Positions 1 through 64,000 of a stretch of DNA of 64,000 nt are shown here, in pieces. The position numbers and the translations under genes are program-made. The stretch covers positions 98,092-162,091 of the forward strand of contig JBAXTI010000001.1 in the NCBI GenBank assembly GCA_037130265.1. Direction: 5' to 3'. The DNA is from a bacterium. GTDB lineage: Bacteria > Patescibacteriota > Minisyncoccia > Phycocordibacterales > JBBTRF01. Every line of letters begins with the position of its first letter. Position 1 is the stretch's first letter. Below the pieces are notes generated by a model. That model was not told the DNA's origin and ran no database searches. It saw nothing but the letters and a program-made list of their open reading frames with translations.

Positions 1-1
1 C

Positions 2-1060
2 GGCCGTATCGTGCGCCTCCAGGCGAATGAGCGAGAAGAGGTGAAGAAGGTGTATGCCGGAGAAATCGCCGCTGCGGTGGGTCTCAAGGATGCGCTTACC
101 TCACACACTTTCTGTGACGAAGAGCAGCCGGTTATTCTCGAAGCAATCAAGTTTATGGAGCCGGTGGTCTCTCTTCGTGTAGAGCCAAAGACCAAAGCCG
201 ATCAGGAAAAGATGGGCATGGCTTTGAAGAAACTCGGAAACGAAGACCCAACCTTCAAGATTAGTTCCAACTCAGAGACTGGTGAAACCATTATTTCAGG
301 TATGGGAGAACTTCACTTGGAAATCATGGTGGACCGTATGAAGCGTGAATTCGGTGTCGAAGCGAACGTTGGCAAGCCTCAGGTAGCATACCGAGAGACC
401 ATTCAGGGTGAGGCAGAGGCAGAAGAGAAGTACATCAAGCAGACCGGAGGAAAGGGTCAGTACGGTCACGTGATCATCACACTCCGACCAATGAAGCCAT
501 TGGAAGAGGGGGAGAAGGTGAAGAAGAATGTCAGCCGATTCGCCGACTTCGAATTTATCAACTCAATCAAGGGAGGTGCGATTCCAGGAGAATTCATCCC
601 TGCGGTGGAGAAGGGTGTACACGAGGCGATGGACCGAGGTGTTATCGCCGGATACCGAATGGTGAATGTGTCTTGTGAATTGACGTTCGGTAGCTACCAC
701 GATGTGGACTCATCAGAAATCGCGTACAAGATCGCTGGTTCATTGGCTTTCCAGAGCGCATCAAAGCGTGCGAAGCCGGTGATTCTCGAGCCGATCATGA
801 AGGTGGAGGTATTGTTCCCAGAGAAGTTTATGGGTGATATCACTGGTAGCATCTCTTCAAAGCGAGGTACTATCGAGGAAATGACTGAGCGAGGCCAGGC
901 GAAGGTGATGCATGCCAAGGTACCGTTGTCCGAAATGTTCGGTTACACCACCCAGCTCCGATCTATGACCTCAGGACAGGGTTCTGCAACCATGGAATTC
1001 GATCATTACGCGCCGGTGCCGAAGTTTGTGGAGCAGCAGATTATTGAGGCTCGTAAATAA
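2..1060 (+). CDS. fusA: Elongation factor G, C-terminal part (5' end outside window)
   Basis: Translation ([33 protein letters not shown]... domains III-V) is unmistakably EF-G; ORF is open to the window edge, stop TAA at 1058-1060. Confidence 0.95.
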
Positions 1061-1168
1061 GGAAATACAAAACACCCTTCTTGGGGTACGCGTAAAAGCT
1101 TGCTAGCTTTTCGCTCCGGCTCGGCCCGACGGCCTCCGCAGTCCCCAAGAAGGGTGTTTTGTATTTCC
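1061..1168 (+). repeat. 26-bp perfect inverted repeat (1061-1086 / 1143-1168) enclosing a conserved 64-nt structured element (copy A, 1083-1146)
   Basis: ggaaatacaaaacacccttcttgggg ... ccccaagaagggtgttttgtatttcc is a perfect palindrome. The enclosed core aligns with 15627-15690, with compensatory changes in two hairpins. Confidence 0.75.
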
Positions 1169-1244
1169 TGAATCACGAAACTCAACTCGCATTCCCTCAC
1201 AAAAGGTGTTTTTGTTTTCTTACACATCCCGATCAATTTCAAGG

Positions 1245-1277
1245 TCAAAAAGAAAACCCCGCGGTTGGGCCGCGGGG
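1245..1277 (-). terminator. Rho-independent terminator of the minus-strand 142-aa gene
   Basis: ccccgcgg-ttgg-ccgcgggg hairpin; A-run on the plus strand is a U-tract on the minus strand. Confidence 0.6.
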
Positions 1278-1318
1278 TGGTAAAATCTCTGGTTCGGAAT
1301 CCCATTGGTTTCCATATG

Positions 1319-1747
1319 TCAGTCCGTATAAACGGGTCTTTTTATCTTCCGATCGAAACCAGTCAAGACGTAGACCTCGGGAGTTGCCAGGATGAACAAT
1401 CCATCTCCGTCGTCATCAATCCAGCCTTCGATCAGTTGACCGTCGTGCTCTGGCCAGCCACTGATGACCCGTGCGCCGAAACAGTAGTGGTCCGGGGCAG
1501 TCGGCATGTATTTGATAGCAAAGGCTAGGACCTTGATATCAGCGTCTGCGGGTGCTATTTCCGACCGGTTGAGGTAGTGGATACTGGCGATTTTGAGCCG
1601 GAAAGGCTCTTTTTTATATTGGAAATCCACCATATCATCGATTATCGGCCCCGATACGAAGCGAAAGTGGCAGACCTCGGGGTAGAGACCGTTCTCGACC
1701 GCGCGGACGGTTAGATACATAGAAGGCGGGTTCCTTTCTGGATTCAA
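1319..1747 (-). CDS. Hypothetical protein (142 aa) inserted between fusA and tuf
   Basis: Clean ORF with its own terminator; protein-like composition (acidic DDDGDG patch); no family recognised by eye. Confidence 0.55.
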   Translation of the reverse strand: MNPERNPPSMYLTVRAVENGLYPEVCHFRFVSGPIIDDMVDFQYKKEPFRLKIASIHYLNRSEIAPADADIKVLAFAIKYMPTAPDHYCFGARVISGWPEHDGQLIEGWIDDDGDGLFILATPEVYVLTGFDRKIKRPVYTD

Positions 1748-1943
1748 AGTGTTGCTTATTCAAATCCGCTCTAAAGCCTATTCTTTTGAGGGGTGGGTGT
1801 CAATGAGGCTGGTTCATGTTTCGACACCTCGCACTCAATTCCTTTATCAAAAATTAGGCTTTTCTTGAATCATTCTTAGTGATTTCTTTATCACCCTTTT
1901 GATATGCTTTCTTAGTCTGCCTTGTCGACGGCAGACTTGGTTG

Positions 1944-1973
1944 ACACAAGTTTATCTTAAGATAAACTTGTGT
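1944..1973 (+). promoter_or_regulatory. Perfect 30-bp palindrome (acacaagtttatctt|aagataaacttgtgt) overlapping a ttgaca -35-like hexamer and the antitoxin start: candidate TA autoregulatory operator
   Basis: 15+15 nt perfect inverted repeat ending 2 nt before the ATG (1976) of the Phd-like antitoxin gene. Confidence 0.6.
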
Positions 1974-1975
1974 AT

Positions 1976-2224
1976 ATGAAAACCAACATTATCGGCCTTA
2001 AAGAGCTGCGGGAGAATATGGAAAAATATATCTCAGAAGTAGAAAAAGGGCGGTCTTTTGTGGTAGTGAAAAAGTCGAAACCCGCTTTCAAAATGGTGCC
2101 TGTCGACGAGTGGGGGGACGAGGGAGTATGGAAGACCCTGGTCGATTTTACCGAAATTGATCCAAATGGGGTGCGTATCGAAGAAGTAATCGCCTCGCTG
2201 AAACGTCTCGATGCACAAAATTGA
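1976..2224 (+). CDS. Type II antitoxin, Phd/YefM family
   Basis: Small acidic protein MKTNIIGLKELRENMEKYISEVEKGRSFVV..KSKPAFKMVPVDEW matches the Phd/YefM fold pattern; overlaps the downstream toxin by 14 nt. GTG at 1970 is an alternative start. Confidence 0.75.
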   Translation: MKTNIIGLKELRENMEKYISEVEKGRSFVVVKKSKPAFKMVPVDEWGDEGVWKTLVDFTEIDPNGVRIEEVIASLKRLDAQN

Positions 2225-2450
2225 TAAATTCCTCGCCAAGCTGGAAGAAAAGCAAAGAGAGCGGATCCTGTTAATCATCACACGGATCAAAGCACACGAT
2301 TTTACCGGTCTCGACCTCAAAAAGCTCAAAGGAGGCTTTGATATCTATAGAGTACGTTCTGGGCAATACAGGATCCTCTTTCACCTGACAAAGGACGGCA
2401 TCTTTCTTCTCGATGTCACCAGCCGCGACGACACCACCTACCATCTATAG
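2211..2450 (+). CDS. Type II toxin, RelE/ParE superfamily
   Basis: 79 aa; motif GGFDIYRVRSGQYRILFHLTKDGIFLLDV is typical of the RelE/ParE (plasmid stabilisation) core; overlaps the antitoxin gene. Confidence 0.75.
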   Translation: MHKIDKFLAKLEEKQRERILLIITRIKAHDFTGLDLKKLKGGFDIYRVRSGQYRILFHLTKDGIFLLDVTSRDDTTYHL

Positions 2451-2775
2451 AGTGATGGGTATAGTAATATAGAGTGTAATCATTCAACCCTGCCGCCGCC
2501 ACTGACGAAGACCTCTCGCAGGCGCGACGGCGCCGAGAGGAGCCGAAATTTCAGTAGAAATTTACGGCGTGTCTGAGGCAGTGGCGGCAAGGTTGACTTT
2601 ATTGCTCAATTTGTTACTATACCCATTGTCGCATTTTTTGCGTCTTTGGCCGTTTCGAATCAAAAGAAACGTCCTGGTATTAACTCGATTTATTATCATT
2701 AATTTTTGTTCTTAAGTTACAAGGCTCAGCCACTCTCGCGCGTTGAGCTTTGAGAATTAGGGACTCATTAAATAT

Positions 2776-3972
2776 ATGGCAGAAGTATTCGATCGATCAA
2801 AGCCTCACGTTAACGTCGGTACTATTGGTCACGTCGACCACGGCAAGACTACTCTTACCGCGGCTCTTACCGTTGTGCAGTCAAAGAAAGGTCTCGCGAC
2901 CCCAATTGCGTACGACCAGGTAGCAAAGGCGTCTGAGAAGGATGGACGACGAGATCCTTCAAAGATCATTACCATTGCGATTTCACACGTTGAGTACTCA
3001 ACTGTGGCTCGACACTACGCTCACGTCGACTGTCCAGGTCACGCTGACTACGTCAAGAACATGATTACTGGTGCCGCTCAGATGGACGGCGCTATTCTCG
3101 TGGTATCTGCTGTAGACGGACCAATGCCACAGACTCGAGAGCACATTCTCCTCGCAAAGCAGGTGGGTGTTCCAAAGCTTGTTGTATTTTTGAACAAGTG
3201 TGACATGGTAGATGACAAGGATATGCTTGACCTCGTTGAGGCCGAGATCCGAGATTTGATGGACAAGTATGGATTTGACGGAAAGGGAACCCCAGTGATC
3301 CGAGGTTCAGCGCTCAAGGCGATCGAAGGCGACCCAGTATGGGTAGCAAAGATTGATGAGCTTTTGAATGCGCTCGACACCTACATCCCTATGCCAGTGC
3401 GTGAGATCGACAAGCCATTCTTGATGCCTATCGAAGACATCTTCTCTATTGAAGGACGAGGAACCGTGGTTACTGGCCGAATCGAGCGAGGAATCGCAAA
3501 GGTTGGCGAGGAAGTTGAAATCATTGGTCTTAAGCCGACTGCAAAGTCTACTATCACCGGTATCGAAATGTTCAACAAGCAGTTGAACGAAGGTATGGCA
3601 GGTGACAACGCGGGTGTCCTCCTCCGAGGTACTCGAAAGGAAGACGTAACCCGAGGTCAGGTACTTGCAAAGCCAGGTACTACCACTCCTCACACTGATT
3701 TCGAAGGAGAAATCTACGTTCTCAAGAAGGAAGAAGGTGGCCGACACACTCCATTCTTCAATGGTTACAAGCCACAGTTCTACATCCGAACCACAGACGT
3801 CACCGGTGAGGTAACCCTCGCTGCTGGTACTGAAATGGTTATGCCAGGAGACACTGTAAAGTTCATCGTTAAGCTCGTAGCGCCTATTGCGCTCGAAGAG
3901 AAGATGCGATTTGCAGTTCGAGAAGGCGGACGAACCGTAGGTGCGGGTGTGGTCACTAAGATCACTAAGTAA
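2776..3972 (+). CDS. tuf: Elongation factor Tu
   Basis: [32 protein letters not shown]-motifs; full length 398 aa. Confidence 0.98.
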
Positions 3973-4016
3973 GTCGCCGGCTCCGCGATTCATTCAAGAG
4001 GAGCCACATACTCACC

Positions 4017-4382
4017 ATGACCACAAAAGAAACAAAGAAATCTGACAAGGCCAAGACACACAAGGGCCAGGAGGTGAGCCACAAGCTCCGCATTCGTGTG
4101 CGAGCGTACGAGCACAAGATCCTCGATGCTTCTGTGAAGCAGATCATGGATACAGCGCTTCGATACGATGCCACCATCCTCGGACCGATCCCACTTCCTA
4201 CAGAAATCAAGAAGTACACTGTAAATCGAGCAGCCTTTGTCTACAAAGATGCACGAGAGCAGTTTGAGATGCGAGTTCACAAGCGATTGGTAGACATTGT
4301 GAATCCAAATCCAAAGACAATTGAGGCTCTCACCAACCTGAGTCTGCCTTCAGGAGTCAACATCGACGTAAAGATGATCTAA
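4017..4382 (+). CDS. rpsJ: 30S ribosomal protein S10
   Basis: [13 protein letters not shown]...NIDVKMI; canonical position after tuf. Confidence 0.93.
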
Positions 4383-4422
4383 TCCACCCATAATCCACTT
4401 ATAACCGCCTCACCTAACCCAC

Positions 4423-5037
4423 ATGAAATTCATTATCGGAACAAAACTGAATATGACCCAGGTCTTCGACCAAGAGGGAAATGTTCACCCAGTGACCATC
4501 CTCAAGGCTGGTCCGGTGACCGTCACTCAGGTCAAAGAATCTGCGAAGGATGGCTATTCAGCTGTTCAGATTGGATTTGGCGAGATTCGCGAGAAGCTCG
4601 TTTCGAAGCCTCAGCAGGGACACACCAAGGCGCTCGGTCTTTTCCGAACGTTCAAGGAATTTCGAGTTATTGCTCCTTCTCATAAAGTTGGCGACAAATA
4701 CGATGTATCTCTCTTCAGTGAGGGCGACGACGTGACCGTCTCTTCTATCAGTAAGGGTAAGGGTTTCCAGGGTGCGGTGAAGCGACACGGCTTCAAGGGA
4801 GGTTCCCGAACTCACGGTCAGAAGCACTCTGAGCGAGAAGTAGGTACTATCTCTGGTGCAGGACGAGCCGGCGGCCGTGTAGCTCCAGGTATGCGAATGC
4901 CTGGACGAATGGGTGGTGATCGTGTTACTGTCAAGAACCTCAAGATCGTGCAGATCAACCAAGCAGAGAACCTCATCCTCGTTTCTGGAGCAATTCCAGG
5001 CCGAAGGGGTACTTTGGTAGAAGTGATGGCACAGTAA
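4423..5037 (+). CDS. rplC: 50S ribosomal protein L3
   Basis: GTKLNMTQVFDQEGNVHPVTIL...GFQGAVKRHGFKGG; operon order. Confidence 0.93.
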   Translation: MKFIIGTKLNMTQVFDQEGNVHPVTILKAGPVTVTQVKESAKDGYSAVQIGFGEIREKLVSKPQQGHTKALGLFRTFKEFRVIAPSHKVGDKYDVSLFSEGDDVTVSSISKGKGFQGAVKRHGFKGGSRTHGQKHSEREVGTISGAGRAGGRVAPGMRMPGRMGGDRVTVKNLKIVQINQAENLILVSGAIPGRRGTLVEVMAQ

Positions 5038-5058
5038 TCCTGAAATAATCCCGAACAC

Positions 5059-5820
5059 ATGAACACTCTAGAAGCAAAAATCTATACTCAGGACGGCAAG
5101 GCTGCTGGCGCTTTCGAGCTCCCAGAGAATGTCTTTGGTCTGTCTTGGAATGCCGACTTGGTACATCAGGTGATGACATCAATGTTGACTTCAAAGCGCA
5201 ACCCAGTTGCTCACACTCAGACTCGAGGTGATGTCCGAGGAGGCGGTAAGAAGCCATGGCAGCAGAAGGGTACCGGTCGTGCTCGACACGGTTCTATCCG
5301 ATCACCATTGTGGCCAGGTGGAGGTGTGTCTCACGGTCCTCGAAACGACAAGAACTTCGACCGAAAGATCAACCAGAAGATGAAGGCGAAGGCGCTCTTC
5401 ACCTTGCTCTCAAAGAAAATGCGAGATGGCGAAGTATTGTTCGTTGAGTCTATTACTCTCAAGGAGGCAAAGACTAAGCAGGCGAAGTCTCTCATTGCTG
5501 CACTCGCAGGGGTGAAGGGCTACGAAATGCTCGCTACCAAGAAGAACAACACCGCCTTCATTGCAATGTCTGCAAAGAGCGCTTCAGTAGACCGAAGCTT
5601 CGGCAACATGAGCAATATTTCAGTCAATGAAGTACGAAACCTCAATGTTCTGGACCTCATGAAGTACAAGTTTGTTGTTATAGAGAATCCAAAGAGCAGC
5701 GTCAGTTCTCTCGAAAGCCGACTTCCTGCACGAACCGCAGCGAGCGCACCTAAGGTGTTTGTGAAGAAGGAGGTAGCAAAGAAGGCGCCAAAGGCAGCCG
5801 TTAAGACTTCAAAGAAATAA
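5059..5820 (+). CDS. rplD: 50S ribosomal protein L4 (with Lys/Ala-rich C-terminal extension)
   Basis: GGGKKPWQQKGTGRARHGSIRSPLWPGGGVSHGPR motif. Confidence 0.93.
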   Translation: MNTLEAKIYTQDGKAAGAFELPENVFGLSWNADLVHQVMTSMLTSKRNPVAHTQTRGDVRGGGKKPWQQKGTGRARHGSIRSPLWPGGGVSHGPRNDKNFDRKINQKMKAKALFTLLSKKMRDGEVLFVESITLKEAKTKQAKSLIAALAGVKGYEMLATKKNNTAFIAMSAKSASVDRSFGNMSNISVNEVRNLNVLDLMKYKFVVIENPKSSVSSLESRLPARTAASAPKVFVKKEVAKKAPKAAVKTSKK

Positions 5821-5821
5821 C

Positions 5822-6118
5822 ATGACTACTATTACCGTAAAACAAGACCCAGTATCTGTCATCCTCGGTCCACGTATCACCGAGAAGGCGGCCCGCTTGG
5901 CCGAGAAGAAGGTCTACACCTTCAACGTGACCCAGAGTGCCAACGTCGCTTCTATTAAGGCGGCGATCAAGACCTTGTACAAAGTGAGCCCAATCGACGT
6001 GAAGATCCTCGCGGTGCCTTCAAAGCGATCATTTGTCCGAGGTAAGGCTGGCGTCAAGCAGGGTGGTAAGAAGGCCTATGTTACCCTCGGCAAGAAGGAG
6101 ACCATTGAATTTGTATAA
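5822..6118 (+). CDS. rplW: 50S ribosomal protein L23
   Basis: Position and sequence (ILGPRITEKAARL...) fit L23; ATG overlaps the rplD stop. Confidence 0.9.
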   Translation: MTTITVKQDPVSVILGPRITEKAARLAEKKVYTFNVTQSANVASIKAAIKTLYKVSPIDVKILAVPSKRSFVRGKAGVKQGGKKAYVTLGKKETIEFV

Positions 6119-6157
6119 TCGTCGCACCATCCCCACCAAATACCACCAAACACTCCA

Positions 6158-7006
6158 ATGAAACACTATAAACCATTCACAAAGTCTCGCCGAGGTATGA
6201 CCACTGTGTCATACAGCGAACACTTGACCACAGACACTCCTCACAAGGCGCTCGTCTCTGGATTCAAGCATCGAGTTGGTCGCAACTCTGACGGTCGCAT
6301 CACTGTGCGACACAAGGGAGGTGGACACAAGCGACTCTATCGACATGTCGACTTCGTCTTCGATAAGAAAGACATTCCAGCTATCGTACAGACCATTGAG
6401 TACGATCCAAACCGAACTGGTTTCATTGCGCTCGTGTGTTACAAGGATGGTGAGAAGCGATACATCCTTTCTCCAAAGGATCTCAAGGTAGGGGACAGCA
6501 TTATCGTGTCTGAGAAGGCAGAGCTCAAGGTGGGCAATCGTACCCTTTTGAAGAATATTCCTGTAGGTGCATTCGTGCACAGTGTGTCTATCCAGCCAAG
6601 CGGTGTCGCTCAGCTCGGACGATCAGCGGGTAACTTTATCCAGGTGATTGCACAGGACGCTGGCATGACTCACCTCAAGATGCCTTCTACAGAAGTGCGA
6701 AAGGTGCTCGACACCGCTTGGGGCTCTATTGGTACTGTTTCAAATGATGAAAATTGGCTCGTGAACATTGGTAAGGCAGGACGATCTCGTTGGATGGGTA
6801 TCCGACCGACTGTCCGAGGTATGGTGATGAACCCAGTAGACCACCCATACGGAGGAGGAGAAGGTAAGCAGGGCCGAGGTCTCCGCCGAGCGAAGACTAT
6901 GTGGGGTAAGCCTTCAGGTAAGGGTCAGAAGACTCGAACTCCGAAGCGATACTCAAATCAGTTTATCGTCTCTCGACGAAAGGTTGGAAAGAAGAAGGAG
7001 GCTTAA
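6158..7006 (+). CDS. rplB: 50S ribosomal protein L2
   Basis: GRNSDGRITVRHKGGGHKRLYR, MNPVDHPYGGGEGK motifs. Confidence 0.95.
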   Translation: MKHYKPFTKSRRGMTTVSYSEHLTTDTPHKALVSGFKHRVGRNSDGRITVRHKGGGHKRLYRHVDFVFDKKDIPAIVQTIEYDPNRTGFIALVCYKDGEKRYILSPKDLKVGDSIIVSEKAELKVGNRTLLKNIPVGAFVHSVSIQPSGVAQLGRSAGNFIQVIAQDAGMTHLKMPSTEVRKVLDTAWGSIGTVSNDENWLVNIGKAGRSRWMGIRPTVRGMVMNPVDHPYGGGEGKQGRGLRRAKTMWGKPSGKGQKTRTPKRYSNQFIVSRRKVGKKKEA

Positions 7007-7007
7007 A

Positions 7008-7049
7008 AGCCAAAAGAAAAATCCCCGAGAGGGGTTTTTTCTTTTGGCT
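7008..7049 (+). terminator. Rho-independent terminator after rplB, interrupting the S10 operon
   Basis: Nested hairpin agccaaaag..cccc-gaga-gggg-tttttt..cttttggct. Confidence 0.7.
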
Positions 7050-7095
7050 ACATAGCTCGGGCGTTTACACTTCGTAACTTTCCATATCTAGCGTA

Positions 7096-7123
7096 TTGAC
7101 AAAGTAATGACATCGTCTATACT
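7096..7123 (+). promoter_or_regulatory. Sigma70-like promoter for the dinJ-yafQ pair (ttgaca-17-tatact)
   Basis: ttgaca at 7096-7101, tatact at about 7118-7123, followed by a GAGGG RBS and ATG 7130. Confidence 0.55.
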
Positions 7124-7129
7124 AGAGGG

Positions 7130-7399
7130 ATGAATACTACCATTCAACTTCGTATCGATAAGGCGACCAAAGTAAGCGCTCAAAAGGTGCTTGCCGAGCT
7201 TGGCTTGGACATGTCTTCCGCCATGAAGCTCTTTCTCCGCACGGTGTCACGGACCAAATCGATTCCTTTCGAAATCCGCACGGTAAATGGCTTTACTCCT
7301 GCCCAGGAGGCGCGAATGCTCAAAGAGATTGCTTGGACCGAGAAGTATGGAAAAGGATACAAGACCGCTGAAGAATTAACAAAACACCTGCTCTCGTAA
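7130..7399 (+). CDS. dinJ: Type II antitoxin, RelB/DinJ family
   Basis: MNTTIQLRIDKATKVSAQKVLAELGLDMSSAMKLFLRTVSRTKSIPFEI matches the DinJ ribbon-helix-helix N-terminus (RIDEDLK..A..VL...GL..S.....L..V..E..LPF). Confidence 0.8.
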   Translation: MNTTIQLRIDKATKVSAQKVLAELGLDMSSAMKLFLRTVSRTKSIPFEIRTVNGFTPAQEARMLKEIAWTEKYGKGYKTAEELTKHLLS

Positions 7400-7402
7400 G
7401 TA

Positions 7403-7681
7403 ATGCTTGAAATAAGAGAGACGAAACAATTTAAAAAGCAATTCAAACGAGTTGCCCGATCGGGCGATTTCGATATGAGACTGTTCCATGCAGTGCTTAA
7501 TGTGTTGGCAAGAGGCGAATCTCTTGATGAAAAGTATCGAGATCACCAGCTTTCCGGTGACATGAAGGAGGCTCGAGAATGTCATCTAAAAGGTGATTTG
7601 TTGTTGGTGTATAAGATAAGAAAGGAAATTCTCGTTTTATCCCTTGTCGGCATTGGTAGCCACTCTGAACTCTTCGACTAA
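7403..7681 (+). CDS. yafQ: Type II toxin, YafQ family mRNA interferase
   Basis: YRDHQLSGDMKEARECHLKGDLLLVYKI...GSHSELF aligns with the YafQ core (YKDHPLQGSWKGYRDAHVEPDWILIYK...GTHAALF). Confidence 0.85.
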   Translation: MLEIRETKQFKKQFKRVARSGDFDMRLFHAVLNVLARGESLDEKYRDHQLSGDMKEARECHLKGDLLLVYKIRKEILVLSLVGIGSHSELFD

Positions 7682-7784
7682 ATGACGCCCAACAACAAGC
7701 ATTCTATTCTTTTTGCACCCTCCTTTCTGGGCCAGCAGGAGAGTTGAGTTGACTTTATTTCTGCTTCTGCTAAGATACTAAGCC

Positions 7785-8156
7785 ATGGCTCAGGTGAGCT
7801 ATTTTCATTCATACATGACACGATCACTCGCAAAAGGACCATACGTCGCGGAGATTCTTCTCAAGAAGATCGCCGGCAAGAAGCCAGAACAAGCTGGTGT
7901 TATTAAGACCTGGGCTCGAGACAGCCAGATCTCTCCTGAAATGGTGGGATATAAGTTTGGCGTTCACAATGGTAAGGATCATATTGAAGTACTTGTCACC
8001 GAGGAAATGGTAGGTCACCGCCTCGGTGAATTTGCGCTTACCCGAAAGTTTGTACGACACGGAGGTAAGATGCAGAAGGAGCTTGAAGCCAAGAAGAAGG
8101 AGGCTGAGATCGCAGCTGCCCAGACCGCAAAGGCTACCGTGGCAGAAAAGAAATAA
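7785..8156 (+). CDS. rpsS: 30S ribosomal protein S19 (true start may be ATG 7815; Ala/Lys-rich C-terminal tail)
   Basis: [18 protein letters not shown]...[13 protein letters not shown]. Confidence 0.92.
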
Positions 8157-8182
8157 TCCTCTATCATTTTATTATTACTCCA

Positions 8183-8587
8183 ATGGTTACCGCATCACTC
8201 AACGATTATCGACAAGCACCACGAAAGGTTCGCCTTGTTGCAAACCTCGTAAAGGGCAAGAAAGTAGGGGATGCGATGAACATGCTCAACTTCCTCGTGA
8301 AGGAGGCTTCTGGTCCAATGAAGAAGCTCATTGCTTCAGCTGTGGCAAATGCCAAGACAAATTTCAATCTCTCTTCTGAAAACCTTTTCATCAAAAGCAT
8401 AGAGGTCAATGGTGGTACCATCATGAAGCGCAGTATGCCTCGAGCTCGCGGTAGTGCCTTTCCGATCCACAAGCACTCAAGTCACGTCACTTTGGTATTG
8501 GATGTCATGGTAGAGAAGCCAAAGAAGGCCGCAAAGGTAGCGAGTGCAGCAAAGGCGGCTCCAAAAACTAATAAAGACACCAAATAA
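8183..8587 (+). CDS. rplV: 50S ribosomal protein L22 (KPKKAAK C-terminal tail)
   Basis: APRKVRLVANLVKGKKVGDAMNMLNF...MPRARGSAFPIHKHSSHVT. Confidence 0.93.
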   Translation: MVTASLNDYRQAPRKVRLVANLVKGKKVGDAMNMLNFLVKEASGPMKKLIASAVANAKTNFNLSSENLFIKSIEVNGGTIMKRSMPRARGSAFPIHKHSSHVTLVLDVMVEKPKKAAKVASAAKAAPKTNKDTK

Positions 8588-8591
8588 TCAC

Positions 8592-9287
8592 ATGTCACAC
8601 GTCGTCCATCCATATGCACATCGATTGGGAATCATCCGAGACTGGAAGTCTCGCTGGTTTGGTGCTGACAAGACAAAGTACGTGGCGTACCTTAAGTGCG
8701 ACGTCACTCTTCGAGAGTATTTGGACAAGAAGCTCCGTGGTTTTTACACCGCCGGTGTAGACATCGAGCGAAATTCTAAGAACCTCCGAGTGGTCATCAA
8801 GACTTCTCGACCAGGTATGCTCATTGGTAAGAGCGGTGAGGGCGCGACCACTTTGCGAAATGACATCCTTAATTTCATCAAGAAGAACAAGCTTGCGATG
8901 CCTCCAGAGCTCAAGCTCGACATCGAAGAGGTGCGATCTCCAGAGTCAAACGCCGCTATTGTAGCGTACACTGTTGCAGAAGGTCTCGAGAAGCGACTTC
9001 CATTCCGACGTGTCATGAAGCAGACTATTGAGAAGGTGATGGCGAACCGAGACGTATTGGGAGTGAAGATTTACCTCACTGGCCGACTTGGTGGCGCCGA
9101 CATGGCCCGACAGGAAGAGCTTAAGCGTGGCCGAGTTCCTCTCCAGACCTTGCGAGCGGATGTTGATTTCAAGCGCGAGAAGGCACACATGACCTACGGT
9201 GATATCGGCATCAAGGTATGGATCTACCGAGGTGAGATCTTTGCTGAGAAGGCGAAGACCGCAAAGCCTAACCACAATCAGAACTAA
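8592..9287 (+). CDS. rpsC: 30S ribosomal protein S3
   Basis: MSHVVHPYAHRLGIIRDWKSRWF...; start chosen just after the rplV stop (the ORF track 8544 start overlaps L22). Confidence 0.92.
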   Translation: MSHVVHPYAHRLGIIRDWKSRWFGADKTKYVAYLKCDVTLREYLDKKLRGFYTAGVDIERNSKNLRVVIKTSRPGMLIGKSGEGATTLRNDILNFIKKNKLAMPPELKLDIEEVRSPESNAAIVAYTVAEGLEKRLPFRRVMKQTIEKVMANRDVLGVKIYLTGRLGGADMARQEELKRGRVPLQTLRADVDFKREKAHMTYGDIGIKVWIYRGEIFAEKAKTAKPNHNQN

Positions 9288-9298
9288 CCAACACCACC

Positions 9299-9715
9299 AT
9301 GTTACTCCCAAAGAAAGTAAAACATCGCAAGTGGCACCGAATGCGCCGAAACTACGCTAAGCCTTTCATCGAGACTCGAGGCATTGCTTTGGCGTTCGGT
9401 TCATTTGGCCTCAAGGCGATGACTCCTGCGCGAGTAACCTCAAACCAGATCGAAGCAGCTCGAAAGGTTATTGCTCGATTTGCTGGAAAGTCTGGAAAGG
9501 TGTGGATCCGTATCTTCCCAGATATGCCATATACTGCCAAGGCTGCGGAAGTGCCGATGGGTTCTGGAAAGGGTGAGCCACAGGGATACTGTGCAGAGGT
9601 AAAAGCAGGCCGAATCATCTTCGAAGTGGACGGTGTTGTCGACACCGAAGCAAAGGAGGCTCTCCGAAAGGCGGGCACCAAGCTCCCATTGAAGTCTAAA
9701 GTCATTTCACGATAA
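9299..9715 (+). CDS. rplP: 50S ribosomal protein L16
   Basis: MLLPKKVKHRKWHR...GSGKGEPQGYCAEVKAGRIIFE. Confidence 0.95.
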   Translation: MLLPKKVKHRKWHRMRRNYAKPFIETRGIALAFGSFGLKAMTPARVTSNQIEAARKVIARFAGKSGKVWIRIFPDMPYTAKAAEVPMGSGKGEPQGYCAEVKAGRIIFEVDGVVDTEAKEALRKAGTKLPLKSKVISR

Positions 9716-9720
9716 CTCCC

Positions 9721-10005
9721 ATGAAAGAAATCAAGAAAATCAGCGACAAAGAACTTTTGAAGGCCATCGATGAGAAGCGAGTAGCTTTGAAAGAATTTCG
9801 ACTTGGCTCTTCAGGTAGCAAGCTCAAGGATGTGAAGGCTGGCCGAAACCTCCGAAAGGATATCGCCCGACTTCTCACCGAAGTGTCTGCGCGAAACAAC
9901 GCCGCTCCTGTCGCCCCAGCTGCTCCAAAAGCAGTTGCTGCACCAAAGAAGGCTGTAAAGGCAAAGGTTGCTAAGGTCACTAAGACTAAGGTTGCCACTA
10001 AATAA
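9721..10005 (+). CDS. rpmC: 50S ribosomal protein L29 (with APK-rich C-terminal extension)
   Basis: Position between L16 and S17; coiled N-terminus ELLKAIDEKRVALKEFR. Confidence 0.88.
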   Translation: MKEIKKISDKELLKAIDEKRVALKEFRLGSSGSKLKDVKAGRNLRKDIARLLTEVSARNNAAPVAPAAPKAVAAPKKAVKAKVAKVTKTKVATK

Positions 10006-10010
10006 TTTCC

Positions 10011-10295
10011 ATGGAAAAGAACACAAAAATCAAAGCAGCTTCTGGTACCGCTCCTGCGGCAGTTGTTGCATCAGAGCCAAAGACCCTCACTGGTAAGGTC
10101 GTGTCTGACAAGATGAAGGACACCATCGTCGTCGCTGTTGATACTTTCAACAAAATGCCAAAGTACGGCAAGTACATGAAGAGCACCAAGCGATTCCAGG
10201 CTCACGATGCAGGTAACACCAAGAAGATTGGCGACACCGTCACTATCGTTGAGACTCGACCCATCTCAAAGAATAAGCATTTTCGAGTCATTTAA
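10011..10295 (+). CDS. rpsQ: 30S ribosomal protein S17
   Basis: KTLTGKVVSDKMKDTIVVAV...AHDAGNTKKIGDTVTIVETRPISK. Confidence 0.92.
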   Translation: MEKNTKIKAASGTAPAAVVASEPKTLTGKVVSDKMKDTIVVAVDTFNKMPKYGKYMKSTKRFQAHDAGNTKKIGDTVTIVETRPISKNKHFRVI

Positions 10296-10304
10296 TACAC
10301 TCAT

Positions 10305-10676
10305 ATGATCCAACCACGCTCAATCGTAACTATTGCAGACAACACCGGCGCGAAGATCGGACGTATCTTCAAAGTGCTTGGTAGTGCAGGGAAGCGATAC
10401 GCTCAGATCGGTGAGCTTGTGATCCTCTCTGTGCAGAAGGCAGAGCCTCGAAAGGCAATCAAGAAGAAGGATGTGCTCCGAGCAGTGGTGGTGCGACAGC
10501 GCAACCCATTCCGACGCAAGGATGGTTCTTACATCCGATTCGACGAGAATGCTGTGGTAATCATCGAGCGAGAGAAGACAGAGCCGATCGGTGGTCGTGT
10601 CTTCGGACCAATTCCTCGAGAGATTGCGGAAAAGGGTTTCCAGAAGATTGCTTCTTTGGCCCCAGAAATCGTATAA
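10305..10676 (+). CDS. rplN: 50S ribosomal protein L14
   Basis: MIQPRSIVTIADNTGAK... Confidence 0.95.
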   Translation: MIQPRSIVTIADNTGAKIGRIFKVLGSAGKRYAQIGELVILSVQKAEPRKAIKKKDVLRAVVVRQRNPFRRKDGSYIRFDENAVVIIEREKTEPIGGRVFGPIPREIAEKGFQKIASLAPEIV

Positions 10677-10698
10677 CGACACCATTAACCATACTCCA

Positions 10699-10929
10699 AT
10701 GCACGTAAAAAAAGACGAAAACGTAATAGTAATTGCCGGAAAGGACAAGGGCAAGAAAGGAAAGATCCTCAAGGCGATGCCAAAGGAGAATTTGGTATTG
10801 GTGGACGGCGTCAATGTCCAGAAGCGCCACATCAAGGCTCAGCGAAACGGGAAGAAGGGCGAGATTATCGAGAAGGCGATGCCGATTCACGTCTCAAACG
10901 TCAAGCTCGTCGAAGCTCGTAAGAAATAA
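10699..10929 (+). CDS. rplX: 50S ribosomal protein L24
   Basis: MHVKKDENVIVIAGKDKGKKGKIL (KOW motif); start set after the rplN stop. Confidence 0.9.
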   Translation: MHVKKDENVIVIAGKDKGKKGKILKAMPKENLVLVDGVNVQKRHIKAQRNGKKGEIIEKAMPIHVSNVKLVEARKK

Positions 10930-10940
10930 TTATAACTATC

Positions 10941-11522
10941 ATGAACGGAGTAAAAGAAAAGCAGAGTAAGACATTCGAGACCATCAAGGGGGCACTCGGC
11001 ATCACCAATGTGATGGAAACACCAAAGCTTGTAAAAGTGGTGCTTTCGTCTGGCATTGGTTCTGTAAAGGACAAGAAGAAGATCGAGCTCATCGCCGACC
11101 GTATGAACCGCATTGCGGGTCAGAAGGTGGTGGTGAAGACTGCGAAGAAGTCCATCGCAACCTTCAAGTCTCGAGAGGGCGACCCTGCAGGCTACCAGGT
11201 GACCCTCAGAGGCGACCGAATGGTAAACTTCCTCAACAAGCTCATCAACATCGCTCTTCCTCGAACCAAGGACTTCCGAGGTATTGCTCGAAAGGCGATC
11301 GATGAGATGGGAAACATCAATATCGGTATCCGTGAGCACACCATCTTCCCTGAGACTTCAGACGAAGAGCTCAAGGACGTCTTCGGCTTCGCGGCGACCA
11401 TTGTCACTACGGCGAAGGATGCGAAGTCGGCAGAAATCTTCTTCGAGTACCTCGGCATCCCATTTATGAAGCCTGAGGAGGAGAAGAAATTGGCAGCTAA
11501 GGGTCGAAAATCCAAGGAATAA
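10941..11522 (+). CDS. rplE: 50S ribosomal protein L5
   Basis: ...NIALPRTKDFRGI...EHTIFPE... Confidence 0.93.
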   Translation: MNGVKEKQSKTFETIKGALGITNVMETPKLVKVVLSSGIGSVKDKKKIELIADRMNRIAGQKVVVKTAKKSIATFKSREGDPAGYQVTLRGDRMVNFLNKLINIALPRTKDFRGIARKAIDEMGNINIGIREHTIFPETSDEELKDVFGFAATIVTTAKDAKSAEIFFEYLGIPFMKPEEEKKLAAKGRKSKE

Positions 11523-11531
11523 TCAAAGCAA

Positions 11532-11585
11532 GAGAGCGTGGTTTGACATCAGCAGTCCGTATTGCTAGTATGTCTCCACGCTCTC
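11532..11585 (+). promoter_or_regulatory. Hairpin (gagagcgtgg / ccacgctctc) whose loop contains a consensus-spaced promoter (ttgaca-17-tagtat) between rplE and rpsZ
   Basis: 10-bp stem flanking ttgaca (11543-48) and tagtat (11566-71). Confidence 0.5.
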
Positions 11586-11618
11586 AAAGAGCCTCATTTT
11601 TTTAATTACCAACACACC

Positions 11619-11804
11619 ATGGCGAAAACATCAGTCATCGCACGATCTCAGAAGAAACCGAAATTTTCTACTCGGATTGTTCGACGATGTTTCCGTTGCG
11701 GACGAAAGCGAGGTTTTATGCGAGATTTCGGTCTCTGCCGTATTTGCTTCCGTGAATACGCAAACGAAGGTATGATCCCAGGCATTAAAAAATCATCATG
11801 GTAA
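11619..11804 (+). CDS. rpsZ: 30S ribosomal protein S14 type Z (zinc-binding, 61 aa)
   Basis: [46 protein letters not shown]: CxxC...CxxC. Confidence 0.92.
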
Positions 11805-12190
11805 GAGATACACTCAGCGATTATATTTCAAACATCAAGAACGCCGCTGCTTCACAGAAGGAGCTCGTCACTTTGCCTTACTCGAACCTTTTGATGGCCG
11901 TCACCGACGTGCTTGAGACAGAAGGGTATGTGAAGAATACCACCAAGAAGGGCAAGAAGGGGATTAAGAGCGTCGAGATCAAATTGGTCTACGCTGGCAA
12001 CCTTGCTCGCATCCACGGTGCGGAGCGCATTTCAAAGCCTTCAAAGCGCATTTACGCTGGCTCTACCGATCTTCCTCGAGTGAAGAATGGTTTTGGTCTC
12101 ATCATCGTCTCGACCTCAAAGGGCGTCATGACCGATGTGCAGGCACGAAAGGATGGTCTTGGCGGGGAGCTTCTCTTTAAGATTTGGTAA
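11798..12190 (+). CDS. rpsH: 30S ribosomal protein S8
   Basis: [16 protein letters not shown]...GGELLFKIW; overlaps the rpsZ stop. Confidence 0.93.
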
Positions 12191-12208
12191 TTATTTAATC
12201 ATACCCAC

Positions 12209-12742
12209 ATGTCACGAATTGGAAAAAAACCTCTCGCCATCCCTGAAATGACCACTGTTACCGTGGCTGGTAAGACCGTGACCGTAAAGGGTCCACTCGG
12301 AGAGTTGGTTCGCGACATTCATCCATTGATCAGTGTTGTTATTACTGATGGCTCAGTCGTCGTGACCGCACAGAACGCCACCGCCGAGGCAAAGATGCTC
12401 TGGGGCACCTGGTCTTCACATATCATGAACATGATGGAAGGTGTTACCAAGGGCTACACTAAGAAGCTCATTGTCGAAGGTATCGGTTACAAGTCTGATG
12501 TAAAGGGCGACACTCTCGCAATGTCTCTCGGCTTTTCACACCCTGTGAACATGAAGCTCCCAAAGGGTCTCAAGGTCACTGCGGAAAAGAACCTCATCAC
12601 CATCACTGGTCAGGACAAGGAGCTCGTTGGTCAGTTTGCGGCACAGGTCCGTGCAAACAAGGTTCCTGAGCCTTACAAGGGCAAGGGTATCCGATACGAT
12701 GACGAGACCATCCGACGAAAGGAAGGTAAGAAGACTGCATAA
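12209..12742 (+). CDS. rplF: 50S ribosomal protein L6
   Basis: MSRIGKKPLAIPEMTTVTVAGKTVTVKGPLGEL. Confidence 0.93.
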   Translation: MSRIGKKPLAIPEMTTVTVAGKTVTVKGPLGELVRDIHPLISVVITDGSVVVTAQNATAEAKMLWGTWSSHIMNMMEGVTKGYTKKLIVEGIGYKSDVKGDTLAMSLGFSHPVNMKLPKGLKVTAEKNLITITGQDKELVGQFAAQVRANKVPEPYKGKGIRYDDETIRRKEGKKTA

Positions 12743-12759
12743 TCCATCATCACACCCAC

Positions 12760-13113
12760 ATGGCTACTACTAAAACACAACTTGCACAGATCACCCGAGC
12801 ACGACGCCAAAAGCGAATTCGCTCGAAGATTTCTGGTACTGCAGAATGCCCTCGCCTTGCTGTGTATCGATCAAATAAGTATGTGTACGCTCAGCTCATC
12901 AACGATGAAGCAGGGAAGACTCTCGCAGCATCTTCTTCTCTAAAGATGAAGGGCAAGATGATGGAGAAGGCAGTCATGGTGGGCAAGGAAATCGCGGAGA
13001 AGGCGAAGACTTTGAAGATTGGCAAGGCCGTCTTCGATCGAGGTGGTTTCATCTACACCGGTAAGATCAAGGCCATCGCCGACGCTGCCCGAGCCGGCGG
13101 CCTCACATTCTAA
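12760..13113 (+). CDS. rplR: 50S ribosomal protein L18
   Basis: PRLAVYRSNKYVYAQLINDEAGKTLAASSS. Confidence 0.92.
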   Translation: MATTKTQLAQITRARRQKRIRSKISGTAECPRLAVYRSNKYVYAQLINDEAGKTLAASSSLKMKGKMMEKAVMVGKEIAEKAKTLKIGKAVFDRGGFIYTGKIKAIADAARAGGLTF

Positions 13114-13120
13114 TACTTAT

Positions 13121-13834
13121 ATGGATACCAACCCAACACAATCAAACACCCCTGTAGAAGCAAAGCCAGCACCAAAGGCGGGAACTGCGCCTACTCAGCA
13201 GATTGCTCAGGCAGAAGGGAAGAATCCTCAGCCGGTTCGAAGTGGTTTCGGTGGTTTCAGCCGAGGTGGCGCACGCGGAGGTGCTTCAGCTGGCGGAGAC
13301 CGACCTCGACGTGGTCCAGCTCGAGAGCCTCGAGCAAAGCCTGAGTTTGATCAGAAGATCATCAGCATCCGACGTGTGACTCGAGTCGCAGCCGGCGGAC
13401 GACGCTTCACCTTCTCTGTAGCTATTGCTGCAGGAAACCGAAAGGGTTGGGTAGGTGTTGGTACCGGCAAGGCTGGTGACACTGCTATTGCTATCGACAA
13501 GGCAATGCGAAGTGCAAAGAAGCACATGATCAAGCTCTCTTTGACCAAAGATATGTCAGTCCCTTACGATGTTGATGCAAAGTACTGCAGCGCACGAGTG
13601 TCTATCCGACCAAACCGAGCAAAGGGTCTCGTTGCAGGTAGTTCAGTGCGAAACGTCTTGGAATTGGCAGGTGTAAAGAACGTTACTGCAAAGCTTTTTT
13701 CAGGCACAAAAGACCATTTGAATAACGCACGAGCCGCTATCAAGGCGCTCTCAGTATTTGACCCAAAGAACGTACAGCATCGATTGGTTCGACCAGCACG
13801 AGCTGCTCACACCGCAGGCACTGTAAAGGCGTAA
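13121..13834 (+). CDS. rpsE: 30S ribosomal protein S5 with about 90-aa low-complexity N-terminal extension (RGG/Gly-Arg rich)
   Basis: Core IISIRRVTRVAAGGRRFTFSVAIAAGNRKGWVGVGTGKA...; N-terminus FGGFSRGGARGGASAGGDRPRRG. Confidence 0.9.
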   Translation: MDTNPTQSNTPVEAKPAPKAGTAPTQQIAQAEGKNPQPVRSGFGGFSRGGARGGASAGGDRPRRGPAREPRAKPEFDQKIISIRRVTRVAAGGRRFTFSVAIAAGNRKGWVGVGTGKAGDTAIAIDKAMRSAKKHMIKLSLTKDMSVPYDVDAKYCSARVSIRPNRAKGLVAGSSVRNVLELAGVKNVTAKLFSGTKDHLNNARAAIKALSVFDPKNVQHRLVRPARAAHTAGTVKA

Positions 13835-13844
13835 TCCAACCCCC

Positions 13845-14285
13845 ATGCAATCACACCAAATCAACCGAATTCATAAGAACAAGATCAGCCGCCAGGTAGC
13901 GCGCGGTGGAAAGCGTGGCAAGACTGCAGGTCGAGGTACCAAGGGTCAGAACTCTCGATCTGGACGCAAGAAGCGACCAGAAATGCGAGATATCATCAAG
14001 AAGATTCCAAAGCTCCGAGGCCGAGGCCGAAATAGCTTCCTCGGTTTCCAGTTGGCGATGGTCCCTGTCAATTTTGAGGCAATCGAAAAGCACTTCTCAG
14101 CAGGGGATGAGGTCAATCCAGAGACCCTTGTTGCAAAGGGTTTGATCGAAATGTTCAAGGGAGGTTTCCCTCCAGTGAAGATTCTCGCAGAAGGCGAGCT
14201 CACGAAGAAGGTAACTGTCTCAGGCTGTGCAGTATCTGCTCCAGCTAAGGCAAAGATCGAGAAGGCGGGCGGTATGGTAAAATAA
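13845..14285 (+). CDS. rplO: 50S ribosomal protein L15 (follows rpsE directly; no L30 gene)
   Basis: GGKRGKTAGRGTKGQNSRSGRKKRPEMRD... Confidence 0.93.
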   Translation: MQSHQINRIHKNKISRQVARGGKRGKTAGRGTKGQNSRSGRKKRPEMRDIIKKIPKLRGRGRNSFLGFQLAMVPVNFEAIEKHFSAGDEVNPETLVAKGLIEMFKGGFPPVKILAEGELTKKVTVSGCAVSAPAKAKIEKAGGMVK

Positions 14286-14322
14286 TCGTGGGGCGTAGCC
14301 CCGTAACCTAAACGGCACTCCT

Positions 14323-15603
14323 ATGGCAACGCTTATCGAAAAAATGAAACTCATCTTCACTGACAAGCTCCTTCGCAAGAAGGTGTTGTTTGTGTTGATT
14401 GGCCTGGTCTTGTTCCGCCTCCTCGCTACTATCCCAGTCCCAGGAGTGGATGTCATCCGACTGGAAGCCTTTTTCCGCACCAATGAATTTTTGAGTCTCA
14501 TCAACATCTTTTCAGGTAGTGGTTTGTCGAATCTTTCTGTCGTAATGCTTGGTGTCGGTCCGTACATCACTGCGTCTATCATTATGCAGCTCCTCACCAT
14601 GATGTCGCCAAAGCTTAAGGCGATGTATCAAGAAGAAGGGGATGCTGGACGCATTAAGTTTTCTCAATACTCTCGACGTCTCAGCATTCCTCTTGCGATG
14701 GTACAGGCGTACGGCTTCCTCCTTCTCTTGTCGAAGCAGGGGTTGCTCGGCAATCTCAGCGGCACCAGTCTTTTTGTGAATATTATCGTGATCACTGCTG
14801 GTTCAGCGCTCCTTATGTGGATTGGTGAACTGATCACCGAATACGGCATCGGCAACGGTCTCTCTATGATCATCTTCGCTGGTATCGTCTCACGCGTTCC
14901 TGCGGTGGCCGGACAGTTCCGAGACATTCTCGCGGCCGATCCTTCAAAATTACCTCTCTATATTGCTTTTGCACTTATTGCCTGTGTCGTGATCTGGGCG
15001 GTGGTTATTATCACCGAAGCGGAGCGTTCGATCCCTGTCACCTATGCCAAGCAGATGCACGGTAGCAACGCTACCAACGGTGGTTCCACCTATCTTCCTT
15101 TGCGAGTCAATCAGGCTGGTGTGATTCCAATCATTTTCGCTTTGTCGATCCTCCTTTTGCCGCAAATGGTCTTCAACTTCTTGAAAGAATTGAGTACTAA
15201 TCCAACTCTCATCGATATCTCACAGAAGGCGCTCCTATTGCTGAACAACAACTGGTTTCATGCGATCGCATATTTTGTGCTCGTCTTCCTCTTCACTTAC
15301 TTCTACACCGCGGTTACGTTTGATCCTCAGCAGATTGCCTCAAACCTCCAGAAGGGTGGCGCATTCATCCCAGGTGTTCGACCAGGCGACTCTACCGCTG
15401 AGTATCTTTCAAAGGTGGTGACTCGTATTACGCTCGTTGGTGCGGTCTTTTTGTCAGCAATTGCGGTGCTCCCACTCATCTTGCAGAATACGACTGGCAA
15501 CACTTCGTTTGCGATTGGCGGTACTGCGCTTTTGATTGTTGTGTCTGTCGTCATTGATTTGGTGAAGAAGATTGAGGGACAGGTTTCGATGCGGTCTTAC
15601 TAG
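14323..15603 (+). CDS. secY: Preprotein translocase subunit SecY
   Basis: 10-TM protein; SIIMQLLT, GIGNGLSMIIFAGIV signatures. Confidence 0.95.
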   Translation: MATLIEKMKLIFTDKLLRKKVLFVLIGLVLFRLLATIPVPGVDVIRLEAFFRTNEFLSLINIFSGSGLSNLSVVMLGVGPYITASIIMQLLTMMSPKLKAMYQEEGDAGRIKFSQYSRRLSIPLAMVQAYGFLLLLSKQGLLGNLSGTSLFVNIIVITAGSALLMWIGELITEYGIGNGLSMIIFAGIVSRVPAVAGQFRDILAADPSKLPLYIAFALIACVVIWAVVIITEAERSIPVTYAKQMHGSNATNGGSTYLPLRVNQAGVIPIIFALSILLLPQMVFNFLKELSTNPTLIDISQKALLLLNNNWFHAIAYFVLVFLFTYFYTAVTFDPQQIASNLQKGGAFIPGVRPGDSTAEYLSKVVTRITLVGAVFLSAIAVLPLILQNTTGNTSFAIGGTALLIVVSVVIDLVKKIEGQVSMRSY

Positions 15604-15626
15604 TAAAGAAATTGCGGTGTATACAT

Positions 15627-15703
15627 GGGGTACGCATAAATCTCTGCTGAGATTTTGCTCCGGCTCGCGCCAGTCGCGCTCCGCAGTCCCTGTTTTTTGT
15701 TTG
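15627..15703 (+). terminator. Copy B of the conserved 64-nt structured element (15627-15690) plus U-tract: terminator of secY/spc operon
   Basis: Aligns base-for-base with 1083-1146, with compensatory changes in both hairpins; followed by tgttttttgtttg. Confidence 0.7.
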
Positions 15704-15758
15704 CGCGCGGGTAGGTGAAAACACTGACAGACGGGCCTTCGGGTGATATTATGGCGAC

Positions 15759-16415
15759 ATGAACGAAAAAGCATCTACAGCTACAGCGGCTCCGCAAACC
15801 TTCATATTTATCGGCCGATCGGGGTCGGGGAAGGGTACGCAGGCGACCTTGCTTCAGGCATATTTGGAAAAGGGTGCAGGCAGGAGTGGCGACGTTGCTG
15901 GTGCGGGGGCTGCGCCGGTGAAATATCTCCAGACCGGTGCGGAGTTCCGCTCTTTTTTGCAGGGCGATTCGTATACGCAGAAGACGGCGAAGGCTTTGTC
16001 GACAAAGGGGGCATTACAGCCGGCGTTCTTGGCGATCTACATGTGGGCGAAGTTTTTCACCGAGAAGCTCACTGGAGGCGAGCATTTGATTATTGATGGT
16101 ACGCCTCGCAAGCGTGATGAGGCGCAGGTGCTCGACAGCGTCTTCGGCTTTTATGGTCGCACGAAACCAGTCATCCTTTTCATGAATGTTTCTGAGGTAG
16201 AGGCGGCTCGAAGACTCGCCGCCCGCCAGCGCCTCGACGACAACAGTGTCGAAATCCGTGGCCGCCTCGCTTGGTACAAGACCGATGTTGAGCCAGCAGT
16301 GGAGTGGTACCGTACCAATCCAAACTATCGCTTTGTCGAAGTGAACGGCGAACAGTCGGAAGCGAAGATTCACGAGGATATTGTCGCTGCAGTTGTGGCC
16401 ACGCCCACCAAATAA
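15759..16415 (+). CDS. adk: Adenylate kinase
   Basis: FIFIGRSGSGKGTQA P-loop, short LID without a zinc knuckle; position after secY. Confidence 0.88.
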   Translation: MNEKASTATAAPQTFIFIGRSGSGKGTQATLLQAYLEKGAGRSGDVAGAGAAPVKYLQTGAEFRSFLQGDSYTQKTAKALSTKGALQPAFLAIYMWAKFFTEKLTGGEHLIIDGTPRKRDEAQVLDSVFGFYGRTKPVILFMNVSEVEAARRLAARQRLDDNSVEIRGRLAWYKTDVEPAVEWYRTNPNYRFVEVNGEQSEAKIHEDIVAAVVATPTK

Positions 16416-16416
16416 C

Positions 16417-17250
16417 ATGTCTTTAATTAAATCTCCGGCCGATATTTTATTACTCAGAGAAGCGGGGAAGCGCCACGCACGGATTTTACGTGTGGTATCA
16501 GAGATGGTGAAGCCTGGCATTGAGACACGGGCGATCGACGATCGTATTTATATGCTGATTACCAAGGGCGATGCGAAGCTCGGTATTACTGGCGGCGATG
16601 AACCCTCATTGCTCAATTTCCAGCCCGATTTTGCTGATCGACCATTTCCAGCATCGTCTTGTATTTCTGTGAATGAAGAAGTGGTGCATGGCATTCCCAA
16701 CGAAAACAATCGTGTGCTTCAAGTGGGTGACATCGTCAGTATCGACTTTGGTCTGCTGCACAAGGGTGTGTATACCGACGCCGCTGTGACTGTATCTGTG
16801 GTGGGTGAAGGTGTCGGTGTGGATGGTGCTGTGGTCGCTGGTGGTGTCTCGCCTGAGATTCAGAAACTATTATCTGCGACGAAAGAGGCGCTCGTTGCAG
16901 GAATTAAAGCTGCGAAGGGCGGAGCGCGCATTGGCGACATTGGCTATGCCATCGAGCAGGTGTGTAAAAAACACAAACTCGGCTTGGTGGAAGAGTTGTG
17001 TGGTCATGGAGTGGGGAATGCTGCGCACGAGGAGCCGTATGTGCCGAATTTTGGCAAGCGTGGTGACGGTATGCTCCTGAAGCCTGGCATGGTACTCGCG
17101 ATTGAGCCGATGTTTAATCTTGGCACGGCCAATATCGTCCTCATGCCTGACGGCTACACCTTCCGCACCGCCGATATGAAGCCAAGCGCCCATTTTGAGC
17201 ATACGGTACTTATCCGTGAGGGGGATGCGGAGGTTTTGACGGTAGAGTAG
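16417..17250 (+). CDS. map: Methionine aminopeptidase type I (with internal insertion)
   Basis: HGVGNAAHEEPYVPNFG, GMVLAIEPMFNLG metal-ligand motifs. Confidence 0.9.
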   Translation: MSLIKSPADILLLREAGKRHARILRVVSEMVKPGIETRAIDDRIYMLITKGDAKLGITGGDEPSLLNFQPDFADRPFPASSCISVNEEVVHGIPNENNRVLQVGDIVSIDFGLLHKGVYTDAAVTVSVVGEGVGVDGAVVAGGVSPEIQKLLSATKEALVAGIKAAKGGARIGDIGYAIEQVCKKHKLGLVEELCGHGVGNAAHEEPYVPNFGKRGDGMLLKPGMVLAIEPMFNLGTANIVLMPDGYTFRTADMKPSAHFEHTVLIREGDAEVLTVE

Positions 17251-17253
17251 AAA

Positions 17254-17277
17254 AGCCCTTAAAACAAGGGTTTTTTC
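17254..17277 (+). terminator. Rho-independent terminator after map
   Basis: cccttaaaacaaggg hairpin plus tttttt. Confidence 0.7.
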
Positions 17278-17290
17278 GGCCTTCCTGCTA

Positions 17291-17319
17291 TTGACTTTGT
17301 AGACTCATTGTGCTATAAT
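17291..17319 (+). promoter_or_regulatory. Consensus sigma70 promoter (ttgact-17-tataat) driving the first gene of the accessory cassette
   Basis: ttgact 17291-96, exact 17-nt spacer, tataat 17314-19. Confidence 0.7.
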
Positions 17320-17377
17320 ACTCAGCAGGAAAGCACATTGACACAAGCAGACAAAAAAGCGCCTAACAGCGCCGCAT

Positions 17378-18886
17378 TTGCCCGTTTGCCGATTGGCAAT
17401 CCTCTCACGTAGTCCAACAACACAACGGGGATATTCCCCAGAAAGGTTCCTTGTGAACTCGCAGCAAAATAACGGTAGTGGTAACGGCACGGTCACGCAG
17501 GCGGTCGGCACTCAAGTGGTGCAGCCGTATGCTGTTCGGTATATTCTACTCCACATGCTTCCGCACATGGACGAGTGGGCGGCCCTCTGGATCGTCCAAA
17601 AATTCGGTGCGAAGGCTTTGCCGGGCGCCGAAAAAGCCCAAGTGCGCTTCGTCGAGCGGGTTCCGCAGATGAAGGTGGAAAACATCGAAGCGAATGGCTT
17701 CCTTTGTCTTGGCCTCGGCCTGGGTGACGGACGCTGGAGCATCGATGAGCACTGTGTAAATGTGCGGGGGAGCGATCGGCTGCCTAATGAGTGCACTGCG
17801 ACGCTCGCCGCCAAGCGGGTCGGCGAACACGCAGATCTCGCCCTCAAGCGCATACTCGACGAAGTGCTCTGGTGTGACACCCAAAGTGGTGTCCGCTACA
17901 CGCATCTCGCCGAGCTAGTGAAGCTCCTACATCGCTTCCTCAAGGGTAATTCCGCCGAGGTTATGAAATGGTTGTTTCCTGCGCTCGAGGCCATCTACAT
18001 GCAACAGGTCCTCGCCATCGCCGCTCAGACGGATGAGCCGAGCCTGTCGGACTTCTTCACTGACTATGCCAAGAAGGCGGAGGTCACGAATGAGAAGCTT
18101 ATCCAGTCGATCGAGAAGAAGATTGCGGACAGCGTCGAGAACATCGACCGCTCGGTGACAGAGTTGGCCTACGTGGTCCGCTCAATGTATCGCCAAGGTG
18201 TCTCCAAGGAAACGATCTACACGTTCTGCTCCAAGGTCTTCGAGGCCTGGGAGTTCGACCAGGTCGAATTCGATGAGGCGCTTGTTGTGGTGGATGCGTC
18301 GCCTACCTTTGCTGTCACGGTGAAGGGGAGCGAGGAATTCGAGCTCAAAGCGACGGTGGTGAGGGGCGACTCTCTCCATCTCCTGAGGGCAGCGAACTTC
18401 CGCGGCAATCGGTTGGTTGTTATCCAAAACAGCCGGGGCCAGGTGCAGATCTTCGTGAACACCAAGACGCCTGACTTCGTCACCCTCGACACGCTCGTCG
18501 GTATGGTGCGGTTGCTGGAAACAGCGCCCGCAAAGCGCAAGGTGCTCAACTGGCAGGCGATCCGGAAGACAGCAGGAGAGTTTGTTGTGCCGCAGTGGTA
18601 TTACTTCCGAGACGCTCGGCAGCTCTTCAATGGCTCCTCGACCCACCCTGCGGTGACGCCGACGGAAATCCATCTGCCCGCGATCGTGGACGCCTTGAAG
18701 CATGCCTTCCATCCTCGGCTCATTGCCAAGTGGATGCATCGCATCGGTGATCCGCTCAACCTGTTCGGTCGGAAGCCCGAGTCGGATTCGGCTGTGAAGT
18801 CGGCCGCAAGGCTGGTTGCCCAGGTGGTGCAGAGCGACCTCGGGCCTGCCCTCGATGGTGCGCCGCCGGCTGACACCGCGGCCTAG
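17378..18886 (+). CDS. Hypothetical protein, GC-rich (ORF from TTG 17378; more likely start ATG 17555, about 443 aa)
   Basis: Long ORF with protein-like hydrophobic periodicity; GC and codon usage (CGC/CGG/GCG/CCG) differ from neighbours; motifs HMDEW, GLGLGDGRWSIDEH; no family recognised. Confidence 0.6.
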   Translation: MPVCRLAILSRSPTTQRGYSPERFLVNSQQNNGSGNGTVTQAVGTQVVQPYAVRYILLHMLPHMDEWAALWIVQKFGAKALPGAEKAQVRFVERVPQMKVENIEANGFLCLGLGLGDGRWSIDEHCVNVRGSDRLPNECTATLAAKRVGEHADLALKRILDEVLWCDTQSGVRYTHLAELVKLLHRFLKGNSAEVMKWLFPALEAIYMQQVLAIAAQTDEPSLSDFFTDYAKKAEVTNEKLIQSIEKKIADSVENIDRSVTELAYVVRSMYRQGVSKETIYTFCSKVFEAWEFDQVEFDEALVVVDASPTFAVTVKGSEEFELKATVVRGDSLHLLRAANFRGNRLVVIQNSRGQVQIFVNTKTPDFVTLDTLVGMVRLLETAPAKRKVLNWQAIRKTAGEFVVPQWYYFRDARQLFNGSSTHPAVTPTEIHLPAIVDALKHAFHPRLIAKWMHRIGDPLNLFGRKPESDSAVKSAARLVAQVVQSDLGPALDGAPPADTAA

Positions 18887-18944
18887 TCGCCAGTCTGCTT
18901 GTTGAAAATTCGGTAGAGCGTTTCGTACGCTCACACACACGAAG

Positions 18945-18973
18945 CCCAGGTTCAACACCTGGGTTTTCTTTTT
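18945..18973 (+). terminator. Rho-independent terminator
   Basis: cccagg-ttcaaca-cctggg plus ttttcttttt. Confidence 0.7.
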
Positions 18974-19014
18974 GCATTTTCTAAAGCGTATTTTGTTGCT
19001 ACAATAGAAGTACT

Positions 19015-21306
19015 ATGGCAGAACGTCCTAAGGCCCCAGAATCATTGACGACGAAATTTAACGCGGTAAACAACTCAGAACAGCTCTGCGCTGCTTTAGA
19101 CGCGATTCCAGCCACGACAACTTTTTTGATCACCGACGTGCCACGTGGTCAGGATATTGCACCAGGTGACAAGGGGGCGGTTATTAAATTGGTACAGCAA
19201 CTTTTTGAATTTGCCGATGCCTCCACGATGCGTACCGATTCGGATATTACTGGCCGAACTTCTTTCCTCGAACAGTTAATTAAGGAAAGCGTCATCGAAG
19301 ATGGTGAAGAAGCACTCAGTCTCATAAAAGCAATTCAACGAGCGATGCTTAGTGAATTTCCGGAGTATGGAGATGGAGCAGTGTCTGGACAGCCAACTTC
19401 TCCGACCCCAGGCGTACCGCAGCCGACTCCAGGCGAAGTCCTGGTTTTGCCAGCGGCATTTGAATTCAATGATGTGGCAAGGGACGCTCTGGGGGCTTTG
19501 GGTTGGCCAGTAGAAATGATTGATCGATTGACTCCTGAAAAAGCCGAGAAGATATTGAAAGAACAAAAGCCTTATGTTGTTTTGAAAAAGGTGCCGGCAG
19601 CTCCTAAGGTGGCGCCGACTGTTCCACCCCAACCCACTCCAAAAGCACGTCCCTCGGCTCAAAAACCAGCCGCACCTAGTGCGCCAGCCGTTCTACTGAC
19701 ACCGAAAGGTCAGGCAGCTGCTGATCTTTCGAGACTTTTGCCTAAAAAGCCAGAAGTTGTTGTTGCGGCTGCGGCTACATCTGCGACAGGCGCGCCTGCG
19801 GCCCCTGGCATTGAAACTATTGCGACCGTCTTTGACAGCCCGGAATTTCGCGCGTTCATCGCGAAAACACCGAATGCTCAGGAACTTATGTTGAGGCAGG
19901 ACATGGCCGAGATCGGTTTGTATAAAAAAGCTTTTGAAATAAAAGACAAGTTGGCCACTGACCTGTATGTGCTTGCCAACGGCGCAATCAAGGGCGACTT
20001 CCTTCTTGATTTTGAGAACTCCGCTTCGAATCTGCCAAAAAACGGCAAAGCGGAATTTCAGAAGTATGTAGATGCTGAGGCGCTCGAGCGACCAGAACAG
20101 CTGTTGAATCTCGCCACTCAGCTCGAGACACGACAGGTTTTAGAGAAAAATATCGGTACTGCAAAGGCTGAGTTTGAGCGTCTTGGTGGGAAAGATCTCT
20201 TTGATAAGGCAGAACGTGAGGCTGCTGAAATGAAGCAGCACCTTGAGCGCGCTCACGAGAGCACTCGCCGCGACTCGTTGGTGGGATATGTGCCACACGG
20301 TCTGCATCTCGCTTACCTGAGGTTGTCACATTGGGTGTATGAGCGGTGGGCCGGATGGGAGGGGCAGACCGAAGCTACAGTGAAAGCGGATTTTGAACAG
20401 CAGCGAAAGGATTTCTTGATTAAACACCCGGAAGCCACGCTCACGCCATCAGAAAGATCTGATCTAAACAAGATTACTCAGAATGAAATCGTGAAGCTTG
20501 CTGGCCTCAAAGAGCATCAAAAATTAGGGGAGAGAATGGTGGAGGTTTCGGAGTGGGGTGTATCCCGTGAGAAATTGAAGGGGGGCAGCGTTAAGCTCGG
20601 TCTCGGCAGTCTCACTAGCTATAGTCCGTCGTGGTGGACTGCACATCCTGATATTGCCCGTGAGTTAGACGCGGTGAACGGTCGGCTTGCTGATATTCGT
20701 CAGAGGAAGCAGACGATCGAGCAGGCAGAAAAAAATCTTGCGGACATCACTGCAAGCTTTGAGACGATCCGCACTTCGGTATATGCTGAATTGCCACCGA
20801 CTATTGCATTGGTTCGATATGCCCAGGTCCAGATCAAAAATACCCTCACTTCCTTTACGGCGGATACGGCAGTGGAGGATCTGCAGAGAATTTACGATTA
20901 CGCCATCTTCCTCGGCGAGAATCAGCGTCAGAGCTCTGATGTTGGAAAAAATACAGGCAAGAGTGCTTTTGCTCTAATGAATACCGCTGAGGTCCGTGTT
21001 GCTGAGAACAAAATCCATGAAGCCATCGTCGCCCAATGGGGGAGGCAGGTACTCGACGTTTTTGCAAAGACTAATTTGAATAAGAAGGGTGCAGGTGCCG
21101 AAATGGAAAAGACGATCAAGGCACTATTGAAGAAGGAGGCGATCGGACAGTACAGAAATGAGGACGAAAAGATCGCTGTCGTGAAAGCTCTTCTTGTTGA
21201 GGCTTTCAAAAAAATCGATCCGGCTAAGGGCGATGGTCAGGAGCGGCGTTTGGTACTCATGGGTGTGATGATTAATTGCGGTCTGTTGAAGCCAGGTGAA
21301 AAATAA
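19015..21306 (+). CDS. Hypothetical 763-aa protein with Pro/Ala-rich linkers and a long predicted helical/coiled region
   Basis: Extended -10 (TGcTACAAT) upstream; linkers PTSPTPGVPQPTPGE and APKVAPTVPPQPTPKARPSAQKPAAPSAPA; no NTPase or other known motifs. Confidence 0.65.
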   Translation: MAERPKAPESLTTKFNAVNNSEQLCAALDAIPATTTFLITDVPRGQDIAPGDKGAVIKLVQQLFEFADASTMRTDSDITGRTSFLEQLIKESVIEDGEEALSLIKAIQRAMLSEFPEYGDGAVSGQPTSPTPGVPQPTPGEVLVLPAAFEFNDVARDALGALGWPVEMIDRLTPEKAEKILKEQKPYVVLKKVPAAPKVAPTVPPQPTPKARPSAQKPAAPSAPAVLLTPKGQAAADLSRLLPKKPEVVVAAAATSATGAPAAPGIETIATVFDSPEFRAFIAKTPNAQELMLRQDMAEIGLYKKAFEIKDKLATDLYVLANGAIKGDFLLDFENSASNLPKNGKAEFQKYVDAEALERPEQLLNLATQLETRQVLEKNIGTAKAEFERLGGKDLFDKAEREAAEMKQHLERAHESTRRDSLVGYVPHGLHLAYLRLSHWVYERWAGWEGQTEATVKADFEQQRKDFLIKHPEATLTPSERSDLNKITQNEIVKLAGLKEHQKLGERMVEVSEWGVSREKLKGGSVKLGLGSLTSYSPSWWTAHPDIARELDAVNGRLADIRQRKQTIEQAEKNLADITASFETIRTSVYAELPPTIALVRYAQVQIKNTLTSFTADTAVEDLQRIYDYAIFLGENQRQSSDVGKNTGKSAFALMNTAEVRVAENKIHEAIVAQWGRQVLDVFAKTNLNKKGAGAEMEKTIKALLKKEAIGQYRNEDEKIAVVKALLVEAFKKIDPAKGDGQERRLVLMGVMINCGLLKPGEK

Positions 21307-21315
21307 CCACATAAT

Positions 21316-21684
21316 ATGGCACCAAGAAAGAACAATTCAAGCGTCCCGTCAAAGGTTTTTGCGAAGCGTTCCGCTGGTACGGGTCGTGTTGGTGTTGCGA
21401 AAAAAGCCGACTTTTCGAAGCTTTCCGAACTCGTCGAAAAGCGCGACATGGTTGGGGCGCAGGCACTCATCGATGATTTGATGAAAAAGAAGCTCACCGA
21501 GGCTGAAAAGGCGCGGATTCATATGGATATGCTCTCGACCTATCTCGAAGTGTCGAACGAGCTCAACAAGCACTATCTCGCGGAGCTTGAGGATGTGGTG
21601 GCTTTCATGAAAGAGTTGAAAAAGGAGGAAAAGGTGGTCTCTGAGGAGCTTGCTTTGGCAAAGGTGCGTGCGAAGCTTGGCTAG
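21316..21684 (+). CDS. Hypothetical 122-aa alpha-helical protein
   Basis: 10 nt after the previous stop; charged helical composition; no homology recognised. Confidence 0.5.
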   Translation: MAPRKNNSSVPSKVFAKRSAGTGRVGVAKKADFSKLSELVEKRDMVGAQALIDDLMKKKLTEAEKARIHMDMLSTYLEVSNELNKHYLAELEDVVAFMKELKKEEKVVSEELALAKVRAKLG

Positions 21685-21745
21685 AAATGTGGTTGGTGTT
21701 TGCTGAGCGGTTGGTGGCAGGTGAGGCTCGGTATATAATACAGAC

Positions 21746-24502
21746 ATGAATCCCGGTCCTGAAGCGTTGCACACCCCTGAGCAAGAGCTCGCTTTTTTGC
21801 GTGAGCAGGTGTCGCAGAAGGAGCGCGAGCTTCGCGAGCGCGGGGAGGCGCAGCCCCTGCAAGAGCGGGTGATGAAGGAAAAGCTTGTCGAATACCAGGG
21901 GCTTCCGACTGAAAAGGTGCTCGCCCCAGATCATCGTCTCACTCCGGCAGCGTCTGAGGCGATCGTGCTGAATATTGCTCCCGAAGCACATGACGAAAAG
22001 ATGGCGGAGCTCCTCGCTGTCCTTCAAAAGCATGGTTTGAAAAACGCCCTCGATGTCGTTGAAAAGTTGAAAAATCCGCACCTCGAGGACGATTTTCATC
22101 GCTTTGTAATCCAATACATCAAGGCCGGCCATCGCGTTGATCAAATGAATCCAAAAGAAGCGATTTCCAAGGCGTTGAAAATGACATTGTACGAGATCGC
22201 ACTTCCAGAGCGTGACGGTGAAGCGCCAGAAAAGTCGCTCAAGGAGCTCGTGTCTTCGATGGAGCAGTTTTACTCCGGTATGTCTTCCGTCGCCGATGAT
22301 GACGACACTTCTGCGCACTACTTCACTATTGAGCTTGCTGTTTCCAATTATAGTGACGAATTCGTATTTTATATGGCGGTGCCGGATACGAAGCGAGATT
22401 TGTTTGAGAAGCAGATTTTGGGTATTTTTCATAACGCACGCATCACTGAAAAGAATGACGACTACAACATCTTCTCTGAGAAGGGGGTCGTGGCTGGCTC
22501 GGCGATAGGGTTGGACAAGAAGCCAGCACTGCCGATAAAAATGTATGACCAGTTTGATCACGATCCACTCAATGTTATTCTGAACACATTTTCAAAGATC
22601 AAGCGCGACGGCGAGGGCGCGGCACTTCAGATAGTGTGCATGCCGGTAAAAGACGACTTTTATTTGAAGCGATATCGACGAGCCATCGAACGTATCGAGA
22701 AGGGAGTGAAGACAAAAGACGCGATCGACTTTCCTGACACTTTTTTCGACCACTTTAGCCACATTTTCAAGGGTTCAACTGCGCCAAAAAAGCCAAAGGA
22801 AGGCGAAAAATCAGACATCCGTGTGGATGATGCGGCGATTGAGGAGATCAAGCGAAAGCTCGAAAGTCCGACCATGCTCACCAATGTCCGTCTGATGGTG
22901 TCAGCTGATACCGACACCGCGGCAGAGCGTATTTTGAGCGACATGGAGTCGGCGTTCAATCAATTCCAAAACACACAAGGTAATCGCTTCACTTTCGAGC
23001 GCATGAAGAAGGGTAGATTGCAGAAATTTGTCGATGCGTTCGCGTATCGTCTGTATGACGAGGATACGAAATTGGCATTGAGTCTTCGTGAGCTCACTAC
23101 GGTGATGCATTTACCGGCGACCGTCTTGAAATCGGCGCCGCAACTAAAGATTTCTAAGGCAGGTACCGCACCTGCGCCGCTTGATTTGCCGAAGGGAGGT
23201 ATCTTGCTGGGCGTGAATGAATTCCGCAACATGAAGACGGATATCCACATGACTCCGGAAGACCGCCTTCGCCACTTCTATGTTATTGGTCAGACTGGTA
23301 CTGGTAAGACGAGTTTGTTGAAGAATATGATCGTGCAGGATATCAAAAATGGCGACGGTGTCTGCTTCATCGATCCGCATGGCAGCGATATTCAGGATAT
23401 TCTCGCGAAGATTCCGAAGGAGCGCTACGAAGACGTTATCTATTTCGATCCGGCATACACCGAGCGACCGATGGGTTTGAACATGCTCCAGTACGATCCT
23501 CGCTTCCCAGAGCAGAAGACCTTTGTGGTCAATGAAATGCTCTCTATCTTCAACAAGCTCTTCGATATGAAGACGGCGGGTGGTCCGATGTTTGAGCAGT
23601 ATTTTCGTAATGCCGTGCTTTTGACTATCGACGATCCGTCTTCTGGCGGGACGTTGCTCGATGTGTCACGTGTGTTGTCGTCGAAGATTTTCCGCGAGCA
23701 AAAATTGCTGAAATGTACCAATCCAGTAGTGACCCAATTCTGGAGAGAGGTGGCGGAGAAGGCGGGTGGGGAGTCGTCTTTGGCAAATATCGTGCCGTAT
23801 GTGGTGAGCAAGTTTGATACATTTTTGAGTAACGACATCATGCGGCCGGTGATCGCACAGGAGAAGTCGACCTTCAATTTCCGTGAGATCATGGATACCA
23901 AGAAGATTTTGTTGGTGAATTTGTCGAAGGGTCGCTTGGGCGATATCAATGCCAATTTGATCGGCCTTATTTTGGTGGGCAAGATTTTGATGGCCGCTTT
24001 GTCACGCGCGGATTCGCTCAATGGGCAGGCAGGAGCGCCGCAGATGCCGCCATTCTATCTGTATATTGATGAGTTCCAGAATGTGACCACCGATTCGATC
24101 TCGGTTATCCTGTCTGAGGCACGAAAGTACAAGCTCAGTTTGAATATTGCACACCAATTCATCGCGCAGCTCCAAGAGGGGATTAAAAATTCTGTGTTTG
24201 GCAACGTCGGATCGATCGCGGCGTTCCGCGTTGGCGCTGAAGATGCGGAGTATTTGGAGAAGCAGTTTGCGCCGGTATTTACGGCCAAGGACAGCATGAA
24301 TGTCGACAATTATCAGGCATACGTGAAGCTGTTGGCTGGTGGCCGGCCGGTGAAGCCGTTCAGCATGCAACTCGTCGCACCGCAACCCGGCCGGCCGGAT
24401 CAGATAGAAAACCTCAAGCAGCTTTCGTACATGAAATTCGGCCGCAATAAGGCCGATGTCGAAGCCGAGATTTTATTAAAGTATCAGAAAAAGAACGCAT
24501 AA
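21746..24502 (+). CDS. P-loop ATPase of the HerA/FtsK-VirB4/VirD4 (DUF87-type) superfamily with an about 480-aa acidic N-terminal extension and no TM segments
   Basis: Walker A GQTGTGKT, FIDPHG motif, Walker B FYLYIDEFQNV, SLNIAHQ motif. Confidence 0.75.
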   Translation: MNPGPEALHTPEQELAFLREQVSQKERELRERGEAQPLQERVMKEKLVEYQGLPTEKVLAPDHRLTPAASEAIVLNIAPEAHDEKMAELLAVLQKHGLKNALDVVEKLKNPHLEDDFHRFVIQYIKAGHRVDQMNPKEAISKALKMTLYEIALPERDGEAPEKSLKELVSSMEQFYSGMSSVADDDDTSAHYFTIELAVSNYSDEFVFYMAVPDTKRDLFEKQILGIFHNARITEKNDDYNIFSEKGVVAGSAIGLDKKPALPIKMYDQFDHDPLNVILNTFSKIKRDGEGAALQIVCMPVKDDFYLKRYRRAIERIEKGVKTKDAIDFPDTFFDHFSHIFKGSTAPKKPKEGEKSDIRVDDAAIEEIKRKLESPTMLTNVRLMVSADTDTAAERILSDMESAFNQFQNTQGNRFTFERMKKGRLQKFVDAFAYRLYDEDTKLALSLRELTTVMHLPATVLKSAPQLKISKAGTAPAPLDLPKGGILLGVNEFRNMKTDIHMTPEDRLRHFYVIGQTGTGKTSLLKNMIVQDIKNGDGVCFIDPHGSDIQDILAKIPKERYEDVIYFDPAYTERPMGLNMLQYDPRFPEQKTFVVNEMLSIFNKLFDMKTAGGPMFEQYFRNAVLLTIDDPSSGGTLLDVSRVLSSKIFREQKLLKCTNPVVTQFWREVAEKAGGESSLANIVPYVVSKFDTFLSNDIMRPVIAQEKSTFNFREIMDTKKILLVNLSKGRLGDINANLIGLILVGKILMAALSRADSLNGQAGAPQMPPFYLYIDEFQNVTTDSISVILSEARKYKLSLNIAHQFIAQLQEGIKNSVFGNVGSIAAFRVGAEDAEYLEKQFAPVFTAKDSMNVDNYQAYVKLLAGGRPVKPFSMQLVAPQPGRPDQIENLKQLSYMKFGRNKADVEAEILLKYQKKNA

Positions 24503-24538
24503 ATAGAGACCGTAAGATTATTCAGAAATATCCTACCC

Positions 24539-25162
24539 ATGCCACACACCAACATTCAAAAATACAAATACGAACGCACTTTGGTGGTTATCAAGCCTGA
24601 CGGCATCCAACGCGCTCTCATCGGTGAAATCATCCAGCGATATGAACGCACTGGATTGAAAATGACTGGCCTCAAGATGCTCGTCCCAAAGCCGGATTTT
24701 ATCGAGAAACACTACACGCTCGACCCAGAGTGGCGTCGTCTGACGGGGGAGAAGAATATCAAGGGGTACGAGGCGAAGGGGTTGGTCCATCCGCACAAGG
24801 ATGACCCTCTCAAGGTGACTGAGATCATTCTCCAGAAGCTCAAGAAATACCTATCGAGCGGGCCGGTCATCGCGATGGTGTGGCAGGGTGCGCATGCCGT
24901 GCAGATCGTGCGCAAGCTCACTGGTAGCACTGAACCATTGATGTCTGATGTCGGTACGATTCGCGGCGACTTCGTGTTGGATTCGTACAAGATCTCAGAC
25001 GATGACACACGGGCCGTGCGCAACCTCGTCCATTCGTCTGGATCGGTGAAAGAGGCAGAAGACGAAATTGCTCATTGGTTCTCGCAGGACGAAATTATCA
25101 CCTACAAAACGGTGCAGGAACGCATTCTTTACGACGTGAATCTTGACGGCATCCTCGACTAG
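24539..25162 (+). CDS. ndk: Nucleoside diphosphate kinase (with insertions)
   Basis: ERTLVVIKPDG, active-site region NLVHSSGS. Confidence 0.85.
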   Translation: MPHTNIQKYKYERTLVVIKPDGIQRALIGEIIQRYERTGLKMTGLKMLVPKPDFIEKHYTLDPEWRRLTGEKNIKGYEAKGLVHPHKDDPLKVTEIILQKLKKYLSSGPVIAMVWQGAHAVQIVRKLTGSTEPLMSDVGTIRGDFVLDSYKISDDDTRAVRNLVHSSGSVKEAEDEIAHWFSQDEIITYKTVQERILYDVNLDGILD

Positions 25163-25482
25163 TTTCCGATTGTTGTTTCGCGCACTGGAACTGCTTGCAT
25201 CGCCAAAAGGGAGGCATATAATTGCAGTAGGGTTATTTCCAGTATTAACTCTATAACACATATTAAGGGAGATTTAATTGTTCGGATCTCGATGAGCGCT
25301 TCGGTGTTCTGACAGAACCGACTGCGATCACCCACCTGGCTTAGGCTGGGTAAATACTGACTAATAACCCTATGAAGAACCCGTCCTTGGCACGAAGCCG
25401 AGCGACGGATTTTTCATATCCAAAAATCAAACATGATGGCATCAAATTGGCATTGCCGAGCCGATTGGGATAGGATAGCGGG

Positions 25483-26136
25483 GTGAAACAACAGGCCCAA
25501 AATGACCCAAAAACCGCTGAAATCAGAGCATCTTTTTGGGCACTTCTGCCACTGGCCATGGGCCTCGTTTTGTTCGTGGTGAACCCATTTTCGCCCTTAG
25601 AAGCCCCGGAAATCAATGTCGATAATGTTTCAGCACTTGGCACCCAAAACCCCGGTACGTTGCCTGTAGACTACTCAGGCATGCCCCTACAGCTCCGGAT
25701 CCAGAGGATCGGCGTGGATGCACCATTTGAGCCGGTCGGCGTGTTGGCAGACGGCAGTATGGGGGTGCCAAAACAGCCTGAGCGAGTGGGGTGGTATGCC
25801 TTCGGTCCAAGACCAGGCGAGCGTGGCAGTGCTGTGGTGGCTGGGCATCGTGGGTGGAAAAATGGCATGGCGGTGTTCGACCGACTGAGCGAGCTCCGCG
25901 CCGGCGATACTATTTTGGTGGCTGATGCGGAAAATGTTTGGCATACGTTTATCGTGCGCGGGAGCAAGGTGTTTGATCCGACACAGGATACTGAAGAGGT
26001 GTTTAGGCGCGCTGGCGTGAGTGGACGAAGTGGAAAAAACGGCGTCTTTCTCAACCTCATCACTTGCGAAGGCGAATGGGATCGCTCAGCCGGACAATTC
26101 ACCAAGCGCCTCGTGGTGTTTGCGGAGGGGATTTAG
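25483..26136 (+). CDS. Sortase family transpeptidase
   Basis: N-terminal TM helix; catalytic His VVAGHRGW, Cys motif LNLITCEGEW (TLxTC), Arg near the C-terminus. Confidence 0.8.
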   Translation: MKQQAQNDPKTAEIRASFWALLPLAMGLVLFVVNPFSPLEAPEINVDNVSALGTQNPGTLPVDYSGMPLQLRIQRIGVDAPFEPVGVLADGSMGVPKQPERVGWYAFGPRPGERGSAVVAGHRGWKNGMAVFDRLSELRAGDTILVADAENVWHTFIVRGSKVFDPTQDTEEVFRRAGVSGRSGKNGVFLNLITCEGEWDRSAGQFTKRLVVFAEGI

Positions 26137-26240
26137 CGCCGCAGACATCATTTCGATTTTATTGAAACTTCATCATTTCTTCATCATTTCTTTATCGGTT
26201 CTTAGCAGTTTCTCTATTGTCATTTTGCTAGACTTTCTGA

Positions 26241-26732
26241 GTGGCTTATCAGAAGGAAAATAACTACGCGTTTATTGATACCCAGAATCTTATTTGTGGA
26301 GTGGAGAGGCTTGGTTGGATGGTGGACTTCGAAAAACTACATCGATACCTTTCTGATAAGTATCGAGTGACGAAGGCCTTCCTTTTTGTCGGATATTTGG
26401 ATAATTTTAAAGACACTTACGCTTTCCTACAAAAAATCGGATACACTTTATGTTTTAAGCCGGTTTCCGGTGGCGATGGTGGTGGTCTGAAGGCTAATAT
26501 CGATGCCGATTTGGTCCTAAAAGCTGTGCTGGAAAAAGACAATTACACAAAGGCCGTGATTATAAGTGGTGACGGAGACTTCTATTCCTTGGTCGAACAT
26601 CTTCGCAAAGAGAGCAAGCTTAAAATGATACTCTGCCCAGATTCCAAAAGATGTTCTATTCTGTTGCGGCGCTCTGCAGGAGGGTTGTTGGAGGGTCTGG
26701 AGAGGGAGAGCCGTGAAATAGGGAGGTTTTAA
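26241..26732 (+). CDS. NYN/LabA-like PIN-domain protein (putative RNase)
   Basis: AFIDTQNL ... IISGDGDF motifs characteristic of NYN domains; GTG start. Confidence 0.7.
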   Translation: MAYQKENNYAFIDTQNLICGVERLGWMVDFEKLHRYLSDKYRVTKAFLFVGYLDNFKDTYAFLQKIGYTLCFKPVSGGDGGGLKANIDADLVLKAVLEKDNYTKAVIISGDGDFYSLVEHLRKESKLKMILCPDSKRCSILLRRSAGGLLEGLERESREIGRF

Positions 26733-26871
26733 AATGAAAAAGCACCGCGTGGACACGCAGTACTCACGAAATGCTTTTTCGTCGTAACGAACAAGATAAT
26801 AATAGCAACCTCCGTTTTTAAAGTCAAACGTCCGCCACATTCGTGAGTAAAACTTTGCTATACTTATCTCT

Positions 26872-28302
26872 ATGAACGAACAAGTCAGTAAACCGCGAAT
26901 CACATTTTATGGCGGGGTGGGGGTGGTGACGGGCGCGAATTTTTTGCTGGAGACACTCGACTCAGCGACGGGTACTGCCGGCGTCTCTGCTGGCAAGCGC
27001 ATCCTTGTGGATTGCGGCCTCGAGCAAGGTTCGCCTGAATCATCGCGACGCAATCGCAAGGCTTTCGAATACGACCCCGCTGGCATTGATTTTCTTTTCA
27101 TTACCCACGCTCACCTTGACCATGTCGGACGCATCGGCAAGCTGGTGAAGGACGGTTTTCGCGGCGTTATCTATTCGACTCCTGAAACCAAAGCATTGGC
27201 GGAGCTCATCATGGAGGATGCCGTAGGTCTCCTTGCTCGCGAAGCACAGCGTGGCGGTGTGTTGCCGCTCTATGAGGCGAAGGATGTCGGGGAGGCGATT
27301 GGTATGTGGAAGACGATCGAGTATTACACACATTTCCCAGTGTGCGAAGGTGTGTCGGTGTACCTTCGTGATGCGGGACACATTCTCGGATCAGCGATGA
27401 TCGAATTCACCCTCGCTCTCGCTTCCGGCGAAAAGCGAAAGGTGCTGTTCACTGGCGATCTCGGCAACTCGCCGACACCACTATTGAAAGATACTGAGTC
27501 GATAGAGAATTCTGGCGCCGACTATCTCGTGATGGAGAGTGTGTATGGCGACCGCAATCATGAGCCGGTTGAGGAGCGCAAGGAAAAATTGAAGCGCGTG
27601 ATCAACGAAACGGTGGCGCGTCGCGGGGTGGTGGTGATCCCTGCATTTTCTGTCGAGCGTACGCAGGTGATTTTGTATGAGCTCAACAACATGGTGGATT
27701 GCGGGCAGATTCCAAGCGTGCCGGTCTATGTCGACTCACCATTGGCGATTAAGGTCACCGATATCTACAAAAAATCGACACGCTTTTTCAATCAGGCGGC
27801 GCAGGCTGATGCGAGTGAGGGCGATCATCAGCTATTCAATTTTCCACGCCTCAAATATGTGCCAACCAACGAAGCTTCTCGAGCGATCGAAAATATGCCT
27901 GGTCCAAAGGTGATCATTGCTGGTTCTGGTATGTCTGCTGGCGGGCGCGTGATTCGTCACGAGGCGGAATACTTGCCGGATGAAAAGAATACGATTTTAC
28001 TCGTGGGATATCAAAGTGTCGGCACACTTGGGCGCCAGCTCCTCGACGGACACAAGACGGTGCGGATCAACGAACGCGATATCCGCGTGAAGGCGCACAT
28101 CGAAACAATCTACGGCTACTCCTCACACAAGGACTCGGATCATCTTGTGGAATTTGTTGGCGAGACTGCGTCGTCGTTGAAGAAGGTGTTCGTGGCGATG
28201 GGGGAGCCGAAGGCGTCGCTCTTTTTGGTGCAGAAGTTGCGGGACAATGTTGGGGTGGATGCGGTGATGCCCGAGCGAGTGGTTGCATACGAAATTAAGT
28301 AA
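26872..28302 (+). CDS. Metallo-beta-lactamase fold beta-CASP ribonuclease (RNase J/CPSF-like)
   Basis: HAHLDHVGRIGKLV (HxHxDH), downstream D/H motifs, 476 aa. Confidence 0.8.
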   Translation: MNEQVSKPRITFYGGVGVVTGANFLLETLDSATGTAGVSAGKRILVDCGLEQGSPESSRRNRKAFEYDPAGIDFLFITHAHLDHVGRIGKLVKDGFRGVIYSTPETKALAELIMEDAVGLLAREAQRGGVLPLYEAKDVGEAIGMWKTIEYYTHFPVCEGVSVYLRDAGHILGSAMIEFTLALASGEKRKVLFTGDLGNSPTPLLKDTESIENSGADYLVMESVYGDRNHEPVEERKEKLKRVINETVARRGVVVIPAFSVERTQVILYELNNMVDCGQIPSVPVYVDSPLAIKVTDIYKKSTRFFNQAAQADASEGDHQLFNFPRLKYVPTNEASRAIENMPGPKVIIAGSGMSAGGRVIRHEAEYLPDEKNTILLVGYQSVGTLGRQLLDGHKTVRINERDIRVKAHIETIYGYSSHKDSDHLVEFVGETASSLKKVFVAMGEPKASLFLVQKLRDNVGVDAVMPERVVAYEIK

Positions 28303-28330
28303 ACAGTCTATATTCTCGATAGGTCAATAG

Positions 28331-29029
28331 TTATTCGCTCAATACGAATTCATAACAATAGCGGTCGCCTAGCACTCCGCAACTTTTTGCATTAGGAAAC
28401 TGTTCCATGAAGATTTCAGAGGCAGAATTTTCAAAAAATACTTTGAGATAGAAGATGGGTTTTTCGGAAATAATCGCTAATCTTTCCTGGTAACTTTTTC
28501 CATCGAGTGGATCTGTTGGAATTTTACTAATATTTTTTGGTTCAAGTTCGGATAGTGATTGTGGAAGGCGTCCATTGCTGTCAGAATATAAAATTGTTGC
28601 AAGGTTTAGGGTTTTTACATCTGATTTCCTCTTGTCGTCTCTTGTCTTCATCTGTAATCTCTGTTCAGCTTCATCTGCACTGGTTTCCTGTCCCTGTCGG
28701 ATCGATGTCGTTGAAGGGGTCATTGTTACTGCCTTGAAAATTACAGAGAGTAAAATGGTCCCAATGACACCAAACATAATTAATAACGTAAGCCAATTAG
28801 TCCACCTTGCTGCGGGCGGTAGTGGACTAATTGTGGACTCTGTTGCCATCTTTTTGTATCTAAGTATTCTGAATAAGATATATAAAAGGAAGACTGGTAT
28901 GGAGCCGAAGAAGACCAGAGTTGACCAAAGTCCGGGAATGACTGAAACACCCCGTGCTCTGAATTTTTTTGCATCTTGATGGACCCATGTTGCCAGGCAG
29001 ATGTTGATTATGAAGTAGAGTAGTTTCAT
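28331..29029 (-). CDS. Membrane protein (3 TM) with pseudopilin-like C-terminal domain
   Basis: TM N-terminus; C-terminus LATILYSDSNGRLPQSLSEL...IPTDPLDGKSYQ resembles the GspG/pilin globular domain, without a prepilin leader. Confidence 0.5.
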   Translation of the reverse strand: MKLLYFIINICLATWVHQDAKKFRARGVSVIPGLWSTLVFFGSIPVFLLYILFRILRYKKMATESTISPLPPAARWTNWLTLLIMFGVIGTILLSVIFKAVTMTPSTTSIRQGQETSADEAEQRLQMKTRDDKRKSDVKTLNLATILYSDSNGRLPQSLSELEPKNISKIPTDPLDGKSYQERLAIISEKPIFYLKVFFENSASEIFMEQFPNAKSCGVLGDRYCYEFVLSE

Positions 29030-29082
29030 GGTTTCTTGTATAAGTTGGTAGTCGCCTAATTATACACGCCAATGAATCAAAC

Positions 29083-29109
29083 AAAAAACCGCCTGATGGC
29101 GGTTTTTTT
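29083..29109. terminator. Bidirectional rho-independent terminator (A-run / ccgcc-tgat-ggcgg / T-run)
   Basis: Terminates the minus-strand infC-rpmI-rplT operon. Confidence 0.7.
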
Positions 29110-29125
29110 GTTTATTTTGTATTTC

Positions 29126-29470
29126 TTATTTAACTTGCGCAACTACTCGCTTGAAGGTCTCTGGATGAAACTCGGCGAGGTGTGCCATGATCTTTCGGTC
29201 GACTTCGATGTTCTGCTTCTTCATTGCGCCGATGAACTTGCTGTATGAAAGGCCCATAGGGTCGAGTGCGGCGTTCATCTTTACGATCCACAAGCGTCGC
29301 ATGACACCCTTCTTGTCTCGTCGGTGAGCGAAGGCGTAGGTACCAGCGTGAGCGATGGCCTCGTATGCCATCTTTTCCTTTGAACTTCGGCCAAATCGAT
29401 AACCCTTGACCTGCTTGAGGACATTCTTTCGGGTTTTAAGGGCATTTGTTGCTTTCTTTACGCGTACCAT
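29126..29470 (-). CDS. rplT: 50S ribosomal protein L20
   Basis: MVRVKKATNALKTRKNVLKQVKGYRFGRSS... Confidence 0.93.
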   Translation of the reverse strand: MVRVKKATNALKTRKNVLKQVKGYRFGRSSKEKMAYEAIAHAGTYAFAHRRDKKGVMRRLWIVKMNAALDPMGLSYSKFIGAMKKQNIEVDRKIMAHLAEFHPETFKRVVAQVK

Positions 29471-29527
29471 TGGGGTGTTGTTATGCTTGTGGGGATTTTA
29501 ATAAAGGGGTATTTCGTCTTTTCTCGA

Positions 29528-29728
29528 TTACCGTCCGAGAGCGGCATTGCCTCCGAGGAAGCGTGCGCGGGTCTTGTTGGTCATGATAATAGCACCCATG
29601 CGATTCTTCTTCATCTGAGAGCGTCGTCGCTCCTTGGCGTTGAAGTGGTTGTGGCCTTTGCCTCGAGCGAGCACTTTACCCGTCTTCGTGACTTTGAGGC
29701 GCTTAGTGTATGACTTGTTTGGTCGCAT
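29528..29728 (-). CDS. rpmI: 50S ribosomal protein L35
   Basis: 66 aa, very basic; KVTKTGKVLARGKGHNHFNAKE.. pattern; between infC and rplT. Confidence 0.85.
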   Translation of the reverse strand: MRPNKSYTKRLKVTKTGKVLARGKGHNHFNAKERRRSQMKKNRMGAIIMTNKTRARFLGGNAALGR

Positions 29729-29780
29729 GGGATTGGTATTAAAATTCGATGTTATTTTTTGGTTTGTGTTTGGCGTTTCG

Positions 29781-30416
29781 CTATTTCTTTTCGATGATGA
29801 CCGTGAGGCCCTTGAGCGCCTTCTTCGGCGGTTCGGCGATCGTGTACTCCTCGGTGATGAGCTTGAGGATGCGTTCGAGGCGCTCTTTGAGGAAGTTGAA
29901 TTCCATGTACTTCGAGCGGCCGGTGAGGAAGAGGTCGATTTTGATTCGATGTCCCTCCTTCAGCCATTCCGATGCCTTTTTTGCTTTCAATGCCAGATCG
30001 TGTTCGCCGGTGCCGATCTTCACTTGGACATTCTTCACTTCGATGACGTGGGCTTTCGCCTTGGCCGCCTTGAGCTTTTTGTTTTGATCGTACTGAAACT
30101 TTCCGTAGTCCATGATCTTCGCGATCGGCGGGACTGCATTCGGAGAGATTTCGATGAGATCAAGACCCGCTGCCAGGGCTTTGTCGAGGGCGTCCTTGAG
30201 GCTGATGACCCCAAAGTTTTCCCCGACAGGACCGATGACGCGTAGCTCCGCGACTCGAATTTGATGATTTATCCTGTGATTTACGGTGCTCACGATGTAT
30301 GAAGTAACCCAGCATTTATAGCACAATAGGCCTTTTTGTGCAATGTTTGGGCCGTCTGGATGGTTGTGAGGCGGGCGAGAAGCGGAATTTCTTATTTCGT
30401 CGCCAATTCTAGCCAT
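29781..30416 (-). CDS. infC: Translation initiation factor IF-3 (ORF extent; true start probably internal, e.g. GTG at 30293 giving about 170 aa, or a non-canonical start as in E. coli infC)
   Basis: IRVAELRVIGPVGENFGVISLKDALDKALAAGLDLIEISPNAVPPIAKIMDYGKFQYDQ. Confidence 0.88.
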   Translation of the reverse strand: MARIGDEIRNSASRPPHNHPDGPNIAQKGLLCYKCWVTSYIVSTVNHRINHQIRVAELRVIGPVGENFGVISLKDALDKALAAGLDLIEISPNAVPPIAKIMDYGKFQYDQNKKLKAAKAKAHVIEVKNVQVKIGTGEHDLALKAKKASEWLKEGHRIKIDLFLTGRSKYMEFNFLKERLERILKLITEEYTIAEPPKKALKGLTVIIEKK

Positions 30417-31408
30417 TTCATGAGGACGCCGAAGTCCTTCTCGCGATTGTCGGAGCCGAGGAGGATGAAGGCGACGCTACGTGAGCTTTTTTGGATGGGG
30501 AGTTGGAACAGGGAAATGAGCGTTTCGCCGGCCTCAGAGGTGAAGCCGGTTTTGCCGCCGAGGAAGCGAGGGTCGTTTGCGAAGAGGTTGATGTTTTGCA
30601 GGTCGCGGTAGGTGGGGGCATCGGTGGCGGAGTAGACGCTGGCGGCCTGGAAGCGATAAGGGTCGGAGCGCTCGGTGTCGAGCATTACCGTTTTCTCGTG
30701 CGTCTTGGTGATGGTGAGAATGTCCGGTGCGAGATCCTTGATACTTTTGGCGAGGAGGAGGAGGTCGTAAGCAGTAGAGCGATTCTGTGCTGAAAGGCCG
30801 GATGGGTCGGCGAAGTATGTGTGGGTCATGTCGAGGAGCGCAGCTTGGCGATTCATTTGGTCGACGAAGTATCCAACATTGCCGAGGCCGTCGTATATGC
30901 CGGCGATTTGGTCGGCTGCGACGTTGCTTGATTCCATGAGGAGCGGATAGAAGAGTTCTTGCACTGGCGATGGTGCGCCGTACTGATGTGCAGTGAGTGC
31001 AGTCACGAGTTTGGTGAGTGAGGCGATGGGAAGAGAGAGGGCGGGTTGGCGACTGATGAGGACTTGGCCAGTGTCGGCGTCGGCGACGAGGAAGGCGGTG
31101 GCGGAAATGTTTTGTGGGCGGGCGATTTTTTGGTCGAGCTTGATTGCTGGTTTTTCGAGCCAGGAGAGCTTGGGTTTGGCGGCGGAGTCGATGACGGATT
31201 GTGGGCCGCCGTTAGTCTTGGCGAGACGTTGACGAATGTTTTTTGTTTCTCGTTCGGTCTGTGCCGTCTGCGCGGCGGATCTCGGCGAGAAATGTGCGTA
31301 GGTGGAGCGGCCGAGGAGAATAGTGATCAATAGGAGGCCGCCCCATTTCAGAGTGAAGGCGAGGCCTTGGGTGTCGAGGGTGCGGGGCGGGGTGTAGAGA
31401 GGGTCCAC
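30392..31408 (-). CDS. D-alanyl-D-alanine carboxypeptidase (peptidase S11, PBP5/6-like)
   Basis: SxxK (IASLTKLV), SxN (MESSNVAAD), KTG (GGKTGFT) motifs; N-terminal signal/TM. Confidence 0.85.
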   Translation of the reverse strand: MDPLYTPPRTLDTQGLAFTLKWGGLLLITILLGRSTYAHFSPRSAAQTAQTERETKNIRQRLAKTNGGPQSVIDSAAKPKLSWLEKPAIKLDQKIARPQNISATAFLVADADTGQVLISRQPALSLPIASLTKLVTALTAHQYGAPSPVQELFYPLLMESSNVAADQIAGIYDGLGNVGYFVDQMNRQAALLDMTHTYFADPSGLSAQNRSTAYDLLLLAKSIKDLAPDILTITKTHEKTVMLDTERSDPYRFQAASVYSATDAPTYRDLQNINLFANDPRFLGGKTGFTSEAGETLISLFQLPIQKSSRSVAFILLGSDNREKDFGVLMKWLELATK

Positions 31409-31491
31409 GGGATAATGATAGCATGGGGAAGAATTTGAAAAATTGATAGAAAGACGTAGTGTTTTTTCTGCGAAGGTTTATAATTGTAGGA

Positions 31492-32322
31492 ATGTCAGAG
31501 CAAATTACCTCAACTGGCCACAATAAGGAGTTCGAGTCGATCAAAGAAATCGACGAAAACGGTATTGAGTTCTGGAGAGCCAGAAATCTATTTTCTTTGC
31601 TTGGGTATGCGACGTGGCAGGCTTTTGATGAGGTTGTTTTACGTGGTGCCAAAGCGGCCCTAAATAGCGGTCAGGTGGTGGAAAACCATTTTAGCCGGTT
31701 GACTAAAATGGTCGAGACAGGGTCTGGTGCTAGGCGAGAAGTTAAGGACTGGAAACTTGATCGCTATGCATGTTATTTGATCGCCCAGAATGGCGACTCA
31801 AAGATTCCGCAGATTGCCTTGGCTCAAACGTATTTTGCTATTCAGACACGAAGGCAGGAAATATTTGATACGTTGTCCGAAGCAGAGAAAAGGCTTTTTA
31901 TCCGCGGGGAGGTGGCTAGTGAAAACAAGAAATTGTTTAAGACCGCAAAGGAAGCGGGAGTTTCTCATTTTGGATTATTTAATGATGCCGGATACAAAGG
32001 TTTGTATGGTGCACCGCTCTCTGTTGTTGAGGCGAAGAAGGGTATTAAGAAAGGAGAATTATTAGATCGTGCTGGTGCGACAGAGCTTGCGGCTAATTTG
32101 TTTCGTATCACACAGACGGATGAAAAGCTGAAGAAGGGTGGTGTGAGGGGCGATGGTCCTGCCCAGAATGCCCATAACATGGTCGGCGGAAAGATTCGTC
32201 AGACGATAAAGGATATTGGTGGGGAATTGCCAGAAAATTTGAAGCCGGAGAAGCATATCAAAGAGGTTGAGAAAGATGTGAAGCAGTTAGGGAAAGGGAA
32301 GAAGCTTTTTGATAATAAATAA
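31492..32322 (+). CDS. dinD: DNA-damage-inducible protein D homolog (Bro-N/KilA-N-like N-terminus)
   Basis: Blocks RYACYLIAQNGD, TYFAIQTRRQE, EKRLFIRGE, GATELAANLFRITQTDEKLKK shared with E. coli DinD; ATG 31492 preceded by aggaa RBS. Confidence 0.8.
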   Translation: MSEQITSTGHNKEFESIKEIDENGIEFWRARNLFSLLGYATWQAFDEVVLRGAKAALNSGQVVENHFSRLTKMVETGSGARREVKDWKLDRYACYLIAQNGDSKIPQIALAQTYFAIQTRRQEIFDTLSEAEKRLFIRGEVASENKKLFKTAKEAGVSHFGLFNDAGYKGLYGAPLSVVEAKKGIKKGELLDRAGATELAANLFRITQTDEKLKKGGVRGDGPAQNAHNMVGGKIRQTIKDIGGELPENLKPEKHIKEVEKDVKQLGKGKKLFDNK

Positions 32323-32488
32323 TTGTACTCGTATGAAGATTCGTTCTAAAAAGCGTGCCATCGGAGCTGTTCTGTGGGCTCAAGCCGAGCCGACTGTACG
32401 AGGTGATTTGCGAGAGCTTGTGAAGTATCTAGCAGAGTAATTTTTTGGGCGGTTGAATGTCTTGAGGATGTGGTGTACTGTGGTGGAT

Positions 32489-32680
32489 ATGAGAAAGTTA
32501 TTGGTGTCGATGCTTCTGGTGGGGAGTTTAATCGGTTCCTTTGCGACGGGTATGGAGGCGAAAGCGAAGGCTTCGAACTATGGGCCGATGGCGCAGTGTC
32601 GAGATGGGACGTATAGCTATAGCATGAATCATCGCGGGACGTGTTCGTGGCATGGAGGGGTGAGGGTGTGGTTTAGGTAA
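32489..32680 (+). CDS. Small secreted DUF3761-like protein
   Basis: Signal peptide then CRDGTYSYSMNHRGTCSWHGGV, the DUF3761 signature (C.DGTYS.S.....GTCS.HGGV). Confidence 0.7.
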   Translation: MRKLLVSMLLVGSLIGSFATGMEAKAKASNYGPMAQCRDGTYSYSMNHRGTCSWHGGVRVWFR

Positions 32681-32687
32681 CAATGCT

Positions 32688-33506
32688 ATGAAGAAATTTC
32701 TTTCAATTTTGGTTTTGGTAGTGCTCGTGACCCCTCAGGTGGCGATGGCAGCTTGGTGGAATCCGTTTAGTTGGAGTGTGTTTCAGAAAAAGGAGGCGAA
32801 TGTGCAACAATTGGAGGTTCGAATCAAGGAGTTGGAAAAGAAGTTGGAGGCCGCTTCGACGACAGAGAAGGTTGTGGTTCCGAAGCCTGTTGTTGTGGAG
32901 AAAAAGAGTGTGAAGAAGGTGGTGCCGGTGGTTGAGGAAGAAGTTGCACCAGTGGTGCCGAAGACGTTTGTTTTGCCGAATGGGAGCGTTGTTGATGTAG
33001 CGGGGAATGTGGTGAGTGCGGCGCCAGTTAAAGACGATAAGACCATCGGTGAGGATTATTTTAATGAGCATAAGACTTGTGCCGGGTTGAGGGACGTTCA
33101 GCCTAATTCGTATTCATTCTGTGTTGATTATGCCCTTAATAAGGTGGACGTACCGGTCAGTAATTCGCAGAGTGTCCAGGGCGACAAGTTTACTGGCGAG
33201 AATTATTTCAAGGAACACAAAACCTGCGCAGGACTGAAAGATGTAAATGCTAACCAACATTCTTTTTGTATCAGTTATGCATTGAATGGTGACAATTCGT
33301 TTGATAGTAAGCAGTCGAGATTAAATGCTATAAATCTTAAGATCGCTAATCTTAATGCGAAATATGCTAAAGATCTTGCTGCCGCAAGAACGCAAGGAAG
33401 TAGTACTGATTATTCCGAAGGACTGATGAGATACATAAGTATTCAGTACAATATTGACTACGCAGCCTTAATGGCTGAATTCCAACAAATTCAATACAGC
33501 AATTAG
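32688..33506 (+). CDS. Secreted protein with two tandem about 45-aa Cys-containing repeats
   Basis: Signal peptide MKKFLSILVLVVLVTPQVAMA; repeats GEDYFNEHKTCAGLRDVQPNSYSFCVDYALN / GENYFKEHKTCAGLKDVNANQHSFCISYALN. Confidence 0.7.
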   Translation: MKKFLSILVLVVLVTPQVAMAAWWNPFSWSVFQKKEANVQQLEVRIKELEKKLEAASTTEKVVVPKPVVVEKKSVKKVVPVVEEEVAPVVPKTFVLPNGSVVDVAGNVVSAAPVKDDKTIGEDYFNEHKTCAGLRDVQPNSYSFCVDYALNKVDVPVSNSQSVQGDKFTGENYFKEHKTCAGLKDVNANQHSFCISYALNGDNSFDSKQSRLNAINLKIANLNAKYAKDLAAARTQGSSTDYSEGLMRYISIQYNIDYAALMAEFQQIQYSN

Positions 33507-33646
33507 TGGGGGAATTGGTCACAGGTTCTTTTTGCTCCGCAAAAATCCCCGCGACCCCGCCTCGCTCGGTGCAATTCGCTTCGCTCATATAGCACCGTCG
33601 CTCCGGCTTTCAATTCCTGCTTCCATGTTTCCAAACAAACAAAAAA

Positions 33647-33670
33647 GCATCCGGGGAGGATGCTTTTTTG
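33647..33670. terminator. Bidirectional terminator (A-run / gcatcc-gggga-ggatgc / T-run) serving the minus-strand tmRNA
   Basis: Hairpin flanked by A and T runs, immediately 3' of the tmRNA end. Confidence 0.7.
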
Positions 33671-33677
33671 TTTGTTG

Positions 33678-34069
33678 TGGAGATGGGAGGAATTGAACCC
33701 CCGTGCAGAAGAGTCTAGTGAATGGGTCTACGAAGGGTAGGGCGCTTCTATGTCTGCGGGGCAGACAATTCGCGTGTGCCGTTATGAAACGACCGAAAGG
33801 CGGCTCGCGCTATTCCCATGATCTCGAATCGGCGGCGGGACTCCGCTGATCCTATTCCACAAATATAGCGTCAGGACCGAACGGTGTGGAAACCATCCGG
33901 CTGGCGTCGCTTAGGCTTTAGCGTAAGCGAATGCAAAGTCGTTCGCACTTGCGTACGGAGACTTTACAGATCCAAGTTTTGCACTTAGAATTTTCAGCCT
34001 TTTTAAGAGTTACTGAAGCTCTCCTTCGCACATTCAAGAGATATTCTTCCGTCGATGCCTGGCATCCCC
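33678..34069 (-). ncRNA. ssrA: tmRNA (SsrA), about 392 nt
   Basis: Minus strand 5'-GGGGATGCCAGGCATCGACGG... and 3'-...GGGGGTTCAATTCCTCCCATCTCCAC (tRNA-like T-arm and acceptor); candidate tag ORF ...GCGAACGACTTTGCATTCGCTTACGCTAAAGCCTAA (ANDFAFAYAKA*); smpB immediately upstream. Confidence 0.85.
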
Positions 34070-34149
34070 GTATGAAAATCTGTTTGTGTGGAGCCGACTC
34101 GCATGTACACATCATCTTTTGTGATGTGGGCGCGGCGGCAATGTTGTTG

Positions 34150-34605
34150 TCAACGATCTCGGTACTCTCGGGCGACGTCGCGCGCAGACTGCTTCTTCTT
34201 CATCGATTCTCGCTTGTCGTGCTTCTTTTTGCCTTTCACGACGGCGATTTCTATCTTCAGTTTCCGACCCTTATTATACACCGAAACAGGCACTATTGTC
34301 AAACCCTGTTTCGACTCAATATTGGCCAATTCCTGAAGCTCTTTTTTACTCAGCAAGAGCTTGCGGATGCGAGCCTGATCAAAATCTTTTGGTGCGTTGA
34401 GGGGTTGAAAAGGCGGAATCTCGGTATTCATCAGAAAGGCCTCGCCACCGCGGATGGTGACGTAGCCGCCTTCGAGCTTGCCGAGCTTGGCGCGGACAGA
34501 CTTCACTTCGGTGCCGAGCAGCTCAATACCAGCCTCGTATTTCTCGAGGATTTCATAATCAAGGCCGATTTTTTTGTGCTGCAACAGCGCCATGGGTATC
34601 ATCAT
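34150..34605 (-). CDS. smpB: SsrA-binding protein
   Basis: GTEVKSVRAKLGKLEGGYVTIRGGEAFLMNTEIPPF...RKLLLSKKELQEL...GLTIVPVSVY...KGKKKHDKRE. Confidence 0.92.
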   Translation of the reverse strand: MMIPMALLQHKKIGLDYEILEKYEAGIELLGTEVKSVRAKLGKLEGGYVTIRGGEAFLMNTEIPPFQPLNAPKDFDQARIRKLLLSKKELQELANIESKQGLTIVPVSVYNKGRKLKIEIAVVKGKKKHDKRESMKKKQSARDVAREYRDR

Positions 34606-34732
34606 AGCATGGGGGAATGGGGTGGCCGCGCTTTACTTCGTCTCCAAAATATGGTATTTCTATAGCTAGTCTAGCAGTAGGGAAAAAAGCAATAAAATAA
34701 TAACCAGGAAAAAAGAAAGGGAACCACACTGT

Positions 34733-35323
34733 ATGAATGCAAGCCTGTTCCTCGCCACAAGTTTCGTGCTCGCGCTCCTCGGAATCCTCGCCTATACCAT
34801 TTGGTATCGGGAGAGCAAGCGCTTGATGCGCAAATGCAGAAACATCCTCCCGAGCGGTAGGGTGTGCGTTTGTGATCCTCGTCGGATTGGTCAAATCTAC
34901 CAAATGGTTCAGCCCTCCGGAACGGACCCGTTGTTTGATGGGACAAAGGTGCTTGCCCTGGTGCTTGCGCGTTGTCAGGTCACCGGTGATACGATAATCG
35001 CGAAGCATGAGCAGAAACATATCCATCCGATAAGTCGGCGATGGAAGATGTTCATGGAGCCAGTTGCTTACCGGCCAAATATTGAGTTTCTCCTCTCTGT
35101 TCGCGATCCTGTCACTGTTGTCCAGATGTTGGAGTTGATTAGGCTTTCCAATGGCAAGGATGCGACGACATTATTGGATGGCATCCTCCCGGATCCGCAG
35201 TCGGTGCCACAGCACTACATGGATCTTCGTGATGTTGTCGGTCGGCGACGCAAAGCTCGGCGCGATAAGGACGGAATAGGTCCATTAAAAAGCCCACGAC
35301 CGCTTCAAGGCCTCCTCGTATGA
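34733..35323 (+). CDS. Hypothetical protein with N-terminal TM helix (uncertain)
   Basis: 196-aa ORF between smpB and ftsH; competing antisense ORF overlaps smpB, so the plus ORF is preferred. Confidence 0.35.
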   Translation: MNASLFLATSFVLALLGILAYTIWYRESKRLMRKCRNILPSGRVCVCDPRRIGQIYQMVQPSGTDPLFDGTKVLALVLARCQVTGDTIIAKHEQKHIHPISRRWKMFMEPVAYRPNIEFLLSVRDPVTVVQMLELIRLSNGKDATTLLDGILPDPQSVPQHYMDLRDVVGRRRKARRDKDGIGPLKSPRPLQGLLV

Positions 35324-35430
35324 TCTGTTGCCCTCCCCTCAAACGCGTTCCTGTCATTGCACAGGGCCGCGTTTTTCTTTTTGGCGAGATTTTTTCTTCC
35401 TTTCTCCTCGAAAATCTGTATAATCACCCC

Positions 35431-37467
35431 ATGAATCAGATTCCATCCAACGAGCCAGCGGGCGCTCAAAAGCCACCCAAAATGCCGAAGGCACCAAAGA
35501 TAAAGCTGCCGAAGGGTGCAAAGGAGCCGAGTAGCTTTCTGTCGAACCTGCTCACAGTACTCGTGGTGCTTTTCCTGCTGACAGGCCTGTTTTCTGGTCT
35601 GGTGTCTTCTGGGGTAAAGACTGAAACAATTGCACTTTCCGAATTGGCGCAAGACGTGAATGCGCAGAAAGTGGCGGTGATTACGGTAAGTGGTAGTGAT
35701 CTCACGATTGAATACCAGAAGGTGAAGCCGACACCAGGCACAGGCGCTTCTGCGGCGGTGGCTGGTACGGCCGGTAGCGCAACCACTTCCACCGAAGTCG
35801 CGGCTGTCGTGAAAAAATCTAAAAAAGAAACTGATTCTTCTCTCACTGACACGCTCGCGCGATATGGTGCGACAGCGGAAAAGTTGAAGGCGGTGAAGAT
35901 TGAGATCAAAGACCCGAGCGGCTTTGGATATTGGGCGGGGAAGCTCCTTCCGGTACTCATCCCACTGCTCGGATTGCTCATTATCATCTGGTTTCTTTCG
36001 CGACAGATGCGTGGCGCGGGGATGCAGGCCATGTCTTTTGGTCAATCGAAGGCGCGCATGATTTTGCCGAGCGATGAAAAACAGCGAGTGAAGTTTAAGG
36101 ACGTGGCAGGTGCAAAGGAAGCGAAGCAAGAGCTTTCCGAGATTGTGGACTTTTTGAAGAATCCAAAGAAATTTTTTGAGATAGGTGCAGTGATTCCGAA
36201 GGGCATCATGCTCATGGGTGCGCCCGGTACTGGCAAGACCTTGCTCGCGCGGGCCGTGGCGGGTGAGGCGGGTGTGGCGTTCTTCTCAATCTCTGGTTCA
36301 GAGTTTGTGGAAATGTTTGTCGGTGTCGGCGCGTCTCGCGTGCGCGATTTGTTTAAGATGGCGAAGGAGGCCTCACCATCGATTATTTTCGTGGATGAAA
36401 TCGATGCGGTGGGTCGTGTTCGTGGTACCGGTGTGGGTGGTGGCAATGACGAGCGCGAGCAGACCTTGAACCAGATCCTCGTGGAGATGGACGGTTTCGA
36501 ACCAACTGAAAAGGTGATTGTGATGGCGGCGACCAACCGTCCTGATGTGCTTGATCCTGCATTGCTTCGACCGGGCCGATTTGATCGACGGGTGACTATC
36601 GACCTGCCAGATCGTGGCGACCGCGAGGAAATTTTGAAGATCCATTCAGCGAAGAAGCCGTTTGCTGAAGATGTAAATTTGAAAGTGATTGCGGAACGTA
36701 CCCCAGGCTTTTCTGGTGCCGATTTGTATTCGCTCATGAACGAAGGTGCTATTTTGGCAGCCCGCGAAGAGCGCAAGAAGGTGGCGCAGTTTGATCTTAT
36801 ACGTGCGATCGAAAAGGTGATGCTTGGTCCGGAGCGTCGCAGTCATTTGTTGTCGAAGAAAGAAAAAGAGGTCACAGCGTATCATGAGGCGGGTCACGCA
36901 CTCATTTCGTCGATCTTGCCTCATGCTGATCCTGTACACAAGATATCGATCATCTCTCGTGGTCGCGCAGCAGGATACACTTTGCATTTGCCGCTCGAAG
37001 ATCGCAAGATGCAATCGAAGAAAGAATTTTTGGATGATATCGCGGTGTCATTGGGAGGATACGTGGTGGAGAAAATGGTGTTTGGCGATATCACGACCGG
37101 CCCATCGAATGACCTGCAGGTGTCTACCGCTTTGGCTCGCGATATGGTGACGAAGTATGGTATGTCCGACAAGTTGGGTCCAATCGCTCTCGAAGGTTCC
37201 GGTGGAAGGGCGTTGTTTGGTCGCGGTGTTGAAGACAAGGAGTATTCTGAGCGAGTGAGTGCAGAGATCGACGGGGAAGTTGCGCGCATTATGAGCGAGG
37301 CCCGCGCGAAGGCGGAGGAAGTGGTCACCAAGCATCGCGCTGCTCTCGATGCGATCGCTGTGCGGCTGGTGGAAGTGGAGACGATCGAGCGAGAGGAATA
37401 TGAGAAGCTCGTGTTGGCGTTTGGAATTGTCGCAAAAAAGAAGGATATCATTGCGCCGACGGTGTAG
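35431..37467 (+). CDS. ftsH: ATP-dependent zinc metalloprotease FtsH
   Basis: Two N-terminal TM segments, AAA Walker A GAPGTGKT, Walker [10 protein letters not shown], zinc motif HEAGHAL. Confidence 0.95.
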
Positions 37468-37526
37468 TCGGAAAGTTGCTTCGTTTACGTTTTTGTTGTA
37501 TAAAGTGCGAAGCAAAGCACTCGCCT

Positions 37527-37826
37527 ATGTTGGCGAGACGTCACCACAATCGCATGAAACAACCCAAAAGACCGCCAAGAAAGAATCCCTATTCAACATG
37601 GGGAATTGATCCAGTGATGGAGCTAGTGGAAGTTCTGAAAAGCCAGACGCCTAGAAGCCGGGCCGAACGCTGGCACAGAACTCATCGCCTTCGGTTGCTT
37701 GCTGAACGCATGTCGGATCTGCCCGGAGAGGTGCGTCACAGGAGGATTTCATCTCTTGCCGCCAGACTCTGTCCGATGCTGGCCGGAATGGAGCCGATGC
37801 CTGAACTCGATGGGAGGTCAGCATGA
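37527..37826 (+). CDS. Putative small basic protein (very uncertain; GC-rich island)
   Basis: ORF MLARRHHNRMKQPKRPPRKNPY...; its TGA overlaps the ATG of the next ORF (ATGA); the region ends in a strong terminator. Confidence 0.25.
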   Translation: MLARRHHNRMKQPKRPPRKNPYSTWGIDPVMELVEVLKSQTPRSRAERWHRTHRLRLLAERMSDLPGEVRHRRISSLAARLCPMLAGMEPMPELDGRSA

Positions 37827-38038
37827 GCCTTGCTCCACGAACGAATCCATATTTCGACTGGCCTGAATGGCAAGTTCGCGACGAGATCGCCAAATTGAAT
37901 GTCCCGCCGAGAATACTCAAGACCTGGCCGATGTCTGACAAGCAACGGCGCACCATCAAGCTTCAGGGTTTGAATCAGCGTTTGGAAGAGATCCTGCGTT
38001 TTCAGTCGGAACCGTGTTTGCCCATCAGTAGTTGCTGA
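37823..38038 (+). CDS. Putative small protein, translationally coupled to the preceding ORF (very uncertain)
   Basis: 71-aa ORF with ATGA overlap; multiple overlapping ORFs in all frames because of high local GC. Confidence 0.25.
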   Translation: MSLAPRTNPYFDWPEWQVRDEIAKLNVPPRILKTWPMSDKQRRTIKLQGLNQRLEEILRFQSEPCLPISSC

Positions 38039-38068
38039 GGTTGCTATCCGACATGTTCTCGCTCAAAA

Positions 38069-38102
38069 CCCGCCGTTGCAAGACGGCGGGTTTTTCTTTT
38101 TT
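38069..38102 (+). terminator. Rho-independent terminator
   Basis: cccgccgt-tgcaa-gacggcggg plus tttttctttttt. Confidence 0.75.
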
Positions 38103-38112
38103 GTAATGTCGT

Positions 38113-38141
38113 TTGCGGATACCTCCACGTTCCTTTATGAT
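38113..38141 (+). promoter_or_regulatory. Promoter for tRNA-Ile (ttgcgg-17-tatgat)
   Basis: Spacing exactly 17; about 70-nt leader follows. Confidence 0.45.
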
Positions 38142-38219
38142 ACAACTATGCGCCCGTATACTATGCGGGCGCTGCGTTCGGAACGAAAGTCTGAGCCAGC
38201 TCGCCTTTGTTCCTCACTT

Positions 38220-38292
38220 GCGCCCGTAGCTCAGTTGGTAGAGCAGGTGTCTTATACACACCTGGCCGGGGGTTCGAATCCCTCCGGGCGCA
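38220..38292 (+). tRNA. tRNA-Ile, anticodon UAU (TAT)
   Basis: Cloverleaf GCGCCCG/CGGGCGC acceptor, GCTC-AGTTGGTA-GAGC D-arm, anticodon stem GGTGT/ACACC with loop CTTATAC (U33, A37), T-arm GGGGG-TTCGAAT-CCCTC; CCA not encoded. Confidence 0.8.
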
Positions 38293-38309
38293 CATTTTTT
38301 CAGACGAGG

Positions 38310-40607
38310 TTATTCAAAATGAATCTTCTCTCCCGCGGTGGCGCGTTTTGTGAGGCTGTCGCGGAGAAGGGGGAAGGCGGAGAGGGAGTCGTCGGTGTCG
38401 ATGAGCCGCGCGGCCTCGGCGCGCGCGGCTTCCACCATCTTCAGATTTTGCAACGCTTCCATGGCGACGTCGGTGATGCCCCATTGTCGATGGCCGTACA
38501 GTTGGCCTGATCCACGAAATTTCAGATCATATTCTGCCAATTCAAAACCGTTCTTCGCTGTCTTCAGCGCCTTGAGCCGATCCACTGTTTTCTCCGATTT
38601 GCTTTCGGCGAAGACATAACAATACGCTTGGTGATTGCTGCGGATGACGCGGCCGCGGAGCTGGTGCAGTTGTGCCAAACCAAAGCGCTCGCCACCCTCG
38701 ATGATGATCGACGTCGCATTCGGCACATTCACACCCACCTCCACCACCGAAGTGGCGCAGAGAATGTCGATCCTGTGTGCTTTGAAATCAAGCATCACCT
38801 CGTCTTTCGCTTTCGGCGTCATCTTGCTGTGCAAAATACCGAGTGTGTATTCTTGAAACACTTTTTCTTTCAACCGCTTGGCTTCTTCGGTCACCGATTT
38901 GGCATTGACCGCAGCTTCTTTGTCGGGGTCAGGCTCGTTGATGCGCGGGCAGATGACGTATGCCTGCCTTCCAGCTTGCAGCTCAGTGCGGATCTTTTCA
39001 TACACAGCATTTCGGCCGTTTGGTAGGACGATCTCGGTGATGATCGGCTTGCGGCCCATTGGCATTTGGTCGAGCAGGGTGAGATCGAGGTCGCCATACA
39101 AAGTGAGGGCGAGCGTTCGAGGAATCGGCGTTGCGGTCATTGAGAGGAGGTGTGGGGCCACGGCCGCGGAGGGTGCGATCGCGACTGACGCATCATTTTT
39201 CAACGCAAGTTTTTGGCGCTGCGAGGTGCCGAAGCGATGTTGCTCGTCAATGATGACATACGCCAAATGTTTGAATTTCACGGCCTTCTGAATGAGTGCG
39301 TGGGTGCCGATGAGGATGGGAATCTCGCCACTCTCGACCCATTTCAGCAGCTGGGTGCGGGAAATGTCAGTCCAATTTTGACGGCCTTTTTCCGCGGCGA
39401 TGCGGGCATTCGAAGCGACCTTCGAGGGGAATTTTCGGCAGCCAGAGCCGGTGATCAGGCCCACCTGCAGGCCGAGGTGAGTGAAATAATTGATGAAAGA
39501 TTCGAAGTGCTGCGTCGCGAGGATTTCGGTGGGGCACATATAGGCGACTTGGAGATTGCCGAACGTCTGTGGAATGCGCTTGCCGTCTTTCACCATGCTC
39601 GGGCGCGAAGTCACGATGGCATAGACGGTCGCGGCTGCCACGGCGGTCTTGCCGGAACCCACATCACCCTCCAACAGTCGCGACATCGGTTTGCCACTTT
39701 TGAAATCGGCGAGGATGGTGTGGATTGCGGTGTGTTGCGCCTCGGTAGCTTTGAATGGAAAGCGACCGATGAAGTCAGCGAGTTCTTGCTCGGTCTTTTC
39801 GATGATGAAGCCGTTGAGTTTTTGATACTGCTTGCGGTCGCGTTGCTTTTGTAGCTGGATGAAAAAGATCTCTTCGAAAGCGAAGCGTTTGCGTGCGGCG
39901 AGCGCGTCACTTCCTTTTTGCGGCGCGTGGATCCAGATGAGGGCGGTGCGCAGTGAGGGGAGATTGTATTTTTCGATGATAGCGGTCGGGAGGGGATCGA
40001 TGAGGGTTTCCAAAATACCGGATTTGAAGACTCTCTGAATGGCGTGATACATCCAATTGGAAGTGATGCCGCGTGATTCGGGATATACCGGATACAAGGT
40101 GTGGGCCTCGCCGTCGGCGCCGAACAGAGAATCGCCGACGGCGATCGGCACCTTTGCGATGGCTTCGATTTTTGGATTACTCAAATACAATTCGCCGCGC
40201 ACGGTCGGTTCGGCGATCACTTCGCCGTCTGCATTCTTTTTCCGCTTCTCACTCACCTTACCTTCGACACGCACAAAGGCACCCTCGGCTGTCATCTTCG
40301 CGAGGTACGGCTGGTTGAACCACACGGCTTTGATCCGGCCAGTGTCATCTTCAATCGTTCCCTCTGCCATGGCGATGTGACTACGAAAACCCTTGCTGGT
40401 TTTCAGACCGGTGATGCGACCGAAGATCACTGCGACGTCACCTTTGGCGAGATTGGCGATTGGGCGCATGTCGGACACGTCACCGTATCGTGCGGGGAAG
40501 TGGTAGAGGAGGTCTTCGGCGGTGCGGAGGCCAAGTTTCGCCAGTGCCTTCTTCTGAGGCTCTAGTAGGCGCTGGAATTCGGTGATGGGAGTCTGCAAAT
40601 ACATCAC
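38310..40607 (-). CDS. recG: ATP-dependent DNA helicase RecG
   Basis: Wedge domain, helicase motifs GDVGSGKT, DEQHRFG, QLRGRVIRS. Confidence 0.93.
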   Translation of the reverse strand: MMYLQTPITEFQRLLEPQKKALAKLGLRTAEDLLYHFPARYGDVSDMRPIANLAKGDVAVIFGRITGLKTSKGFRSHIAMAEGTIEDDTGRIKAVWFNQPYLAKMTAEGAFVRVEGKVSEKRKKNADGEVIAEPTVRGELYLSNPKIEAIAKVPIAVGDSLFGADGEAHTLYPVYPESRGITSNWMYHAIQRVFKSGILETLIDPLPTAIIEKYNLPSLRTALIWIHAPQKGSDALAARKRFAFEEIFFIQLQKQRDRKQYQKLNGFIIEKTEQELADFIGRFPFKATEAQHTAIHTILADFKSGKPMSRLLEGDVGSGKTAVAAATVYAIVTSRPSMVKDGKRIPQTFGNLQVAYMCPTEILATQHFESFINYFTHLGLQVGLITGSGCRKFPSKVASNARIAAEKGRQNWTDISRTQLLKWVESGEIPILIGTHALIQKAVKFKHLAYVIIDEQHRFGTSQRQKLALKNDASVAIAPSAAVAPHLLSMTATPIPRTLALTLYGDLDLTLLDQMPMGRKPIITEIVLPNGRNAVYEKIRTELQAGRQAYVICPRINEPDPDKEAAVNAKSVTEEAKRLKEKVFQEYTLGILHSKMTPKAKDEVMLDFKAHRIDILCATSVVEVGVNVPNATSIIIEGGERFGLAQLHQLRGRVIRSNHQAYCYVFAESKSEKTVDRLKALKTAKNGFELAEYDLKFRGSGQLYGHRQWGITDVAMEALQNLKMVEAARAEAARLIDTDDSLSAFPLLRDSLTKRATAGEKIHFE

Positions 40608-40730
40608 TGTATTGTATCCGACTCCGCCGTTGGCTGCAGATTGACTTTTTATCCAAAATGTGCTAGGGTTTAGGCCGTTTCGCTCTGATCTGTTTCAGAG
40701 CACATTGCACAAAAGTAAAAAATAAATCCT

Positions 40731-41255
40731 ATGCCACCCAAGAAAAAGCGTCCGACGCCGCTGCTTGTTGCTCTCGCGGTCACTTCTGCACACAACATTC
40801 GTGACGTGCCACCTTCCGCGGTGGAAGTAATCGCCGCAAAAGTCATTGGTGGGTCGCGTCTCAAGACGGACACTTTCTACCAGCACACTACCAACATTGG
40901 AGGCTCGGCCCTCCTGGTCGCACAGGATTTCGTGAAATGGCTTGTTCATCATACGGAGAGTCCGCTCTGCGTGGTGGTTGGTCTCGAAAGATTCGCAAAC
41001 ACAGCCCTAGGTCGTATGATCGGCTCGTGCGGTCAACACCTCAAAGTTTACGACCTTGCATCGATGGTGTCCGGACAGGCCCTTGACCTCGCCATGGTTA
41101 TCGAGATTACGGAAAACATTGCCCATGGCGCTATCGATGCCACAGGTGGTCACATTCCGCCACGGCGCGAAGTTGATTTCATCGAGGCGCAGCTCAAGGA
41201 GCGCTTCAAGGGCCTTTTGCCTCTCACGATGCGCAAACGCCGCCCGACAAAGTAG
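40731..41255 (+). CDS. Hypothetical protein (GC-rich), N-terminal basic PPKKKRP stretch
   Basis: 174-aa ORF preceded by ttgact-17-tagggt and followed by a terminator; no family recognised. Confidence 0.45.
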   Translation: MPPKKKRPTPLLVALAVTSAHNIRDVPPSAVEVIAAKVIGGSRLKTDTFYQHTTNIGGSALLVAQDFVKWLVHHTESPLCVVVGLERFANTALGRMIGSCGQHLKVYDLASMVSGQALDLAMVIEITENIAHGAIDATGGHIPPRREVDFIEAQLKERFKGLLPLTMRKRRPTK

Positions 41256-41288
41256 TCGGAAAGCAATTTGAGTCGAAGTAAGTTCTCG

Positions 41289-41321
41289 CCGCCCGCGCCT
41301 TCATCGGCCGGGCGGTTTTTT
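41289..41321 (+). terminator. Rho-independent terminator
   Basis: ccgcccg...cgggcgg plus tttttt. Confidence 0.65.
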
Positions 41322-41360
41322 CTTTTTACATCCGCCACTTCGGCACGCTATACTGTCCCC

Positions 41361-42068
41361 ATGGAAGCATTGGTCGTGAAGATGGAGTCTTCTTGGAGGA
41401 AGGTCCTGGCTGGCGAATTTGCGAGGCCATACTTCGAGGTGCTCTCACGTTTTGTTGACGAGGAGTATTTGCAGAGCAAAAAAGGTGTGAGTGGCACAAA
41501 GGCGATTTTTCCACCGTCGACAGAAGTATTTCGCGCCTTTGATCTGTGTCCGTTCGATCAAGTGAAAGTAATAATTCTCGGACAGGATCCGTATCATGGC
41601 GCCGGGCAGGCGAATGGCCTGTGTTTTGCGGTGAATAAAGGCGTGGTCCCGCCGTCACTGAAAAATATATTCAAAGAACTCGTGGCCGACCTTGGTCCAG
41701 ATGCGGCGCCCGAGCCAGGTGCTTGTGGCGACCTGTCTCGTTGGGCGAAGCAAGGCGTCTTGCTTTTGAACGCAACACTCACGGTCCGTGCAAACACACC
41801 CGGCTCGCATCAGGGCAAGGGTTGGGAAGAATTCACTGATGCGGCGGTGTCGGCACTGTCGCGCGAGAAGGAGGGGCTTGTCTTCATGTTGTGGGGCAAC
41901 TATGCCAAGAAAAAAGGCGCGATGATCGATCGCTCAAAACATCTCGTACTCGAAGCTGCGCACCCGTCGCCATTTTCTGCATACGACGGATTTTTTGGCT
42001 GCAAGCATTTCAGCAGGGCCAACGCATATTTGAAGGCGAAAGGGATCAGTGAAGTCGATTGGCGATAG
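41361..42068 (+). CDS. ung: Uracil-DNA glycosylase (family 1)
   Basis: VKVIILGQDPYHGAGQANGLCFAV, HPSPFSA motifs; ATG 41361 preceded by tatact. Confidence 0.9.
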   Translation: MEALVVKMESSWRKVLAGEFARPYFEVLSRFVDEEYLQSKKGVSGTKAIFPPSTEVFRAFDLCPFDQVKVIILGQDPYHGAGQANGLCFAVNKGVVPPSLKNIFKELVADLGPDAAPEPGACGDLSRWAKQGVLLLNATLTVRANTPGSHQGKGWEEFTDAAVSALSREKEGLVFMLWGNYAKKKGAMIDRSKHLVLEAAHPSPFSAYDGFFGCKHFSRANAYLKAKGISEVDWR

Positions 42069-42082
42069 GGTGAGCAAAAAGA

Positions 42083-42125
42083 AAACCGCTTCCGTCGTGT
42101 CTGGGACGGAAGCGGTTTTCTTTTT
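42083..42125. terminator. Bidirectional terminator between ung and the convergent minus-strand operon
   Basis: aaaaccgcttccgtc...gacggaagcggtttt plus T-run. Confidence 0.75.
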
Positions 42126-42127
42126 GT

Positions 42128-42595
42128 TTACTGAGTGACAATGATCAACCCCTTTGCTGAAGGATTGTTCTTGTTGAAATACTGATAGGTCCCTGGGGTC
42201 ACGAAGCTAAAGTTGTACACGCCGCCTTTGCCAACAGATCGCTCTTGGTTGAATGTTGGGAATTCGCTGTGATATGCGTCAGGGCCTGACATCACCCACA
42301 TTGAGAGGGTGCTGTTGTTTACAAATTTCATACCCTCGCCGGCCTTCACGTTGAGAGTGGTTGGGGTGAACGCTCCTGCGGCGTATGAAACGGTATTCTT
42401 CGCAACTGGTGTTGCCTTCACTACTGGCTTTGGTGTTGGGGCTGTAGGGGTGGTGTCCTGTACTGGTGGTGTGAGGGTGGCCTGAGATTGCTGTTGAGTA
42501 TTTTGTTCAGCTGGTGCCTGTGCGCTATTGAAATAGAAGAAGAGTCCGACGATGACGATGACTGCGACGAGCGTGATGGATTGATTTTTATTCAT
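42128..42595 (-). CDS. Membrane-anchored cupredoxin-like domain protein lacking copper ligands
   Basis: N-terminal TM, Pro/Thr-rich linker, C-terminal beta-sandwich pattern ...TLNVKAGEGMKFVN...PGTYQYFNKNNPSAKGLIIV with no Cys/His/Met ligand set. Confidence 0.5.
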   Translation of the reverse strand: MNKNQSITLVAVIVIVGLFFYFNSAQAPAEQNTQQQSQATLTPPVQDTTPTAPTPKPVVKATPVAKNTVSYAAGAFTPTTLNVKAGEGMKFVNNSTLSMWVMSGPDAYHSEFPTFNQERSVGKGGVYNFSFVTPGTYQYFNKNNPSAKGLIIVTQ

Positions 42596-42658
42596 ATTGA
42601 TTGTCTTGTGGGTATGCGGATAAGTATACTCCTGGCCGTTTGGGAGCGCGAGGGATAT

Positions 42659-43090
42659 TTATTGGATTGGCGGCAAAAGAACAATTGGAGGTACTATCTG
42701 TGCCGCACTGCGAGCATTAGAGATTTTTGCGCTCACTGTTGCTAATAAAAGGTAGGCTAACACGAAGACTGAAACAAGCCAGAAGGCCTTCAGTTTTTGT
42801 TGAGAAAATAGTCCCCGAATTGCGCACACGACTACGTAGCTTAGTAATATCGAGAAAATAATTATTGGTACGACGAAGAGAGGCAGTGTGTATGTTTCTA
42901 CGGAGAAAGTTTTTAGTGGAGTAATGATTAACACTGCGATCGGGGTGATCATCGCGCAGACGACACTTAAACTACTGCTAAATCCACATCCTATAGCGAG
43001 AAGCGGCGTAAATGCAAAAAAGATGCTTAAGAATAGTACGTAGAAAAAGGTTTTTACGTTAACTTTAAAAAATGACTTTTCTGTTTCCAT
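42659..43090 (-). CDS. Hypothetical 4-TM membrane protein (co-operonic with the cupredoxin-like gene)
   Basis: Four hydrophobic helices; minus-strand ORF upstream of 42128..42595. Confidence 0.5.
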   Translation of the reverse strand: METEKSFFKVNVKTFFYVLFLSIFFAFTPLLAIGCGFSSSLSVVCAMITPIAVLIITPLKTFSVETYTLPLFVVPIIIFSILLSYVVVCAIRGLFSQQKLKAFWLVSVFVLAYLLLATVSAKISNARSAAQIVPPIVLLPPIQ

Positions 43091-43152
43091 TTACAAATAA
43101 TAACACGTTTCAACTTCAATAGTCTGTAAAATACGGAAATATTATATATGGC

Positions 43153-43410
43153 GTGTCGGTGGAGACGACCAACATCCCATTATTCGAAGGGAAAAAAGTA
43201 CGTAAGATCGTTCATGATGATAAATGATGGTTCTCTATTGTTGATATTTGCGAAGTATTGACCGGTAGTCCTGATCCAGGTGCCTACTGGAGAAAGCTCA
43301 AGCAAAGGCTTATTGATAAAAATAGTGAAGTCGTGACATTTTGTCACGGGTTGAAACTGGAGGCACAGGTTTGGGCGGAAAGAGTGGGCGTACGCGGGTT
43401 TCGGCATTGA
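43153..43410 (+). pseudogene. Decayed duplicate of the 5' end of the Bro-N gene at 43597 (in-frame TGA after about 24 codons)
   Basis: About 75-85% nucleotide identity to 43597-43830 over the first about 230 nt; translation SVETTNIPLFEGKKVRKIVHDDK* versus SVETTKISLFEGKKVRKTIHCDEWW. Confidence 0.7.
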
Positions 43411-43596
43411 TTTTATTGCAGCCTTTGTGAGTATTTGGGCGGTGGATGGGTTTGGTGGTGCGCTGGCTCTGCCGGTTGTCGCGTTTGCGATACTGGCAGT
43501 GAGTTATGTGTACGGGGAGAAGCTGCGGAAAGGTGCGGGCGCAGAGAATGTTGCGTAGTAATGATTTGAGTCACGTCCGAGGAATTTTGATATAAT

Positions 43597-44436
43597 GTGT
43601 CGGTGGAGACGACCAAGATCTCATTATTCGAAGGGAAAAAAGTACGTAAGACCATTCATTGTGATGAATGGTGGTTTTCTGTTGTTGATATAGTCGAAGC
43701 TCTCACGGACTCAACGAATCCACGCGTATATTGGGCAGTGATGAAAGATCGCTTGGAGAAAGATGAGAAAGTTCAACTGTTTACATTTTGTAAACAGTTG
43801 AAATTGGAGGCGTCTGATGGCAAAATGCGAGAAACTGATTGTGCGAATACCGAAGGGGTATTTCGTATTATTCAGTCTATTCCATCGCCGAAAGCGGAGC
43901 CATTTAAACGTTGGTTGGCACAGGTTGGGTACGAGCGTGTCAAGGAGATCGAAAATCCAGAATTGGCCCAGGACAGAATGAAGGCGTTGTATGAAAAGAA
44001 GGGTTATTCAAAGGGCTGGATCGACAAGCGGATTCGTGGCATTGCGATACGGCAGAGTTTGACTGATGAGTGGAAAGAAAGGGGGATTTTTGGCGAACAA
44101 GATTACGCTATCTTGACCGCTGAGATTTCTAAGGCGACATTCGGCATGACTCCGAGCGAGTACAAGGAGTACAAGCACTTGAAAAAGGAAAATTTGCGTG
44201 ATCACATGACCGACTTGGAGCTTATCTTTACGATGCTTGGAGAGCGGGTGACGACTGAGATATCGGAGATTGAGAAGCCGGAAACGTTTGATAAAAATAA
44301 GCAGGTGGCGAAGCGTGGTGGTAGGGTTGCGGGGAATGCGAGAAAGCAGACGGAGAAGGAAATTGGGAAGAGTGTGGTGTCGAAGAAGAATTTTTTGGGG
44401 AAAGGGGATGTTGGGGTGTTGGAGAAAGAGCTTTGA
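43597..44436 (+). CDS. Bro-N domain protein (phage antirepressor-like N-terminus) with C-terminal charged domain
   Basis: ISLFEGKKVRKTIHCDEWWFSVVDIVEALTDSTNP...GVFRIIQSIPSPKAEPFKRWLAQV is a typical Bro-N/KilA-N-like pattern; GTG start. Confidence 0.7.
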   Translation: MSVETTKISLFEGKKVRKTIHCDEWWFSVVDIVEALTDSTNPRVYWAVMKDRLEKDEKVQLFTFCKQLKLEASDGKMRETDCANTEGVFRIIQSIPSPKAEPFKRWLAQVGYERVKEIENPELAQDRMKALYEKKGYSKGWIDKRIRGIAIRQSLTDEWKERGIFGEQDYAILTAEISKATFGMTPSEYKEYKHLKKENLRDHMTDLELIFTMLGERVTTEISEIEKPETFDKNKQVAKRGGRVAGNARKQTEKEIGKSVVSKKNFLGKGDVGVLEKEL

Positions 44437-44440
44437 ATTT

Positions 44441-44530
44441 TGGCGGAAAGAGTGGGATTCGAACCCACGGTCCGTTTAACGGGACGACGGTTTAGTAAAC
44501 CGTTGATTTAAACCACTCATCCATCTTTCC
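44441..44530 (-). tRNA. Class II tRNA, Ser-like, anticodon ACU (A34), CCA encoded
   Basis: GGAAAGA/TCTTTCC acceptor, 3-bp D-stem with GAGTGGTTTAA loop, anticodon stem ACGGT/ACCGT with loop TTACTAA, long variable arm, discriminator G. Confidence 0.7.
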
Positions 44531-44719
44531 AAGGTTTTGATTCGGTCCCTCGACCATCGTCAAATTGATTCGGTCCCTACAGGACCTGTACAGGCTTCGT
44601 ATTTTCTTAAAGCTCGCACGGCTCGCTTATCGAAAATATACTCAGCCTTTTCGAATCCCCCACGAAAAGTCCGAAGGGACTTTTCTCCCTTCCTTGTTCG
44701 TGAGCTCCGCTCACTTTCT

Positions 44720-44807
44720 GCGGAAGGGGGGGGATTCGAACCCCCGAGGGTTGTTTAGACCCTGCCTCTTTAGCAAAGAGGTACATTCGACCGCTCTGAC
44801 ACCCCTC
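44720..44807 (-). tRNA. tRNA-Ser, anticodon GCU
   Basis: GGAGGGG/CCCTTCC acceptor, D-loop GAGCGGTCGAA, anticodon loop TTGCTAA, long variable arm, T-arm GGGGG-TTCGAAT-CCCCC, discriminator G. Confidence 0.8.
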
Positions 44808-44878
44808 CGTGGACATTGGCGATGATAGCATATTTTCCTGCGTTTATGCCAGTCTTTGTCGGACTAGCAGGGGGTATT

Positions 44879-45622
44879 TTAATGAGCGAGGGCAATAGCG
44901 AGTACCTCGCTGGCGCCCGCTCGCCGCAGTGTCTCGCGGGCTTGCCCCAGGGTGCTCCCGGTAGTCATGACGTCATCGATGATGAATATCTTCCGGTCAC
45001 GCGTATTTTCGCATGCACCGCCAATGTTTGAAACCTCAAAACAATCGTTCAGATTTTTTAGCCGTTCCGCTCGTGAGAGTTTTGTTTGCGGTGTCGTGTG
45101 ATGTTTGCGACGCAGGAGGTCTGGCGCGACACACCACTCCTCATTTTTCGGCAATTGTTCGAGGATCAGTTCAATCTGATTGTATCCGCGCTCGCGCTGT
45201 CGCTTCTCGGAAAGGGGGATCGGTACAAGAAGGATGGGTGCTCTACCACCGTCACTCGTTGAGACATGTTTTTGTAGTTCCTCCGCCACCAACTCGGCAA
45301 AAAGCTTCGCCACCTTGGCATTCTTCCGATATTTCAGTTCCCACACCGCGGCACGGACATGACGGTCACGATAGGAGAGGATCGCACGTGACCAGTCGGC
45401 ACATTCTGGTGGGTAATGGCCACGGAAGCGACGGCTGTGGGGGCTGGATGTGGTGTCGCCGGATGAGATGCTGCCAGCAAAACACTCCGCCGACATCTGC
45501 TCGAGCTCCCGCACCAAGCCGCTTTTCGGAAACAGGAGGTTGAGAATAATATCCAGGGCGGTGTAGAGTGATGCGCGTAAGCTTGTGCGTAGGGTGCTGT
45601 GGAATTTCGCGAAACATTTCAT
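44879..45622 (-). CDS. comFC: ComF family protein (ComFC, phosphoribosyltransferase-like)
   Basis: N-terminal Cys/His zinc-finger region, C-terminal PRTase motif IFIIDDVMTTGSTL. Confidence 0.8.
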   Translation of the reverse strand: MKCFAKFHSTLRTSLRASLYTALDIILNLLFPKSGLVRELEQMSAECFAGSISSGDTTSSPHSRRFRGHYPPECADWSRAILSYRDRHVRAAVWELKYRKNAKVAKLFAELVAEELQKHVSTSDGGRAPILLVPIPLSEKRQRERGYNQIELILEQLPKNEEWCVAPDLLRRKHHTTPQTKLSRAERLKNLNDCFEVSNIGGACENTRDRKIFIIDDVMTTGSTLGQARETLRRAGASEVLAIALAH

Positions 45623-45645
45623 GCTATAATTTTACCACCTTCTCA

Positions 45646-46734
45646 ATGGACAATCCCTTCCGAAAACTTACCGGTCTCTTCAAAAAAGGGGAGTCGAGCG
45701 TCGTTGGCGTGGATATTGGTCCTTCGTCGATCAAGGTGGTGCAACTAAAAAAGCAGAATGGCAGGGCGGTGCTTGAAACATACGGTGCTTTGGCGCTCGG
45801 TCCGTACGCAGGTATCGAAGTGGGGCGTGCCACCCGTCTGCCACCGCAGAAGCTCGCCGAAGCTTTGCTTGATTTGCTTCGAGAGGCAAGTGTCACCACG
45901 AAGAATGCGGGCCTCTCAATCCCAATGTCTTCGAGTTTGGTGAATGTTATCCAAGTGCCGGAAGTGGACCAGAAGCAGCTTGTGCAGATGATTCCGATCG
46001 AAGCCCGAAAGTATATTCCAATCTCAATCAGTGAAGTGTCTCTCGACTGGTGGGTGATTCCAAAAGATGAGACACAGGAAAAAGATGGCAAGCTCGACGT
46101 GTTGCTTGTGGTGATCCACAACGACGCTCTTCAGCAAGCGAGAGATGTCATCAAGCTTTCGGCCCTCGACACCTCTTTCTTCGAGATTGAGATTTTCAGT
46201 ACAATCCGCGCTGTACTTGACCATGAAGCTGATCCGGCGATGATTATTGACCTCGGCGCCGGTTCAACCAAGCTCTACATTGTCGATCGCGGCATTCTCC
46301 GTGTTTCCCATATCGTGACTCGAGGTTCGCAGGATTTCACCCTCGCATTGTCGCAATCACTCGGCATCACTATCGAAGAAGCCGAAGTGATGAAGCGTGA
46401 GAAAGGACTGCTCGCCGGTGCGGAAAACAGTGAGCTCGCTGGTGTGATGACCTCGAGTATCAACATGATTTTCTCCGAGGCCAACCGCGTGCTCCTCAAT
46501 TATCAGAAGAAATTCCACAAAAATGTCGGCAAAGTGGTGCTCACTGGCGGTGGCTCGATGCTCAAGGGTTTTGCTGAGCTCGCCCAGAAGGAGCTTCAGA
46601 CCCCAGTGGTCTCCGCCGATCCATTTACCAAGATCCAGTCGCCAGCTTTTCTCGAAAAGGTGCTGAAAGACGCCGGTCCGGAGTTTGCGGTGGCTGTCGG
46701 AATCGCTTTGCGCAAGCTACAGGAGTTTGATTAG
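45646..46734 (+). CDS. pilM: Type IV pilus assembly protein PilM (actin-like ATPase fold)
   Basis: VGVDIGPSSIKVVQL..., GGGS motif LTGGGSMLKGF; first gene of the pil cluster; extended -10 tgctataat upstream. Confidence 0.85.
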   Translation: MDNPFRKLTGLFKKGESSVVGVDIGPSSIKVVQLKKQNGRAVLETYGALALGPYAGIEVGRATRLPPQKLAEALLDLLREASVTTKNAGLSIPMSSSLVNVIQVPEVDQKQLVQMIPIEARKYIPISISEVSLDWWVIPKDETQEKDGKLDVLLVVIHNDALQQARDVIKLSALDTSFFEIEIFSTIRAVLDHEADPAMIIDLGAGSTKLYIVDRGILRVSHIVTRGSQDFTLALSQSLGITIEEAEVMKREKGLLAGAENSELAGVMTSSINMIFSEANRVLLNYQKKFHKNVGKVVLTGGGSMLKGFAELAQKELQTPVVSADPFTKIQSPAFLEKVLKDAGPEFAVAVGIALRKLQEFD

Positions 46735-46802
46735 CCTCCCGCCCCTAGGATATACACAGTGTCCGGCAAGCGCTCCAGACTATTCCGTACTATAATAGAC
46801 GG

Positions 46803-47408
46803 ATGGATCCGAAGATGCAGTCCTCTTTCATCCCCAAGACGTCGATCTCTGCCGACCGAGGTGGACGTTCATCTAGTACGGTCAATCTTTTTTTTCTGAT
46901 TTCCGTCCTCATACTCATCGTCACCTTGGCAATTGCCGGCTTCTTTTTCTTCTATAATGCCAATCAGCAGAAGCAGATCGACACTATCACCGCCAGCTTG
47001 ATTGCCTCTGAAAAGAAAGACTATTCTGAGCCAATTGTCGATGCTTGGACCGCCCTCGACAAACGCACTCGTGCTGCCAATGAAATGTTGCAGCGCCATT
47101 ACGCTGTTTCGAGCCTATTCAAGCTTTTGCAGGATTTGACAGTGAAGAATATCCGCTTCACCCGCTTTGACTTCACACTCAAGGACGACGCAGCTGAGAA
47201 AACTTCCATCAGCTTGGCACTTTCTGGAGAAGGGCGTAGCTACAATGCCGTCTCGTACCAGTCTGACGTAATGAAGTCTTCCGAGAGTTTGGATGATGCA
47301 CTGTTTTCCGATATCCGCTTGGATGAGAAAGGAAACATTCTCTTCTCGATGAAGGCTTCGGTCGATCCGGATCTCACTTCTTATAAGAAATTGTTCATCG
47401 CACAATAA
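46803..47408 (+). CDS. pilN: PilN-like bitopic pilus assembly protein
   Basis: Short cytoplasmic N-terminus, single TM, periplasmic domain; position after pilM. Confidence 0.6.
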   Translation: MDPKMQSSFIPKTSISADRGGRSSSTVNLFFLISVLILIVTLAIAGFFFFYNANQQKQIDTITASLIASEKKDYSEPIVDAWTALDKRTRAANEMLQRHYAVSSLFKLLQDLTVKNIRFTRFDFTLKDDAAEKTSISLALSGEGRSYNAVSYQSDVMKSSESLDDALFSDIRLDEKGNILFSMKASVDPDLTSYKKLFIAQ

Positions 47409-47412
47409 CACT

Positions 47413-48195
47413 ATGTCCCCGAACATCACCGCCCTTGTCTTGTTGATCGCCTCTGCTGGGGTAGCCTTTGGCTTGGTCAGTCCACAATATGCAAAATATC
47501 AGGTGCTTTCGGAGAGCAAGGTGCAATATCAGACGGCGGCCGACCAGGCAAAGAAAGTGCGCGAGGTACGCGAAAAGCTCATCTCTAGTGCAGCCAATAT
47601 CTCCAACCTGGAGAAGGACCGTCTGGCCCGCATGTTGCCCGACACTGTGGATACGGTGCGTCTGACCATAGACATCACAGGTATTGCTTCGAAGTATGGC
47701 ATTTTGATCAAGAAAATCGATGTGAAGCCAGATGAGAAAAATGCAAACTCGGCTATGCTCGTAGCGTCGCCATTCGCTACCGCTCAAAAAGCGCAGAGTT
47801 TCAATGCACTGCCAATCTCTTTCACACTCAACACAAGCTACGAAAATTTCAATAGTTTTTTATCTGACCTGGAAAAGAGTCTGCGCATGATCGATGTCGT
47901 GTCTATCTCGGTCGTGCCAAACCAGGTCGGTCAATATGATTTCTCGGTGGCCGCACGTACCTATTCATTCGTATCCGGCACGGCGCCGATGGTATCTTCT
48001 AAGACATCTCCGGTTTCTGCCGCGGCCGATGATCCAAAGGTGAAGGTGTTGCTAATGCTCGAGCGCCTTTCTTCTTTGAAGCTCGATCGCGGATTCTTCG
48101 ATAGTCAGCTTTTCAAAAATCTCCGTGACTTTGGAGTCGAAGTGGTGGCGGAGCCAAAAGGTCGACCGAACCCATTCGCGCCGATCGGTCAATAG
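47413..48195 (+). CDS. pilO: PilO-like bitopic pilus assembly protein
   Basis: Single N-terminal TM plus coiled coil; position between pilN and pilB. Confidence 0.55.
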   Translation: MSPNITALVLLIASAGVAFGLVSPQYAKYQVLSESKVQYQTAADQAKKVREVREKLISSAANISNLEKDRLARMLPDTVDTVRLTIDITGIASKYGILIKKIDVKPDEKNANSAMLVASPFATAQKAQSFNALPISFTLNTSYENFNSFLSDLEKSLRMIDVVSISVVPNQVGQYDFSVAARTYSFVSGTAPMVSSKTSPVSAAADDPKVKVLLMLERLSSLKLDRGFFDSQLFKNLRDFGVEVVAEPKGRPNPFAPIGQ

Positions 48196-48198
48196 CCT

Positions 48199-49926
48199 AT
48201 GGATATTATCGACCTCTTGGTACAAAGAAAAGTCGTACATCCTGACGATGCTCAGGCTATTCGTGGCGAAGTGAAGAAGGGCGGAAATATCAACGACGTG
48301 CTACGTCGCCGCGGTATCGACCCGGAAGAGATCATGAAGAGCAAGTCGGAATATTTCAATGTGCCGACAAAGACACTTGGGAAAAACAAGGTGCCATTTG
48401 AGGTTCTGAAGTACATTCCGGAAGAGTCCGCTATCTACTACCAATTTGCACCTGTCGGTCTCACTGATGGCGTACTCGAAGTTGGTATGTTGAACCCGGA
48501 CAACATCGAAGCGCGCGACGCCCTCAACTTTATTTCTACGAAGGCGAACCTTCCGTACAAAATCTTTCTCGTATCCCAAGAGGATTTTGACGCGGTATTG
48601 CAAGCGTATAAAGGCATCGGTGGCGAAGTCGGTAAGGCGCTCACCGAACTTGGTACCGAAGATCACGGCCCGGCAAGTAGTGTGAATTTGAATGGCGAAG
48701 AGGGCGCGCTCGGTGAGAGCGCTTTCGACGGTGACGCTCATATCAAAGAAGATGCACCAGTGACGAAGATTGTCACCACGATTTTGCATTACGCGACCGA
48801 AGGGAATGCTTCCGATATTCACATTGAGGCGATGGAAGACACCGTCCGCGTGCGTTTTCGTGTCGACGGTTCGCTTGTAACGAGTCTCACTTTGCCTGGC
48901 AAGGTGCATTCGGCACTCGTGGCCCGCATCAAAATCCTCTGTAACATGAAGATTGACGAGAAGCGTAAGCCACAGGACGGTCGTTTTAGCCAAATGATCG
49001 ACGGCAAGAAGATCGACTACCGTGTCTCTACTTTCCCTGCATACTATGGCGAAAAGGTGGTGATGCGAATCCTCGACTCTGCCAAGGGTGTCCGACCGCT
49101 CGACCAGATGGGTCTCAGCGAACGCAATCTCAAGACGATTCGCGAGGCGATCGAGCGTCCATACGGACTCATTCTCATCTCTGGTCCGACTGGTTCCGGA
49201 AAATCCACCACTTTGTATTCGATGCTGAACTCGCTCGACAAGGAGACGCGCAATGTGCTTTCGCTCGAAGATCCAGTGGAGTACAACATTCCTGGCATGA
49301 GCCAGTCACAGGTGCGTCCAGAGATTGGTTACACCTTTGCTACTGGTCTGCGTACGACACTTCGACAAGACCCCGACATTATTATGGTGGGAGAAATTCG
49401 AGACAAAGAGACGGCGCAATTGGCGGTGCAGGCGGCACTCACCGGACATCTCGTGCTTTCGACCATTCACACCAACAATGCTGCCGGTGTGATCCCGCGT
49501 CTCATCGACATGGGTGTCGATCCATTCCTCATTGGCCCAACACTCATTTGTGCCATTGCTCAGCGTCTTGTCCGTACGCTCTGTGAAAACGGTGGCAAAG
49601 AAGTGTCAGTGGAGGGTCACATCAAGGACCTCATCGAAAGTGAATTCAAGGATTTGCCGGCAGAATTCCAGAAAGAGATTCCGAAAGGGAAGACGGTATA
49701 CGAAGCGATGGTCACCGATGATTGTCCGAAGGGTACTACCGGTCGCGCCGCAGTGATGGAGGTGCTTGTTATCGACAAAGACATCGAAAAAGTTATCCTG
49801 AACGGTCCGACCGAACCAGCCTTAATGAAGGTGGCTCGAGCAAGGGGGATGCTCACGATGAAAGAGGATGCTATTATAAAGGCATTCGAGCGAAAGATTC
49901 CATTTGAAGAGGTGACGAGTTTGTAA
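48199..49926 (+). CDS. pilB: Type IV pilus assembly ATPase PilB (GspE family)
   Basis: N-terminal GSPII domain, Walker A GPTGSGKSTT, Asp/His boxes, tetracysteine-less variant. Confidence 0.9.
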   Translation: MDIIDLLVQRKVVHPDDAQAIRGEVKKGGNINDVLRRRGIDPEEIMKSKSEYFNVPTKTLGKNKVPFEVLKYIPEESAIYYQFAPVGLTDGVLEVGMLNPDNIEARDALNFISTKANLPYKIFLVSQEDFDAVLQAYKGIGGEVGKALTELGTEDHGPASSVNLNGEEGALGESAFDGDAHIKEDAPVTKIVTTILHYATEGNASDIHIEAMEDTVRVRFRVDGSLVTSLTLPGKVHSALVARIKILCNMKIDEKRKPQDGRFSQMIDGKKIDYRVSTFPAYYGEKVVMRILDSAKGVRPLDQMGLSERNLKTIREAIERPYGLILISGPTGSGKSTTLYSMLNSLDKETRNVLSLEDPVEYNIPGMSQSQVRPEIGYTFATGLRTTLRQDPDIIMVGEIRDKETAQLAVQAALTGHLVLSTIHTNNAAGVIPRLIDMGVDPFLIGPTLICAIAQRLVRTLCENGGKEVSVEGHIKDLIESEFKDLPAEFQKEIPKGKTVYEAMVTDDCPKGTTGRAAVMEVLVIDKDIEKVILNGPTEPALMKVARARGMLTMKEDAIIKAFERKIPFEEVTSL

Positions 49927-49959
49927 TAACAATGATGACACTTTTTAAATAACACCCAC

Positions 49960-50355
49960 ATGGAAAACAGTAACAAAAAGAAAATACTCATCGTGGACGA
50001 CGACAAGTTCCTCGTGAACATGTACTCGATCAAATTCAAGGCGGCCGGCTTCGATGTGTATTCGGCGTTTGACGGTCAGGAGACACTCGCCAAGCTCAAG
50101 GATGGTCTTGTGCCTGATGTGGTGATGCTCGACATGATCATGCCGGCGATGGACGGCGTGGAGATCCTTGCGCGCATTCGAAAAGAGAATCTCGTGCCGA
50201 AGGCCAAGGTGGTCATTTTGTCGAACCAAAACCAGCCTTCGGATATCGAGCGAGCGAAGGCGTTGGGCATCAGTGGGTACATTGTGAAGGCGACGACGAT
50301 TCCATCGGAAGTGGTCGCGGAAGTCGAACTCATCTTAAAGGAAGACTTGCAATAA
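49960..50355 (+). CDS. Single-domain response regulator (CheY-like receiver)
   Basis: ILIVDDD...D(54-like)MIMPAMDG...K; 131 aa with no output domain. Confidence 0.8.
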   Translation: MENSNKKKILIVDDDKFLVNMYSIKFKAAGFDVYSAFDGQETLAKLKDGLVPDVVMLDMIMPAMDGVEILARIRKENLVPKAKVVILSNQNQPSDIERAKALGISGYIVKATTIPSEVVAEVELILKEDLQ

Positions 50356-50356
50356 G

Positions 50357-51424
50357 ATGCAAAACCAATACCAAGCACAACTCGAGTCGCTTCTCGCTAC
50401 GGTCCTCGCCGAGGGGGCTTCCGACCTGCATCTTTCCGAAGGGCGAACACCGGTGATTCGTATTGCGGGGCAACTTTTGCCGATGGTGAAGGCCGAGTCG
50501 CTCACCGCGGAGGTGCTCAGCGGTTTTGCTTCGGTATTTATGACCCCAGAACGCAAGCATCTTTTCATGACAAATCATGAAGCCGACTTCGCATACGACT
50601 TTCAAAGCAAGTCCCGCTTTCGTGTGAATGGGTTTTTTCAGCAAGGGAAGATGGGGTTCGCATTGCGCTTGATCCCAAACCAAATCCGCTCTATAGAAGA
50701 GCTTGGTTTGCCGCCAATTTTGAATACATTTACCGAAAAGCCACAAGGGTTCTTCTTGGTGGTGGGTCCGGTTGGGCAAGGCAAGTCTACGACATTGGCG
50801 GGAATGATCGAATACATCAATCGCCAGCGCGCCGCGCACATTCTCACGATTGAGGACCCGATCGAATATATCTATGAAGCGAAGCGTTCGATTGTCAATC
50901 AGCGTGAGGTTGGTGTCGACACGAAGAGTTTCTCTGGCGCATTAGCAGCGATGTTCCGCGAAGATATCAATGTTGCCCTGGTGGGGGAAATGCGTGATGC
51001 CGAAACGATTTCCACCGCGGTGACTGCGGCGGAGACCGGTCACCTGGTGCTCTCGACTTTGCATACCAACAATGCAGCGCAAACAATCAATCGTATTATC
51101 GATAGTTTCCCAGCGAGCCAGCAGGATCAGATTCGTTCCCAGCTCGCCGCCAGCCTTACTGGTATTTTCTCGCAGCGCCTGATTCCTCGTGTGTCTGGCG
51201 GCTTGGTGCCGGCATATGAATTGCTCATCAACAATACCGCTGTCGGCAATCTCATTCGTGAGAAGCGTGTGCATGAGATCAACACCGTACTCGAGACCAG
51301 CTCCGAGCAGGGGATGATCAGCATGGATCGTTGTCTTGCTGAGCTTGTACGAGCAGGGGAGATTACCGTGGAGAACGCATATTTGCACTCGACGAACACG
51401 AAGATTCTGGAGCGATTGCTCTAG
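50357..51424 (+). CDS. pilT: Twitching motility ATPase PilT
   Basis: GPVGQGKSTT Walker A, AHILTIEDPIEY, GHLVLSTLHTNNA. Confidence 0.9.
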   Translation: MQNQYQAQLESLLATVLAEGASDLHLSEGRTPVIRIAGQLLPMVKAESLTAEVLSGFASVFMTPERKHLFMTNHEADFAYDFQSKSRFRVNGFFQQGKMGFALRLIPNQIRSIEELGLPPILNTFTEKPQGFFLVVGPVGQGKSTTLAGMIEYINRQRAAHILTIEDPIEYIYEAKRSIVNQREVGVDTKSFSGALAAMFREDINVALVGEMRDAETISTAVTAAETGHLVLSTLHTNNAAQTINRIIDSFPASQQDQIRSQLAASLTGIFSQRLIPRVSGGLVPAYELLINNTAVGNLIREKRVHEINTVLETSSEQGMISMDRCLAELVRAGEITVENAYLHSTNTKILERLL

Positions 51425-51456
51425 AAAGCCTCGCGTGAAAGCGCCAACATATTCAC

Positions 51457-52659
51457 ATGATATTCAATTACACCACAATCGACGCAGCGGGAACCAAGTC
51501 TCAGGGCACCATTGATGCCGTGAGTGTCGATGTGGCCATCAGCTCGCTGCAACGCCGTGGACTCACGATCGTCACGATCAAGGCTGAGCAGAAAGAGTCG
51601 GCACTCGACAAATTGACCTTCTTTGGCCACGTCACCAACAAAGATGTGGTGATTTTGTCTCGTCAGATGTCGACACTTTTTTCTGCGCAGATCTCCGCGC
51701 TCCGCGTCTTTCGTCTCCTCGGTTCCGAGACCGAAAAGCCGCAGCTTCGGGTAGTGCTCAATACTGTGGCCGATGACCTCCAGGGGGGTGCCCAGATTTC
51801 CAAGGCGCTGTCGAAGCATCCAGAGGTGTTTTCAGATTTTTATGTCAACATGGTGCGCTCCGGCGAAGAGTCCGGCAAGCTCGACCAGATTTTGCTCTAT
51901 CTCGCCGACTACCTCGATCGATCGTTTGAGGTTACTTCGAAGGCGAAGAACGCTCTTATCTATCCGGCCTTCGTGATCGCGACCTTCACTGTGGTGATGG
52001 TGTTGATGCTTACGATGGTGATCCCAAATATTAGCTCGATTTTGAAGGATTCTGGCCAGGAGGTGCCGATTTACACCAAAATTGTGTTGGGCATCAGCGA
52101 TATCGCGGTGCATTACGGTATCTACGCACTCATCATCCTTGTTGTTGGCGGGTTCTTCTTCTATCGCTTTGCTCGTACCGTCGATGGCGGCATGGCACTC
52201 AATCGTTTACAAATCTCGTTGCCGTATATCGGCACACTCTACAAAAAGCTGTATTTGTCGCGAATTTCCGACAACATGAACACGATGCTTCTGTCGGCGA
52301 TCCCGATCGTGAAGGCGTTGGAAGTGACCGGTGCGGTGGTGGGAAGTGCGGTGTACCAGGCGGTCCTCGGCAAGATCCTCGAAGAAGTGAAGACCGGCAG
52401 CTCCTTGGCTGAAGCGTTTGGCCGCTATCCGGAGATTCCGACTATTATGGTGCAAATGGTGAAGGTGGGCGAGGAGACAGGCGAATTGGGCAATATTCTC
52501 CAGAATCTCTCGAAGTTCTACACTCGCGAGGTCACCAACGCCGTGGATACCTTGGTGGGATTGATCGAGCCAGCGATGATCGTGTCGCTTGGTATTGGTG
52601 TGGCCGTGTTGCTCGCTTCGGTGCTGATTCCGATCTACAACATCTCGGCGGGGGCTTAA
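51457..52659 (+). CDS. pilC: Type IV pilus platform protein PilC (GspF family)
   Basis: Duplicated GspF domains, 3 TM, about 400 aa. Confidence 0.88.
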   Translation: MIFNYTTIDAAGTKSQGTIDAVSVDVAISSLQRRGLTIVTIKAEQKESALDKLTFFGHVTNKDVVILSRQMSTLFSAQISALRVFRLLGSETEKPQLRVVLNTVADDLQGGAQISKALSKHPEVFSDFYVNMVRSGEESGKLDQILLYLADYLDRSFEVTSKAKNALIYPAFVIATFTVVMVLMLTMVIPNISSILKDSGQEVPIYTKIVLGISDIAVHYGIYALIILVVGGFFFYRFARTVDGGMALNRLQISLPYIGTLYKKLYLSRISDNMNTMLLSAIPIVKALEVTGAVVGSAVYQAVLGKILEEVKTGSSLAEAFGRYPEIPTIMVQMVKVGEETGELGNILQNLSKFYTREVTNAVDTLVGLIEPAMIVSLGIGVAVLLASVLIPIYNISAGA

Positions 52660-52674
52660 GGAAATGAAAGGGAA

Positions 52675-52703
52675 GGCCCGCGCCGTACGGCGCGGGCCTT
52701 TTG
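52675..52703 (+). terminator. Rho-independent terminator after pilC
   Basis: ggcccgcgcc-gtac-ggcgcgggcc plus tttt. Confidence 0.75.
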
Positions 52704-52855
52704 TTATCCACACCCCCATTTCCACGGCCAATCAACGGGAGTATAATAAAGGGCAAGGTTTGTATACGACCTTCAGCAACGAAGGCGGTCGAGGGGAAAA
52801 CCGGAAATATTCATTCAATTACATTATTACAAATTAGAAATTAATCGATTTATAT

Positions 52856-53353
52856 ATGAAGAATTCACGAGGTTTTACACTCATCGAATTGTTGGTGGTC
52901 ATCGCAATCATCGGTATCTTGTCTTCAGTCGTATTGGCGAGCTTGAGCTCTGCTCGAAATAAGGGCAAGGACGCAGCAGTAAAGAGCGGTCTTTCAAGTC
53001 TCCGAACTCAGATGGAGATTGACTCAAATGGTGCCAATTATGGTGCAGCTGCTACTTACGCAACTGCAGCTGGTACAAATGCTGCTTGTGCTGTTGGTAA
53101 CTTTAATGCGTCTACTATCACACCGATCAAGACTAATTTGACTGGTAATCTCGCAGTTTCAACCAACATCGTTTGTTCAGTTGATGTTGCACATGCAACG
53201 AACCCAGCTACCAAGTGGGCGATTGCAGCCATCCTTCCTAGTGGTGCAGGTCTTCAGTGTATTGACAGCAGCGGAAATGCTCAGAATTATCCAGCCGTAA
53301 CTACAGTTGGTAGTATTACAACCGCACAGGTAAACAACGGTTCTTGTATCTAA
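52856..53353 (+). CDS. pilA: Type IV pilin, probable major pilin
   Basis: Prepilin leader MKNSRG|FTLIELLVVIAIIGIL; own tataat promoter (about 52741) with about 110-nt leader and a strong terminator downstream. Confidence 0.85.
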   Translation: MKNSRGFTLIELLVVIAIIGILSSVVLASLSSARNKGKDAAVKSGLSSLRTQMEIDSNGANYGAAATYATAAGTNAACAVGNFNASTITPIKTNLTGNLAVSTNIVCSVDVAHATNPATKWAIAAILPSGAGLQCIDSSGNAQNYPAVTTVGSITTAQVNNGSCI

Positions 53354-53364
53354 GCAGTAATTCC

Positions 53365-53420
53365 TAGTCGACCAAACAAAAAACCCACTACCATAGTGGG
53401 TTTTTTGTTTGGTCGACTAG
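53365..53420 (+). terminator. Strong nested-hairpin terminator after pilA
   Basis: ctagtcgaccaaacaaaaaa-cccacta-cca-tagtggg-ttttttgtttggtcgactag. Confidence 0.8.
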
Positions 53421-53474
53421 TCTTTTGGGGGTATAATGAAAAAACATTATAGGCATAAGGATTTATATGTAATT

Positions 53475-53972
53475 ATGAAAAATGAATCTACACAGAATGG
53501 TTTCACTCTTATCGAGCTTCTTGTTGTAATTGGTATTGTCGGTGTTCTTGCCACTGTCATGCTTGCGGTGTTGGGTACAACTAGAAAACAATCTATCGAC
53601 ACTGCGATCAAGCAAACTTTGTCAGGTACAAAGAACCAGGCGGAGCTTTATTACTACAATAACGCCAATAGTTATAGTAATGTTTGTGCGTCGGGAGCAG
53701 TTTCTCTAATTGGGGCTACCAGATCTATTTATCTTCAAGTTGCAGACGCAGCAAAAAAAGCAGGTATTGCGATTGCGTCGGTAAAGGTAAATCCTGTTGG
53801 TGGCGGCGCCTATAATCAGGTCACTTGCAATGATTCTTCTGCAGCGTGGGCTGCAGAAGTGCCACTGAGCACTAGTAAGTCAGGGGCTCCGGTGATGCTC
53901 TGTGTTGATAGTGCGGGTAAATTGAAACAGGAGAGTGTGGTTCTTGGAGTAGGTGCAGTTATTTGTCAATAA
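53475..53972 (+). CDS. Type IV pilin-like protein
   Basis: MKNESTQNG|FTLIELLVVIGIVGVL prepilin N-terminus. Confidence 0.8.
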   Translation: MKNESTQNGFTLIELLVVIGIVGVLATVMLAVLGTTRKQSIDTAIKQTLSGTKNQAELYYYNNANSYSNVCASGAVSLIGATRSIYLQVADAAKKAGIAIASVKVNPVGGGAYNQVTCNDSSAAWAAEVPLSTSKSGAPVMLCVDSAGKLKQESVVLGVGAVICQ

Positions 53973-53979
53973 AACCAAT

Positions 53980-54462
53980 ATGAAAAAAAATATACAACAT
54001 AATCAGTTAAAAGGCTTTACCCTCGTCGAACTCCTTGTTGTCATTGCGATTATCGGTATTCTTTCTTCGGTGGTTCTCACCAGTCTGAACAGTGCCCGTG
54101 CCAAAGCGCGCGATGCTCGACGTATCGCCGAGGTGGCAGAAATGGTGAAGGCGATCCAGGTTATTGATATTGACCCGGCTCCAGTACTGGCGGGCTGTGT
54201 AGGGGCGCATGCCGATGCTTCGACCTGTACCACACCAAACTTCTCCTTGTATCATGATGTATCTGGCGCGACCGTTGCGTGTACCGGCGCAAGCACTGCG
54301 AGCTGCCAGTATTCGATCTCAAAGGAGGATGGCACTGCTGGCGCGACGGCACAAAACTTTCAGGTATGCAGCTATTTGGAAAAAGGCGCAGGAACATTGG
54401 CTGCAGGTTCTTTCAGTGCTCGAAGCAACACTGGTGGCGGTGTCGTAGAGGGCTGCAACTAA
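53980..54462 (+). CDS. Type IV pilin-like protein
   Basis: MKKNIQHNQLKG|FTLVELLVVIAIIGIL. Confidence 0.8.
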   Translation: MKKNIQHNQLKGFTLVELLVVIAIIGILSSVVLTSLNSARAKARDARRIAEVAEMVKAIQVIDIDPAPVLAGCVGAHADASTCTTPNFSLYHDVSGATVACTGASTASCQYSISKEDGTAGATAQNFQVCSYLEKGAGTLAAGSFSARSNTGGGVVEGCN

Positions 54463-54464
54463 TC

Positions 54465-54965
54465 ATGATATTTATTCAACACAAAAATCAGCAGGCGAAC
54501 GCCGGACAGAAGGCCTTCACCCTCATCGAATTGTTGGTGGTCATCGCAATCATCGGTATCTTGTCTTCGGTCGTATTGGCGAGCCTCAATACTGCGCGTG
54601 CGAAGGGAAGGGATGCACGGCGAGTGTCGGATATCAAGCAAATTCAGCTCGCGCTTGAGCTGTATGCGGATCAGAACCTTGGCAAATATCCAACAGCTCT
54701 TTCATCTGTTGCACCGACCTACATTTCGACCTTACCAAAGGACCCAAGTACGAACAACGATTATTTCTATGCCGCCCTTGGAGCCACGAGTTGTACCGGC
54801 TACCACATCGGCGGATTGCTCGAGCAGAATAATCCGGTGCTCACAGGAGACCGAGATGCGGCCGCGGCGATGTATTGTCCGGGAAGTGCAGCTGATTTTA
54901 ACGGTACAGCCAATTGTGTTGCAACTACCGGCACCGACATGTGTTTCGACGTAGCAAACCAATAA
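54465..54965 (+). CDS. Type IV pilin-like protein
   Basis: ...QKA|FTLIELLVVIAIIGIL; C-terminal Cys pair. Confidence 0.8.
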   Translation: MIFIQHKNQQANAGQKAFTLIELLVVIAIIGILSSVVLASLNTARAKGRDARRVSDIKQIQLALELYADQNLGKYPTALSSVAPTYISTLPKDPSTNNDYFYAALGATSCTGYHIGGLLEQNNPVLTGDRDAAAAMYCPGSAADFNGTANCVATTGTDMCFDVANQ

Positions 54966-54966
54966 C

Positions 54967-55836
54967 ATGTTGGCGACTGCGCTTTTGATTCCGACTCCGT
55001 TCATTGTGGCGATGTTTGTGCTCGGCATGCTGGTGGGGAGCTTTCTCAATGTGGTTGCGTTGCGGTACAACACCGGCCGCCTGCGCCAAGCGCTCTTTGG
55101 CGGCGGCCGGTCGCATTGTTTTTCCTGCGACAAGACGCTCGCGTGGTATGAGCTCGTACCTGTGGCGAGCTTCCTCACGCAGGCTGGCCGCTGTCGCGGC
55201 TGCAAGTGCCGACTCTCGTGGCAGTATCCGCTTGTCGAATTGCTCACCGGTTTTCTCTTTGTAATCGCCTTTTTGCACGAGGCAGTCGGTGCACATTCCC
55301 TCGGACTGCTCCTCGCACTCATCATTCTCTCGCTACTTGTGGTGATCGGTGTATACGACTTGAGACACAAAATCATTCCTGACGCTCTGGCGTATGCTTT
55401 TGCAGCTTTCGGCTTGGTGTACAGTGTGGCGCGGCTATTTTCGGGCCCATCCAGCCTCGAATACACCAACACGCTATTTCAAGCCCTCCCTTGGCTGCTC
55501 GCCGCTGGTCCGCTCCTGTTCCTGCCGTTCTATTTGCTCTGGAAGGTGTCTGGGGGCCGCTGGATTGGCCTTGGGGATGGAAAGCTGGCTTTGGGCATGG
55601 GCTGGTTTCTCGGCCTTTCTGGGGGCATTTCGGCTGCTGTTCTAGGGTTTTGGCTGGGGGCTTTGGTTGCTGTTTGTATACTCGCTGTGCAACGCGCTTG
55701 GCCGAAACTCGGCTCAGCGCTCAACATGAAAAGCGAGATCCCGTTTGCGCCCTTCCTCATCATTGGCACTATTCTTGTGTATGCGACCGGCGTGATGCCG
55801 ACCGACATTGTCCTCTTCATTCAGAACCTTTTTTGA
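54967..55836 (+). CDS. pilD: Prepilin peptidase (A24 family)
   Basis: N-terminal CxxC...CxxC zinc motif (HCFSCD, CRGCKC), 8 TM, catalytic Asp motifs including GLGDGK. Confidence 0.88.
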   Translation: MLATALLIPTPFIVAMFVLGMLVGSFLNVVALRYNTGRLRQALFGGGRSHCFSCDKTLAWYELVPVASFLTQAGRCRGCKCRLSWQYPLVELLTGFLFVIAFLHEAVGAHSLGLLLALIILSLLVVIGVYDLRHKIIPDALAYAFAAFGLVYSVARLFSGPSSLEYTNTLFQALPWLLAAGPLLFLPFYLLWKVSGGRWIGLGDGKLALGMGWFLGLSGGISAAVLGFWLGALVAVCILAVQRAWPKLGSALNMKSEIPFAPFLIIGTILVYATGVMPTDIVLFIQNLF

Positions 55837-55850
55837 CATACAATACAGGG

Positions 55851-56579
55851 ATGAATCGTGGGTTCACTCTCTTTGAAATGCTCGTGTCTTTGGGTATTTT
55901 CATGCTCCTGACCACCACGCTGCTGGTGAAGAATTCGCAATTCAAAGGCAATGTCGTGATCGGCAACACGGCATACCAGCTGGCTCTCGCTTTCCGTGAG
56001 GCACAATCATACGGCGTGAATGTTCGAGGTGTGGATCCGTCGACGACAGGTACTCCTACCAACTTTGTATACAATACTGCATACGGCGTGCATTTCGATT
56101 CATTGATCCCGTCTTCGTATTTGCTATTTGGCGACACGAATCCGTCGGCGTCTGGTGGCTCAGCGAATGTGGGTGATCGGCAATACACGAGCGCTCTTGG
56201 TTCCGTTGACGCCCTGGTTCGCACCTACCAGATCGGCTCCGGTACGGAAGTGGTGATGTTCTGTACGCTGCGCTCGACCGAGGTGCTGTGTAGTAACAGC
56301 GGTTCCGGGACGAGTCGACTCACTTGGCTCGATGTGAGTTTCCTCCGTCCGCAGCTTTCCGCGGCGATTCGCGATTCGTCGCAGACCGATCCAGCTTCGC
56401 AGGAGAGTATTTTATACGCTGCTTCAGCCTTGGTGGTCGTGAAAAATGCGCAAGGTATCTGCAAGGCTGTGAAGGTCACGAAGGCAGGCAGTGTTGGTGT
56501 GGTTGAAAATCCGAAGGAGTTGGACGGAGGAACCACTGGCTACGGCAAGGCAGTGATCGATTCCGGATTGTGTCCATAG
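55851..56579 (+). CDS. Minor pseudopilin (prepilin-type N-terminus)
   Basis: MNRG|FTLFEMLVSLGIFMLL. Confidence 0.75.
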   Translation: MNRGFTLFEMLVSLGIFMLLTTTLLVKNSQFKGNVVIGNTAYQLALAFREAQSYGVNVRGVDPSTTGTPTNFVYNTAYGVHFDSLIPSSYLLFGDTNPSASGGSANVGDRQYTSALGSVDALVRTYQIGSGTEVVMFCTLRSTEVLCSNSGSGTSRLTWLDVSFLRPQLSAAIRDSSQTDPASQESILYAASALVVVKNAQGICKAVKVTKAGSVGVVENPKELDGGTTGYGKAVIDSGLCP

Positions 56580-56588
56580 CAAATTTGT

Positions 56589-57116
56589 ATGAAATGTCAT
56601 TTTTCAAAACAGAATACGCAGTGCGGCTTCACACTCATCGAGATGATCGTGTCTTTGTCGCTGTTCATTTCTGTGATGACGGTGGCGGCGAGCTCAATGC
56701 TCTCGATCATTGATGCGAATCGAAAATCACAAGCGACGAACACGGCGGTAGACAATCTCAACTTCGTCATCGACAACATGTCGCGTACGTTGCGTACGGG
56801 GAAGGCGTGGGCCGTGATGCCACTGGCTGGCGGTAATTCGAAAGTCACGTTTGTACCACAGGGCAAGACGGCAACAGACCGTACTTCTTATTTTGCGGAA
56901 AATAATCAGATAAAGATACAAGTCGGCAGTGACCCGGCCGAGGCGCTAACCGATACGGCGTTGATTGTTGATGTGTTGAATTTCTCTCTAGATTCGTCGT
57001 CTACTGCCCAGCCATTTCTGCATGTACTCCTTCGGGCACATGTGAGCGACAAGGCGAAATATCGTAGTAATGTAAATATCTCCACCTCTATTAGTCAGCG
57101 AACATTAAACCGATGA
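56589..57116 (+). CDS. Minor pseudopilin
   Basis: ...QCG|FTLIEMIVSLSLF. Confidence 0.75.
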   Translation: MKCHFSKQNTQCGFTLIEMIVSLSLFISVMTVAASSMLSIIDANRKSQATNTAVDNLNFVIDNMSRTLRTGKAWAVMPLAGGNSKVTFVPQGKTATDRTSYFAENNQIKIQVGSDPAEALTDTALIVDVLNFSLDSSSTAQPFLHVLLRAHVSDKAKYRSNVNISTSISQRTLNR

Positions 57117-57712
57117 ACATGAAACGCTCACAACACGGTTTTACGTTACTCGAGACACTAGTCGCGGTGTCCTTGCTCATGTTGTCCATCGTCGGTCCAC
57201 TCACTATCGCGCAAAAGAGCGTGAAGACATCGACCTACACGAAGAATCGCACCACTGCGTATTATCTGGCCCAGGATGCGCAGGAGTTTTTGCGAAATAT
57301 TCGTGATACGAATTCGCTGGCGGGCGGGACATGGAGCACTCTTGGTGGGGTGTATGGACCTTGTGTAAACGGGAAGTGTGATGTCGACACGCAATACAGT
57401 CCGAGCCAGGTCATTTCAAATTCTGCTACGCGAGCTCAGGCTATTCAGAGTTGTGGTACGACAAATTGTCCAACACTGACTTTTGTCGACGATCCTACCG
57501 ACCTTCATAACGGATATTTTGGGCATAAGGTAGCAGTCAGCACTACTATTGTTGAAAGCCAGTATCGTCGGGAAATCACCATTACTCCATTGAATACATC
57601 ATCACCGGACAGTCGGGAATTACTCATCCGTGTCGATGTTATTTGGCATGAGGGTATCCTTGGTGGGGAAAAGAAAATTTCGTTATATGATGAAGTATAT
57701 GATTGGCAATAA
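57113..57712 (+). CDS. Minor pseudopilin
   Basis: MNMKRSQHG|FTLLETLVAVSLL. Confidence 0.75.
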   Translation: MNMKRSQHGFTLLETLVAVSLLMLSIVGPLTIAQKSVKTSTYTKNRTTAYYLAQDAQEFLRNIRDTNSLAGGTWSTLGGVYGPCVNGKCDVDTQYSPSQVISNSATRAQAIQSCGTTNCPTLTFVDDPTDLHNGYFGHKVAVSTTIVESQYRREITITPLNTSSPDSRELLIRVDVIWHEGILGGEKKISLYDEVYDWQ

Positions 57713-58268
57713 CGCACAACGAAATATGCGAGAGGGCCGCATCTCCGCAGATGGCACGCGCGGTGGCTTCACGATCTTGTATTCGTTGTTGATCATTAGT
57801 TTGCTCATCTCGATCAGCTTGGGTATTTTTGATATTGCGTTGCGTGATTTTGCACTTGCGCAGTCGGCAGCGGATTCTCAGGTGGCGTTGTTTGCGGCCG
57901 ATGCGGGCATGGAGTGTGCCTTGTACTACGACCTGAAATTCCGCGGCGGCAACCTTGCCTTTGCGACCAGTACGGTGAATCCGCAGACTTCGCTCATCCC
58001 GGCATTTTCATACGCTTGCGGAATAATGCCTATGCTGAACACCGTTACTTTTCCTTCGAACAATACGGCAATCACGACACTTACGGTGTATCTGACAATA
58101 CAGTCGGGTGTCGCTACTCCAGATACTGAAGGTCCGTGTGCGATTGTGGCCATACTTAAGAATGATAGCGGCAATTCTACTACCATCGATTCTCGCGGGT
58201 ACAACATCTGTGCCAATTCCACAGGTTCCACAAAGCGTGTTGAACGAGGATTACGCGCGAGCTACTAG
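57687..58268 (+). CDS. Minor pseudopilin-like protein (start uncertain)
   Basis: ...GTRGG|FTILYSLLIISLLISI followed by a Cys-containing globular part. Confidence 0.6.
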   Translation: MMKYMIGNNAQRNMREGRISADGTRGGFTILYSLLIISLLISISLGIFDIALRDFALAQSAADSQVALFAADAGMECALYYDLKFRGGNLAFATSTVNPQTSLIPAFSYACGIMPMLNTVTFPSNNTAITTLTVYLTIQSGVATPDTEGPCAIVAILKNDSGNSTTIDSRGYNICANSTGSTKRVERGLRASY

Positions 58269-58308
58269 GCTGGCCTCATGCCCAGTTTCCGCTATCATTC
58301 GCCTCTAA

Positions 58309-60456
<2,148 letters not shown>

Positions 60457-60514
60457 CGAATAATGTTGTCAGTGAGCGCTGAGACGATGAATGGGAGTGC
60501 CCGCCGACTTTTTT

Positions 60515-60579
60515 GAGTACCCTCGGATTTTGCATCCTTTTTGCATACTTTTGTAAGCAAAATCCGAGGGTACTTTTTT
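60515..60579. terminator. Long bidirectional hairpin terminator after ligA
   Basis: gagtaccctcggattttgc ... gcaaaatccgagggtac flanked by T-runs on both strands. Confidence 0.75.
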
Positions 60580-60607
60580 GTTCGAACTACCCCGTGCTTT
60601 TCAGTTT

Positions 60608-60649
60608 TTTCAAAATAAAAGTGCCGCGCTTCGGAGGGAAGCGCGGCAC
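60608..60649 (-). terminator. Terminator of the minus-strand small gene
   Basis: gtgccgcgcttc-ggaggg-aagcgcggcac; U-tract on the minus strand (A-run 60611-60620 on plus). Confidence 0.65.
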
Positions 60650-60670
60650 GGGAAGGTATTCCTTCGTCGA

Positions 60671-60910
60671 TTAGTTGCCGGTCTGGGCGAAGGCTCGGGC
60701 CATCGAGCCGAAGCCGCCGGGCAAGGGGTCCTGGTAGTGGAACTCGTCGGGAGCGGCAGCCTTCTTCGTGTTGGACCGCGTCGGCGCGGCGGCCTTGGTG
60801 AGAACGAAGAACTTCTCCACAATCCTCCAGTTGTGACGGGAGACTCCCTGCTTGCCTTTCGCTGCTGCGGCTTCGGCGTGTGCGATGTGCTTTTTGGCGG
60901 TAGCGCTCAT
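60671..60910 (-). CDS. Small basic Ala/Lys-rich hypothetical protein (79 aa)
   Basis: Own terminator; sits between the ligA terminator and the gatC promoter; MSATAKKHIAHAEAAAAKGKQGVSRHNWRIVEKFF... Confidence 0.5.
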   Translation of the reverse strand: MSATAKKHIAHAEAAAAKGKQGVSRHNWRIVEKFFVLTKAAAPTRSNTKKAAAPDEFHYQDPLPGGFGSMARAFAQTGN

Positions 60911-61097
60911 GCGTTTTATCCAATGTGTTTTCGAGTTGTCCCCGACAGGCTATGTCGGAAACGGTGCTGTTGCACTAGGGTAGAAGAGTACAATACTTTG
61001 CAAAAAGGCGCAACTGGGCCGGCCTGTGGATGAGGTGTCTGGCGGACGAAGGTCACCAAGGGGCGCCAGCGAAAGAGATATGCTATGATACCCGAAT

Positions 61098-61433
61098 ATG
61101 GTGGAAATCAAGGATATCGAGAAGTTGGCGGCACTCTCGCGCATCTCGCTGACGGAGGCGGAAAAGGCTCAAATGCGCACGGAAATTGAGGCGATTTTGG
61201 GCTACGTGGCCCAGATTCAAAAGGTGTCGGGCACGCCAAAAACGGCAGAGGAACGCTCCCGAGAGAAGAAAGACGAGGTGCGAAATGTGCTTCGTGAAGA
61301 CGGTGTGATTGGCGGTGCGACCGATCAGTCTGGTGCTCGCATGCACACCCCTGGCGAATATTCTGAAGCGTTGTTGGCGAATGCACCGAAGCGCGAAGGT
61401 CGCTTTGTGAAAGTGAAGAAAATTTTGTCGTAA
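61098..61433 (+). CDS. gatC: Glu/Asp-tRNA amidotransferase subunit C
   Basis: IEKLAALSRISLTEAEKAQMRTEIEAILGYVAQI typical GatC. Confidence 0.85.
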   Translation: MVEIKDIEKLAALSRISLTEAEKAQMRTEIEAILGYVAQIQKVSGTPKTAEERSREKKDEVRNVLREDGVIGGATDQSGARMHTPGEYSEALLANAPKREGRFVKVKKILS

Positions 61434-61472
61434 TAATAAAAACGCGCGTCACGCCAATACCCCAAACATCCC

Positions 61473-62939
61473 ATGAAGATCGATCTCAAAACCATCACCA
61501 TCCGCAGCGCCCATGACGCTTTTGTGAAGGGCGATTTTACCGCCACACAGCTCGCGCTGGCATATCTCGATGAGATTGCGGCGAAAAACGCCAAGATCAA
61601 TGCGTATCTCGAAGTGTTTACTGATGTGCTCGAACAAGCAAAAGAGGCAGATGTGCGAATTAAAGAAGGGAAGGGTGGTCTGCTCACCGGTATTCCAATC
61701 GCGGTGAAGGACAATATTTTAATCAAAGGTCGTCGCGCTGGTGCGGCATCGAAAATTCTCGAAGGATATGTGGCTCCATATGATGCGACTGCAATCGCGC
61801 GTTTGAAAAAAGAAGGTGTAGTCTTTATCGGCCGTGCCAACATGGACGAATTTGCGATGGGGGGTTCCAATGAAAATTCCGCGTATGGTCCTGTGCGAAA
61901 CCCACATGACGAGTCTCGCGTGTCTGGCGGTTCTTCTGGTGGTTCGGCGGCTGCTGTGGCAATGTTCGGGGCGCTCGCCGCTTTGGGTTCGGATACGGGC
62001 GGTTCGGTGCGTCAGCCGGCGAGCTTGTGCGGCGTGGTTGGATTCAAGCCGACTTACGGTGCGATCTCTCGATACGGTCTCATGGCGATGGGCTCCTCGC
62101 TCGATCAGATCGGTACGATTGCAAAAAATGCCGACGACGCACAGATTTTGTTTGATGCAATGGCTGGCCACGACGAATATGACAGCACGACATTGCCGGA
62201 GAGTGCATTTGGCGGTATTAAGAGCAACGTGGCTTCAGGTGTGGCTGGCGCAGCGAAGTCGGATGCCGTCGGTGTCAAAAAGCGCATCGGTATTCCACGA
62301 CACTTCATGAAAGAGGGAATTGACGCCGAAGTATTGGCGAATTTTGAAACGGCTGTCGCGCGATACAAAGAGCTTGGGTATGAAATTGTTGAGATTGAAT
62401 TGCCGAATATCGGATACTCGCTCGCGGTGTATTACGTGATCATGCCGGCTGAGGCGACATCGAATCTCTCGCGTTTCGACGGGGTGAAGTACGGCGCACT
62501 GAAAGAGGGAAACGACCTGCTCGCCGACTATCTCCGCACTCGCACAGAGGGTTTTGGCAAGGAAGTGCGTCGCCGTATCATGATGGGCAACTATATCTTG
62601 TCTTCTGGCTACTACGAAGCGTATTATTCCAAAGCCAACCTCGTGCGCGACATGATCAAGGCCGATTTCGTTGAGGCATTCAAAAAAGTGGATTTTATTT
62701 TGACTCCGACTTCGCCAGTGCCCGCTTTCAAGATTGGCGAAAAATCCTCCGACCCATTGCAGATGTACTTGGCTGACATTTTCACTGTCACCGCCAACCT
62801 TGTAGGTGTGCCAGCGATCTCGATTCCTTCTGGTTTCGTTGAGAAAGAAGGGAAACAGCTCCCGCTTGGTATCCAGCTCATGGCACCGCACAAGGCCGAC
62901 GCTTCACTTTTCCACTGCGCCAAAGATTTCCTCGCGTAG
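61473..62939 (+). CDS. gatA: Glu/Asp-tRNA amidotransferase subunit A (amidase)
   Basis: Amidase signature GGSSGGSAAAVA, KDN... catalytic Ser-cisSer-Lys triad context. Confidence 0.92.
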   Translation: MKIDLKTITIRSAHDAFVKGDFTATQLALAYLDEIAAKNAKINAYLEVFTDVLEQAKEADVRIKEGKGGLLTGIPIAVKDNILIKGRRAGAASKILEGYVAPYDATAIARLKKEGVVFIGRANMDEFAMGGSNENSAYGPVRNPHDESRVSGGSSGGSAAAVAMFGALAALGSDTGGSVRQPASLCGVVGFKPTYGAISRYGLMAMGSSLDQIGTIAKNADDAQILFDAMAGHDEYDSTTLPESAFGGIKSNVASGVAGAAKSDAVGVKKRIGIPRHFMKEGIDAEVLANFETAVARYKELGYEIVEIELPNIGYSLAVYYVIMPAEATSNLSRFDGVKYGALKEGNDLLADYLRTRTEGFGKEVRRRIMMGNYILSSGYYEAYYSKANLVRDMIKADFVEAFKKVDFILTPTSPVPAFKIGEKSSDPLQMYLADIFTVTANLVGVPAISIPSGFVEKEGKQLPLGIQLMAPHKADASLFHCAKDFLA

Positions 62940-62960
62940 GTTTGATACAATAGGGAGGAA

Positions 62961-63701
62961 ATGAACCCTCTGTTTTCTTTTTTGCAAGCAGCTGCCGGAG
63001 CCGCAAGTGCATCGGGTGCTGAAGTGCCACGACTCCCAAGTCTTTCGTTTGAAGATATTTTTATTTGGATTATCAACTTCTTTTTCGATATTGCTGGTGC
63101 CGATTATCAGCAGACAGTTGAAACTCTTGTCTTTGCTGCGCGATTCTTCTCTATCTTCCTCTCGCTTCTTTTCATTGTTGGTACGATTTACGCCAAGATG
63201 CAGGCGAAGCAGATTGAGATTCGCCGACATCATCGTGCGGCGCCAAAGAAGAAGCATGCTAAGGCTGCCGAAGGTGGCGCTCCACACGCCTCTGGGGCCC
63301 ATGGCGGACCGGCCAATCTGCCGACTGGAATTCCTGCTGGGTTGCCGGTCTTTGATGAATCAGCCGAGGTCGCAAAAAAGGCACGCAACAACGAGCGCTG
63401 GGCTGCTGTCCTAGAAAATGTCGGGTCAGCAAGCGATTCCGATTGGCGTTTGGCGATTCTCGAGGCGGATATTATTTTGGATGATATGTTGAAAGGTATG
63501 GGGACGTTTGGTGACACTGTTGCGGAGCGACTGAAGTCGGTGAATGAACACACGATACCGAGCGTACAGAAGGCATGGGAGGCACATTTGGTGCGCAATC
63601 GCATTGCACATGACGGTGCCAATTTTGCCCTATCACAGCATGAAGCGCGTCGCATTATCGGGTTGTTTGAGACGGTGTTGAAAGAGGGGAGGTTTCTTTA
63701 G
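62961..63701 (+). CDS. Hypothetical membrane protein where gatB would be expected
   Basis: Two or three N-terminal TM segments, His/Ala/Gly-rich linker, about 110-aa soluble C-terminal domain. Confidence 0.5.
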   Translation: MNPLFSFLQAAAGAASASGAEVPRLPSLSFEDIFIWIINFFFDIAGADYQQTVETLVFAARFFSIFLSLLFIVGTIYAKMQAKQIEIRRHHRAAPKKKHAKAAEGGAPHASGAHGGPANLPTGIPAGLPVFDESAEVAKKARNNERWAAVLENVGSASDSDWRLAILEADIILDDMLKGMGTFGDTVAERLKSVNEHTIPSVQKAWEAHLVRNRIAHDGANFALSQHEARRIIGLFETVLKEGRFL

Positions 63702-64000
63702 GGTTTCTTCATGAATCCTCACAGATTTCTTGATTCGGTCTCTATTCCGTGGTATCCTAACTTTTGTCTAGGGAAGATGTTCCGGACATCTATCGCGGGG
63801 TAGAGAAGCAGTAACTCGCAAGGCTCAAATTTTAGGGCTCATTACTGAGTAATTGGTAATTGATAACTTGTCAAATTCGGTGAAACCTCGGCCTCTCAAT
63901 TTTGAGGGAAGGTGGCAATACCGAGCCAAGCCGAGAACGATCTCGGAAGGTGTAGAGACTAGATGGCAGGCTTCCGCAACGACGCTCAAGTGTCAGCGGA

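Follow-up and report, generated by a model that had tools for sequence, protein, structure and literature searches.

The window, by which is meant the whole stretch of 64,000 nt analysed here, contains three tRNA genes recognized by ARAGORN, namely tRNA-Ile(UAU), tRNA-Ser(ACU) and tRNA-Ser(GCU), along with a tmRNA (Table 1). The two serine tRNA genes lie on the same strand, Ser(ACU) downstream of Ser(GCU), with 189 nt between them. The Rfam tRNA model assigns the ACU gene 58.5 bits (E 4.6e-10, span 44444-44530, gathering score 29); the default 'gathering' run missed Ser(GCU), which a more permissive run scored at 47.1 bits.

Table 1. Features of the window around the pair of serine tRNA genes and elsewhere, in window coordinates.
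Feature	Position	Strand	Basis
tRNA-Ser(ACU), class II, G73, encoded CCA at 44441-44443	44441..44530	-	ARAGORN; Rfam tRNA model
Anticodon ACT (A34 = 44496, C35 = 44495, T36 = 44494), loop TTACTAA	44494..44496	-	Sequence
Spacer between the two Ser tRNAs	44531..44719	-	Alignment, TRF, folding
tRNA-Ser(GCU), canonical AGY reader, upstream of the ACU gene, without encoded CCA	44720..44808	-	ARAGORN; Rfam 47.1 bits
Gene for a Bro-N domain protein, running towards the 3' end of the ACU tRNA	43597..44436	+	Pfam PF02498
ComF-family phosphoribosyltransferase gene, synteny anchor	44879..45622	-	
tRNA-Ile(UAU)	38220-38293	+	ARAGORN; Rfam 73.5 bits
tmRNA	33675-34069	-	Rfam 87.4 bits; not reported by the ARAGORN window scan

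On the minus strand the ACU gene reads GGAAAGA-UG-GAUG-AGUGGUUUA-AAUC-A-ACGGU-UUACUAA-ACCGU-(18-nt variable arm)-GUGGG-UUCGAAU-CCCAC-UCUUUCC-G-CCA. The acceptor stem (GGAAAGA/TCTTTCC) has 7 bp and U8 is present, as read from the sequence; the D stem has 3 bp (G10-C25, A11-U24 and U12-A23) followed by G13.A22; the anticodon stem (ACGGT/ACCGT) is a perfect 5 bp; the 18-nt variable arm can form a hairpin; and the T arm (GTGGG-TTCGAAT-CCCAC) precedes the discriminator G73 and the encoded CCA. All stems are fully paired in this copy, and the anticodon falls at gene position 35 in the ARAGORN call owing to an extra base in the D loop. The cloverleaf and its score, the long variable arm, the 3-bp D stem and G73 are those of a bacterial class II tRNA-Ser, the class II tRNAs for Leu and Tyr having A73, unlike the G73 of Ser. 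Positions 44441-44530 of the minus strand are thus a genuine tRNA-Ser gene with an anticodon that begins with A, and we regard the gene with high confidence as real and functional; judging by its identity elements, the product would be aminoacylated with serine by SerRS. The original prediction of a well-formed class II Ser-type tRNA with an encoded A34 is therefore upheld by ARAGORN, by the Rfam score of 58.5 bits and by the reading of the stems; the loops it had given, TTACTAA for this gene and TTGCTAA for the neighbouring Ser(GCU), agree with the sequence, and its distance of 190 nt to that neighbour corresponds to the measured gap.

The spacer between the two genes has features of its own. 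The approximately 100 nt directly after Ser(GCU) are nearly invariant in three species that elsewhere are about 22 % divergent. A 28-nt tandem repeat abuts the 5' end of the ACU tRNA, with one copy (GGGACCGAATCAATTTGACGATGGTCGA) at 44550-44577 and a partial copy at 44531-44549; its 28-nt unit, AGGACCGAATCAGTTTGATGGAGGTCGT, is present in about 1.7 copies in the window versus 3.4 in the related locus L128 (6976-7071; TRF). The predicted fold of the spacer has -63.9 kcal/mol (z = -4.05), better than all 200 shuffles. The spacer matched no Rfam family, and a promoter scan found no sigma-70 consensus within it. The flanks of the tRNA pair are chromosomal (ComF, Pil genes, UDG and RecG), and the wider neighbourhood comprises ComF, PilM/N/O/B/T, UDG, RecG, FtsH, SmpB and the tmRNA. 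Because of this gene neighbourhood, and because the ComF homologues bear names such as Kaiserbacteria and Paceibacterota, the window belongs within the Patescibacteria (CPR) and is Paceibacteria-like. Elsewhere in the window, a RelB/YafQ-type toxin-antitoxin pair lies inside the ribosomal protein operon, in the gap between rplB (L2) and rpsS (S19), at about 7130-7681 (+) (4642-5193 in L374). Within up to 10 kb beyond each end of the window there is no Arg tRNA, only tRNA-Met, tRNA-Asp and tRNA-Thr(CGU). In most bacteria AUA is read by a lysidine-modified CAU tRNA. The tRNA-Ile(UAU) of the window carries a second Watson-Crick-type anticodon, which is consistent with a reduced modification repertoire; the same tRNA was seen again in the CPR loci L165, L197, L238 and L379 and in 13 of the 120 metagenome loci listed.

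The original prediction had allowed for an assembly error at position 34, and a check of the base call instead gave A in further assemblies and in other species. The same A34 occurs in the Logan assembly of run SRR12676966, which perhaps used the same reads with a different assembly program and in which the contig ends exactly at ...CAACGGTTTACT, anticodon included, as well as in ENA assembly ERZ4222710 (NODE_1, 368 kb, coverage 20). Logan contigs of this species (L003, with its end at 8416 right after ACT) and of relatives (L129 and L132) stop within a Ser tRNA or at its margin, likely owing to graph branching at k-mers common to co-occurring CPR populations. Among the relatives, L128 (GCA_974945995.1) shares about 78 % nucleotide identity with the window over 8.4 kb, with protein identities of 96 % for PilB, 94 % for PilM, 88 % for Bro-N, 83 % for UDG and 62 % for ComF, and shows the same order of Ser(GCU), spacer, Ser(ACU) and Bro-N. 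Its Ser(ACU) lacks an encoded CCA and has two substitutions relative to the window, 27 A to C (a C27.U43 mismatch) and one variable-loop base. In L133, from another run (ComF 64 %), both Ser tRNAs, with the spacer, stand next to ComF and the ACU gene is identical to that of the window. In the somewhat more remote genome L130 (GCA_964602975.1; PilB 86 %), Ser(GCU) is the only one of the two at the locus, the ACU tRNA and Bro-N both being absent there, and the still more remote ComF-anchored loci L378-L380 have Ser(GCU) or no tRNA, with no Ser(ACU). The sequence of Ser(GCU) is 100 % identical across the window, L128, L130 and L133. Ser(ACU) with its A34 has therefore persisted since species that now differ by about 22 % in DNA diverged, and it is not universal at the locus; with no copy found beside ComF/Ser(GCU) in L130 and L378-L380, it is dispensable or movable. 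Since A34 is conserved in other species, a sequencing artefact is ruled out.

To what extent such a tRNA exists beyond this locus was assessed with a generic class II pattern with the loop TTACTAA, TTACTAAN{19,31}GGTTCGAATCC, run on GTDB species-representative genomes and on IMG/VR; there were at least 120 genomic and at least 120 viral matches, and the counts given refer to the matches listed. ARAGORN called tRNA-Ser(act) in 94 of the 120 genomic matches listed, mostly in Patescibacteria. Among loci with CPR names, 52 of the 55 listed carried it, and 35 of these 52 also had Ser(gct) on the 8-kb piece concerned; the names span Patescibacteria, Paceibacterota, Microgenomates, Saccharibacteria, Nomura-, Taylor-, Magasanik-, Zambryski-, Roizman-, Collier- and Levyibacteria. 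Copies in Nomurabacteria, Taylorbacteria and Parcubacteria MAGs match the window gene at 83-90 % identity. Thirteen of the matches listed, in MAGs of other phyla, have Ser(ACU) alone or in a phage-like array (e.g. L217), and all seven matches listed from cultured isolates were chance occurrences without a tRNA. MAGs labelled 'uncultured Gammaproteobacteria/Pseudomonadales' (TPA assemblies) carried Ser(act) in 22 of the 23 listed, and the nearest tRNA relatives of these genes are often CPR copies, so the taxonomic labels of these MAGs may be wrong. CPR-type Ser(ACU)/Ser(GCU)/Arg(GCG) clusters were seen in such MAGs at L141, L145, L157, L167, L172, L184, L185, L192 and other loci.

Based on a tally of 88 distinct genomic Ser(ACU) sequences, the acceptor pairs are 100 % paired, with G1-C72 and G2-C71 invariant and pairs 3-7 represented by two to five standard pair types; the 3-bp D stem is 100 %, the anticodon stem 97-100 % and the T stem 98-100 % paired, with abundant double changes; and G73, U8 and a variable-arm hairpin are each present in 88/88. 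Because the generic pattern had fixed A34, a second test left that position free, using the D-loop/anticodon-arm backbone of the window gene with N at 34 (TTTAAATCAACGGTTTNCTAAACCGTCG) on JGI metagenomes. Of at least 120 matches, all 120 metagenome contigs listed had A at position 34; they comprise 79 distinct full-length tRNAs, and Ser(GCU) is also present in 73 of the loci. The nearest neighbour in another genome was an ACU tRNA for 94 of the 94 Ser(ACU) genes among the matches listed. Median identity is 0.72-0.74 between ACU tRNAs and 0.59-0.60 between ACU and GCU tRNAs, also inside one genome, and the search pattern, by fixing 18 shared bases, raises the ACU-ACU value by a few points without explaining the gap; against the UCN-reading Ser tRNAs the median for ACU tRNAs is 0.52-0.61. 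The window copy shares the features of this family, including the UUACUAA loop, the G30-C40 and U31-A39 closing pairs, G73, a Ser(GCU) neighbour and ACU tRNAs as nearest relatives.

These comparisons indicate that Ser(ACU) genes are an isoacceptor family in their own right rather than products of repeated G34A mutation; this family is old, its structure is under selection and A34 is fixed in it, and Ser(ACU) is a regular isoacceptor of the whole lineage rather than an odd singleton. A recent G34A mutant of the adjoining Ser(GCU) is likewise rejected, as identity between the two genes of the window is only 62 % and the ACU genes belong to a family of their own. The prior rarity of A34 might still favour an error of sequencing or assembly, or a Ser(GCU) copy with G34A that is decaying as a pseudogene, yet the same base stands in two or three assemblies, A34 recurs in other species and in every one of the 120 metagenome contigs listed, identity to the adjoining GCU tRNA is low and the stems covary across the 88 variants; error is thus rejected, and the probability left to error or pseudogene together is negligible.

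The same tRNA is abundant in viruses, with tRNA-Ser(act) in 115 of the 120 IMG/VR viral contigs listed, and the cultured jumbo phages Salmonella phage Munch (MK268344.1) and Xanthomonas phage XaC1 (OR258281.1) have a Ser(ACU) with 77 % identity to the window gene. Typical partners in the viral arrays are Thr(UGU), Asn(GUU), Gln(UUG), Glu(UUC), Lys(UUU), Ile(UAU) and Arg(UCU); among the viral loci listed, Arg(UCU) occurs together with Ser(ACU) in 38/115 and Ser(GCU) in only 1/115. Additional A34 tRNAs otherwise held to be 'missing' were seen in viral contigs (L026, at 5753-5827, and others), namely Gly(ACC) in two loci, Phe(AAA) in one and Thr(AGU) in one, and a tRNA-Ala(AGC) lies in a MAG labelled Saccharibacteria (L153, 5911). 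Given this abundance in phage arrays, Ser(ACU) might be phage or mobile-element cargo, recently inserted with Bro-N beside Ser(GCU), and not a native component of decoding. With up to 82 % identity, viral Ser(ACU) genes resemble the window tRNA more than its own neighbour does (62 %); Bro-N is a domain characteristic of phages; L130 has neither the tRNA nor Bro-N; and tRNA-Ser(ACU) has been reported in tRNA arrays that Acidithiobacillus acquired horizontally (PMC4758250). On the other hand, no integrase, att-type repeats or other phage genes flank the window tRNA, and Bro-N, at 88 % between the window and L128, has diverged like the flanking PilM (94 %) and UDG (83 %), so that the block diverged with the genome. 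Among the matches listed, the nearest neighbour of a CPR Ser(ACU) is genomic in 52 of 53 cases and viral in one, that of a viral Ser(ACU) is viral in 106 of 115, and the CPR genes sit in Ser/Arg tRNA clusters rather than phage arrays. From this separate clustering of CPR and viral copies, the window gene looks native and not a recent import. A prophage or integrated element is rejected on these grounds, namely the lack of an integrase or att-like repeat, the divergence of Bro-N with the genome and the distance between CPR and viral copies, and the wider notion of mobile cargo appears improbable.

The use of the AGN codons was examined in a codon alignment of 12 orthologous proteins from the window, L128, L130 and L132. 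In these orthologue sets AGA was aligned with Arg 52 times, with Lys 22 times and with Asp and Gly three times each, and never with Ser (0); AGG was aligned with Lys 32, Arg 19 and Ser 3 times; and AGU was aligned with AGC or AGU in 164 of 232 cases, AGU and AGC interchanging freely. AGA and AGG are ordinary basic-residue codons in this lineage, not serine codons, and a recoding of AGA to Ser is rejected by the absence of Ser at AGA in these codon-level alignments; the altered decoding of AGA that the original prediction had entertained is thus not borne out, whereas its remark that AGA and AGG are missing from EF-Tu (2776-3972) agrees with the codon count. The window contains 68 AGA and 68 AGG codons per 18,356 codons, and in the other CPR and viral loci with Ser(ACU) AGA accounts for 1.2-1.5 % of codons. 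No enrichment of AGU was found, its share being 0.42 versus 0.50 for the other U-ending two-fold codons in the window and 0.61 versus 0.66 in the pooled CPR loci. Hence codon usage bears no signature of an extra AGU reader, and Ser(GCU) alone should suffice.

If A34 were deaminated to inosine, a case that the original prediction had raised, whether by TadA or by another enzyme, the tRNA would read AGU, AGC and, more weakly, AGA, which would become ambiguous or altered. The rarity of AGA and AGG in the window and their absence from EF-Tu would fit such a modification, and A-to-I conversion has been inferred for one two-fold-box tRNA, Phe-AAA, in E. coli (bioRxiv 10.64898/2026.05.15.725136). However, AGA aligns with Arg and Lys and never with Ser in the orthologues, it is common in other CPR and phage loci with Ser(ACU), and phage arrays pair Ser(ACU) with Arg(UCU). 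Additionally, the loop UUACUAA has U at position 36 and so presents UACU in place of the TadA-required UACG (U33-A34-C35-G36), and E. coli TadA leaves an ACU anticodon unconverted in a tRNA-Arg2-like loop (PMC11066159). Among the CPR matches listed, the CGY-reading Arg tRNAs have the anticodon GCG in eight cases and ACG in none. Published surveys associate Arg(ACG) with tadA and otherwise list Arg(GCG) as 'missing' in bacteria (PMC8007984); the occurrence of Arg(GCG) without Arg(ACG) suggests that CPR lineages lack TadA-type A-to-I wobble editing. Arg(GCG), with the loop UUGCGGA, was seen in CPR Ser/Arg clusters at L144, L157, L162, L166, L167, L186, L203 and L225. A tblastn search with E. coli TadA, of low power, gave no match in 151 kb from the window and its own contig, counted over pieces that overlap, nor in genome and metagenome loci totalling 1.55 Mb; a regex found no CDA motif in the window; and regex, tblastn and neighbour Pfam labels revealed no tadA around the window, in about 85 kb of the at least 368-kb contig. 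Deamination to inosine is an unlikely account of this tRNA, if a somewhat better one than mobile cargo. The experimental data obtained with ACU anticodons in E. coli concern engineered tRNAs, one of which gave 9.4 % reassignment at AGU, 0.36 % at AGG and values below detection at AGC and AGA (PMC11066159), while overexpression of Ser-tRNA(ACU) improved growth measures of E. coli (bioRxiv 10.64898/2026.05.15.725136).

The explanation favoured here, with a probability of roughly 60 %, is that Ser(ACU) is a functional, vertically inherited tRNA-Ser isoacceptor of Patescibacteria (CPR, Paceibacteria-type) that retains an unmodified A34 and reads AGU. SerRS would charge it with serine by way of the long variable arm and G73 and not the anticodon; A34 would stay unmodified and form a Watson-Crick pair with the U of AGU; and Ser(ACU) would thereby be a dedicated AGU reader, with the adjacent Ser(GCU) reading AGC and wobbling on AGU, and AGA/AGG remaining arginine. 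Expression, serylation, freedom from inosine and reading of AGU only are what we infer for this tRNA, and in the step of modification and decoding our confidence is moderate. SerRS does not depend on the anticodon, and the synthetases of other NNY split boxes use it, so a G34A change in those boxes would be expected to cost charging; Ser may be the one NNY split-box tRNA able to afford A34, since SerRS ignores the anticodon. More generally, there is perhaps an even chance that Patescibacteria and many phages routinely use an unmodified A34 split-box tRNA as a Watson-Crick-only AGU reader, enabled by an anticodon-blind SerRS and by the lack of TadA-type deamination, with Arg(GCG) in place of Arg(ACG).

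A role mainly outside decoding is conceivable too: Ser(ACU) could be a form of serine tRNA spared by a toxin or anticodon nuclease that attacks Ser(GCU), or else act as a regulatory RNA or a decoy. Its presence in both phages and episymbiotic bacteria would then be accounted for, phage tRNAs being thought to counter tRNA-targeting defences. The lack of AGU enrichment, which makes a pure codon-supply reason weak, points the same way, as do the 28-nt tandem repeat and conserved spacer that accompany the gene. Every ordinary feature of an elongator tRNA is nevertheless conserved, which a decoding role explains most simply, and a mainly non-decoding role is accordingly quite improbable, more so than either inosine or mobile cargo.

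As a decoding tRNA, Ser(ACU) may be compared with several known systems. Like the bacterial Ser(GCU) of the E. coli serV type, it is a class II tRNA with G73, a 3-bp D stem and a long variable arm, serves the same codon box from an adjoining gene and presumably shares the same SerRS; unlike it, Ser(ACU) has A34 in place of G34, and the identity between the two is approximately 60 % within and across genomes. The phage Ser(ACU) genes (IMG/VR arrays, Munch and XaC1) resemble the window gene in the UUACUAA loop, in G73, in 67-82 % identity and, in many copies, in the G30-C40/U31-A39 closing pairs, but differ from CPR copies in belonging to dense arrays of readers of A/U-ending codons, nearly always without Ser(GCU). 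The only regular A34 tRNA of bacteria is tRNA-Arg(ACG), in which TadA converts A34 to I34. It shares with Ser(ACU) a genomic A34 followed by C35 but has G36 where Ser(ACU) has U36 and hence no UACG; moreover, the box of Ser(ACU) is split, so that I34 would misread AGA, and the CPR loci examined show no sign of either tRNA-Arg(ACG) or TadA. Natural tRNAs with an unmodified A34 are the Mycoplasma tRNA-Thr(AGU) and the yeast mitochondrial tRNA-Arg(ACG), to which bioRxiv 10.64898/2026.05.15.725136 also refers. As proposed for Ser(ACU), these keep A34 in reduced genomes with few modification enzymes; however, they serve four-fold boxes, where reading all codons is harmless, whereas Ser(ACU) serves a two-fold set and requires specificity for U. 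In invertebrate mitochondria AGR codes for Ser, a Ser tRNA extending past AGY in the same box; this is the precedent behind the idea of altered AGA decoding, and it differs from the window lineage, which has no AGA-to-Ser signal. The engineered ACU tRNAs of E. coli have the same anticodon as Ser(ACU), are AGU-specific, not deaminated and not harmful, and provide the only experimental decoding data for ACU; unlike Ser(ACU), they are artificial, with a M. jannaschii tRNA-Tyr body or a G34A change in E. coli serV (PMC11066159; bioRxiv 10.64898/2026.05.15.725136).

That A34 is very unusual in bacteria, as the original prediction had stressed, agrees with published surveys. A34 in the Ser/Arg split box is described as 'universally missing', tRNA-Ser(ACU) being among eight such tRNAs, in a GtRNAdb-based survey (PMC8007984), and another account has ANN tRNAs universally absent from two-fold boxes and A-starting anticodons rare across cells and phages (bioRxiv 10.64898/2026.05.15.725136). 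A non-exhaustive literature search found only incidental listings of tRNA-Ser(ACU), for the Acidithiobacillus arrays (PMC4758250) and for chlorovirus ATCV-1 (PMC4810235). A study of tRNAs in 95 complete Patescibacteria genomes makes no mention of it, and the supplement of the tRNA-intron paper on Patescibacteria, which gives counts per amino acid only, has four to five Ser tRNAs in most genomes shown. Genome annotations surely carry Ser(ACU) genes already, silently.

Ser(ACU) is thus an ordinary kind of tRNA-Ser, a variant held to be non-existent and yet common in under-sampled lineages. For annotation pipelines and screens for codon reassignment, it follows that a Ser(ACU) gene is not to be taken as an error or as evidence of recoding. 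The avoidance of wobble adenosine in nearly all cells is an old open question, and the surveys that bear on it were built on cultured genomes. Common in phages as well as in a major radiation of bacteria, the conserved Ser(ACU) family offers a natural test case for the behaviour of an unmodified A34 on the ribosome, for its fidelity against AGA/AGG and for whether A34 tRNAs become possible once TadA is lost. If the reading of Ser(ACU) as an unmodified AGU reader is true, the rule that ANN anticodons are missing from split boxes would be a sampling artefact of cultured bacteria, and these lineages would be a natural setting in which to study the avoidance of A34 in other organisms.
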